Source of the DNA: a virus
Taxonomy: Duplodnaviria; Caudoviricetes
IMG/VR virus record: IMGVR_UViG_3300037478_000646
Coordinates: 1 to 64,000 of that record
Direction: 5' to 3' (one strand)
DNA length: 64,000 nucleotides
Position numbers and translations under genes: made by a program. The first letter of the stretch is position 1. The number at the start of each line of letters is the position of its first letter. The notes beneath the pieces were generated by a model. The model did no database searches and was not told the origin of the DNA. It saw only the letters and a program-made list of their open reading frames with translations. Of this stretch, positions 1-64,000 are shown piece after piece.

Positions 1-9357: not shown

Positions 9358-9386
9358 AAGATAGGTATGCACCATATGCACGTCAA
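9358..9386 (-). promoter_or_regulatory. Sigma70-type promoter for the RHH gene (near-leaderless)
   Basis: TTGACG-17 nt-TATCTT ending 6 nt before the ATG at 9351. Confidence 0.5.
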
Positions 9387-9413
9387 TAATAAAAAATAAT
9401 TGTACATTGTGTC

Positions 9414-9446
9414 TTGCAAAACACACAAGACGTGCTATACTATAAT
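9414..9446 (+). promoter_or_regulatory. Sigma70-type early promoter with overlapping inverted repeat
   Basis: TTGCAA-16 nt-TATACT with extended -10 TG, followed by TATAAT; GTCTTG/CAAGAC inverted repeat at 9411-9431 over the -35/spacer. Confidence 0.65.
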
Positions 9447-9539
9447 CATGAAAGGCTCTGGATAGGCGATCGCCGCGACACCCTTAAGCAATAAGCGAAA
9501 GCCTTCAAGGAATGATCTGAACCCCTTGGAGGACTGATA

Positions 9540-9839
9540 ATGACTAATGACCGTTGGCAAATTTGCCCAGCATGCAGCGGAGATGGACATTGCGTTAATC
9601 CAAACATCGACGCACATGGCCTTACCGCCGAAGATTTCGCAGAAGACCCCGACTTTGCCGAAGACTATTTCAGCGGCGCGTATGACCAGCCTTGCGCCGC
9701 ATGCAAGGGTAGCGGCAAGGTTCGCGAAAGCCATTTAAAGCGCTTGGACGAAGCGGCAGAAGATCGGCGCTTGGCTGCTCGCGAGAATGGCGACTTCGAT
9801 GCGTACTGCACGGCCTACGATTACCGATACGGCTACTAA
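9540..9839 (+). CDS. Small early protein with DnaJ-type CxxCxGxG zinc-finger pair
   Basis: CPACSGDG and CAACKGSG; GGAGG RBS. Confidence 0.7.
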   Translation: MTNDRWQICPACSGDGHCVNPNIDAHGLTAEDFAEDPDFAEDYFSGAYDQPCAACKGSGKVRESHLKRLDEAAEDRRLAARENGDFDAYCTAYDYRYGY

Positions 9840-9928
9840 CCCCTCTCGGGACGGCCTTTACTGGTCGTTCCTTGAAGGCTTTCGCTTATGCATCTCTCTT
9901 CAAGGGCAGATCGAACGGAGGATATCCC

Positions 9929-10066
9929 ATGCTCTCAGCAATCCTGATCAACTCACTCGGCTGCAAGCTTGACGAAGTGACCGGCGACGCAGCCGCAATC
10001 CAGAAACGAAACCTGTCATGGCTCGTGACGATCGAGATCGGCGACAAGATCGTATTCTGCGAATGA
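9929..10066 (+). CDS. Small early hypothetical protein (45 aa)
   Basis: GGAGG RBS then ATG at 9929. Confidence 0.55.
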   Translation: MLSAILINSLGCKLDEVTGDAAAIQKRNLSWLVTIEIGDKIVFCE

Positions 10067-10149
10067 CCCTCCTGGCCAGCCTTCGGGCTGTCCTTGAAGG
10101 GAGATGCAAGCGCTCCATCCAAGGGCAACTCGAAACGAGAGGAAAGACT

Positions 10150-10344
10150 ATGTTCAATCTCAAATTCAGCACTGACAATGCCGCATTCGGCGAGAACGAC
10201 GAAGAACGCACCGCCGAAATCGCACGCATTCTACAAGAAGTTTCGGACACGATGCGAGATAGATATGGCTTCTTATCCGGCATCATCCGCGACGAGAACG
10301 GCAATTCGATCGGCGAATGGTCAGTGACCGGGAACGACGACTAA
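10150..10344 (+). CDS. Small early hypothetical protein
   Basis: GAGG RBS; MFNLKFSTDNAAF...EIARIL...IRDENGNSIG, a typical phage early microprotein. Confidence 0.65.
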   Translation: MFNLKFSTDNAAFGENDEERTAEIARILQEVSDTMRDRYGFLSGIIRDENGNSIGEWSVTGNDD

Positions 10345-10429
10345 CCCTCTTGCGGCAGCCCCCGCGGGCTGCCCTTGAATGGAGCGCACCGAAAGCCTTC
10401 TGACGGACCATCCAACCAGGAGGAACGCG

Positions 10430-10666
10430 ATGAAGACGATCGCAAAAAACCGGCTGCACAAGTTCATTCCGCGAATTCGGAACATCAAGAGCTTCACGCT
10501 CGAGAACGGATTCAGGGGCGAAACGGTCGCTGATGAAAACGTAAAACGCTACCTCGACTTTGCCGTCAAGACCGACGCGAAGTTCAGATACAACCCCGAA
10601 ACACTCAAGGGCAGCGCGAAGCATCACAGCAATCACTGGTTCGATTTCGAACTGGCGCCGGAATAA
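10430..10666 (+). CDS. Small early hypothetical protein
   Basis: AGGAGG RBS then ATG. Confidence 0.6.
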   Translation: MKTIAKNRLHKFIPRIRNIKSFTLENGFRGETVADENVKRYLDFAVKTDAKFRYNPETLKGSAKHHSNHWFDFELAPE

Positions 10667-10749
10667 CCTGCTGGGCCATCCTTCGGGATGGTCCTTCAGA
10701 AGGCTTTCACACCGGACTCACAAGGGCAGACCCAACCAGGAGGACGAAT

Positions 10750-10827
10750 ATGTCGAACTTCAGCAAAATCGAAAAAACGTTGCCCGCATTCGTCGAAGCT
10801 CTCAACAAGGCGGACCGCCCTTCATGA
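10750..10827 (+). CDS. Microprotein (25 aa)
   Basis: AGGAGG RBS then MSNFSKIEKTLPAFVEALNKADRPS*. Confidence 0.4.
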   Translation: MSNFSKIEKTLPAFVEALNKADRPS

Positions 10828-10860
10828 ACGTGAATCAGTAGAGCAAAGGAGGAACTGACG

Positions 10861-11064
10861 ATGACACCTGCAGAAAAAGTCGAAGTAATCAAGTACCTCG
10901 CTTGGCACACTTACACCAAATGCACAGGCGAAAACGGCTGCTCGGATCACGTCAAGTACCGAGCGACCCGATTCTTCTTGACCATTTGGCTGTCAATCGA
11001 CGAGAGCACACTTGATGCATTCTTGCTCGATCTGAAACGCCGCGGATACACCATCCCCGGCTAA
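10861..11064 (+). CDS. Small early hypothetical protein
   Basis: AAGGAGG RBS. Confidence 0.55.
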   Translation: MTPAEKVEVIKYLAWHTYTKCTGENGCSDHVKYRATRFFLTIWLSIDESTLDAFLLDLKRRGYTIPG

Positions 11065-11154
11065 CCTCGGCCCCATAGCGGGCCACCTTTCAAAGCGGCC
11101 GATCAGCCGTTTCGATGGGTGAGAACCCAAACACGAAATCAACGGAGAAATCAT

Positions 11155-11424
11155 ATGAAACCAGTTTTGATTACCACACAACATCGCGGCGTCTTTGCCG
11201 GCCTCGTTCCTGACGACCAAGACATGAGCGCAAAATGCATGCCCCTCAAACAAGCCAAAATGGCCATCCGCTGGGGCACGTCCAACGGCGTCATGGAACT
11301 AGCTCATTCCGGCCCGACACAGCACAGCAAAATTTCTCTACCTGCTGACATATCAATGCTCAACGATATCACTGCTATTTTCGATATCACCGAAGTCGCA
11401 TGGGCGAAATGGATGGAGGCTTAA
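11155..11424 (+). CDS. Phage protein, DUF6948-like
   Basis: VLITTQHRGVFAG...AKMAIRWGTSNGVMELAHSGP; a family typically adjacent to Gly-Tyr repeat genes (recalled, not searched). Confidence 0.55.
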   Translation: MKPVLITTQHRGVFAGLVPDDQDMSAKCMPLKQAKMAIRWGTSNGVMELAHSGPTQHSKISLPADISMLNDITAIFDITEVAWAKWMEA

Positions 11425-11428
11425 TCCG

Positions 11429-11980
11429 ATGGATGACCTCATAATCACCCGCGATGACCTCATTAAAGGCAATCTCTGTCTCGATGGCGTGAATGAGGTC
11501 ATCGACAGAATTTGGCCAATTGCAGCGGCGATGCCAATTAAAACCATTCTGCCGAAACTCGATAAAAACGAACAACATCGGCTTTTGATCGCAATAAAAG
11601 CCGATGGCTCTGGCTATGGCTCTGGCTATGGCTATGGCTCTGGCTATGGCGATGGCTATGGCTCTGGCTATGGCTATGGCGATGGCGATGGCTATGGCTA
11701 TGGCTATGGCTCTGGCTCTGGCTATGGCTCTGGCTCTGGCTATGGCTATGGCTCTGGCTCTGGCTATGGCTATGGCTCTGGCTCTGGCTATGGCTATGGC
11801 TCTGGCTATGGCTATGGCGATGGCTATGGCTCTGGCTATGGCTATGGCTATGGCTATGGCTCTGGCGATGGCTATGGCTATGGCTCTGGCTATGGCTATG
11901 GCGATGGCGATGGCTATGGCTATGGCTCTGGCTATGGCTATGGCGATGGCGATGGCTATGGCTCTGGCTATGGCGAATAA
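11429..11980 (+). CDS. Phage protein with C-terminal Gly-Tyr-Gly-Ser/Asp low-complexity tract
   Basis: ITRDDL...CLDG N-terminus, then about 120 aa of GY/GS/GD dipeptides. Confidence 0.7.
   Translation: MDDLIITRDDLIKGNLCLDGVNEVIDRIWPIAAAMPIKTILPKLDKNEQHRLLIAIKADGSGYGSGYGYGSGYGDGYGSGYGYGDGDGYGYGYGSGSGYGSGSGYGYGSGSGYGYGSGSGYGYGSGYGYGDGYGSGYGYGYGYGSGDGYGYGSGYGYGDGDGYGYGSGYGYGDGDGYGSGYGE
11603..11974 (+). repeat. Hexamer tandem repeat (GGCTAT/GGCTCT/GGCGAT)
   Basis: About 60 tandem 6-mers using only these three variants. Confidence 0.95.
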
Positions 11981-12070
11981 CACAAAAATTCTACGGGCCG
12001 CATTATGCGGCCCGCCCATCAAAGCAACCTCAACAGATTGTTTCGATGGGCGGCTCCAGAGAGGAAACAA

Positions 12071-12328
12071 ATGTCAATGACGGATACAGCAAAAGAAGAC
12101 CTGACATCCCAGAAAACCCAAGCCGATGAAATGGCCGGCCTCGAACCGCAATGGGTGGACATCGAAGTGGCCATTCACACCGCACTGATCTCGAAACACG
12201 AGGCCGTGCGCGAAACGTCCCTGCAGCATTTCGTCAAGACGATTGAATCAACCCTGAAAGGCCACGTCACAACCAGCCGGGAACGGCTGGAGGCCGTCGA
12301 AAATCTGATCAAAGCCTTTTCCGCGTAA
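12071..12328 (+). CDS. Small early hypothetical protein
   Basis: GAGG RBS then ATG. Confidence 0.55.
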   Translation: MSMTDTAKEDLTSQKTQADEMAGLEPQWVDIEVAIHTALISKHEAVRETSLQHFVKTIESTLKGHVTTSRERLEAVENLIKAFSA

Positions 12329-12423
12329 CCAATAACAGCATGGAGCCGCCCAGCTCTCAGGCTGATAACACCAATCCTGCCGCGAAGCAGGTTCAACCAG
12401 ACCACAAACCGAAAGGAGGTTTC

Positions 12424-13455
12424 ATGTGGACCCTGGCAAGAGGCGTGACATGTCTCATGCTGGCGATCGCCGCGGGCTCGGCATCGCTATACATGAACGT
12501 CACGTTCGGGCTGACGATCGGCGCAGGCATGGCGCTGGTCTTCGGCCTTGCCGACTGCGTGAAAATCATCGTACCGGTCATGTCCGCCGCGCTTGGCGGA
12601 TGGACGATGAAACGCAGGCTGGCATGGATGACTGCCGTGGTAATGTCCATTATCGCGGCAACATCCTATCTTCTCGAAATGCAGACAACCCGTCTGCTCG
12701 AATCGCAAATGCGCACCGCGACGGTCGCCGACGCCCGCTCGGAGATCGAAAGAATGCGCAAGGAGCTTTCCCTGATCTCCGAGACGTCAGGCATGGCAGC
12801 CCTGACCAAACTCGAAAAGGAAAAACGGGACGCAGCAGACCGTGAAGCCAAGCGCGGCGGATGCGGATCGAACTGCGAAACGCTCATAGGCGAAGCGGAC
12901 AAGTTCCTGGAACGGCTCGGGATGGCCAAGAGGCGCGATCATCTCGAAGCCCAGATCGCCGCGGCCGGCCAGAAAGCCGATGCCGTGCCGGTCAACGCCG
13001 TTGGCGCCTCGAATAGCCTCGCCGCTCTCACCGGAGCGGACCAGGCCCAGGTCGCGATATGGACAGGAATGATCGCCGCATTTCTCGCCATCGTCCTGAC
13101 CGAGATCGTCGCCATGTTCTCAAGCGATGCCGGAACCCTTCTCGCCAGATGGTGGAAGGACCGTAAGGGCAAAACCCGGCCAAAGACCATTACGCCTGCA
13201 ATCACAGATCCGATCAACAAGCCGGAACCAGCCGGCAAGATGACCAAGGATCGCGCCCTGATCACCATCCAGATGATGATCTGGAACTCGCCTGGCAAGG
13301 TGCTCGTCATATCCAGACGGGCGCTGGCTGACCATCTTGACGTCAGCCCCAGCACATTCCATGAATGGTTCAAAGACTGGATCAAGCAGGGCAAGGTGAA
13401 AGCCGAAGGCAACGGCACTTCAACCAAACTCACCGCAGCAAGGAATGCTGCATGA
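12424..13455 (+). CDS. Multi-TM, coiled-coil protein with C-terminal winged-HTH
   Basis: AAGGAGGT RBS; three hydrophobic helices, a coiled coil, a further TM, then SRRALADHLDVSPSTFHEW. Confidence 0.7.
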   Translation: MWTLARGVTCLMLAIAAGSASLYMNVTFGLTIGAGMALVFGLADCVKIIVPVMSAALGGWTMKRRLAWMTAVVMSIIAATSYLLEMQTTRLLESQMRTATVADARSEIERMRKELSLISETSGMAALTKLEKEKRDAADREAKRGGCGSNCETLIGEADKFLERLGMAKRRDHLEAQIAAAGQKADAVPVNAVGASNSLAALTGADQAQVAIWTGMIAAFLAIVLTEIVAMFSSDAGTLLARWWKDRKGKTRPKTITPAITDPINKPEPAGKMTKDRALITIQMMIWNSPGKVLVISRRALADHLDVSPSTFHEWFKDWIKQGKVKAEGNGTSTKLTAARNAA

Positions 13456-13459
13456 TCAG

Positions 13460-13497
13460 CCGGCAGCAGGAAAAACACACCTGCTGCCGGTCCCTTT
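13460..13497 (+). terminator. Intrinsic terminator-like hairpin
   Basis: CCGGCAGCAGG-9 nt-CCTGCTGCCGG followed by TCCCTTTT. Confidence 0.55.
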
Positions 13498-13521
13498 TGC
13501 TTGCGTAACTGGAGAACGAGT

Positions 13522-13743
13522 ATGACCACAAACAACAAACTCAGGTTGATATCCGGTGGGCGTCCGAACCGTGCACAAGATCCGAACGCCTCGGACAGTA
13601 ACGAATCCGTTATACTCTCACTGCCCGAAGACGCATTACGAGACTTCGAAAAGCGTTACGCCACAAGGCACAAAAACTCGCTACTCGAACACACGCAACA
13701 ATTACTCGAACGCATCCGGATTACAGGAAAATGGTTCAACTGA
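13522..13743 (+). CDS. Small hypothetical protein
   Basis: GGAG RBS; 73 aa. Confidence 0.45.
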   Translation: MTTNNKLRLISGGRPNRAQDPNASDSNESVILSLPEDALRDFEKRYATRHKNSLLEHTQQLLERIRITGKWFN

Positions 13744-13917
13744 ATTCGGACATGAAATCCGATTAGTCATCGATAAGCCATCGATGGGACAGACACGACT
13801 GCTGACCTCGGCGCTTAGAAAACCGTTGCTCACTAATGGTTTTTTGAGATGTTGGAATTTTCTAGCGGTTGACAGTAGGCGCAATTGTCCCCATGGATTC
13901 GAGTCATATCGAAAAAA

Positions 13918-14538
13918 TCACGCCTTGACAAGCGTCTTTTTTGCATTTTTTCCAACGGGCTTGAGCATGGCGGATTGCGCGCGCTCAGCCCGCTCAAAAC
14001 GCTCGACATGTGCATGATGCTTGAAGAACTCATCGAGCCGATCGAGCAGGCAAAGGATCACACCGATACCGGAAGCGCGCGCCTGCGCATCATCCTTGTA
14101 GCCGGCGAATATGAAACCGATCCGATCAAGCCCGACAATGCCCGGCCGCGTCAGCTCGTCATAAAGCAGATCCTTGAGCAGCGCGCGTTCCTTCCTGCTC
14201 AGATGCCGATCCATCAGATACTCAAAAAGAACGAGCGGCTCATTCGAATAGGCCGTCGGCGCATTGAACGCGCCCTGGCCGGTAATATCGATCATTTCCG
14301 AATAGGCCGACGTCACCGGCCCGCTCACGCCGGCTGCATCCATGACCATGCGAATGAACAGCGTCCAGGCGCGCTGCTGAACATAGTCCAGCCGGCCGAT
14401 CTTCCAGGCATGCTCGATCGTCGAGCCCCGCCGCGGCCGGAAGATATGTTCCTTCTCCGGCCGGAACAGGAACCGGCTTGATTCGAGATCCACCGCCACA
14501 TAGCGCACCTGCGCCGTTTGCCCCTGCCGCTTCGCCAC
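13918..14538 (-). CDS. Putative late transcription regulator (Q-position protein)
   Basis: Last gene of the replication block; HAWKIGRLDYVQQRAW motif and C-terminal helical pattern. Function inferred from position. Confidence 0.4.
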   Translation of the reverse strand: MAKRQGQTAQVRYVAVDLESSRFLFRPEKEHIFRPRRGSTIEHAWKIGRLDYVQQRAWTLFIRMVMDAAGVSGPVTSAYSEMIDITGQGAFNAPTAYSNEPLVLFEYLMDRHLSRKERALLKDLLYDELTRPGIVGLDRIGFIFAGYKDDAQARASGIGVILCLLDRLDEFFKHHAHVERFERAERAQSAMLKPVGKNAKKTLVKA

Positions 14539-14564
14539 TCAGATTTCCCCCCTGTGAAACCGCC

Positions 14565-16124
14565 TCACGATGCAATCACCCGCCCGGCTGGCTGATACCC
14601 GCCCCGGCCGCGATGCGCACTCGGCTGATTCTGATCGATCCAGGCGCTCAGCTGCTGAAACGTCAAGCGCTCCGGCTCAGGATGACCAAGGCGCCGCGCA
14701 TACCGGACCTGCTTCAGCGTCCCCAGCTGGTTGTCCCTGCGCTTCATGAGGCAATCCAGCACATGACTGGCATGCCCCTTGTTCTGGATCAGGTCCAGAT
14801 CGACGCCCATGTTCTTCAGCACTTCCATCTGCCGATCGGATGCCTGCTGCGTATGCCAGAAGGCTGTCGGCTCCCAATCCCCGAGATCCTCATCGCCGAG
14901 CAGGATCGAGAGCTCGGCAAGCTTCTTCTCGTATGGCGATCGCGTGCTGGCCTCACGCAACTGATCGGCCAGCTTCATGCGCCGATTTTCCTTCAGCTGC
15001 TTCGCCGCCTCGGCCAGCGTGCGGCCCTCTTCCATGAGATCGCTGATGCCGGCCGCATCAGCATCGGTCTCGGCTGCCAGATCGGCCGGCGACAGGATGT
15101 TGTGCTTCTCACATGTGAACATCGGATCCAGAACCAGCAGATCCTTCTTGCCCGGAAACAGCCGCGTCCCGCGACCGACCATCTGGGCCATCATCACCCG
15201 GCTGCGCGTCGGCCGCAGGATCAGCACGCAATCGATCGACGGCTCGTCATACCCCTCGGTCAGCAGGGAGGCATTGGACAGGAACCGGATTTCACCTTTC
15301 TTGAACGCCTCCAGAATCTCGGCCCGGTCCGGACTCTCGCCATCGACATGCTCGGCCGGCAGACCGCGCGCCTGCAGCGCCTGTGTCCACAGCCGCGACG
15401 TATCGCGCAGCGGACAGAACGTCAGGATCTTGCGATCCGAATAATCCTCATCGATGATCCGCGCCAGCTCGTCCAGCATCGGCTCGAGAACATCACCCAG
15501 GCCGCTTTCGGAGAAATCCCCCATATAGGTCTTCACGGTCGACAGATCGATCTCGACCGGCAGCGTCTTCACCTTCACGTCGCACAGATACCCGCGCTCG
15601 ATCAGGTCCAGGATATTGATCGTGTACGGCGTATCGTCGAACAGACTGTTCAGGCTGCGCTTATCCCCGCGATAGGCCGTTGCCGTCACGCCGAGCAACC
15701 GTTGCGGCCGGAAATTGTCGACCACGCTGCCATAAATGTTATCGGCGATCGCATGATGCGCCTCGTCGATCACCAGATCATGAAATGGATTGCCGGCCGG
15801 ATGCCGGTTCATAAACGTCTGCACACTGCCGACCACGATATCATCCGACGGTAGTGCCCGGAACTTGCCCATCTCGACCCCGGCCCGCAAACCGGTCGCC
15901 TGATGGATCTTGTCGACAGCCTGGTCGATCAGCTCTTTCCGATGCGCCATAATGGCCACCCGGCCGCGGCCTTCACCGAGCGCCTGCTCGGCACGCTTGG
16001 CAAAAACGATCGTCTTGCCGCCGCCCGTCGGAATGGACACCAGCGGCGCCCGATACCCCTCGGAATAGGACTTTCCGACCGCCGCCAGACATTCCCTCTG
16101 GTAATCCCTAAGATCCATTCCCAT
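14565..16124 (-). CDS. Superfamily II DEAD/DEAH-box helicase
   Basis: LRDYQ, PTGGGKT, DEAHH, TAT, LTEGYD, QMVGRGTR. Confidence 0.95.
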   Translation of the reverse strand: MGMDLRDYQRECLAAVGKSYSEGYRAPLVSIPTGGGKTIVFAKRAEQALGEGRGRVAIMAHRKELIDQAVDKIHQATGLRAGVEMGKFRALPSDDIVVGSVQTFMNRHPAGNPFHDLVIDEAHHAIADNIYGSVVDNFRPQRLLGVTATAYRGDKRSLNSLFDDTPYTINILDLIERGYLCDVKVKTLPVEIDLSTVKTYMGDFSESGLGDVLEPMLDELARIIDEDYSDRKILTFCPLRDTSRLWTQALQARGLPAEHVDGESPDRAEILEAFKKGEIRFLSNASLLTEGYDEPSIDCVLILRPTRSRVMMAQMVGRGTRLFPGKKDLLVLDPMFTCEKHNILSPADLAAETDADAAGISDLMEEGRTLAEAAKQLKENRRMKLADQLREASTRSPYEKKLAELSILLGDEDLGDWEPTAFWHTQQASDRQMEVLKNMGVDLDLIQNKGHASHVLDCLMKRRDNQLGTLKQVRYARRLGHPEPERLTFQQLSAWIDQNQPSAHRGRGGYQPAGRVIAS

Positions 16125-17623
16125 TACGCTGCCGCCTTTTCCTTGACCTCGATATAATCGAACTTGAGCTTGTCGAATTTGGTCAAAACCTCTCCAGGTT
16201 CGCCCATGGTCTCATGATCCTTACACTTCGCAACTATGATTTTCGACTTCGGAGAAAGCTTCTTGAACAGCTTTTTGTCATCATCCCCGCCAAGCGTTGC
16301 GCGATGAATAACGACGCCATGATCACACTTGTTGAACCAGTGCGCCGAATCGCTGATGTCATACAGCGTTGGCGGGCCCTCCTTGTCGCGCTTTTTCGGA
16401 TGCGCGACGATGATCAGAATCAGCCCATACCGGCGCGCATGCTGCTTCAGCTCAACCAGCGTCTGCTCGACATATTGCGTGATATTGCGCCGCCCGTAAT
16501 CATGCGAGACCTCATTCCACGGATCCAGCACGAAAATCTGACAATTGTGATGCAGCGCCGCCGAGGCCATTTCGGATTTCACGAAATCCATCGTGATCGT
16601 TTCATCTTCAGGCGGCAGCGAAATTCGGAAATGCTCGTCAACCCATTCAATCGCTTCGGCCTGCTGAAGTTCGCGTTCCTCTTCCGTCGCCTGCGTCTTA
16701 TTTCGTAGCGCAAAGCGGATCAGCCCGCGCTTGACCACGTGTGGCGGATCCTCTGGCGTCAGCAGCGCCGTGCGCAGGCTATGACGCTCAGCCATATTGC
16801 AGCAAAGCGAGCGAGCCCATGTCCCCTTGCCATGCCCCGGTATGCCAGTCACGACAACCAGCTCCGGCCGCTTCAGCTTCATACTCCCGTCAAGCCAGCT
16901 CCATCCCGTCGTGTAAATATGCTCAAACTGGCGCGGCGGCAGCTCTGACGGCTTGAGCAGCCGCCCCGGCCGCAAGGGCGCGGCCTTCGCCAGCAGCCGC
17001 CTGACGCCCTCAGAACCCCACCAGACCAGCACATCATTCGCATCCTTGGCATACCGGCCCTCGCTTTCGATCCAGGCCATTGGCGGTATATACCAGCAGC
17101 GACTTTCGCCGATCCGCAAGGCCAGCTCATCACGCAGCCGCAATCCGACCTCATCATCATCCGTCCACAGAATGATCTTCTTGAATTTGTCGATCTCCGG
17201 AATCAGCCGCTCGTTCTCGTCCCAGAGATAGGAAAACCCCTTGTCATCGCCGACAGCGATCTGACGCGAGCTCCTGTCGCTGGGCGGCGTACCGCCATTC
17301 GGCACGCTGACACAATGCACACCGGCGCGCGCTTGAATCACTGCGATCCTGTCCGGCTCCCCCTCGGTAATCACCAGCGCGTCATCCGTACCGTCCGGCA
17401 CGTCAGCGAGATCGTCAATGCCCCACAGGAACAGATCGACGCCGGACGGCTCGATATAGTGATAGGTCTTGGCCTGATCGCGAATCTTCGTGAACTTCAG
17501 CTCGCCGCCCTTCACATAAGCGAACCGGAACTGGCCGTTCACAAAATCAGCCCTGCATTCTATGGCGACTTCCAGATCGAGGGCGCGCGCGCTGAATGCC
17601 TCTTCTGCCGTAATCATACCCAT
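16124..17623 (-). CDS. Toprim primase plus SF4 (DnaB/T7 gp4/Twinkle-like) helicase, lacking the zinc-binding domain
   Basis: ITEGEPD, SVPNG, WTDDDEVG, KDAND (Toprim); TGIPGHGKGT, VLDPWN, IVAHPKK, DISDSAHW (helicase). Confidence 0.9.
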   Translation of the reverse strand: MGMITAEEAFSARALDLEVAIECRADFVNGQFRFAYVKGGELKFTKIRDQAKTYHYIEPSGVDLFLWGIDDLADVPDGTDDALVITEGEPDRIAVIQARAGVHCVSVPNGGTPPSDRSSRQIAVGDDKGFSYLWDENERLIPEIDKFKKIILWTDDDEVGLRLRDELALRIGESRCWYIPPMAWIESEGRYAKDANDVLVWWGSEGVRRLLAKAAPLRPGRLLKPSELPPRQFEHIYTTGWSWLDGSMKLKRPELVVVTGIPGHGKGTWARSLCCNMAERHSLRTALLTPEDPPHVVKRGLIRFALRNKTQATEEERELQQAEAIEWVDEHFRISLPPEDETITMDFVKSEMASAALHHNCQIFVLDPWNEVSHDYGRRNITQYVEQTLVELKQHARRYGLILIIVAHPKKRDKEGPPTLYDISDSAHWFNKCDHGVVIHRATLGGDDDKKLFKKLSPKSKIIVAKCKDHETMGEPGEVLTKFDKLKFDYIEVKEKAAA

Positions 17624-17991
17624 CCGCCCGTTATCGTTCTGCGCAACGGCCGCTGAATCATCCGGCCGGACTTGTAGTTCAGCATGCGGCCGATCACCTT
17701 TTCCGGCCGCTCGATCACCCGTCCGGCCGGTCGCTCGATCACCCGGCCCACATATTCGCTATGCCCGGCGCCGCCATGCGTCGGATCGTAAAACGCATAC
17801 CCATGCCCGCCGCAGTTATTGCAGAACCAGCGCACGCCCTTGTCATTCACGTCGACATGCAAGCATTTCTTTTTCCGGTTTTGCGGCTTGCGATAAGGCG
17901 AACACTTCGGACAGGTGCAGTAGTGATGCTTCCGGCTGTAGTCCCGAAGCACGATTCCGTTTTCCTGACAAATTTCGAACGCTGTCTTCAT
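17614..17991 (-). CDS. Stand-alone primase zinc-binding domain
   Basis: CPKCSPYRK...KCLHV...WFCNNCG, matching the T7/Twinkle ZBD. Confidence 0.75.
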   Translation of the reverse strand: MKTAFEICQENGIVLRDYSRKHHYCTCPKCSPYRKPQNRKKKCLHVDVNDKGVRWFCNNCGGHGYAFYDPTHGGAGHSEYVGRVIERPAGRVIERPEKVIGRMLNYKSGRMIQRPLRRTITGGWV

Positions 17992-18006
17992 GGCCCGCCC
18001 AGCACG

Positions 18007-19098
18007 CTAAGAAAAATTCACAACCTCGCCATCCTCACATTCCACCACGAACCGGCTCTTGCTACCGGACTCAGCGCCGCCTCGGCTATCATATTTCCCC
18101 TCGAGAACCTTCTCGAGATTGCGGCCCCGAAACAGCCAGTCCAGATCCACCTGCCAATCACTCGTCTTTCCCGTCAGCCAGCTCGATCGCATGATCCGAT
18201 CAACAGCCTCCCGCCAGCCCTGCAGCCCGCCGCACTCCCTGATGCAAGTGGCAATGCCGCGCCGGCGAACAGATCCAGCCCGCCCCAGAGTCCGCGGAAC
18301 CTGCCGCAGGCCAGCTTCTTCGGCACGACTCCGGTAATAGGCGAACGCGGCATCCTGAACGCGCTTGTCCATATGCTCATTAGGAAGAGGAACATGCAAT
18401 TCGTTTTTCGAATTGTCAACATCGTCCGTTAACCTTTGTTCGTTTTTCGAATTATCCGTTAACCTTTGTTCGTTTTCCGAATTAGCGGCCCTATCCACAA
18501 GAGTCTTCCTTCGGCTGAGTGAAGTTCCTTCCTCACACACGCTTTGCGTGTGGGTCCGGTTTACCTCTTCAAATGATCTCTTCATAGTCTCTTCATAGTC
18601 TCTTCGGTCTGCCAAATTGGCGGACCCCCCCTCTGCCAAATTGGCGGACCCCCCTCTGCCAAATTGGCGGACCCCGGTCTCTGCCAAATTGGCGGACCCA
18701 TCATTTTGACCCTCTGCCAATTTGGCAGACCCATCACCCTCTGCCAATTTGGCAGACCCATCATTTTTTCTTTCCGGCCACAAAAGGACTATCTCTGCTG
18801 CTGCATCAAGAACCTTTGCCCTGAACATCATGGTCTTTCCGTCGCGATGCTCATAGGCGAAGAGCTCTCTGGCTGCAGGAAAATGCCGATCGAACGTGCG
18901 CATAGGCATCCGGCACATCAGCGCAAGACGTTCCCTTGACGGCCAAGCCGTCATCCTGCCCGGCTTCATATGTTCGATGATAGCGAGCGCGATCAGCTTG
19001 ACCGGAACTGGCACGTCCAGCGCCCATATCGTTCGCCGTAGATCGATATAGGATTGCGGGCCAGCAACCTCGTCAGGAAGGACTTTCTTCAGCATCAC
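18007..19098 (-). CDS. Phage replication initiator (N-terminal HTH, central repeats, C-terminal helical domain)
   Basis: AWPSRERLALMCRM HTH; GSA(K/N)LAEG repeats; W.VDLDWLF C-terminal motif. Confidence 0.8.
   Translation of the reverse strand: MMLKKVLPDEVAGPQSYIDLRRTIWALDVPVPVKLIALAIIEHMKPGRMTAWPSRERLALMCRMPMRTFDRHFPAARELFAYEHRDGKTMMFRAKVLDAAAEIVLLWPERKNDGSAKLAEGDGSAKLAEGQNDGSANLAETGVRQFGRGGSANLAEGGSANLADRRDYEETMKRSFEEVNRTHTQSVCEEGTSLSRRKTLVDRAANSENEQRLTDNSKNEQRLTDDVDNSKNELHVPLPNEHMDKRVQDAAFAYYRSRAEEAGLRQVPRTLGRAGSVRRRGIATCIRECGGLQGWREAVDRIMRSSWLTGKTSDWQVDLDWLFRGRNLEKVLEGKYDSRGGAESGSKSRFVVECEDGEVVNFS
18399..18482. repeat. Three AT-rich 15-bp palindromes RTTCG-N5-CGAAT within the initiator gene
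   Basis: 18399-18413, 18438-18452, 18468-18482. Confidence 0.8.
18608..18759. promoter_or_regulatory. Putative replication origin iterons (6 copies)
   Basis: TCTGCCAA(A/T)TTGGC(G/A)GACCC at 18608, 18632, 18655, 18680, 18713 and 18740, inside the initiator gene as for lambda O. Confidence 0.75.
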
Positions 19099-19502
19099 GC
19101 CACCCCCCGCAGGTCATCCACATTCGGCACAGGCATGGCCGAAGAAAATGACGGCGGAGGATCGAAGTCCGAAGGATCCGGCCGGAACAGTCTGGCGATT
19201 CGGCCCGTGTCAATCACAAGCCAGCCACGAATCCGGTAATTTTGCGGGATTTCCACAAGTGATAAATGTGCTTGTGGAGAACAAGCAGGTGAGCTATACA
19301 GTTTCATAGAACGAAATCCTTTGCGGTTTAAAGAGCGCAACCCTTGTAACCCTTTGCGATTCGTTGGACGCCGAATGCAACGAGGATCCGCCACAGATCC
19401 GAATTGCCAGATTTTCTCAAGGCCGCTGCCATACGGCCCCATCAATTACCCAACCAGAAACACGGATTGGCAGGGCTGCAGAGCAGCCCTCCAACCATCT
19501 TC

Positions 19503-20756
19503 TTATGCCGCCTTGGCGGCTTCAGCCTTCAGCCGCAAACCCCACAACGCCGCCTCACTGGTCCGCTTCATGGCGATCTTCAGCCTGCATACGGACTTGC
19601 CCAGCTGGCTGACGTTCACGCCTTCGATCGGCTCAGGCAGGGATTTGCAGAACGCAATATAATCAGCATGCAGAACATGCGCCGCACCGCCATTTCGATC
19701 CACGTCAACCCGATCCATGCGCGACTTGATCCACATGAGTGTAACCTTGTCGATCTCGATATTTCCGATCAGTTTTCTGGGCACGACAGCCAGCTGCAGC
19801 CTATGCACCTTTTCAGGCCGGACCGACTCGAGAATCTGCGGAGCATTAGGTTCCGTCTCTTTTATCGAAATTTCAAGCGGTTCTTCAGATATTTTTTCTG
19901 CTTGTTCTACCGGCTTGATTTCAATGGGAATTACCCGAGCTTGCTGCCGCGTTGCCGCGCCATAGCCCTGGCAGAACGACCAGAAACCGAATGTCGCCAC
20001 GGCCTCGATCATCAGCGCGAAGAAAACCCCATAGCCGGTCGAGATCGTGCGCTTTTCATAACCGGTGGCATAGGCGAGCATTTCATCGCGCGGACTCTCC
20101 GATGATACTTTCGGCGTGTCCCGCAGCTCATTGCGCTTCGCTGCCAGACTTTCGTCGAGCTTGACGATCTCAGCAGCGTTCGCCTCTTCCACCTTGAGCG
20201 CGCGCCAGGTGCGGCAATGCTGGATCGAATCGGTCAGCGTAGCGTTTCGGCACTGCTCCGTCTGTCCGAACAGATAATGCTGCTCCATACCGATCCGATC
20301 GGCCTCGACCGCGGCGAGCGGCCTGGCTTCCGGAATCCATTTCCGACGCTCTTCAAGCCGGCTGATTTCATCTGTCAGCTTCTCCCAGGTAAGCACATCC
20401 TTGCCGCGCAGATCCGTCGCCGCACTGTTGCTGATGGCCGCGAAACCGAGCGCAGAGCTCAGAGACCAGATGACGCTGACGCCCAGCGCGATCACGAGCG
20501 CCAGACTTGCCCGGCGCATTCCCGCCTGCCATGCGGCAACGAGCGCGAACGGCGTGCACGTCTTCAGGATATCGAACGCGATCGACGCGGACGAATAGAC
20601 CTGTGCCGTTGAGATCTGGAAAAAGAATAAGCTGAACGCGTCATCCGTCCCGAGCGAGAGCCCGAAACGTATATTTGCCGTTGCCGAAACGCCCCATGCA
20701 ACCGCGGCAGCCAGCATGGCCGGCATGAACCACAGCCCGTGCCAAACATATCGCAT
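19503..20756 (-). CDS. Multi-TM, coiled-coil protein with C-terminal putative DNA-binding domain
   Basis: Same architecture as 12424..13455. Confidence 0.65.
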   Translation of the reverse strand: MRYVWHGLWFMPAMLAAAVAWGVSATANIRFGLSLGTDDAFSLFFFQISTAQVYSSASIAFDILKTCTPFALVAAWQAGMRRASLALVIALGVSVIWSLSSALGFAAISNSAATDLRGKDVLTWEKLTDEISRLEERRKWIPEARPLAAVEADRIGMEQHYLFGQTEQCRNATLTDSIQHCRTWRALKVEEANAAEIVKLDESLAAKRNELRDTPKVSSESPRDEMLAYATGYEKRTISTGYGVFFALMIEAVATFGFWSFCQGYGAATRQQARVIPIEIKPVEQAEKISEEPLEISIKETEPNAPQILESVRPEKVHRLQLAVVPRKLIGNIEIDKVTLMWIKSRMDRVDVDRNGGAAHVLHADYIAFCKSLPEPIEGVNVSQLGKSVCRLKIAMKRTSEAALWGLRLKAEAAKAA

Positions 20757-20863
20757 TTACAATCCCCGAGTTCTTCTGTACTTTTTGCATTGCGATGAGG
20801 ATCTGCGATATTCCGCCCGGCCGCTGCCAGCAGCCGGGCATTATTTTTACCGAATGATCAGGC

Positions 20864-21529
20864 TTATTGTCGCCAATTCAGTCGAACCATTCCGCGAAAC
20901 GCTTCAGAGTCGTCGAGAAAAGGAGTCAGGTTAACGCTGGATCCATCGACATCAACGTTGTCCAGCCACAGATAGTCTAGGCCGACGCCCAGCGATGCGT
21001 TGGCGCCGATCATGTAATCGATGCCGCCGCCGAACACCAGCGAATCCGCGTCGACGTCAACGCTGCTAGATCCATTGCTGGCTTCCCAGAATGCTCGTTC
21101 ATACCCGACACGGCCAAAGATCAGCGCCCGGTCAAGAGCAACACCAGCCTTGAGCCCGCCATTGACATAATAATTCTGTTTCAGGACATCAAATTTCGTT
21201 CCGCCGACACCGATCTCGGTATTCACATTGCTCCAGCCGCCCTCGACATAAGGACCGAACCGAATTGCACCGGATGAGAACAGATATTCGCCATTAATGC
21301 CGCCGATCACACCGTCAGAACTAATGCCGTCGAAACTGAACGCCGGACTGGCATCGATATCGATCGCAGAGAACTGGCCACCGGCCTGAACGCCGACAGA
21401 CAGCCCCTGAAAATAACCATGTCCAGGCACATCAGCCGTCTGCTCAAGCCGCTTGTCGTAAACATCCGCACCAAATGCCGACGCGATCATCGTGATCGCG
21501 AACATTGCTGCTGTCAGAATTCGTTTCAT
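20864..21529 (-). CDS. Outer-membrane beta-barrel protein (Omp25/RopB-like)
   Basis: Signal peptide ending A-D; alternating beta strands GLSVGVQAGG, FGGGIDY, VGLDYL; aromatic near the C-terminus. Confidence 0.8.
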   Translation of the reverse strand: MKRILTAAMFAITMIASAFGADVYDKRLEQTADVPGHGYFQGLSVGVQAGGQFSAIDIDASPAFSFDGISSDGVIGGINGEYLFSSGAIRFGPYVEGGWSNVNTEIGVGGTKFDVLKQNYYVNGGLKAGVALDRALIFGRVGYERAFWEASNGSSSVDVDADSLVFGGGIDYMIGANASLGVGLDYLWLDNVDVDGSSVNLTPFLDDSEAFRGMVRLNWRQ

Positions 21530-21593
21530 GTTAGTCCCTCATTCCGTTACGGGCTTGCCTTCATGACACCATCGCCCCCATTGGTGCCGGCCT

Positions 21594-21962
21594 TTATGCG
21601 GCGCCTGGCGGATGCGCCTCTCTGTGATGATACTCACAGTAAGGCGCACCAGTCTTCCGCTTGGCGCCGCAAAAACGAAACGGCGAGCCGAGTGTGACAG
21701 GCCATTTGCATGCCCGCCTGTTATCGGCCATCTCTTCGAATGAAATCCCCTTGCCGAATTCCGGCTCCGGCATCCTGACCTGTTCGAATCGCGGTCGCGG
21801 CGATCGCAATCTGGGCGGCAGATCCAGCCGCTTGCGATACCCCGTGATGGCTGATTTGGTCTTGCCGAAGATTGCGCCGATATCCTTCGCGCGCATGCCG
21901 CTTTCCCACAATTCGCGAAAGCGTTCTTCAGAAAATGGCTCCTGCTCGATAGTCTCGGACAT
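21594..21962 (-). CDS. gcrA: GcrA-like cell-cycle/transcription regulator
   Basis: LWESGMRAKDIGAIFG.TKSAITG HTH plus CKWP...FRFCG...PYCEYH. Confidence 0.8.
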   Translation of the reverse strand: MSETIEQEPFSEERFRELWESGMRAKDIGAIFGKTKSAITGYRKRLDLPPRLRSPRPRFEQVRMPEPEFGKGISFEEMADNRRACKWPVTLGSPFRFCGAKRKTGAPYCEYHHREAHPPGAA

Positions 21963-22032
21963 AACGCCTCGTGAATGAATTGATCCTGCAGGCACATGCC
22001 CGCTTCAACGCAACAGAGACGCAGTACAATAC

Positions 22033-22365
22033 TCAGGATACGACCGGCAAACGCGGATACAGATCCCTCTGCTCCAGTTTAATGCCCAGATCGGCCGCGA
22101 TACGCAACAGCTCCGGATGCCGACGAGCAGGAATCAGCCCGCCCGTTCCCGGTGTTCGCCCGCCATCGGCGCTATCGGCAGAATACATCCAGCGCAGGAT
22201 GCGCGATGGACTGCAGCCCATCCGTTCGGCAAGGACATATTCACCGTTGACCCAGCGCTTCTTATCCGGATCATAGCGCTTGAACTTGTTGACGACACTT
22301 TTTGCCGGATCCAGGCGCTCGCGCCGCGAACGCCGTTGCCGCTCAAACTCGGTACAATCAGACAT
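22033..22365 (-). CDS. Cro-like repressor
   Basis: LAERMGCSPSRILRW...GTGGLIPARRHPELLRIAADLGIKL, typical of alphaproteobacterial phage Cro. Confidence 0.75.
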   Translation of the reverse strand: MSDCTEFERQRRSRRERLDPAKSVVNKFKRYDPDKKRWVNGEYVLAERMGCSPSRILRWMYSADSADGGRTPGTGGLIPARRHPELLRIAADLGIKLEQRDLYPRLPVVS

Positions 22366-22376
22366 GATCTTTATCT

Positions 22377-22464
22377 ATTCGCAATTCGAATTTCTCACAA
22401 GGGGGCATTCTGCCTATCTATGTGGCCAAATTATCACGAGTTAGGTTTAATTCGCAAAACGAAT
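22377..22464. promoter_or_regulatory. Two 15-bp operators ATTCG-N5-CGAAT in the divergent control region
   Basis: ATTCGCAATTCGAAT 22377-22391 and ATTCGCAAAACGAAT 22450-22464. Confidence 0.7.
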
Positions 22465-22609
22465 TTTTGCACTTGTCAGCAAAATTCGAATCTGGAATAA
22501 AGACCGTCCAAGCAATGCGTACCGGGACGGCAGCCCCATCGCTGGTATTTTTCATGAGGCGCCGTTCCGGAATCAAACGACGGGTAAGGACTTGTCGCGG
22601 GCCGGAACC

Positions 22610-23029
22610 ATGAATGCAGCGCCGATCAGGAAAATGACTTTCCATGCACTGCCGCGCTCGGAAGCGCAGAAGCGGCAGCGGCAGATCGTTCGCAGCGTTT
22701 CGATGGATACAATATATCGCGTCCAGTATCGGAGCATTCACGGCGATATCATTCATTTCATCATCTTCACCGTTACGGCCTGCTTTCTGGCGGCACTATT
22801 TTTCCTGATCTGCCTTCTGAGTGTGCTCGGCTATCTCAGCCGAGCACAAAGCGCCCTTGTATATGCCGGCGCGATTTCCGGCATTCTCGCGGCCATGATC
22901 ATGGCCGCGATCATCACGGCAGGATTTAACATGATGCGCCGCCTCGATCCGGCCTTGCAGTGCTGGGCAAAGGAAAAGGCATTTCGCGAAAAAATGCCGT
23001 GGGCACTTTCAGAACAGGAGAAAAGATGA
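22610..23029 (+). CDS. Two-TM membrane protein
   Basis: Two long hydrophobic segments. Confidence 0.5.
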   Translation: MNAAPIRKMTFHALPRSEAQKRQRQIVRSVSMDTIYRVQYRSIHGDIIHFIIFTVTACFLAALFFLICLLSVLGYLSRAQSALVYAGAISGILAAMIMAAIITAGFNMMRRLDPALQCWAKEKAFREKMPWALSEQEKR

Positions 23030-23244
23030 AGCCGCCAACCTATGAATTCGATGTCACTGTGACTGTGCGCCGACGCGTGCATGTTTCTGGACCGACGAAT
23101 AAGGAAACTGCTCGCGGCGTTCTCAAATCGGCAATTCAAGGGATTGGCCTCGGCCCGTTCAACAAATACGGCAACGACCGGCACCCCATCGAAACTCTTT
23201 TGAGCAATGATTTCGAACTTGTTGATGTTGGAGAAGAATCATGA
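23026..23244 (+). CDS. Small hypothetical protein
   Basis: AGGAG RBS; ATGA overlaps on both sides. Confidence 0.55.
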   Translation: MKPPTYEFDVTVTVRRRVHVSGPTNKETARGVLKSAIQGIGLGPFNKYGNDRHPIETLLSNDFELVDVGEES

Positions 23245-23822
23245 AGCCGCCAAACGGATCATTTGCGCACGTCGTCACGCAAGAGGCCGAACACGTCCGG
23301 CGCCTGTTCGCCGAGCTGAAAGCGCTGCTTGCTGAGAATGAAGACGACGAGCAGCTGCAGAGCGATCTTGTCGAGAGCGAGACAGGTCTTGTCGAAGCCG
23401 TCGATCAGGTGCTGCTCAAGCTGGGCGCAGATCTCATGGCAATGCAGGCGATAGACATGCACATCGACGGCCTGAAAGATCGCAAAAGCCGGATCGAGCA
23501 GCGCACCGACAAGATCAAGAGGCTGCTGGAAAGCACGTACAAGGCAACCGGCATGACCAAGCCGCTGCATTGCCCGCTGGCGACCGTCAGTCTGCGCGCG
23601 CAGCAGGACGAGATCGAGATCATGGACGAAGCCGGAATTCCGGCTGTGCTCTGGAGGCAACCACCACCGCCAGAAAAGAAGATCGACAAGGTTGAACTCA
23701 GAAAAGCGCTTGAACTGGAGCGCACTTTGCTCGAGACTGATCAAGTTCTTACATTGGAACAGGCCATTCCAGGAGCCCGTCTCATAGCACGAGACAAAGC
23801 ACTTTCATTGCGCTGGAAGTGA
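23241..23822 (+). CDS. Siphovirus Gp157-like protein
   Basis: Coiled coil, LATVSLR, IMDEAGIPAVLWR...KIDKVELRKAL...IPGA. Confidence 0.75.
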   Translation: MKPPNGSFAHVVTQEAEHVRRLFAELKALLAENEDDEQLQSDLVESETGLVEAVDQVLLKLGADLMAMQAIDMHIDGLKDRKSRIEQRTDKIKRLLESTYKATGMTKPLHCPLATVSLRAQQDEIEIMDEAGIPAVLWRQPPPPEKKIDKVELRKALELERTLLETDQVLTLEQAIPGARLIARDKALSLRWK

Positions 23823-23882
23823 GAAGACTGCAACTGCACTTGATCTGCAACTGAAACTGCAACCGAACGGAGATGAAACGAG

Positions 23883-24413
23883 ATGACGTCGATCAATTCA
23901 CTGTTCCCGGCCAATTATCTGAAGGCCGATGACTTTCCGCAGCCGCGCGTGCTGACCATTAATCGCCTCGAAATGCAGGAGATCAATGATAATGGCAGTA
24001 AGTCGAGCAAGCCGATCCTGATTTTCAATGAAATGGGCGATAAAGGACTTGTTTTGAACAAGACCAACGCTGCCAGGATCTCAGAATTTCTTGGCGAAAA
24101 CGTTGAAGCATGGCCGCGCATGGCGGTCGAGCTCTATCAGGAAATGGTGGATTTCCAGGGCAAGCGTGTGCCCGCGGTGCGCGTGCGTCGGCCGCAGATG
24201 CCCCAGCAGCAGGCTTACCAGCCGCCGCAGGGCGGTTATCAGCAGCCGCCGCAGCAGGGCTACCAGCAGCCCGCTCCGGCTCAGTACTACAATGGGCAGG
24301 GCCAAGCCGCGCCGCCACCGCAACAGCAATATCCGCAGCAGGGACAGCAGCCGAAACAACCTGCTCCGGGACAGCCATTGGATGACAAAATCCCTTTTGA
24401 CTTAGCCGTCTAG
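23883..24413 (+). CDS. Phage single-stranded-DNA-binding-like protein
   Basis: YLKADD...LVLNKTNA...W core, Gln/Pro linker and SSB-type tail DDKIPF. Confidence 0.7.
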   Translation: MTSINSLFPANYLKADDFPQPRVLTINRLEMQEINDNGSKSSKPILIFNEMGDKGLVLNKTNAARISEFLGENVEAWPRMAVELYQEMVDFQGKRVPAVRVRRPQMPQQQAYQPPQGGYQQPPQQGYQQPAPAQYYNGQGQAAPPPQQQYPQQGQQPKQPAPGQPLDDKIPFDLAV

Positions 24414-24431
24414 TCTGCTAGACTGGACGGC

Positions 24432-24905
24432 ATGGATCAGAAGTATTGTAGAGAGTGTAAACTGCTCAAGTCGCTTGATCAGTTTTATAAACACAAGATG
24501 ATGGCCGATGGTCATCTGAATAAATGCAAGGATTGCGTCAAGTTAAGGGTTAAAGCCCACAGAGAAAAAAACATTGACGCAATCCGAGCTTATGATCGTG
24601 AACGTGCAAAAGAGCCAAAGCGAAGGGCTAATGCAGCAGAAGTTGGCAAAAGGTGGATAAAAAATAATCCCAATAAACCGAGGGAGTATCGCCTTAAGCA
24701 TGTTGAAAAATATAGAGCCAGAAGTGCTGTATCAAATGCTATCCGTGATGGAAGACTTATACGAGAACCTTGTGGAATTTGCGGATCGAACAAGCGTGTT
24801 CATGGACATCATGAAGATTACTCGAAACCGTTAATGGTTAAATGGCGATGTCCTAAATGTCACGCAAAAGAACATGAAGAAGATTTCATGAGGAGACGGA
24901 AATAA
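24432..24905 (+). CDS. Zinc-binding HNH-like endonuclease
   Basis: CRECK...CKDC, PCGICG, HGHHEDYSKPL.VKWRCPKCH; AT-richer than flanks. Confidence 0.7.
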   Translation: MDQKYCRECKLLKSLDQFYKHKMMADGHLNKCKDCVKLRVKAHREKNIDAIRAYDRERAKEPKRRANAAEVGKRWIKNNPNKPREYRLKHVEKYRARSAVSNAIRDGRLIREPCGICGSNKRVHGHHEDYSKPLMVKWRCPKCHAKEHEEDFMRRRK

Positions 24906-24908
24906 GAA

Positions 24909-25436
24909 ATGCCGCAGGCGGACCATAGCGGGGATGGCGAAGCGGCCGAGAGTGCGGACGTTGATGAGCGTCCGCCTCTCACTCACTGCCCAATCTGCGA
25001 CGCCCCGCTGAACATGAAGGAAACGGACCGCAGCTGGCAACAGCTCAAGCGGTATCATGCCGAGGTGCGCGCGTGGTTCAATTACTGGCCGGACAAGGAT
25101 CGATGGCATTTCCACGATCTGACGAACTTCCGCAAGCGGCTGCAAATGGCGGCCGGACACCGGAAACTTTCCTCGCGGATACCGATTGCGAATCCCGAGA
25201 CCGGCGAGATTCTGGATGCCGAGTTTCTGACGGTCATGCTCAGGGCAGCCTTTGGCGCGGCCGGCGCGCACGCCCAGGCGGAACCGAATGGGGATTACAT
25301 TGACATATATGTCCCCAAATCCGTTGCGTTGCACCGCATGAGCTCGGTCAAGTTCAGCCTGATGTACGACCGGTGCCGGGAGATTTTTGAACAGGAAACC
25401 GGGCTTAAGGCTGATCAGGTTTTCAAGGAAGATTAA
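24909..25436 (+). CDS. Phage hypothetical protein (NinB-position)
   Basis: CPIC then RSWQQLKRYHA. Confidence 0.55.
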   Translation: MPQADHSGDGEAAESADVDERPPLTHCPICDAPLNMKETDRSWQQLKRYHAEVRAWFNYWPDKDRWHFHDLTNFRKRLQMAAGHRKLSSRIPIANPETGEILDAEFLTVMLRAAFGAAGAHAQAEPNGDYIDIYVPKSVALHRMSSVKFSLMYDRCREIFEQETGLKADQVFKED

Positions 25437-25450
25437 CAGAGGGCAAATCA

Positions 25451-25816
25451 GTGGGGAAAAGCAACAACGTCAACCGTCTCGTTGGAGATCTAATCAGGCT
25501 GCACCGCGTCACGCGCAACTGGAGCCATGTCGATCTTGCGAAGCATTGCGGCCTGTCCGTAACCGTTATCGATCAGATTGAAGGCGCGGACCCGGCTGCG
25601 ACGCTTGCGGACATCGAGATCGTTGCAAATGCGTTCGGCATTCCGCTTGCCAATCTTGTCCAGGGCGGCGCCGGTTGCCGGGAGTGCGGCGAGCCGATCG
25701 AGATTACGCAGCGCAGCGCGCTGTGCTCTTCCTGCCAGGCCAGGGCGAGGATAGCGCTGCGCAGGTTTGTGCTTGGACTTGAAGAAGCGACCACATCAGA
25801 GGGAGCAGTCAGTTGA
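25451..25816 (+). CDS. XRE-family HTH protein with C-terminal Cys motif
   Basis: WSHVDLAKHCGLSVTVIDQIEG; CRECG...CSSC. Confidence 0.7.
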   Translation: MGKSNNVNRLVGDLIRLHRVTRNWSHVDLAKHCGLSVTVIDQIEGADPAATLADIEIVANAFGIPLANLVQGGAGCRECGEPIEITQRSALCSSCQARARIALRRFVLGLEEATTSEGAVS

Positions 25817-26754
25817 AAGCAAAAACAATCAAACAGGTGATCCGCAAAAAGATCGATGCCTGGCTGGAAACCATTGATGATGAAGATCTGCGCAAACAGG
25901 TTTCGGAAAATATCATCATTACCGGCGGATGCATCGCGTCCATGTTGCTCAATGAGCCGGTCAACGATTTCGATATCTATTTCCGTAATCACGATACGAC
26001 GCGTAAGGTTGCAGATTATTATGTTAAACGATTTCAGCCGAAGTCTCGCAAGGGCATTCCATGCAAGATCTATGTCGATGATCAGGACGGACGAGTTCGG
26101 ATCATCATTAAATCTGCTGGCATAGCAAGCGAAGACGGAGCCGAAAAAGACTATAAATATTTTGAATCACAGCCCGAAGGTGAGGCTACGGAATACGTCA
26201 ATGAGGTGATGCGCGATCCTGCTGACATCGAAGATGTGCATGAGGAAACCGAACAGGCTGCGCTCGAAACGGAAGACGACGGTAAGCCACAGTTCCGCCC
26301 GGTCTTCATGTCCACGAACGCCATTACGCTCAGCCACCGCATTCAGATCGTGTTGCGTTTTTATGGTGAGCCGGATGTGATCCATGAAAACTACGACTTT
26401 GCACATTGCACGAGTTATTGGTCGAGCTGGGACAGCAATCTTGTACTTCGACTCGAAGCCCTAGAAGCTTTACTTACCAAGGAACTACGTTATATCGGCA
26501 GCAAATACCCGATCTGCTCGCTGATTCGACTTCGCAAGTTCATCAAGCGCGGCTTCACGATCAACGCTGGGCAGGTTTTGAAAATGGCCATGCAAGTCAG
26601 TGAACTTGATCTGACAGATCCGAACGTTCTCGAAGATCAGCTTACTGGTGTCGACGTTGCCTATTTCAGAGAAGTGATTGAAAGGGTGCGCGAGAAAGAC
26701 CCGAACAAGGTCAATTCGGCTTATCTCGTTGAGATCATAAATAGGATGTTCTGA
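25813..26754 (+). CDS. Nucleotidyltransferase-fold phage protein
   Basis: IITGGCIASMLLNEPVNDFDIYF (GG..S/DxD motif), FDF-like NYDFAHCT, SLIRLRKFIKRGF. Confidence 0.7.
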   Translation: MKAKTIKQVIRKKIDAWLETIDDEDLRKQVSENIIITGGCIASMLLNEPVNDFDIYFRNHDTTRKVADYYVKRFQPKSRKGIPCKIYVDDQDGRVRIIIKSAGIASEDGAEKDYKYFESQPEGEATEYVNEVMRDPADIEDVHEETEQAALETEDDGKPQFRPVFMSTNAITLSHRIQIVLRFYGEPDVIHENYDFAHCTSYWSSWDSNLVLRLEALEALLTKELRYIGSKYPICSLIRLRKFIKRGFTINAGQVLKMAMQVSELDLTDPNVLEDQLTGVDVAYFREVIERVREKDPNKVNSAYLVEIINRMF

Positions 26755-26782
26755 TAGAAGATCAGCCCAGAAAGGATATTCA

Positions 26783-27112
26783 ATGTCCCGTCCCATTACC
26801 GACATCATGCGCGATATTGCCCGCGGGCATTTCGTCGAGCAGGCAACTGAGGAACTGCAGAAGATCGTTCTGGCCGTTCTGGAAGAGAACAAGACCGGCA
26901 CGCTGACACTGAAGATCAAGGTCAGCAAGAATGATGAAAACCAGGTTTTCTACGATGCCGAGATCGACGGCAAGATGCCGAAGCAGACACTGGCGCGCAC
27001 CATGTTCTTCGTCGACAGCGAGGGTAATTCCGTGCGCCGCGATCCCCGGCAGACGGATATGTTCACGAAGAAGGCCGAGGATCAGGCTGAAGACGAGACT
27101 GTAACTGCATAA
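26783..27112 (+). CDS. Phage protein, partner of DUF2303
   Basis: KTGTLTLKIKV...TMFFVDSEGNSVRRDPRQTDM; usual upstream neighbour of YfdQ-like genes. Confidence 0.65.
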   Translation: MSRPITDIMRDIARGHFVEQATEELQKIVLAVLEENKTGTLTLKIKVSKNDENQVFYDAEIDGKMPKQTLARTMFFVDSEGNSVRRDPRQTDMFTKKAEDQAEDETVTA

Positions 27113-27137
27113 TTCAATTATTCAGAGGGAAACGATC

Positions 27138-35345: not shown

Positions 35346-35421
35346 CTGATGATAGCTCAGAGGGTAGAGCGTCGGACTTGTAATCCGAAGTGCACCGGTT
35401 CGATCCCGGTTCATCTTTCCA
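35346..35421 (+). tRNA. tRNA-Thr(UGU)-like gene with mismatched acceptor end (possibly non-chargeable)
   Basis: D arm TAGCTCAGAGGGTAGAGC, anticodon arm TCGGA-CTTGTAA-TCCGA, T arm ACCGG-TTCGATC-CCGGT, encoded CCA; pairs 1:72 and 2:71 are C/T and T/T mismatches. Confidence 0.75.
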
Positions 35422-35423
35422 AC

Positions 35424-35451
35424 GGGCCGGGGGCAGGCTAGCTCCCGGTCC
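35424..35451. terminator. GC-rich hairpin at the convergence of plus and minus transcription units
   Basis: GGGCCGGGGGC-AGGCTA-GCTCCCGGTCC. Confidence 0.45.
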
Positions 35452-35555
35452 ACCATTTCACTGGCCGGTCAGTAATACCAGTCCGATCTTTGGCAGATTA
35501 TACCCGATCTGAAATGTCAGATAGCCAAGCGCGGCAATCAAGAGCGCCTTGGATA

Positions 35556-35897
35556 TCAGGGCCCATTGATCACTTCCCCAACTTCGCTCAGGGAGTACCC
35601 GGTTGCCAGCATGCCCGCCGCGAACAGAACTCTCAGCATGGACGGAGATACCAGGAACGCTATGAGGCCCGACATGGATGAAGCGCCCGGCGCCGACTTT
35701 CGATAGGTTTCCAGCGTTGCTTCTACTGCGTCCAGGCGCGACAATATCCCGTACCTGTAATGGCGCGTTTCCTGCTGATGCAGTTTCAGATTGGCGTCGA
35801 GGCTCGCCAGACCGGTCGCCGTATGCTTGTCGAGCTCGGCCAGCCGCGTTTCGATGCCCATTAATGCCCGGTATATCTGGTGCTCGGTAAGGACCAT
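35556..35897 (-). CDS. Lysis-region membrane protein (coiled coil plus C-terminal TM)
   Basis: Position after spanins; hydrophobic C-terminus. Confidence 0.5.
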   Translation of the reverse strand: MVLTEHQIYRALMGIETRLAELDKHTATGLASLDANLKLHQQETRHYRYGILSRLDAVEATLETYRKSAPGASSMSGLIAFLVSPSMLRVLFAAGMLATGYSLSEVGEVINGP

Positions 35898-36103
35898 ACG
35901 TGTGCCGCTCCACAGAAGAATCGCTAACAGCCATGAAATTCAACCCCTCCAATTTTCATACTTGCGCAGTTCCCGTCTATTCGCTAAACGAATTATAGAA
36001 GGGCCGACTGATCGGTGCTCATCGACTCACCCGAAGCTTCTTGCCGGTGAGTATGGTTTTCATTTTTCGCATAACGGGGACCACCCTTCACTGATTTTCC
36101 GGA

Positions 36104-36478
36104 TCAAGATCCGACCAGCACCACGAACGTCATCCAGCCCGATATGATCGCCGTGATAAGGCTTGCCGACAGGAGTAGCCACGCGCCGGCGCCGACAGCG
36201 ATCAACGCCGGCGATGCGACAGCGACGGCGATCGTCAGCAGATGCATCGCCCCCTGCAGGCCATCAGCACGCGCTCGCTGGGCATTGCGGATCTTGCGCA
36301 TGCCAGTGATGACGTTGCTCTGCCCCTTGATTTCCATGACCGCCACGCGCAGGTCAGCACGGTTGGCGGACGCCTTCAGATCACGCTCGACATCGGATCC
36401 GATCGACAGCGCCGCCGCGAGGAATCCGATATAGATGGCAATGAAGAGCTTGAGCCTGTCTCTCATGATGTCCGGCAC
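36104..36478 (-). CDS. Lysis-region multi-TM protein (holin candidate)
   Basis: Three hydrophobic segments, downstream of spanins. Confidence 0.45.
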   Translation of the reverse strand: MPDIMRDRLKLFIAIYIGFLAAALSIGSDVERDLKASANRADLRVAVMEIKGQSNVITGMRKIRNAQRARADGLQGAMHLLTIAVAVASPALIAVGAGAWLLLSASLITAIISGWMTFVVLVGS

Positions 36479-36714
36479 CGTTCATAAGCCGAGATCGCCC
36501 GGCTCAGCGCTTTGTTCTTCTGATGCCCTTGCACGATCAGCCGGCCGGCGACTTCCGGCCCAGTCCGCCCCTTGACGATGGGCGCGCGGCTGGCTTCAGC
36601 GACGATATCGCGCGGCATTTCCGGGCATTTGAGTGACGTCTCAATGCTGGCCGGCGAGCTGCCGCAGCCGGCCAAGCTCGGCATCAGACAGCACACAAGA
36701 AGAATTTTCCACAT
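36463..36714 (-). CDS. O-spanin (Rz1-like lipoprotein)
   Basis: MWKILLVCCLMPSLAGC lipobox; overlaps the i-spanin 3' end. Confidence 0.75.
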   Translation of the reverse strand: MWKILLVCCLMPSLAGCGSSPASIETSLKCPEMPRDIVAEASRAPIVKGRTGPEVAGRLIVQGHQKNKALSRAISAYERCRTS

Positions 36715-36955
36715 TGATGTAGCTTTCAAGTGTTTCGTTGAGCCGATCGATTTCCGCCCGATCGGCATCGGACTGTGCGGCATCGGCACGGATGATCTCA
36801 TCCTTGACTTTCGCCGCCTGCCGCAGGGCATCGACCTCAGCCCGGTAAGGAGCCGCTGCATCATAGCGGATCCACCCCACGGCAATGATGCCGGCAAGGA
36901 TCAGGAAAAGGTATTTTCCAATCCCGCCCGTTATGAATGACCAGATTGCAATCAT
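36641..36955 (-). CDS. I-spanin (Rz-like)
   Basis: N-terminal TM plus coiled coil, immediately after the endolysin. Confidence 0.7.
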   Translation of the reverse strand: MIAIWSFITGGIGKYLFLILAGIIAVGWIRYDAAAPYRAEVDALRQAAKVKDEIIRADAAQSDADRAEIDRLNETLESYINVENSSCVLSDAELGRLRQLAGQH

Positions 36956-38163
36956 CGGCTCGCATTCGCTCCCGTCTGATGATCATCGAGACGCGCGGAC
37001 TGAACGCTCTTGAACTGGCGATAGAGCAGATAGGCGACGAGAATGACGATCAGATACCAATGCTGCTGGAAAAAGCTCAGCGCATCCGTGAAGCCCATGG
37101 TGAGCGTCTTCAGCGTAGTGATCTCCTTCAGCAGATCGCCGGCGCCCGTGAGCGCGTCTACGCCCTGGCTGACGGCGTAGATCACCGTGCTGGCGCCGAC
37201 AGTCGCAATGGTCTTGACGCCCTTGTCTGCCGCCGTGACGATGCGAGAGCCCTGTTCGCGCAGATCATCAAGCGTTTCATCCGCACGTTCGCCGGCCGGC
37301 ATCGGCGCAGCTGCTTCCGCGTTCAACGCCGCCCGCGTGACAGGGCCGATGATGCCATCTGTCTGGAGACCATTTTCAGCCTGAAACGCCAGCACGGCCG
37401 CGCGCGTGCGCGATCCGAAGATGCCGTCGGAGCGGCCGGCCTGATAGCCGAGCGCCTTGAGCCGGTCCTGAAAGATCCGCACCAGTTCGCCGCGATCGCC
37501 GACACGCAGATAATCGTCGACCGTTCGGCCGCTGACACCGATCACATCACATGCGCGCGAATACCAGTTCTGACGGCTTGCCCAGCCGATCGGATCCAGC
37601 TTCGAGAACGCATTGCCGCGATTGATGCCGTTGCAGACCGCCTTGAACCCGGATTCGCCGCGGTCGCAATAATCGACGAACTGCGAAAATTCCCAGCATG
37701 CGGCCTTCAGCGAAATATCGGCATTCTCGATCAGGATCGGATTGTTGCCGAGATCGACACCGATCGCTTCGCCCGCCTTCCGATAATTGTACTTGCCGGT
37801 AAGCTGGATCATGCCGCCGCCGCGATAGTCCCAGCCATCATCATCGCTGGTGCCGTCGTCTTCATTGCCGAGACGATGGCCATAGGCGGCATTGGCGGAT
37901 TTGCGGGCATTGCCGACGTTCGGCCGGATTCGTGCGGCCAGGCTCTTGGAGAAGATCTTCAGGTTGCTGTCCGACCAGCGCGTGTTTTCGCGCACGATCG
38001 TCAGACCGCCTGTCTCATGGCAGATCGTACCCAGAAACGCAGCCATGCGCAGCGGCGTATTGATGCCGGCCGCGTCCAGGACCGGTTTGCCGTTTACGAG
38101 GGCGTCAATATAATCGGACCGCGCATGAGGGCACAGCCGACGAACGATGTCTTCGGTTAGCAT
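36952..38163 (-). CDS. GH19 (chitinase-like) endolysin with peptidoglycan-binding domain and C-terminal TM region
   Basis: GINTPLRMAAFLGTICHETGGL, YRGGGMIQLTGKYNY; LKALGY...DGIFG.RTRAAV.AFQ...L..DGIIG. Confidence 0.9.
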   Translation of the reverse strand: MLTEDIVRRLCPHARSDYIDALVNGKPVLDAAGINTPLRMAAFLGTICHETGGLTIVRENTRWSDSNLKIFSKSLAARIRPNVGNARKSANAAYGHRLGNEDDGTSDDDGWDYRGGGMIQLTGKYNYRKAGEAIGVDLGNNPILIENADISLKAACWEFSQFVDYCDRGESGFKAVCNGINRGNAFSKLDPIGWASRQNWYSRACDVIGVSGRTVDDYLRVGDRGELVRIFQDRLKALGYQAGRSDGIFGSRTRAAVLAFQAENGLQTDGIIGPVTRAALNAEAAAPMPAGERADETLDDLREQGSRIVTAADKGVKTIATVGASTVIYAVSQGVDALTGAGDLLKEITTLKTLTMGFTDALSFFQQHWYLIVILVAYLLYRQFKSVQSARLDDHQTGANASR

Positions 38164-38182
38164 GAATTCCCCTTTCGAGCAT

Positions 38183-38206
38183 AAAAAAACCGCCTCGCAG
38201 GCGGTT
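38183..38206 (-). terminator. Intrinsic terminator after the giant gene
   Basis: Minus strand AACCGCC-TGCGA-GGCGGTT followed by a T run. Confidence 0.8.
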
Positions 38207-38229
38207 GACAAATTCAGATTGTCGGCAGG

Positions 38230-41200
38230 CTATAGAAGTTCAGGCACGTACAAATCGCTGAGCTCGGCATTCTCGCCGTCCTCAAGCAGGCGGCGCTTGA
38301 TCTCCGGCCAGTCCCGGCGCACGTCTTCATAGCTCGGCAGCTTGGCCTTGCGCATTCGCTCCATGAACATTTCGTGGATGACCGGCACGGCTGCTTCCAG
38401 CTCATCGAGAACCGGCTGTGTTTCGAGCGGCTTCTTCTGCGCCCAGCCTTCGACCTGTGCGGCGATCAGCGCGTTGCGCGCCTCGCGCATCTGGATGTTG
38501 GCCAGGATTTCCATCGCGGTGCGGCGCTCGCGCGGCCGGACCGTAATGCGCTCGTCATCCTCATCTTCGAGCCGGTTCAGATTAAGCGTCTTGCGCAGCT
38601 CGTTGGCGATCGAGACGACTTCCTCGGCGCGGATCAGCGGATGCAGATCGCGGTATTTGGCGTTGCGCCGTCCAGTCTGCGTTGCATGCAGGATGGCATA
38701 AGCCTTCTGATCATCGTCCAGCGATTTCAGATACTCGGACGCGGCCAGCGGATCGCGCGCCTTGTTAATATAGTATTTGTACCCGTTCGCCGCCGTCGCG
38801 AACTTGCCGGTGTTGCGCCCGATCAGTTCCCAGAAGTGACCGACCGATTGCGCACCGCGCGGCGCTTCCAGGCTGAACCGGCGTCCGATGATCGCATCGA
38901 AGACATCTTTCGTTGCCGTGCCGGGATCGATGTAATTGCCGGTCAGCGCGTCCGTGCCTTGCAGGAAAGCCCGCCCGTAGGACGCCCCGAATCCGGTGAT
39001 GAAATGATCGATATGAGCCGGCGAGACATTGATCTGCCGGCCGAGCATTTTCCCGAATTCGGAGGCATAGGCGTTGAACTGCAGATGCGGCGGCAGCGCG
39101 CGCAGATGATCCGCCACGATCTGGCGTTCGGTGAACGAGTCGTAATTGAACGCCAGTTCGATCGGCACTTTGATGCCCGGCACGTCAGTTGGCGGCAGGA
39201 CGATATGTTGCAATCCGTCAACGAACCGCTCCATTGCAAGCGGATCATCCTTCAACGTATATTCGAGCGTGCGTTCCATAAGATTCGAGAAGAACGCCAG
39301 TTCGAACGGCTTAGGAATGCGATACCATTCGCCATCGACCTTGAAGATCCAGTGCGTCGCGCGCATGTAGCTCGAAAATTCTTCATATTCCTCATCATCC
39401 TGATGCAACACCCAGATCGCCGCACCGATCAGGCCAACTGCAGCCACCTTGGCCCAGACCTTTGCCGCCAGCGGCAACTGGCGCCGCTCAGCAATGCTGA
39501 GCGGCTGGCCTCTCCGGCTCTTGATATAGGGCGAGATCGCATCGCGGATGATCCTGTCGTTGTTCACCTTACCGCGTAGGCCGCGAATGCCGCGGTCAAG
39601 CCCTTGCAGCGCGGCGTTGAAGAACGGAATGATCCGGCGCATGGCCAGCATCTTCGAACCGTGACGGCCGAAATCGATATAGTCCCGCGCCGCATAAGCT
39701 GCCTCGATCGCCGCTTCGTGCTTTGACAGACCGTCCCTTTGCGCGCGGTCATAGGCTTTCCTGAAAACGCCCAGGCGCGTGCCGGTTTCCGTGAATTCTG
39801 TTATGCGCAGGATGTTGGTGACCGGCGCATCGCGGAAATAGATGCCGCGGCGCTTGCGCAGATCGAGCACTTCCTGCTTGATGCGGGCATTGTGCAGCGT
39901 GGCCGTGTTGGCCCCGCCCATGATGCCGCCGACGCTCGAATAGATCCGGCCGATATCGCTGGCAGTCTTGTCATCATAGATACCGCGAATGCCGGACACG
40001 AACGGCGTGAACTCATCAGCAAGTATCCAGGCCGAAACCTGATCACGGATAAAGTTGGCAAAGATGAAATCCGGCGAGGCCGTGATCGCCGTGCGCAGGA
40101 TCGTAGCCGGCAGTGCCAGCATCGAGACATACCACGGCGTTATTTCCTGCCCGAGCGCCAGGATCGCATTCAGCATGTCCTTGCCGAACTGCTGATCCGC
40201 CAGCCGGATCGGAACGCGCTTGCCATCTTCCCACAGATAGACGATTGCCTCGCCCTTCTCGGAAACTTCGCCCGCGCGCCAGATCGTCGTGATCGCATCT
40301 TCGCCGATCAGCCCGTCAACCGCCTGCACCATGATCTGCAGATCGGCCGGGTCCACGCCGGCTTCCTTCGCCGCCAGTTGCAGCGCTTCCTGCACATTGA
40401 CGCGCGTGCCCTGCATTTCATGGGACGGAATCCGCTCGGCGAATGAGCCGCCATCCGGGCCGGCCGCCGTCGCCAGCGCATCGAGCGCCTTGATCGCATC
40501 GTTGCGCGCGATGATCATGGATGTGTCGTATGTGTCCTGCACGATGGATTCGAGCGGACTGATCACATCGCGCTGCGAGCCGCGGAACCGGCGCAATATG
40601 CCCTGCTTGTCTGGCCGGGCCGGAACGCCGCTGTGAACCTGGCCGAGATCGGCGCGGTCGCGCAGCACCGGCACGTAATCCGGCCGCCCGAGCAGCGTGT
40701 CGTAAATTTCCTGACTGATCAGCCCGGCCGCGAGCTTCTTGGCCAGCATGTTGTTCTGGAACTCGTACAGCATCTGCGCGGCCTGCTGGAACCCGGGATA
40801 GGCGCGTTCAAGCTCGGCGATATTCTGGAGATGCTCGGACTTCTTCACCTTGTCCGGCAGGGCGTCCAGCTCGCCATTAAAATACCGGTCCCATTCGCGC
40901 ACGAAGCGGCGCGAGGCCAGATAGCTGTCGAACCGGTCCTTGGCCTCGCTCTGCCATTGCGACCGGCTCTCGCCGCCGAACGCCGTCACCAGCGCTTCAT
41001 GGAAGGACGGCCCGGCCGGATCGAGTTCGTGATAGGGCCGCACGCCATGCTGCAGATCCATGTGGCCGGACGCATAGCCGTCGCGCGCGAGGCGCATCAG
41101 CTTGTACGGATCATTGACGGCCTTGATCGTCAGCCGGGCATCGTTCGGCAGATTGAGGTTCTTGCGCGCAACGGCCAGTAGGCCCTCGACCGTCTGCTTG

Positions 41201-44200
41201 ATCGGATGCAGATCGTCGATGGTCCATGTGTAGAGCCGTTCCACAAAGGCGTCGATCGTGTTCCAGACCTGATTGTCTTCGATGATGCGCCGGAACTTGG
41301 CCATCTGCCCGCCCGCCCGCGAAACGATATTGCTGACGATGACGCCCGCCGACGGAGCGGCAAGCCACTGCTGATAACCGGTCCGGATTTCGGTCAGCGT
41401 CTTCATCGTGCGCGGATCGTTCTGGCGCAGGAAAGCTTCGAACGCCTGCTCGAACCGTAGCGCCGTGCGCGTGCTTGCCGCCGGATTGGTGACATAGCGG
41501 CGGAACCATTCCGCAAAGCCCTCAGAGAGCGCGTCAGGGCCGGGAGAGGCCAGCGGCGTCAGCTCCGCAGCGTGCTGCTGCTTGATGGCGTCCAGCGCGC
41601 CCTTGTGCCGCCCTTCAAGCGCATGCCCGCCCTCATGGGCCAGCGTGTCGAGCTCGTTCAGGACGCGCAGCCGGATAACGCCGGAGACGGTGTTGTAATG
41701 CCCGCCAAGCCGCCGCCCGGCTGCCGCGGCCTGACGCTTCAGCGCCGAGCTTAACCGGCCCTGTCTGACCGTCAGGCCGAGACCGAGATTGAAGCGGCGC
41801 ACCATCGTTGCGAGACTTTGGCCGGGCCGGTCAAGGCCGGGCTGCGCCACGCGCGCCGGGCTGTCCGCCATCCGGCCCGCCGTTTCCAGCATCGGCTTGG
41901 TGACGTTCTCGATTTCTTCGACCAGCGCGCCGAACGGTCCGTCCCGGTCGCCGATCCTGCCGCTTGCCAGATCGGCGAAGACATCCTCGGCCGCGGCCCA
42001 GCCGCGCTGCATCAGCGCATTGCGGATGCGCTCATAGAACAGCCGGATGCGCTCGAACAGGCGCTCGACGATCGTGCCGGGCTGCTGCTGTTCGCCGCGC
42101 ATGTAGCGCTGGAACGCCATGGCGATGGCTTCCTCGATGATGTTCTCATCGGTGGCGGGCTTGCCGTACACGCGCTGATAGTCGCGGATCTCCGGCACGT
42201 CGAGCCAGCCCTGCGTTCTTGCCGCCGCCTTCAGCACATTCCACTCACCGGGCGTGAACAGGCCCATCGTGCGCAGCGCGTGCAGCGATTCATGATACGC
42301 TGTACCGATCGGGTCGAGCGCATTGCGAGCGATGACCATCAGGAGCTTTTCGCGGTCGAAATAGCCCTCGATGATAGGCTGGCGCTCATTCGGATCACGG
42401 CGGATCGTCAGCGGCTGGCCTTCGAGCAGCGAAGTGCGCATGGCGTCGGTGATGCGGAGGAAGGAATTGACTTCAAATGCTCCAGCATGCTTTTCGCGTT
42501 GAGCTTCAGCAACCATTTCGGCATGAAGACGATCTTGCTCATTCCGAAGACCTTCAAGACGCGTCATTGCATCATCAAAGCCAGCCTCGCGTCGAGCCAT
42601 CGGGCGAAGTTCCAATTCTTGCAGAGGTTCCATTTCGGCAAGCAAAGTATTCCACCGATCCAATAGTTCTTGGCTTGGTGTAGCTGGCCTCACCTGATCC
42701 TGTGAACGCTCCATAAGACGCACTTCTTCTACCCTCCCTCCCCATTTCTTCGTATATTTTTTCAGGAAGCTACCGATCTTCTGATCGTACTGGACGGAGA
42801 GAGCTTCGGCATCGCCGCCGACGGCCTTGGCAATCTGATCGCTCCGCGCCCATGATACGGCGTCATAGCCGTTTTCAGAGGCGTAGAGCAGAGCGCGCTT
42901 TAGAGCCAGTTCGAGCCACAGGTCGCCTTTGAAGGGGGCGTCGGGCATCGGTAGCAGACGAGTTTGGATCAGGTTATCACGAACCATCGTCCGACTCATG
43001 CCCCTTTCCAAGGTCGTAGCGGCGGCTTCAAGCGCTGGACGAGCGGCGATCACGTCTGCATCAGATGCATTCGTCTCTATGTGGTCGCGAATGCGCGCTG
43101 CAATATCTGTCGGAAGTTTAGCGCCTTCATCGGACTGGTCATAGATTTTCGTTGCGATTTCTACTACATTCTGACCTGATTTGGCATAGCCTTCTCTTCG
43201 CCCGCGCTGATGCCCGGTCGCCTGGATTTCATTGATAAAGAAAATCCGCTCGCCATTCGGGCCGATCCTGTCATCAGCCCTGAAATGCACGAGCACCGGC
43301 CCGCCGAAATGTGGCTCGCTGTATTCCCAGCCGGGCAGGAGGATTTTAAATTCGCGGTAGTTGGTTCCGCCGGGGACTTTGTAGCCGGAGAATTTCGTCG
43401 ACATTTCGTCGGCACCGGATCGCTTCGCATATGCGCCAGCAGCGAAATGTTCAGCCTGCGATAGGCTTTGCGCCGAATTAACTAAATTCCAATCACCATC
43501 ATAAACATCAAAGAAGGTAAAATCATCGCCAAGACCGTCTGGTGTCACGCCCTCAACAATATGATAGGTGTCTTCGGGAAAGCTGGCTTCCCATGCTCGC
43601 CCTGTCGGTATTGAAATTCCATCCGGAAGATTGCTTTCGATGCCGCTAATATCGCTGAGTTCGCGCATAGCCGGTGGCTGCGCAGACGCTTCGCCACCAA
43701 GAACCTTCTCATCCAGCACCACCTGATGCGCTCTCATGAACGCCAGCACTTCATTTTTCGTGAACCGGTCAAGCTGGATCTGATCCGATGCGAACCCGGC
43801 CTCGATGGCCACGGTCACATAATCGTTCTCATCGGCAAAATCGTAATCCTGCTCGACCTGTGCAACCGTGCTCAGGCTTTCATCAGCCAGATAAGTCTTG
43901 GCGGCGACGATCACGCGGTCTTCATAGGTTGGCTCTGTCAGCCATTCCCGCAGCCCCATCCAGTCCAGCTCGTCCTTGCGCACGCCGGGAGCCTTGGAGA
44001 TCATCGACCAGAATTGCTCGCCTGTGCCGCGCTCCTGCTTCAGCTGCTCGGCAGCGCGGATGGCTGGTGAATAGAAGCCGCGCAGGGAAAGCATCTGATT
44101 GATAGCACCCTGCCGTTCCTCGGCAGATACAGGCTCGCCGTTCTTTTTCGTGATCTTGACGAGGCTGTCGTCGAAAATTACGATGTTACGAGTGCCGTCT

Positions 44201-47200
44201 CCGGTGTCGCGTGAGCCTTGATCAAGGTAGCGTATGCCACTTATTCCTTGACTTTTCAGTAGTTTTGATACATCTTCTCTATTATCAAGATGACCCAGAA
44301 GTTCTCCGACATGGTCGAACTCACTTGCCCTCAATGCGGCACTAAGTTTTTCAGACACGCGTTCTATGTTGCTTTGCACACTCGCATGTTCTGCAGCGGC
44401 ATCTGCTATGGCAACTATCGCCGAAGCGGATCTTTCGATGCGAAGGGGTACAGAGTCACTTCCATCGACGGCAAAAAGGTCAAGGAACACAGACTCATCA
44501 TGGAGGCTGCCCTCGGGCGCAAGCTTCTTCCCAGCGAGAATGTCCACCACATCAACGGGAATAAGACCGACAACAGACTGTCTAATCTCAGGCTCATTGA
44601 GCACAGAGCGCATAGCCTTGACCATAATCCGACGCGATGGAGTATCGAGACCGCCGTATCCCTCCTTGCGGAAGGCTGGTCGCAACGCAAGGTCGCCAAG
44701 CGTCTCGGCGTCAGTCGCCAGTGCATGGTCCAATCTTTGAGAAGACGCGGCTTTTTGTAAAGCAGCCTTCACCTTCTCGCTCTGCTTCGATAGCGGCAAA
44801 TCCCAATCCAGCAACTGCTCTGGCTCAACGTCGATCTCGACTTCGTAGAGAGCGCCCTGTGTGCCGACATCGAATATCCCATCATCGATTGCGTCGATAA
44901 TCCGGTACGCATCGTTTATATCGGAATAGGGATTGTCAGCGCCTTGCTCGGCATATTGCGCCAGCCCTTGACGGGCGGCTTTCAGATCCGAGAGATTGCG
45001 GCCAACAATTTGCGTGATCGCATGATTTCTCGGCTGGAACGGATACCCGTTGATCGTCATCGTCTGCGCAGAAAGGTTGTCGCGATACGTCCCCGCAACC
45101 ATCTCATTCTCGGCAAAGTACAATCCGTGCCCGAATGCCTGCGCACCTTCGCCGGTCCCGATCCGGTCCATTGAGAACCGATCAAAATCATGCGGCGAGC
45201 CGTGAAAGCCGCGGATCGAGAGCATTGTCGGCACGCTGAAAAACCCGCGGCGGCGCGGCGACAGCGTTTCCATGAACGATGGCCCGCCGCCCGTATCAGG
45301 CAGCTCGATCCATTTATTGCGGCGGAAGAAGTCCGCAAACCGCTCCGTCTGGACGTTCTCGACATACAGCGCTTCCAGACCATCGGCGATGGCGATGTCC
45401 CGTGATGCTTCCAGCATTCTCCGGAACGCCCCGCGCCCGGTCTGCTCGACCTCGACAGATGCAATATCCAGCGTGTTGAGCATCACATTGCTATGCGGCG
45501 AGGGATGCACGGCGCGGCGCACATAGACGCGGAACCCTTCGCCGTTGATCCAGGCGTTGCGACGGCCGCTTTTCAGGAAGTCCGTCAGCTGTGTCTGCCA
45601 GTCGGCAAGCCCCTGCGGCGTCAGCGAAAGCTGTTCGCCGTTGATGCCGAGCCCGCCGAATATGGCGTCCTGAATGGACTTGTACCGCACATAGGATTCC
45701 GCCAGCACGGTTTCCTCATACAGCGCCGGATCGGCGTTGCGGATAGCCTGGAACGTCTGTTCGTCAAATGGGCGGACATCGTTCTGCAAATAGGCAACGC
45801 CATGTGATTCCATGTCGGATGCTATCCAGTCGGCCGTGTCGGCTTCGATCTTGCCGTCTTCGCCCAGGCGCAGGATCAGGCCCTGCATGCGCTCGATCAG
45901 CCGAAGCACGTCATCCATGGTGTAGGTCTTGCCGTCATAGGCGTCGATCAGCTTTTCCGGATCGAGCCGGACCGCATCATAGCCGGGCTTTGCGGCAACT
46001 TCCGGGTGCTGCTCGATGATGCCGTCGAGCAGTTTGATGACCGTCTCCGTTGCATCGGCCATCCTGACATAGCCGCGCGCCTGGCCTTCCAGATTACGCG
46101 GGCTGTCCGGTGCGCGGCGACGTAGATCAAGATGGGCTTCGGCTGCCTCGCGGAACTCCATGACCTTGGGAACCAGCGCGGACCGCAGAGCTTCTGCGCC
46201 ATATTCCTGAATTTTCTTGATGATGTCGGTTTCGGTGTATTCGAGCGACACATGCACATTGCTGCGATGTCCGGGAATATCAGAAATGCTCACGCCAAGG
46301 TAGCGCGTAACCGGCATGCTGCCCAAAGTTTGCACAGTCATGTCTGGCCAGTCTTTCATGCCGGCGCGCACGGCGCTGCGGATCACATCAAGATGCTTCG
46401 GCCGCAGTCCGACAACCTGCCGCGGGTCCCATTGCTGCGACCGGTCGATATCCTCCATTTCCGGCGGATAGGACTGCCGCCGAGCTTCGGGCGACAGGGT
46501 GCGCCATTTCTCGGCCAGCCGCGCCTCGGCTTCCCCGGCGATGCGCTCGTAAGCGTCCCGCTCAGTGTTCGTGACCGCAAATCCGGAGATGCCCTTGTCG
46601 ATGAAGTTTTTCTGCTCGGTCAGGGCGTCACGGATCTTTTCCAGTTCGCCAACGATGTTACTGCCCGGCCTGGCATTGGCGATCTGGTGATTGATCTCGA
46701 ACAGCGCCGCTTCGAGCCGGACCGTGTAAATTGCCTCGTTGCCGCCCGGCGCGAACCCTTCATAGTCCTGAATGAAATGCTGGATCTCGTGAACAAGCGT
46801 GTCGAACAGCGCATTGATGTCATCGGTGGCATTGACCTTGATGCCCATCCGCGAAGCCGACCCGCTCGGGCCGCCGAACTCGGCCTGCTGGATGCTGACC
46901 GGCAGATTTTCCATGAACGGATAGGCGGCAAAGAGTTGCGGCGCGCGCAGCAGCTCGCCCAGCGTGCCGTTGAACGAGTAATAGGATTCGGTCCCCTCGC
47001 CGAACACGGCGCGCACGGTCCTGTAGCGCAGCCCGTTCTTGCGGTTGCGGAGCAGGCCCTTCATGCGCTGCAATTCGGCTTCGCTCAGATTGGTTCTGCC
47101 GCCCTCGGCAAAGAATTCCTCCATGGCCGCGACCCGGCGCTCCGGATCGCCCCGGCCCTCCATCATGAAACGATGGAACAGGAACCCGAATTCCGTCTCG

Positions 47201-50200
47201 CTGCCCGGATCGTCCTGAAGCATTTTCAGGCGATACTGGTTGCTGTCGAGCGCGAACCGCCATTCGCCGTCAAAGCCGCGGAACCAGCCGGTCTGCTCCC
47301 ATACATTGACGGGATCAGCTCCCTGCTCGATCATGGCCTGCGCCTGATCAAGCGCGGTCGTATCGGCGATTGCCGCCTGCTTGCCGGCGAAGTTGAAAAC
47401 GATATTCGGATCGTTCGGATCGAAGGTGCCGCGGTTGCCGATGGCGGATTTGATCTGGGTGGGCTTGAACGCTCCATAAGTTACTTCTCCACCCTCGATC
47501 ATTTTGATGCCGTCAAAATCGAGAATGGAAAAGATCTCATCGATTGCGGCCGTACCGTCCTGCCCGAAACGCATTTCGGGCTCGTACCAGAAATCATGAC
47601 GGCCATAATGCGGTCCGCTTTCTTCACGGCGGCGCGCTTTATGGATAATATCGACCAGATCATTGATGCGCGCCATTTCGGCTTCAGGCATCACGCGGCC
47701 TTGCCCGGCTGCCTGCTCGACCATGGCGTCAACCATTTGCCTGACCGTCACCGTACGCGGCAATCCCATGTCGGCATCAAATGGGCGTTCGATCTTCATG
47801 TAAAGAGGGAGAATATTACCGCCGCCGTCCCTGTCATAATTGCGCATGGCGGCATAGTCGGCAGGCAGTTCGATCCCGGTGCTAGCCCATGTAATGCCCT
47901 GAAAAATCCTGATGTCTTCAGCCGTCCCATGATAGACGATCAGCGGCCGCCCATTCTCGTCAACCACCACGGAATCCCCGAACCAGCGCTTGAACGCTTC
48001 GGACTGCGTGATCGGCGTCACACCTTCGGCATTCAGCAGGATGTTCGGCGCGATCTGCGTCAGCGTAATCCGGTCCTGTATCTGCACCTGCACGCGCTTG
48101 CCGGCCTGTCCCAGAACCTGGGATGTCGCGCGCTGTATGGCATCGTCAAGCTCGTTGACGATCGTTTCGTCCGTCAGCGGCTCCTGCTCCTGCATGAAGG
48201 CTGATGACCGCCCGGCTGACGCCCGTGCGCGCGCCCAGCCGTCGTACAGGCTGCTGAACCTCTGCTGCACTGCCTGTGCGGCCCTGGCTCGCGAACGACG
48301 ATCCGCGGAGGGCAGGCCGCCCATGAAGTCCACCGCTACATTGATCGCTTCGCGAGCGGGCAGGCGCTGCAATTCGGCGACGATCTCACGGCTTTCCGCC
48401 AGCCATGCATTCATATCGCCATTACGATCGCCGCGATGGAACAGCGCATTCAGATTGTCGGCAATGATCTCGGCTTCCGGCGACAGGCTTTCCACCGGCT
48501 CGACAATTGTCTGCGGGGCGGGTGCGGCGGCTTGCTGCTGCGCGGCAACGATCTTGCTGGCGATCTGGTGCTTGTTGTCCCGCGACTTGACCTGCACGCC
48601 GCGCTCGCGCGCCAGATTGGCCAGGTCCGGCTTCTTCATGCGCATCAGCGAGCTGACGGTTTCCGTCTGTGCGGCTGGCGCTGCGGCAGCAGTCGGTGCG
48701 GCTGTACTGGCTTGCGACGCTGGCGCGGCAGTTGGCTGACTGACCGGCAGACGCCCACCGCGCAGCATGGCTTTGGCCTGTGCGATCTGCTCCGGCGATG
48801 CTTGTCCGAATTCTGTTGGCGCGATATAATCATCGCCATACCGGCTTTGCTCGAAAATCGACCTGGTCGAACCGTCCGGCTTGAAGCGCTCTTTGAAATC
48901 GTTGAGAATATTTTCCTTCGTACCGGCTGTCGAAATGCCGGTCTGGCGCGCGACTTCCTTCAATTCTGTCATGTTCAGCGCCGGCAGCGCATCATAGGCA
49001 ACGGGAAGCGTATTGCGGATCTGTGATGTCTGACGCGCCGGCCGGGCCGCTGCTTCACGCTTCTGCCGTTTCGGCATCGCCGCCAGCAGCTCATCCAGTC
49101 CGCCGATCAGATCCGGCGCCTGTTCGCTGACGATCTCGCGGAGCCGCGCTGTCTGTTCGTCGGTCAGGCCGCGTTTGGCCATCATGGATGCGACCTCGGC
49201 GATATTGTCGCCGCGCAGCGTCATTTCCTCGATGACGTCAAGCGTATCTTCGCCGGTCCGCACGCGTTCGATGATCTCGGCGCGATGATCGCGCGGCATG
49301 CGCAGATACAGATCGCGAAATCCCGTATCGCCATATTCCTGATCGGCCGCTTCGATGTCCGGCAGCACCATGATCTGCTCATCATGCGCCAGATTGGTTT
49401 CGTAAACGCGCTGATCCTCGGCTTCAAACGCAGCCGTGTCCTGTTCCTGCTGGTCCGCTGGCACGATCCGTTCGCCGGAGATCGCGCGCTGCACCAGATC
49501 GAAGACGTCTTCAGGCGTCGTCACAGCAGGCTGGTCCGGCCCGCTCTCTTCCAGATAGCCGGCTTCAACCAGCTGCTCGCGCATCTGATCGGCGCTCAGT
49601 CCTTTCTGATTGATCAGCCCCGGATAGCGATCGGCGTCCAGCCCGGCCAGTTCGCCGGATGGTTTCAAGCCGCCTTTGGATCGAACGAATTGGAGAACGT
49701 CCGCGCCGCGCTGCTTCCGGCTTTCGGCGTAGGTCGGAGCCTGCACGATCTCTTCCGGCGCGGCGGCTTGCTGATCCGCGCCCAGCCGCTCTTCCATGGC
49801 CGTCGTGCGGATTGGCTGCATCCGGAAGAACTCGGCGAATGGATCGAGATCTTCCTTGGTTTCCTGCACGACCTGATCGCGCGTGCGCGGGCGGGTAAAC
49901 TCCTGGCTGACGCCGCCGACCGTGCCGAACCCCGTGCCGCCGACCATGCCGGCCATGGCGGCTTCGCCGATCCGCTCGCGCTGCGCGACAATGCCGTCCT
50001 TGGCGTTGCGCATGATCTCGACGAAAGACTGCTCGCCCTGCGCCGCCGACGTGCTGGCGATAATGATCGTTTCTTGCAACGCTTCCGTAATGCCCTCACG
50101 GGTTGCGCCCTTGGCCATCTCGGCCCCGACGCGGCGGATCATGTATTTCGCCATCTCGCGCTTGGCGTTGCCGGTCAGCTTCTGCATGATCGAGACGGGG

Positions 50201-51288
50201 ACCAGCGCATCGAGCGCGCCGACCATCGAACCTGCGATGTAGGAATATTTTTCCAGCATCTTCGGATCGGTGACGCCGACGGCTTCCAGCTCGTTGCGCA
50301 CCTCGCCGATGCCCATGCTCATCGCGGCGAGCCCCGCGCCGGGAATGCCGCCGATCGCGCCGCCGGCAATGATGCCCGTCGTCGATCCGCCCGCCTCGCC
50401 AAGCTTGGCCCAGAAATAGTCCATGAAGTCGTTGAAGGATTCAACGTCGCCGAACTGGTTGACCCGCGGCGGCGCGACCTTGGCGCGTTCCAGCTCGGAC
50501 AGGTACTGGACGAATTCACCGATCCGGCCCAGCGTTTCGGATTCGCTGGTCTCGCCATACTGGCGCAGCGCGCCGCCAAGCATCGACGTCGCGCCCAGCG
50601 TGCCCTGTGTGAAGCCCTTCGAGATCTCGGTCAGCCCCTTGCTGCGCTCGGCGATCTGCTCCTTGTTCTGCGTCTTCTCGGCTTCGATGAACGCGCCCAG
50701 CTCCTGCGAATAGCCGTTCTGCACCTTCTGGCCGCGGGCATAGAGTTCACGGATCGTGTCATCTTCGCTGACGACGGTGATCGCGTCACGGCTGTCCTCA
50801 TCGGATTTCTGCTGTGCATCGCGCTGCTTCAGGCGCTCGAATAGCCCCTGAAACATCATGTCGCCGGTCAGGTCGTCGACAAGCGTTTTTGTGCGCGGCG
50901 CGGAACCCGAGCCGGCCGGCGCGGTTTCTGCATGCTGGTCGTACTGGTCGAAATAGTTCACGCCCTGCGATTCAAGCAGGTTTTCAGGCTGCTGCGGCGT
51001 GCGCGCGCTGATATCTTCTGGATAGGGCGTAAAGCTGCCGTCGCCCTGCGGATCGAGCGCCCATGGATAGTTCGGATCTTTCACGTCGCCGTCGCGGAAC
51101 CGCAGTTCGCCTGTCTGCATCTGCTTGCGATAGTCCAGATCGTCCGGATTTTCCGTCGGTCCCCAGTTCTCGAAGTTCTTGCGCAAATTTCGGCTCTTGT
51201 CGATCGGAGGCTGGATAATGCGACGGCGCTGTTCTTCCGGCGTCAGCTCGGGATCGTCTTCGATTTTCAGATTGGGGAATGTTGGCAT
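38230..51288 (-). CDS. Giant polyvalent ejection/internal virion protein (4352 aa)
   Basis: ART-like modules (VVDENGRPLIVYHGT; FHGSPHDFDRF...GTGEGAQAFGHGLYFAE); LPD23-like EQTGWFRGFDGEWRF; three HExxH motifs (HEIQH, HESLH, HEGGH); GNAT-like DIASVEV...GRGAF; LPD38-like C-terminus (FFNAALQG, RIPKPFE). Confidence 0.9.
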   Translation of the reverse strand: MPTFPNLKIEDDPELTPEEQRRRIIQPPIDKSRNLRKNFENWGPTENPDDLDYRKQMQTGELRFRDGDVKDPNYPWALDPQGDGSFTPYPEDISARTPQQPENLLESQGVNYFDQYDQHAETAPAGSGSAPRTKTLVDDLTGDMMFQGLFERLKQRDAQQKSDEDSRDAITVVSEDDTIRELYARGQKVQNGYSQELGAFIEAEKTQNKEQIAERSKGLTEISKGFTQGTLGATSMLGGALRQYGETSESETLGRIGEFVQYLSELERAKVAPPRVNQFGDVESFNDFMDYFWAKLGEAGGSTTGIIAGGAIGGIPGAGLAAMSMGIGEVRNELEAVGVTDPKMLEKYSYIAGSMVGALDALVPVSIMQKLTGNAKREMAKYMIRRVGAEMAKGATREGITEALQETIIIASTSAAQGEQSFVEIMRNAKDGIVAQRERIGEAAMAGMVGGTGFGTVGGVSQEFTRPRTRDQVVQETKEDLDPFAEFFRMQPIRTTAMEERLGADQQAAAPEEIVQAPTYAESRKQRGADVLQFVRSKGGLKPSGELAGLDADRYPGLINQKGLSADQMREQLVEAGYLEESGPDQPAVTTPEDVFDLVQRAISGERIVPADQQEQDTAAFEAEDQRVYETNLAHDEQIMVLPDIEAADQEYGDTGFRDLYLRMPRDHRAEIIERVRTGEDTLDVIEEMTLRGDNIAEVASMMAKRGLTDEQTARLREIVSEQAPDLIGGLDELLAAMPKRQKREAAARPARQTSQIRNTLPVAYDALPALNMTELKEVARQTGISTAGTKENILNDFKERFKPDGSTRSIFEQSRYGDDYIAPTEFGQASPEQIAQAKAMLRGGRLPVSQPTAAPASQASTAAPTAAAAPAAQTETVSSLMRMKKPDLANLARERGVQVKSRDNKHQIASKIVAAQQQAAAPAPQTIVEPVESLSPEAEIIADNLNALFHRGDRNGDMNAWLAESREIVAELQRLPAREAINVAVDFMGGLPSADRRSRARAAQAVQQRFSSLYDGWARARASAGRSSAFMQEQEPLTDETIVNELDDAIQRATSQVLGQAGKRVQVQIQDRITLTQIAPNILLNAEGVTPITQSEAFKRWFGDSVVVDENGRPLIVYHGTAEDIRIFQGITWASTGIELPADYAAMRNYDRDGGGNILPLYMKIERPFDADMGLPRTVTVRQMVDAMVEQAAGQGRVMPEAEMARINDLVDIIHKARRREESGPHYGRHDFWYEPEMRFGQDGTAAIDEIFSILDFDGIKMIEGGEVTYGAFKPTQIKSAIGNRGTFDPNDPNIVFNFAGKQAAIADTTALDQAQAMIEQGADPVNVWEQTGWFRGFDGEWRFALDSNQYRLKMLQDDPGSETEFGFLFHRFMMEGRGDPERRVAAMEEFFAEGGRTNLSEAELQRMKGLLRNRKNGLRYRTVRAVFGEGTESYYSFNGTLGELLRAPQLFAAYPFMENLPVSIQQAEFGGPSGSASRMGIKVNATDDINALFDTLVHEIQHFIQDYEGFAPGGNEAIYTVRLEAALFEINHQIANARPGSNIVGELEKIRDALTEQKNFIDKGISGFAVTNTERDAYERIAGEAEARLAEKWRTLSPEARRQSYPPEMEDIDRSQQWDPRQVVGLRPKHLDVIRSAVRAGMKDWPDMTVQTLGSMPVTRYLGVSISDIPGHRSNVHVSLEYTETDIIKKIQEYGAEALRSALVPKVMEFREAAEAHLDLRRRAPDSPRNLEGQARGYVRMADATETVIKLLDGIIEQHPEVAAKPGYDAVRLDPEKLIDAYDGKTYTMDDVLRLIERMQGLILRLGEDGKIEADTADWIASDMESHGVAYLQNDVRPFDEQTFQAIRNADPALYEETVLAESYVRYKSIQDAIFGGLGINGEQLSLTPQGLADWQTQLTDFLKSGRRNAWINGEGFRVYVRRAVHPSPHSNVMLNTLDIASVEVEQTGRGAFRRMLEASRDIAIADGLEALYVENVQTERFADFFRRNKWIELPDTGGGPSFMETLSPRRRGFFSVPTMLSIRGFHGSPHDFDRFSMDRIGTGEGAQAFGHGLYFAENEMVAGTYRDNLSAQTMTINGYPFQPRNHAITQIVGRNLSDLKAARQGLAQYAEQGADNPYSDINDAYRIIDAIDDGIFDVGTQGALYEVEIDVEPEQLLDWDLPLSKQSEKVKAALQKAASSQRLDHALATDAETLGDLALRPAFRKEGYGGLDTPSRRIMVKAMRSVLNEPEIRQSVVGLIPVDVVDILAGKKLAPEGSLHDESVFLDLFAVDGSDSVPLRIERSASAIVAIADAAAEHASVQSNIERVSEKLSAALRASEFDHVGELLGHLDNREDVSKLLKSQGISGIRYLDQGSRDTGDGTRNIVIFDDSLVKITKKNGEPVSAEERQGAINQMLSLRGFYSPAIRAAEQLKQERGTGEQFWSMISKAPGVRKDELDWMGLREWLTEPTYEDRVIVAAKTYLADESLSTVAQVEQDYDFADENDYVTVAIEAGFASDQIQLDRFTKNEVLAFMRAHQVVLDEKVLGGEASAQPPAMRELSDISGIESNLPDGISIPTGRAWEASFPEDTYHIVEGVTPDGLGDDFTFFDVYDGDWNLVNSAQSLSQAEHFAAGAYAKRSGADEMSTKFSGYKVPGGTNYREFKILLPGWEYSEPHFGGPVLVHFRADDRIGPNGERIFFINEIQATGHQRGRREGYAKSGQNVVEIATKIYDQSDEGAKLPTDIAARIRDHIETNASDADVIAARPALEAAATTLERGMSRTMVRDNLIQTRLLPMPDAPFKGDLWLELALKRALLYASENGYDAVSWARSDQIAKAVGGDAEALSVQYDQKIGSFLKKYTKKWGGRVEEVRLMERSQDQVRPATPSQELLDRWNTLLAEMEPLQELELRPMARREAGFDDAMTRLEGLRNEQDRLHAEMVAEAQREKHAGAFEVNSFLRITDAMRTSLLEGQPLTIRRDPNERQPIIEGYFDREKLLMVIARNALDPIGTAYHESLHALRTMGLFTPGEWNVLKAAARTQGWLDVPEIRDYQRVYGKPATDENIIEEAIAMAFQRYMRGEQQQPGTIVERLFERIRLFYERIRNALMQRGWAAAEDVFADLASGRIGDRDGPFGALVEEIENVTKPMLETAGRMADSPARVAQPGLDRPGQSLATMVRRFNLGLGLTVRQGRLSSALKRQAAAAGRRLGGHYNTVSGVIRLRVLNELDTLAHEGGHALEGRHKGALDAIKQQHAAELTPLASPGPDALSEGFAEWFRRYVTNPAASTRTALRFEQAFEAFLRQNDPRTMKTLTEIRTGYQQWLAAPSAGVIVSNIVSRAGGQMAKFRRIIEDNQVWNTIDAFVERLYTWTIDDLHPIKQTVEGLLAVARKNLNLPNDARLTIKAVNDPYKLMRLARDGYASGHMDLQHGVRPYHELDPAGPSFHEALVTAFGGESRSQWQSEAKDRFDSYLASRRFVREWDRYFNGELDALPDKVKKSEHLQNIAELERAYPGFQQAAQMLYEFQNNMLAKKLAAGLISQEIYDTLLGRPDYVPVLRDRADLGQVHSGVPARPDKQGILRRFRGSQRDVISPLESIVQDTYDTSMIIARNDAIKALDALATAAGPDGGSFAERIPSHEMQGTRVNVQEALQLAAKEAGVDPADLQIMVQAVDGLIGEDAITTIWRAGEVSEKGEAIVYLWEDGKRVPIRLADQQFGKDMLNAILALGQEITPWYVSMLALPATILRTAITASPDFIFANFIRDQVSAWILADEFTPFVSGIRGIYDDKTASDIGRIYSSVGGIMGGANTATLHNARIKQEVLDLRKRRGIYFRDAPVTNILRITEFTETGTRLGVFRKAYDRAQRDGLSKHEAAIEAAYAARDYIDFGRHGSKMLAMRRIIPFFNAALQGLDRGIRGLRGKVNNDRIIRDAISPYIKSRRGQPLSIAERRQLPLAAKVWAKVAAVGLIGAAIWVLHQDDEEYEEFSSYMRATHWIFKVDGEWYRIPKPFELAFFSNLMERTLEYTLKDDPLAMERFVDGLQHIVLPPTDVPGIKVPIELAFNYDSFTERQIVADHLRALPPHLQFNAYASEFGKMLGRQINVSPAHIDHFITGFGASYGRAFLQGTDALTGNYIDPGTATKDVFDAIIGRRFSLEAPRGAQSVGHFWELIGRNTGKFATAANGYKYYINKARDPLAASEYLKSLDDDQKAYAILHATQTGRRNAKYRDLHPLIRAEEVVSIANELRKTLNLNRLEDEDDERITVRPRERRTAMEILANIQMREARNALIAAQVEGWAQKKPLETQPVLDELEAAVPVIHEMFMERMRKAKLPSYEDVRRDWPEIKRRLLEDGENAELSDLYVPELL
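44290..44760 (+). CDS. HNH homing endonuclease nested antisense in the giant gene
   Basis: CPQCG...[45 protein letters not shown], C-terminal HTH [15 protein letters not shown]. Confidence 0.85.
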   Translation: [156 protein letters not shown]

Positions 51289-51293
51289 ATGGG

Positions 51294-53648
51294 TCAGTTT
51301 CCTGTCAGAAATTCTGCGGCAGGCAGGCCATATTTGGCCTCGAATTCACGGGCGAGAGATGGATTGTTTCGCAACGCCATGATGGCTTCGGGCGGGGGCA
51401 TGACCGTGGCTGGAGCCATGCCGTAATTGGCGAATGGATCGAGTGCGGCCGATGGGGATGGCGGGGCATTTGTCAAGCCAAGCTGCGTGAACGGATCGGC
51501 GAACGGCATCATGCTTCGCTGCACAAGCAGCGCCGACGTCGCTTCTTCCGCCGCGCGCACGTCGACCGGGCTGAGCGTGCGGCCGCTCAGCGTTTTCCGG
51601 ATGATGCCGGATGTCACTTCGGAGATGTCCCGATCCTTGATCGCGAGATCGACGATCGAGACCGCAACGGAGCGGGCATAGGGACCGAAATCGCGATCAA
51701 CGTCTGTCAGCATCTGCCGGACCGCTTCCGTCAGCTCCGTGCCGCGGTCGAGTCCCTTGAGCGGCGCGGCCCGCACGCGCGCCTCATCCTTGGTAATCGG
51801 CGTGCGTAGGCCCTTGGGGATGTCGATTGCGGCCTGAGCGTCCAATCTGGCGCGGGCAAGTCGCTGCCAGCTTTCCGGGCTGGCGTTGTCTTCCTCGATG
51901 CCTTGCAGCGCAACCTGCACGTCGGGCAGATCGGCGACGGCCGCGGCCGGATCTTCATCGCGCAGCTTGCGCAGCTCCCTGACGTGCTTGTTCAGCTTGT
52001 CGTAGATCTTGACGCGCTCGGCATAGAGGTCTTCGCTCGGGTCCGGCTCGTTGGCAGCAATGCGCTCTGTCAGCCCGGTATCGGGCAGCGCCTCGATGCC
52101 GTTCATCGCGTTGAACTCGACATGAGCCACACGGCGCTTGAGCAGGTGATCGTTGATCTGGTTCGGGGTCAGCACGCGCGCGGCGGTTTCCAGATCGGGA
52201 TTGCCGCTCTGGCCGGTCAGCCGGATACGCTCGACATCGCCGTCGAGATCGGACTTGATCTCGGACCGCGCGGCCTGCAGATAAGAATTCCGGCTGCGCT
52301 CGGCCGCGACCTTCAGCTCTTCCCGCAGGGATGGCGGCAGTTCGGCATAGCGCCCGCCCGTTCGTGCGGAGAACCGGCCGAGCTTGTCTTCCCAGACATC
52401 CATGAATTCGGCGCTGGTGACGTTCTCGACAATGCCGAATCGATCTTTGACGTCATCGGGAATGTTGTTCCGGATCGCCGCCTTGGCATAGGCTTCGCCG
52501 TCGGCATAGCCGCGCTTGCGCGCCGCGGCATCAGTGTAATATTGCCGGATGTTTTCCCAGGCCACCTTGCCGGGATTGGCGATATGCGCGGCATAGCCGG
52601 CCTCGCCCTGCTGATGGATCAGGTAAAGATCGCGCAGCGTCGGCGCCTGGCCGTATTTCTGTTCGTATTCGGCCGCCTCGGCGCTCAGCTTGCGCGCGGC
52701 CGCCATGGCATTGTCGACCGGATCGAAGATATCACCGCCCTTCGGGCCATACTTCTTGAATTCCTCTTCCGACAGCTGATACAGCCCGTGATACGAGCCC
52801 TTGCCCTTTGCCGATGTCAGCTTCGGATCGCCGGAGCTCTCAACGCGCGCAAAGACCTGCATCCATGTCGCGTTGATGCCGGTCTCGGCGACGGCCGCAT
52901 CGATTGCGCCCTGCACGTCTTCGGGAAAGGCCATGTCGAACCCGGCGCCTGGCTTTTCGATTTCCTTCAGATAGCCGTCCGGATCGATTTTCGCCCGCGT
53001 GCGCGCCTCGCCCTCGATAGCGCCTTGCCGGTAGCGTTCGCGCAGCGCGCGCGCGGCGTTCGGCGCGACGATGCCAGAGCGCTCGCCAAGCGTGATGATA
53101 TTGTCAATGGACTGCAGCGCCCGGTCGCGCTCGTCCTGCGTGGCGTCCGGATCCTCGTAAAAATCCTTGTAGCGATCGAGCTTGTCCTGCAGCTCGGTGA
53201 CAGCCACGCTCTTGCGATGCCTGTCGCTCCGCTCGATCACCTGCGAGCGCGCCGAATCGGACTGGTTAAGCGCCTTCAGTCGCCACAGCTCACGCTTTTT
53301 CGGATCGCTGATGCCGGATGCCGTGCTATCTGTCAGCGCGCCGGCATCGCCGCCGAAACGATCGCCATGCGTGGCATAGTCAGGATCATTATCATATTTG
53401 CGGTTGAGGCTGCGCAGTCCGGTATCGAGATCCAGCTCGGCCTTGGCCAGCTCCAGCGCATCGCGCTCCCTTTTCTCCTGCTCTTCACGTGCCGCGAGAA
53501 CGTCGCCCGTGCCGATGATGGCTCCGGCCAAATTCTGAACGCCCTTGAAGCGCGCACTGGCGTCGACATCTCCGGCAGACAGGCGTGGACGCCCCGAGCG
53601 CAGGCTGGCGGGAGAACTCAGATTGTCACGTGTAGGAAATTTTGGCAT
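51294..53648 (-). CDS. Internal virion/ejection protein with lytic transglycosylase domain
   Basis: FARVESSG...YHGLYQL...IFDPVDNAMAAAR...YLIHQQG. Confidence 0.8.
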   Translation of the reverse strand: MPKFPTRDNLSSPASLRSGRPRLSAGDVDASARFKGVQNLAGAIIGTGDVLAAREEQEKRERDALELAKAELDLDTGLRSLNRKYDNDPDYATHGDRFGGDAGALTDSTASGISDPKKRELWRLKALNQSDSARSQVIERSDRHRKSVAVTELQDKLDRYKDFYEDPDATQDERDRALQSIDNIITLGERSGIVAPNAARALRERYRQGAIEGEARTRAKIDPDGYLKEIEKPGAGFDMAFPEDVQGAIDAAVAETGINATWMQVFARVESSGDPKLTSAKGKGSYHGLYQLSEEEFKKYGPKGGDIFDPVDNAMAAARKLSAEAAEYEQKYGQAPTLRDLYLIHQQGEAGYAAHIANPGKVAWENIRQYYTDAAARKRGYADGEAYAKAAIRNNIPDDVKDRFGIVENVTSAEFMDVWEDKLGRFSARTGGRYAELPPSLREELKVAAERSRNSYLQAARSEIKSDLDGDVERIRLTGQSGNPDLETAARVLTPNQINDHLLKRRVAHVEFNAMNGIEALPDTGLTERIAANEPDPSEDLYAERVKIYDKLNKHVRELRKLRDEDPAAAVADLPDVQVALQGIEEDNASPESWQRLARARLDAQAAIDIPKGLRTPITKDEARVRAAPLKGLDRGTELTEAVRQMLTDVDRDFGPYARSVAVSIVDLAIKDRDISEVTSGIIRKTLSGRTLSPVDVRAAEEATSALLVQRSMMPFADPFTQLGLTNAPPSPSAALDPFANYGMAPATVMPPPEAIMALRNNPSLAREFEAKYGLPAAEFLTGN

Positions 53649-54106
53649 TAACCGTATCCATACGCCTTATTGAACCCGCTCACGCCTGTAGCGATCGCGT
53701 CGAAGATGGAACCAGATTTGGCCTGTTTGCCGCGGAACCGTGACGCCGCCGCCTTGTCGTCGTAGCCTGCCTTGCGACTCTTGCCGCCATACAGCGAAGT
53801 CTGGGCCAGGTACTCGCCGCGCTCGGCCGTATCTTCAAGGATGTCGACGACCGTCGGATTGGTCACGCCCGCGCCGGACCCGGCTGCAATAGCAATTGCG
53901 CGCGATTGCGCCAACTGCGATTCGCGGCGCTTCTCCTGTGCCTCGCGCTGGGATGCGGCAAGCTCTTCCTTGCCCTGCGCTTCCTCGTTCCGCGCCTGCA
54001 TGTTGAGCGCGGCCTCTTCATACCGGCCCTGCTGGATTCGGCTGATGACGCTGAGACCGGTTCCGGCTATTGCCAAGATAGGTACTATTCCTGCCATCTC
54101 TTCCAC
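53648..54106 (-). CDS. Small internal virion protein (T7 gp14-like position)
   Basis: Gly/Ala-rich amphipathic ends, A.A.GSGAG motif; position in the ejection cluster. Confidence 0.7.
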   Translation of the reverse strand: MEEMAGIVPILAIAGTGLSVISRIQQGRYEEAALNMQARNEEAQGKEELAASQREAQEKRRESQLAQSRAIAIAAGSGAGVTNPTVVDILEDTAERGEYLAQTSLYGGKSRKAGYDDKAAASRFRGKQAKSGSIFDAIATGVSGFNKAYGYG

Positions 54107-54525
54107 ACCCTCAATTTCGTGCCAGTCCTGTAGGGATTTGCCGCCAGCTCATCTGTCGGCTCGAATTTCAGAATACGCATGATGCGCGCGGCTTCCGGGA
54201 ACCGGTCATCGTGATGCGCATAGAGGTCACCGTCGAACGTGCGCAGATAGGCATCGATCGCCTTGATGATCCGTGCACCGAACACGCGCGCTTCCGGCTT
54301 GACGTCGAAAAACGCCAGCCAGCGGCCGATCTCCGCATCGAAGATCGATCCGAATGTCGAGGGATCCCGCCAGACGCCGGCGATCGCAACAACCCGGCCA
54401 TCCGCCTCGCCATAAAAGGCATCACGGATTTCGCGGCGCCAATAGCTCCGCTCGCCATAGAACTGTCCGAAGATTTCCTTGTCGGCCGGCCCTATGTGCA
54501 GCCGCAGATCATTGCGGATTAGCAT
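54085..54525 (-). CDS. Virion assembly protein (T7 gp13-like position, GNAT-like)
   Basis: Position between tail tube B and ejection proteins; VVAIAGV, RIMRILKF pattern. Confidence 0.5.
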   Translation of the reverse strand: MLIRNDLRLHIGPADKEIFGQFYGERSYWRREIRDAFYGEADGRVVAIAGVWRDPSTFGSIFDAEIGRWLAFFDVKPEARVFGARIIKAIDAYLRTFDGDLYAHHDDRFPEAARIMRILKFEPTDELAANPYRTGTKLRVWKRWQE

Positions 54526-57346
54526 CGACTTCCATGATCAGCCCGGAAAGCCCGGCCGCATAGCCAGGCTCGACCTGCAGGCAGACACGGCTGTCCGGAC
54601 TCCAGCTGCCGGCGAAGTCGTTCAGCGTCTCTTCATAAGTGGCCGCGAATGCATTCAGCGGATCGATCCGCGAGAAATCCGACTTGGTTTGCGGCAGAGG
54701 GAACAGATCGTCGAATGACGGGCCCACCTTGATGCCGCGCAGATCCGTGTCCAGAAACGCCATGCCGACGCGCTGCACCGTCTTGGGCTGCGTCAGCGCC
54801 GTTCCGTTCGGAATGCCGAAGGCCAGCTTGGCGGATTTGTACTGGCCATAATAGGGGCGGCCGATGACCAGCGTGCCGGACATGGCATTGGTCAGCGAGA
54901 TTGCGCCGGAGCTGACCGTATAGGTCGTGCCGTCCGGACCATAAGCGCCGCCGACAACCTGGCCGATGACGATGACGGCGCAGCCCTCCAGGTGATCCAG
55001 CCCGGTGATCGTCTGTCCGGCCGTGCTGGTCCCGGTTGCCGTAATGAAGCTGTCCGCCAGATACGGTCCGGCCGAGCGCGTGACCTTGCGCGTCGTCGTG
55101 TTAAAGGTACGCTGGATCACTTCGCGATGATGACGGAGCTTTTCGATATAGAAATAACCGGTATCGCCGCCGCCCTCGCCATCGCTCAGCGTGCGCTGGA
55201 CGACAAAATACACGTCATCTTCGATCTGACCGGGCAACACGGTCACGGAGATGATCCGATCCGCGGCGACGGTTTCTTCAAGATTGGTGATATGGCCGCT
55301 GATCATGCGGATCCAGCCGGCCACCTTCTCTTTGGGCTCGTAGATCAGGATGCAGCATACGCCGTCGTCGCGCACAGCCCAGACATAGGTTTCCGGCTGC
55401 CGCTGCACGGCCAGCTCGACAAAGCCGTCGTCATATGTGCCGGGCGCCGAGGACTCATAGAGCTGCTCATGCAGGCGCAGCAGGGACGAGGCGACATAAT
55501 CCTGTACCTCGACGTCATAATAGATCTCGCAAATGTCCTGGCCGGACAATTGCAGGAAGATGCCGCGCGTATCGACGCGGATCGGCGTTGCATTGAACGC
55601 GCCATAGGTCGATGCGGCCTTGAGCGTCAGCGCGGTCGGAGTCAATGGCTCATCGAAGTTCGACGAGCGCGCCGAGGCTTCCGCGCCCTCCAGGCCGAGA
55701 ATGAGCCGCTGTAGGGCCAGAAGCCACTGGATATCGGAAAACGTGCCGTCAATGGCGACGTTGCGCTGGATCGAGCCGCTATCGCCTTCAGTGTCCGTCG
55801 TGAAGGAATAGAACGAATCCGAGACCGACCCCCAGAACCGATCGTCACGGGCAAAGAACAATCGGCCGTCGAACTGCGCAATGGCCGTCGGGAAGCCGCG
55901 CAGAGGACTCCATTCGTCTTCAAGCCAGTCTGCCGTTGCGGCAACGTCCCTGAAATCGCTGAGCACTTCGGCGCTGACACTGGTCGCGCTCGAAAAGGCC
56001 GTCACCCGGCAGATGCCGGTGCCGCCATCCTGATCATACTGGATATTGATGACGGCCACACCCGACGTATAGGCGTTCATGATCACGCGATAATAGACGA
56101 TCGCATTGTCATCATCTTCATCGATGCTGGTTGTGGTGTTCGTCGTGATGTCAGATCCGATGTCCTCGAACCCGGAAAACTCGCTGTCGAACGAGCGCTG
56201 GATACGCAACGTACCGGACCACGTGCCTGATGTGATCACATCAAAATTACGGTCACTGTTGCCGGAATCTGGCTTGATCCCGACAACGCGAATGGTCTTC
56301 GTGTACTCGCCCGCCGCCGCCAGGCGATAGGTGGCATTGACATTCTCATGCGTGAGCTTGAACAGCGCGCCGACATGCGATGAACTGAAGAAGCTGGCGG
56401 AAGCCGAGAGAGTGATATTGCCCTGTGTGGCTGATGGCGTCAGCTTGACATCGGCCGTCCGCGCCAGCGTGAACGGCCCATTGTTGGAATAGTAATCCAC
56501 TACGGACCAGGACCGCAGATCAGTCGTGCTGCTGCCGCGCCGCTCGATCTTGAATTGCCGGCTGCCGCGCATGGCGCAGAACACAACGTCCAGCGATTGC
56601 GAGTACCGGATCGAGCGCAGGGTATCGAGATCCCAATCCGCATCGATTTCCATGACGCCGGCCGATTCAACCAGGCAGGAATTCACGACCACCTCATTGG
56701 GCGATTGGGATTTGAACCAGACATGATAGGTTCCGGTTGGTGTGAACGCCAGCGAGTGAAAGCCCTCGCCAAGCGTCGTTTCCCTGATATAGCTGTCGCT
56801 GCCGGCGCTTGATCCGCAACGGAACAGCACTTCACCGCGCGTGACCTGAATGCGCAGTGCATGTTCCGTGCCCGCCGAAGACGTCGTGACCGCCTGCCGA
56901 ATTATGACCGAGCCGCCTTGAGCTGGTGCGTTGAGCGCAACGCCGGCGCCGAACGTCGCCGAGGCCCCGCCAACCTCTGTTACGGTCCAGCCGGTCGCCG
57001 AGGACATGTCGCCATTGGTAAGGGCGCTTGTGACTGCCGGACGCGTGACAGGCTCGTCGTCGACATAGACCCGCATCATGCCGTCGCCGCCACTATTCGT
57101 GCCAAGCTCCAGCAGTGCACGCGCATCAATCGAGCGCGCAAAGGGAATGAGCCGCGAGCGCGTGGAAATCGTGGCGCCGAGATATTGCGTGCCGGGCCGC
57201 ATGATCGCCTTGCCGATCACATACGGGAACAGGTTGATCTGCTCTTCCGCCGAGAGCTGGATCCGCTCCTTGTCGACCCGGTTCAGTGCGGCCGGAGAAA
57301 CCTCACCGGCATTGAACAGATGCGTCAGGACATCGACTTGCGGCAT
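54509..57346 (-). CDS. Tail tubular protein B / nozzle
   Basis: 945 aa; FNAGEVSP N-terminus, RPGT.Y, YSQSLDV, F.GRLFFA, beta-propeller-like pattern. Confidence 0.85.
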   Translation of the reverse strand: MPQVDVLTHLFNAGEVSPAALNRVDKERIQLSAEEQINLFPYVIGKAIMRPGTQYLGATISTRSRLIPFARSIDARALLELGTNSGGDGMMRVYVDDEPVTRPAVTSALTNGDMSSATGWTVTEVGGASATFGAGVALNAPAQGGSVIIRQAVTTSSAGTEHALRIQVTRGEVLFRCGSSAGSDSYIRETTLGEGFHSLAFTPTGTYHVWFKSQSPNEVVVNSCLVESAGVMEIDADWDLDTLRSIRYSQSLDVVFCAMRGSRQFKIERRGSSTTDLRSWSVVDYYSNNGPFTLARTADVKLTPSATQGNITLSASASFFSSSHVGALFKLTHENVNATYRLAAAGEYTKTIRVVGIKPDSGNSDRNFDVITSGTWSGTLRIQRSFDSEFSGFEDIGSDITTNTTTSIDEDDDNAIVYYRVIMNAYTSGVAVINIQYDQDGGTGICRVTAFSSATSVSAEVLSDFRDVAATADWLEDEWSPLRGFPTAIAQFDGRLFFARDDRFWGSVSDSFYSFTTDTEGDSGSIQRNVAIDGTFSDIQWLLALQRLILGLEGAEASARSSNFDEPLTPTALTLKAASTYGAFNATPIRVDTRGIFLQLSGQDICEIYYDVEVQDYVASSLLRLHEQLYESSAPGTYDDGFVELAVQRQPETYVWAVRDDGVCCILIYEPKEKVAGWIRMISGHITNLEETVAADRIISVTVLPGQIEDDVYFVVQRTLSDGEGGGDTGYFYIEKLRHHREVIQRTFNTTTRKVTRSAGPYLADSFITATGTSTAGQTITGLDHLEGCAVIVIGQVVGGAYGPDGTTYTVSSGAISLTNAMSGTLVIGRPYYGQYKSAKLAFGIPNGTALTQPKTVQRVGMAFLDTDLRGIKVGPSFDDLFPLPQTKSDFSRIDPLNAFAATYEETLNDFAGSWSPDSRVCLQVEPGYAAGLSGLIMEVDANPQ

Positions 57347-57347
57347 G

Positions 57348-59099
57348 TCAGGCCCCCAGCCTTTCGACCATCAGCCCACGCGCCGTCAGTTCGGCGGCGG
57401 ACGTGCTCCCCGTAGCCTGCCCCGTAACCTTGATTTCCAGCGTCGACCCCATCGTCTGCGTCGTATTGATCGCGGCCGTGATCGGATGCGTCGATCCTTG
57501 CGTGAACAGGCCGCTGGCGCGCTGTGCCGCAGAACTGACGCGCGTGACCAGCGCTTCTGCGCGCCACGCCACATCGTTCATGACCAGATTGCTGCTATCG
57601 AGAACCACTTGCGACCCGAAATACAGCCGCACACGCTTGCCGATTGTCGTTGCCGCGGCGACGCCCCATGCCTGAATGCGCACGGCATGCCCGGAGCTCG
57701 CAAGCTGTCCGGCCGGCAGGTTATGGCTGAGCAGATCATCTTCGCCGCCCGTTGAAGACGCCGTGGCCCCGTCACTCGGATAGACCGTTGCCCGCGACGC
57801 CGCCCGCGTCACGTTAAGGACGCGCCAGTTGCCGGAGCCCTCATGCTGCACGATGGCGCGGTCGCCGGCGAACATCTGAATGCTCTGCCCGCCAGGGATG
57901 ATCAGCGATGTGCCGTTGTGCGTCAGCAGCAGCGATGAAGCAAAGCGCAGAAACTTCTTTGCGCCCGTCGGTGCGCTCGATCCGAATGACGTGATCGCCG
58001 TCGTGCCGGTGATCGAGATGGAATCCTGCCGCAGCGAGCCCAGGTTCGTCGTGGCCGCGGATGCCAGCGTCGTATCGCCAGAGACATTCGGATGCATGTC
58101 AGCCCGGAAATAGCCGATCACCCGCCACGTCTGGTCCGAATCGCGCCGCAGCAGCAGGATGTCATTAGCCAGCGTCGTGATCGCAATCCCGTCCGGTAGC
58201 CCGGTTCCGGCGCCGGTAATCCCGGCGATGCTGAGGCCGGCACTTTCGAAGCGGATGCACTTAATCGCGCCGATAGGCGTATTGGCGCCGCTGCCGAAAC
58301 TGTTGATCGTCGTCGTGCCGGTGATCTTATAGCACTGCTCGAATGTCTCGATCGTGCTGTTCTGATCCAGCTCCACCGTGCTTGCAGAAGCGATCGTGCG
58401 CTCCTGCGCAATGAGCGGATGACCGTCCTTGCGGAAATAGCCGATAACGCGAATGGCGCCGGCAACCGAGCGAATGATCATGATGTCGCCAGGGCGAGTC
58501 GTGATCAAGCCGGTATCGGTATTACCGCCGCCCGGCAAATAATTTATCGAAGCAGCAAGCACCAGGCTGCTTTCGAAATGGAGAATTCTTGTGCGGTTGG
58601 TCGCCAGCGTAATCGAGTTGATCTGCGTCGTGCCGGTAACGGTAACGAAATCGCCGTCAACATTATTAAGGTTGACCGTGCCGGCCGAAGCAACAGTATT
58701 GTTCGCCGTGAACTTGTCGAGCAGCCACTGCCGGAAAGTCAGCGCGTCCACGCCAACGTCAGGCGGATCGTCCGACACAACCTCATAGGCATGCCCGCCG
58801 TTGAGAGTGCCGCCCTCGGCGACCCAGACCGGCGTGCCCTTGACCAGATCGGTGTTGCCGTCAAAATCCCTTGTGCGTGTCCAGGCCGACGATGCCTGCT
58901 CATAAATGCCGTTCTGCTCGGAAGCCGTCTGATCCTTGACCAGCACACGCTTGTTTGCGCTGGTCGATGAAAAGCTGACTCCGTCGATCGTCATGAAGCC
59001 GCTGAGCGTTGGAATATCACCGGTCGAAGCGGCTGCGACCGGTTTCTTTGATCCGAACGTCGCGCGCGCGCCATCGAGCCGGTTGGTCGAGTCAACCAT
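57348..59099 (-). CDS. Tail fibre/appendage protein with three internal repeats
   Basis: VLVKDQTASEQNGIY...WTR..DFD N-terminal domain; three ASAxTxxL...TGTTxIxS repeats. Confidence 0.7.
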   Translation of the reverse strand: MVDSTNRLDGARATFGSKKPVAAASTGDIPTLSGFMTIDGVSFSSTSANKRVLVKDQTASEQNGIYEQASSAWTRTRDFDGNTDLVKGTPVWVAEGGTLNGGHAYEVVSDDPPDVGVDALTFRQWLLDKFTANNTVASAGTVNLNNVDGDFVTVTGTTQINSITLATNRTRILHFESSLVLAASINYLPGGGNTDTGLITTRPGDIMIIRSVAGAIRVIGYFRKDGHPLIAQERTIASASTVELDQNSTIETFEQCYKITGTTTINSFGSGANTPIGAIKCIRFESAGLSIAGITGAGTGLPDGIAITTLANDILLLRRDSDQTWRVIGYFRADMHPNVSGDTTLASAATTNLGSLRQDSISITGTTAITSFGSSAPTGAKKFLRFASSLLLTHNGTSLIIPGGQSIQMFAGDRAIVQHEGSGNWRVLNVTRAASRATVYPSDGATASSTGGEDDLLSHNLPAGQLASSGHAVRIQAWGVAAATTIGKRVRLYFGSQVVLDSSNLVMNDVAWRAEALVTRVSSAAQRASGLFTQGSTHPITAAINTTQTMGSTLEIKVTGQATGSTSAAELTARGLMVERLGA

Positions 59100-59127
59100 G
59101 GCCAGAATCCTTTGTTATCTCGAAAAA

Positions 59128-59766
59128 TCAGCTGTTGGGCGAGCGGCGCTGAGCGTTCAGGCCGCCATACGCACCGCGCCGCGCCGTCACGAGCAAGCTA
59201 CGCTCGAACCGGGACGGCGCCTGATTGAAGGCGTCACGCGCCTTCGCCGTTCTGAGTTTCTTGTCGGCTTCATTGCGAAGCTCCTTTCGCTCATTCATGC
59301 TGAGCGAGCCGATGCTGCCGGATCCGCGAGCCGCCAGCTCGAGAGCAAAGGCACGCGCAAACGAGCCAGGCCATTTGCCGACATCACGGCCATAAGCCTG
59401 ATCGTTCGACACATAGCCAAGATAGAGCGGATCGATCTCGGCCATGATGTAATCGTTCTCAAGCGAATAATTCTTGAGCGTATTCTGCAGCCATTCATCA
59501 TCAGAAATCGCGATCGTTTTCACATAATCGTCGGGATATTCATAGGCGTAGCTCCAGCCGAAAACGGCCGTTGCCGTGTCGGACGGCTGCAGTTCTTCAA
59601 CGCGCATGGCGAAATTCCACAGCCCGGCCTCCAGCAGGTATTCTTCTACCGAAGGCCAGAGCAAATCGAGCCCGCGCCGCTCTGGCCGATCATCGCTCAG
59701 TGTCGCGATCGGCCGCGTCTTGAGCTCGAAAAGCGTATCGTTGTAAATCCGCAGCTTGTCCGCCAT
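59128..59766 (-). CDS. Tail tubular protein A / adaptor
   Basis: KLRIYNDTL...LLEAGLWNFA...WSYAYEYPDDY...FARAFALELA. Confidence 0.85.
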   Translation of the reverse strand: MADKLRIYNDTLFELKTRPIATLSDDRPERRGLDLLWPSVEEYLLEAGLWNFAMRVEELQPSDTATAVFGWSYAYEYPDDYVKTIAISDDEWLQNTLKNYSLENDYIMAEIDPLYLGYVSNDQAYGRDVGKWPGSFARAFALELAARGSGSIGSLSMNERKELRNEADKKLRTAKARDAFNQAPSRFERSLLVTARRGAYGGLNAQRRSPNS

Positions 59767-59791
59767 GGTGCCCGCCTATCTGATATGCCGT

Positions 59792-60364
59792 TCAGGCCGC
59801 GACCGGCTCGGAAACTTGCGTACCAGTACCCTCGCCGCCAGTCTTGTCGCCGCCAGAACCTTCAGGAATGAACATGTTCATCTCATTGAGGTATTTGTCC
59901 AGCTCGGCCTCGGCCTCGGCTTTTTCCATGCCGCGCTTGACTTCCTTGCCGTCAATCCCGATCAGGCGCCATTTGGTCTTCGGCGTATGATCGATGCGGA
60001 TCATATGCTTGCCGCTGATCTTGTTGACCGGAACCGGCTGCGGCTCCTTGGCCTTGGCCATCGCCGCCTGGCGCGCAGCCTCGGCAATGTCAATACCCCT
60101 CGGCAAACGCCCGCCGCGCAGCTCGACCGTCACCCCACCGCGACTGACATGCGAGACGGTCACATCGACATCGAACGATCTGTCGCTGGCGATCAGGCGG
60201 ATGATGTCATTGATCTTCAGCTTGCCCTTGTGATGCGCCCAGAACAGCGGATTGAAAATATCATCGAATTCCACGCCGGGCGGCAATGTCTCGACATAAG
60301 ACGTAATCTTGTAATCCGCGCAATCGGCACGGGTAAGCGCCTTGGCCGGCAGATATTTTGTCAT
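59792..60364 (-). CDS. Hypothetical protein
   Basis: 190 aa, between the capsid block and the adaptor. Confidence 0.6.
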   Translation of the reverse strand: MTKYLPAKALTRADCADYKITSYVETLPPGVEFDDIFNPLFWAHHKGKLKINDIIRLIASDRSFDVDVTVSHVSRGGVTVELRGGRLPRGIDIAEAARQAAMAKAKEPQPVPVNKISGKHMIRIDHTPKTKWRLIGIDGKEVKRGMEKAEAEAELDKYLNEMNMFIPEGSGGDKTGGEGTGTQVSEPVAA

Positions 60365-60383
60365 GAGAACCCCTGTTTGATTT

Positions 60384-60416
60384 AAAAAAGACGGGCGGGG
60401 ATTGTCCCCGCCCGCA
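60384..60416 (-). terminator. Intrinsic terminator after the capsid block
   Basis: Minus strand GCGGGCGGGG-ACAAT-CCCCGCCCGT followed by CTTTTTT. Confidence 0.8.
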
Positions 60417-60420
60417 TCCG

Positions 60421-60723
60421 TTACGAAGACGAACTGCCGATGACAGTCGCCGAAGCGCCATTCGTGCTGACGGAAGACACCATCAGAGAATGAAACGCTT
60501 GAGGCACGCCAGCCGTGGAGAGGCGGGCATAATTAATGACGTCCAAAGGACGCATGCCGCGTTTGTCTCCATCAGAAAAATATCCAGTGGCGATCACCGT
60601 CGCAAGCGCGTCAGTGTTCTGATACCCATAGATATTCATCGAGTGGAGGGTCGAGCTGACATTCGGCCCGCCTGCAACGCCAGGCGTCAACAGGTAGGCG
60701 CCATTCGATGTCGAGTACGCCAT
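60421..60723 (-). CDS. Small capsid-associated/decoration protein
   Basis: Immediately after the capsid gene with GGAGG RBS; TDALATVIATGYFSD. Confidence 0.6.
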   Translation of the reverse strand: MAYSTSNGAYLLTPGVAGGPNVSSTLHSMNIYGYQNTDALATVIATGYFSDGDKRGMRPLDVINYARLSTAGVPQAFHSLMVSSVSTNGASATVIGSSSS

Positions 60724-60738
60724 GATTATCGATCCTCC

Positions 60739-61578
60739 TTAACTGCCCACATACTCGCTGCCATCGTGATTCATCACGACAACGCCAGTATTCTGCAGCA
60801 GCGCCGCATTGTGGTAGATGGTTGCGCGAGACCAGCTGATATCCTGCTTCTCATCGTAACCGGCGCGCGCATCCATCTCTTTCGAGTTGGCAGCGTGACC
60901 GATCGAGTTGCGATGCAGCATATAGCATTTCTCGGCGTTGGTTCCCTTGGCCGGAAGGTTCGGATGAACCATCCAGTTCACGCTCGCCCAATTCCGCATT
61001 CTGCGGGTGCGCCCGGTGAATGCCTTCACGTCCACGTAATCCGCAGACGAGAACTCAGGGATCTGCATCAGGTATGCCTCGAAAGCAGGCGAGATGATGC
61101 CGAACATGCTGTCGGCTTCCCAGATCGGGACTTCCGCATTGCCAAGAATGGTGCGCGCCTTCATGACCAGATCCAGGTTGGCCTTGACAGCCGTTCCGGT
61201 ATCCACAGTCGCCGTGTCCAGCTCTTCCAGAATCACCTGATCGATGTCCTGGTTGATGATGGTCACAGACGCCTTCTGCATGATCTTGCGCTGATCGCCC
61301 TGCGAAGCGAAAATATTGAAATTGGTTCGCTCGAAAGGCCCGTGCGTTTCCTTGAGCGTGCAAGTGAACTGCTCGTTGGAAACGGTATAGAACGGAATGA
61401 GACCGTTGACCCCACGTGTTACGGCCGTGGCGCTGCCGGCACCAGAAACAAGGAACGTAGCAATGTTGCCCTTGATCATGGTTTCCTGCACGCAACAGAC
61501 GCGGAGCATGGAATAATCCTGCTCGAACAGGTCGACGGTTTCCTCCCGGTACATTGTCATGAATGCCAAATCGGTCAT
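60739..61578 (-). CDS. Major capsid protein
   Basis: GGAGG RBS; position after scaffold; A.TRG.NGLIP, IGHAAN pattern of podoviral capsid proteins. Confidence 0.8.
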   Translation of the reverse strand: MTDLAFMTMYREETVDLFEQDYSMLRVCCVQETMIKGNIATFLVSGAGSATAVTRGVNGLIPFYTVSNEQFTCTLKETHGPFERTNFNIFASQGDQRKIMQKASVTIINQDIDQVILEELDTATVDTGTAVKANLDLVMKARTILGNAEVPIWEADSMFGIISPAFEAYLMQIPEFSSADYVDVKAFTGRTRRMRNWASVNWMVHPNLPAKGTNAEKCYMLHRNSIGHAANSKEMDARAGYDEKQDISWSRATIYHNAALLQNTGVVVMNHDGSEYVGS

Positions 61579-61854
61579 TTCATGTACCTCCAGAAGAATT
61601 GTCAGATTGAAGTTCGAGCCGCTGGAAAAGGGTGGCCGGATCGATCAGCCAGGCGCAGGGTATCCCGATCTGACGATCAGGGGCTGCAGAGGCTTGAATG
61701 TTCCGGAGCTATCCATAGGCAGTGAATGCCGGGGCATCGGGGCTGCAAAGGCAGGGTGTCCGAGCCAGTTCGGCTACGTCACAAAGTGACAAACGTTCGC
61801 CGCATCGAACATTTTCAGATGTGCGGCACGACGAACAATGAATGACGTGGAAAA

Positions 61855-63117
61855 TTACTTGCGATACCGGTTTTCCCGGCGTTCTTCTTCCTGCTTAATT
61901 TCCAACAGACGATCAGCAGGGCTCTTTCCGGTCTTCGAATCAACGCGGTAATAGGCGTCATTATCTTCCTTGCGCAGCTTCTCGATCTCAGCCTTCTCAT
62001 TGTTGAGGCTGACTTTCTGATCCGGTGTGACATAACCGCCATCGCCGTAGATCGAGCGGGCCATCTCGCCCATGCCTTCCATGAACTGCGGCATGTTGCT
62101 GAACAAACGCCAGCGCTTCGTCTCAGGATCGTAAAAACGTGCGCTGGTCAGAATGCGCCGGCCTTCCTCGCCAAAGGCATCATCCATCAAACGTGAGATA
62201 ATTTTCATCTGCGGCTTGAACTCGGATACGCCAACCTGTAAGCGAACATGATCCTCGACAGCTTCGCGATCCGCAGCATCGCCAGAGGCCATGGTTTCTT
62301 CCATCGCCTCTTCTTCCTGCTTGGACTGGCGCACATGCCAGCTTACAAGTTCGTTTACGGCCGGCTGGGACAGGCCAAGACCGAAAGCCGTTTCCCGGAA
62401 CTCACCAAGCAGCCCGTCGTCATCCTTCTTCCATTCATGACCGGGCACATTCGGAATCGTATATTCATCGGCGGCCGCAGGCAGACCCAGCTCCTTACGC
62501 CGCTCGGCCTTCTCTTCATCAGGGGCGTCGACCGGGAACAATTCCTTGTGCGCACCCTCGGAAAGCTTCTGCTTCGCCGCCAGCCCGGCAATGATCGCCT
62601 CTTCCGGCGATTTCATGCGCTTGAGCTGATTCATGATGGCCGTGCGCTGCTTCTTCAGCTTCGAGGCCGTCATCGTCTCTTCAAGCTTGGCCGTGATCTT
62701 GTCGACAATCGCCAGCCGCCAATCGTCATCGCCAGACTTTTCATCCTTCTTGTCATCAGTGTCTGCATCATCGCCATCGCCCGATGCATCATCAGCTTTC
62801 TTGCCGGACGGTTTCTTGTCGTCGACCGACGCATCATCATCGCCGTCATCAGCATCAAACACCGATCCGCCGATTGGTTTCTTGCTCTTCTTGCCATCAT
62901 CGGCAGCAGCCTTGCCGCCCTTCTGATCATCAGCCGGATCAGCCCTGCCCTTGTCTGCAAGCGGCGCGTCAGCAGGCTTGCCGCCGCTCTCGTCAGCGCC
63001 CTTGTCGTTTGCCGACGCATTGCCGCCATCGGTATCGCTGTTGTCAGCATCAGCATCGCTTGTATCGATCGTGGCGAGATCGTCAGCCGTGATTGGCGTC
63101 TTGTCTTCGGGTGGCAT
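61855..63117 (-). CDS. Capsid scaffolding-like protein
   Basis: Acidic, disordered N-terminus; ELGLPAAADEY; upstream of the capsid gene. Confidence 0.7.
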   Translation of the reverse strand: MPPEDKTPITADDLATIDTSDADADNSDTDGGNASANDKGADESGGKPADAPLADKGRADPADDQKGGKAAADDGKKSKKPIGGSVFDADDGDDDASVDDKKPSGKKADDASGDGDDADTDDKKDEKSGDDDWRLAIVDKITAKLEETMTASKLKKQRTAIMNQLKRMKSPEEAIIAGLAAKQKLSEGAHKELFPVDAPDEEKAERRKELGLPAAADEYTIPNVPGHEWKKDDDGLLGEFRETAFGLGLSQPAVNELVSWHVRQSKQEEEAMEETMASGDAADREAVEDHVRLQVGVSEFKPQMKIISRLMDDAFGEEGRRILTSARFYDPETKRWRLFSNMPQFMEGMGEMARSIYGDGGYVTPDQKVSLNNEKAEIEKLRKEDNDAYYRVDSKTGKSPADRLLEIKQEEERRENRYRK

Positions 63118-63305
63118 TATTTCGCGCCTCCCGCCGCCTTATCGAGACCTTCCTTCATCTTCCTGGCCTTGGCCTGCATGGCCTTCTTACGCGCCGGATC
63201 GGTCATGATCTTGTTGTACTGGACCACAGTGCTGACATCCATTTCGGCCTGCCATTCTTTTTCATCAACCGACATGCGCGGCTTTACAGATGCTGCCATC
63301 GTCAA
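63117..63305 (-). CDS. Small hypothetical protein
   Basis: EWQAEMDVSTV motif; coupled to neighbours. Confidence 0.55.
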   Translation of the reverse strand: MTMAASVKPRMSVDEKEWQAEMDVSTVVQYNKIMTDPARKKAMQAKARKMKEGLDKAAGGAK

Positions 63306-63661
63306 TTCCCCTTTTCCTTTGATTTGAAATGCGGATGCTTGAACCGAGATTCAGGCTGCGGCTTCAGCATCACTTCGGGCCGGAGCAGCTTGCGGATCAT
63401 CATGCCGACAAAACGCCTGCCCTCGGCGAACACCGTCTCGCGCTCGCCGCCCTCGTCATCCGGGCGAAAGGACAGATCGGAAAACTCATCGGTACCGCCC
63501 GAGACGTACATCAAATAGCGCCAGAACAGTTGCTGCTGCCCCTTGTTGGCCGTGCCCTCATGAACGGCCCGGACCGCATAGATGACGGTCTCGTCATACC
63601 AGGGCGGCAGCCAAGGGCGCTCCCGCGGATACCACGGGAGTGGTTCTTTCCATTTCGACAT
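63302..63661 (-). CDS. Bbp19-like phage protein
   Basis: LSFRP...RETVFAEGRRFVGMMIRKLL; usual position between portal and scaffold. Confidence 0.65.
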   Translation of the reverse strand: MSKWKEPLPWYPRERPWLPPWYDETVIYAVRAVHEGTANKGQQQLFWRYLMYVSGGTDEFSDLSFRPDDEGGERETVFAEGRRFVGMMIRKLLRPEVMLKPQPESRFKHPHFKSKEKGN

Positions 63662-63686
63662 GATTTCCCCGAAATTATGCGTGAAA

Positions 63687-64000
63687 TTATGCGGCGAGCG
63701 CCAGAATGGCGAGCAGCGCCTCTTCCTCTTCGGCCGCAGCAAGCTCTTCCGGATCCTGAAGATTGATAATCTTGCTATAATCGATCCGCTCCGGCGCTTC
63801 CCGTTTCGGCTTGGCCTCTTCCGGCCATTTGCCGACCTTGATGACCTTGATCTGGCGCGGCTTACGCTGGCGTACGCGCGTCTTGTGCGGCTTGTGCCAG
63901 GCACTGGCCTCGGCGCGCATACCGGAGCCGCCGATCGCAAGCGGCTGACGATCCGGAACGTCAAAATCACCAACAGCATCGGCACTGGCGCTGCCCTCAG
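63687..64000 (-). CDS. Hypothetical protein, 5' end outside the window
   Basis: Frame is open from the edge to the stop at 63687; C-terminus EEEALLAILALAA. Confidence 0.5.
   Translation of the reverse strand, partial: EGSASADAVGDFDVPDRQPLAIGGSGMRAEASAWHKPHKTRVRQRKPRQIKVIKVGKWPEEAKPKREAPERIDYSKIINLQDPEELAAAEEEEALLAILALAA

Follow-up and report, generated by a model that had tools for sequence, protein, structure and literature searches.

Why should four short genes at the head of a phage operon each lie between the two arms of its own long inverted repeat, one repeat ending almost where the next begins? The window studied here, meaning the whole 64,000-nucleotide stretch, comprises bases 1-64000 of an 82,905-bp IMG/VR virus record with direct terminal repeats, and the four genes occupy the beginning of a rightward operon within it. 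A sigma-70-type early promoter with an extended -10 element (9414-9441, plus strand) was the sole promoter-like plus-strand site ahead of the array, and no plus-strand terminator-like site was found from this promoter up to 12400; with a single promoter and no such terminator found, the array appears to be one transcription unit. Divergent from the promoter lies an RHH regulator gene (9151-9354, minus strand), and downstream of the array follow, in order, a 67-aa ORF, a DUF6948 gene (11155-11424), and the gene for a GYGS-repeat protein. This last gene (11429-11980, right behind the DUF6948 gene) encodes 183 aa, mostly Gly-Tyr-Gly-Ser/Asp repeats (a 12- and 18-nt tandem repeat in the DNA), and the same gene pair was seen again in contigs L016, L019, L021, and L072.

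The uncultured phage looks podovirus-like, judging from a 4352-aa putative virion protein and the tail genes, and its replication genes include those for a primase/helicase and an O-like initiator. The 4352-aa ORF (38230-51288, minus strand) matched a number of large phage protein families whose function is unknown and contained a weak endonuclease VII-like stretch; a multidomain virion protein is its probable product. A cluster at 18606-18758, with five or more copies of a 17- to 19-nt palindromic word, adjoins a minus-strand gene (18007-19098) that matched replication initiator O-like and DnaD-like families, and this cluster looks like an iteron-type origin. Beyond the RHH gene, a 230-aa protein (8459-9151, minus strand) matched a PHROG annotated "ferredoxin" in the moron and host-takeover category, in place of which the close relative L072 has a 67-aa ORF. 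The search for relatives in IMG/VR found none for the neighboring 230-aa, helicase, and ORF 3 proteins.

All four inverted-repeat pairs that an earlier note on this DNA had described were recovered on the plus strand, some of them extending further than first reported. Pair 1 (9491-9517 and 9863-9889) has 27 positions, of which 25 are Watson-Crick and 2 are G-U; pair 2 (9889-9915 and 10082-10108) has 27 positions, with 23 Watson-Crick pairs, 3 G-U pairs, and 1 mismatch; pair 3 (10110-10132 and 10365-10387) has 23 positions, with 20 Watson-Crick pairs, 1 G-U, and 2 A-C; and pair 4 (10391-10413 and 10686-10708) is Watson-Crick at 22/23. Successive units overlap by 1 nt at 9889 and are otherwise separated by 1 nt at 10109 and by 3 nt at 10388-10390. 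The whole 82,905-bp genome was scanned for ungapped helices with a span of 60 to 1500 nt; ungapped helix scores were used in place of RNAduplex energies, which gave no discrimination when computed over whole intergenic regions. The four pairs scored 26, 22.5, 20, and 16.5, and three of them were the best long-range helices of the genome when the GYGS tandem repeat was left out. The best unrelated helix outside that repeat, located in the iteron cluster, scored 18.5, so the third pair, with 16.5, was not exceptional by score alone and stood out by its position. Furthermore, in a matrix of the best helices between the intergenic regions of the window, cognate neighbors scored 16.5-26 and all noncognate combinations scored 5-13. 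The minimum-free-energy fold of 9440-10760 contained all four stems, in line with the earlier proposal that the stems loop out each gene; the predicted helices have 27, 27, 23, and 23 positions. For a 508-nt piece, the folding z-score was -4.2 for the sense strand and -2.7 for the antisense strand. No Rfam family matched the frames or leaders described below, and neither the array nor one intergenic element had a match when searched as nucleotide sequence against the INPHARED phage collection.

The units share a common anatomy. Unit 1 begins with a 5' element (9491-9539) made up of the left arm and a ribosome-binding site, continues with ORF 1 (9540-9839; 99 aa, with two CxxCxGxG-like motifs), and ends with a 3' element (9840-9889) that contains a C-rich word after the stop codon, a local hairpin, and the right arm; the two elements together are referred to as frame 1. 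Unit 2 (9889-10108) holds a 45-aa ORF (9929-10066) followed by a hairpin with a UUCG loop, unit 3 (10110-10387) holds a 64-aa ORF (10150-10344) followed by a GC hairpin, and unit 4 (10391-10708) holds a 78-aa ORF (10430-10666) followed by another UUCG-loop hairpin, each between its left and right arms and all on the plus strand. A strong ribosome-binding site comes right after each left arm, whose end lies 13-22 nt from the start codon, and the right arm starts 15-23 nt beyond the stop codon, with the C-rich word and then the local GC hairpin in between. The shared core of the arms, the C-rich word past the stop codons, and the GC hairpin that overlaps the right arm of every unit had all been noticed earlier and were all present. 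The core common to the arms is a 9-mer that is palindromic except for its central base and occurs in 3 exact copies against 0.5 expected; in addition, arms 1 and 4 have a 10-nt word in common. A CCUC-type C-rich word followed the stop codon in about 11/18 units read (a hand count), and in the minimum-free-energy folds of units 1 and 4 this word pairs with the ribosome-binding site.

In 13/14 nonredundant units from six contigs, the 3' strand of the local hairpin doubles as the inner segment of the right arm. The local hairpin can form alongside the outer 14-19 bp of the long helix but excludes its inner 5-9 bp, and since these inner pairs compete with the hairpin, each unit has two mutually exclusive conformations. 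The local hairpin had a UUCG loop closed by C-G in 7/14 cases.

As to the ORFs themselves, the motifs of ORF 1 are of the DnaJ zinc-finger type but fall under the Pfam cutoff. Homologs of ORF 1 with 43-61% identity were found in seven IMG/VR contigs in which the frame was absent, and the ORF of unit 4 likewise has homologs elsewhere without the frame. The ORF 1 and ORF 4 homologs in other phages (L006-L014) were considered as framed units and rejected, as the frames were absent; a flanking repeat seen in the AT-rich contig L014 is probably due to chance. Just beyond unit 4, an orphan left-arm-like element (10713-10828, plus strand; direct repeat family D3) carries a ribosome-binding site and a 25-aa ORF, had no right partner in the helix matrix, and is possibly the scar of a deleted unit.

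The main new result, obtained by sequence comparison, is that frame 1 is reused around unrelated ORFs in other phage contigs. A pattern search found it in L073, L078 (= L084), L081, L082, L083, L085, and L092/L093, and it is also present in L072. It was 82-100% identical to the copy in the window, with most comparisons at 90% or above, in seven other metagenomic phage contigs, six of which could be read across both arms. With the ORF of the window included, frame 1 encloses seven unrelated ORFs, among which no mutual similarity was found by BLASTP, and a partial eighth contig (L073) shows the 3' end of a further distinct ORF. The 5' element was 90-96% identical to that of the window in the six other contigs carrying it, and its alignment is invariant as far as the ribosome-binding site, after which there is no similarity; the 3' element was 98-100% identical in seven other contigs, and its alignment is invariant from 0-8 nt past the stop codon, with no similarity ahead. 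Between the frame-1 contigs, similarity was mostly limited to short noncoding islands, and the frames were far better conserved than the ORFs that they enclose. Additional pattern matches in four bacterial MAG contigs, six metagenome contigs, and two viral contigs lie in coding-like sequence without frame context and were therefore taken as chance.

A close relative among these, L072, is a 15.9-kb JGI contig whose flanking genes have 85-96% nucleotide identity to the window. Its early operon starts with a promoter followed by unit-2-type arms around an unrelated 99-aa ORF; its second unit has arms 95-100% identical to those of unit 1 of the window, around an unrelated 52-aa ORF; and a third framed ORF, a homolog of the window's 67-aa ORF, and DUF6948 follow. 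Arms of the unit-2 type also enclose other ORFs in L081-L084. The order of frames is 1-2-3-4 in the window versus 2-type and then 1 in five other contigs, and additional frame types come after these in L072 and L092/L093.

Part of the earlier suggestion of a shufflable cassette array holds up, namely, that relatives differ cassette by cassette. The breakpoints, however, fall inside the arms, on one side at the ribosome-binding site and on the other directly past the stop codon, and the same arms hold different ORFs, so the arms are not the ends of a mobile unit of arms plus ORF. The sharp conservation boundaries imply that the exchanged unit is the ORF within the frame and that the frames stay in place. 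To judge from these alignments, then, cassette-like shuffling is real, and the unit swapped is the ORF inside its frame, not arms plus ORF.

A more distant relative, the 88-kb Logan contig L021/L071, has the gene order of the window. The proteins that the two have in common are 26-73% identical, with the DUF6948 protein highest at 73%. Between its RHH-like gene and its DUF6948 gene is an array of five or six units, one of them nested within another, with ORFs that are all unrelated to the ORFs in the window's array. Cognate helices of the four main units scored 20.5-24, against 14.5 or less for noncognate combinations, and the predicted helices had 22-30 positions. The core differs from that of the window in that it is not palindromic and carries conserved mismatches. 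A TnpB/IS605-type gene (L021 2183-3428 = L071 11802-13047, minus strand) lies inside this array, 3 nt after a right arm, and is adjoined by a 26-nt inverted repeat. Elsewhere in the array, a 13-nt direct repeat (L021 321-333 and 887-899) flanks one framed unit without being adjacent to its right arm and may have been left by the duplication or insertion of a unit. No comparable array was found in 47 other phage loci with a DUF6948 gene, covering about 430 kb.

Whether the arms pair as RNA or as DNA was approached through the pattern of non-Watson-Crick pairs, with G-U and A-C scored alike so that neither was favored. On the coding strand of 15 units, there were 317 Watson-Crick, 25 G-U, 6 A-C, and 12 other combinations (binomial p about 0.0009); the earlier remark that the G-U pattern favors single-strand pairing was thus borne out, with the sense strand favored. 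Removal of shared ancestry leaves a modest G-U excess, about 19 G-U to 6 A-C by hand count (p estimated near 0.015). At least 14 units in several contigs keep their pairing although their outer sequences differ. When the orthologous unit-2 arms of the window and L072 were aligned by hand, the two outermost pairs were swapped, C-G to G-C and G-C to C-G, which is, on this alignment, a double compensatory change; furthermore, variants of the unit-2 type differ jointly in inner arm and hairpin, so that their local hairpins show compensatory changes. In L081-L084 (L081, about 3466-3546; L082, about 9051-9129; L083, about 2978-3056; L084, about 7958-8039), a leader of about 85 nt is almost invariant from about the transcription start, while the promoter hexamer region varies. 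The loop of its hairpin contains a word that agrees at 10/13 positions with what we take to be the Escherichia coli rrn boxA, and this word may be an antitermination signal. UUCG tetraloops are unusually stable in RNA. Because of the G-U excess, the UUCG loops, the compensatory hairpin changes, and a leader whose conservation sets in at about the transcription start, the most likely site of pairing is the early mRNA, on the sense strand, and not duplex DNA. Two observations temper this reading: on paper, DNA hairpins can be drawn from the inverted repeats just as well, which counts against RNA, and the near-100% identity of frames across otherwise unrelated contigs exceeds what a stem needs and could reflect a sequence-specific protein or recent transfer.

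The explanation that we favor, and consider probable on the sequence evidence, is that the arms are parts of standardized 5' and 3' untranslated region (UTR) frames, the 5' and 3' parts base-pairing within the early polycistronic mRNA. A transcript begun at the 9414-9441 promoter would cross the whole array, and as the arms form predicted helices of 23-27 bp and the four units abut, the transcript would fold as a string of ORF-containing loops. The full helix would be a substrate of RNase III size, and its cleavage would yield monocistronic mRNAs with both ends still paired and protected. In the short form, with the local hairpin made, the ribosome-binding region would be left free. A terminating ribosome would cover the 5' strand of the hairpin and free the 3' strand to lengthen the long helix, and the competing local hairpin accordingly suggests a two-state switch. 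The frames would insulate the expression of whichever ORF they hold, and their near-identical flanks of about 45-50 nt could act as homology arms for the exchange of ORFs between coinfecting phages; no single-strand annealing recombinase was recognized among the 20 ORFs scanned. Cleavage of the helices by RNase III is plausible from their predicted size of 23-27 bp, although that RNase III in particular is the enzyme involved we would put at somewhat below an even chance; no phage-encoded RNase III or double-stranded RNA-binding domain (dsRBD) was found. The circularized RNAs proposed in the earlier note gained no support, the phage being without RtcB or RNA ligase. The complete scheme, a plug-and-play expression system in which a few standard self-pairing frames combine a translation-dependent helix/hairpin switch, RNase III processing, and flanks that act as recombination arms across otherwise unrelated phages, is offered tentatively, as a possibility to which we give rather less than half of our confidence.

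A DNA-level origin of the arms would account for other features of the locus. If the arms were recombination ends, either of a mobile cassette of the integron or transposon type or of a segment that a site-specific recombinase, for instance that at 31211, can invert, the units would be expected to abut in cassette fashion and array content to be wholly different between relatives, both of which were seen; a circle cut at the center of a palindromic site would give arm-ORF-arm, and the G-U bias could suit hairpins in single-stranded DNA too. We nevertheless regard this origin as quite improbable. Arms and ORF do not travel together, the junctions are without a common crossover sequence, core spacing varies, target-site duplications are absent, and there are no flanking direct repeats at the abutting units. 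All units in the eight contigs are co-oriented with transcription, no inverted copy was found among these contigs (a small sample, in which one comparison was single-strand), and minus-strand matches to the window were arm to arm only. The sole tyrosine recombinase, a 200-aa protein that consists of the catalytic domain and whose gene starts at 31211, is 21 kb from the array with nothing linking the two, which leaves the role once suggested for it without support, and the stability of UUCG tetraloops in RNA argues against a DNA hairpin. The likeness to integrons lies in an array of small co-oriented ORFs, each with an imperfect inverted repeat whose structure is conserved beyond its sequence. 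An integron attC site, however, is a local hairpin downstream of an ORF that moves with the ORF, needs the IntI integrase, and has RYYYAAC/GTTRRRY cores. Such cores were not found at the unit junctions, and neither an IntI-type integrase nor attI was found beside the array, where the neighbors are the RHH gene and the promoter.

The inverted symmetry might also be a functionless by-product, the frames being mere conserved recombination linkers or duplicated intergenic modules. Replacement of ORFs between conserved flanks is what linker-mediated modular exchange predicts, as with the promoter-early stem-loop (PeSL) modules of T4-type phages (PMC2839356), and the 10-nt word common to arms 1 and 4 suggests duplication. 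A linker needs no complementarity across a gene, yet this complementarity is kept in at least 14 units of different sequence; moreover, the compensatory changes and the strand-specific G-U bias would go unexplained, and the relation of the inner arm to the 5' and 3' strands of the hairpin recurs in 13/14 units, all of which makes a by-product unlikely. Least probable in our estimation, at only a slight chance, is that the near-palindromic 9-mer core serves a DNA-binding regulator, such as the divergent RHH protein, as an operator that recurs in all the intergenic regions in the manner of mycobacteriophage stoperators, although the core is enriched and palindromic save for its central base and the RHH gene adjoins the array. 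An operator would leave the unit-specific outer and inner complementarity unexplained, and L071 keeps the architecture with its nonpalindromic core.

Read as self-pairing UTR frames, the array approaches several known kinds of element: the gene-enclosing stems of pre-rRNA, 5'-3' UTR pairing of the icaR type, and modular shuffling of the PeSL type. In bacterial rRNA operons, the 16S and 23S rRNAs are looped out by long-range helices that RNase III cuts. The phage helices likewise are formed from both sides of a product, lie adjacent in one transcript, and are predicted to be of RNase III size, having the roughly two-turn length (at least 20 bp) of stems that flank a product; unlike in rRNA operons, the loops are protein-coding ORFs with their own ribosome-binding sites, and each helix has a local hairpin as a competitor. 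The RNase III sites of the T7 early region, too, lie as structured elements between cistrons in the early polycistronic mRNA of a phage, where they are expected to separate and stabilize messages, but they are local intergenic hairpins, whereas the helices described here span a gene. In the icaR mRNA of Staphylococcus aureus, initiation is blocked, and a substrate for RNase III formed, by pairing of the 5' and 3' UTRs that includes an anti-Shine-Dalgarno word (PMC3868564). The phage units resemble it in having a C-rich candidate anti-Shine-Dalgarno word 3' of the coding region, and the helix matrix, the covariation, and the G-U bias all indicate, at the level of sequence, that the 3' UTR of each message pairs with its own 5' UTR. 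The icaR case, by contrast, concerns one cellular gene, whose 3' UTR is long, while the phage has a tandem array of short standard frames that are common to several genomes and whose main helix lies upstream of the ribosome-binding site. The PeSL cassettes of T4-type phages are conserved noncoding modules around variable early ORFs (PMC2839356, PMC4122927); there, as here, short modules flank small early ORFs and close relatives differ by ORF replacement, but PeSLs are direct repeats, each with a promoter and a terminator hairpin, whereas the phage frames have no promoter of their own and each gene has 5' and 3' modules complementary to one another.

What such frames would mean for the phage follows from the nature of the genes involved. 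Phage early accessory genes serve host-takeover and counterdefense functions and turn over very fast. A conserved RNA frame that standardizes expression and at the same time marks the points of exchange would explain how they can be replaced ORF by ORF without breaking the operon. Very few examples of 5'-3' UTR communication in bacterial-type mRNAs are known to us, and the array provides a concrete, testable case. The frames would also be a natural counterpart to the engineered RNA insulators of synthetic biology. They look like standard "sockets" for the expression and exchange of accessory genes, and if this is true, the same sockets could take up any small accessory gene, or trade it, across phage genomes that are otherwise unrelated.
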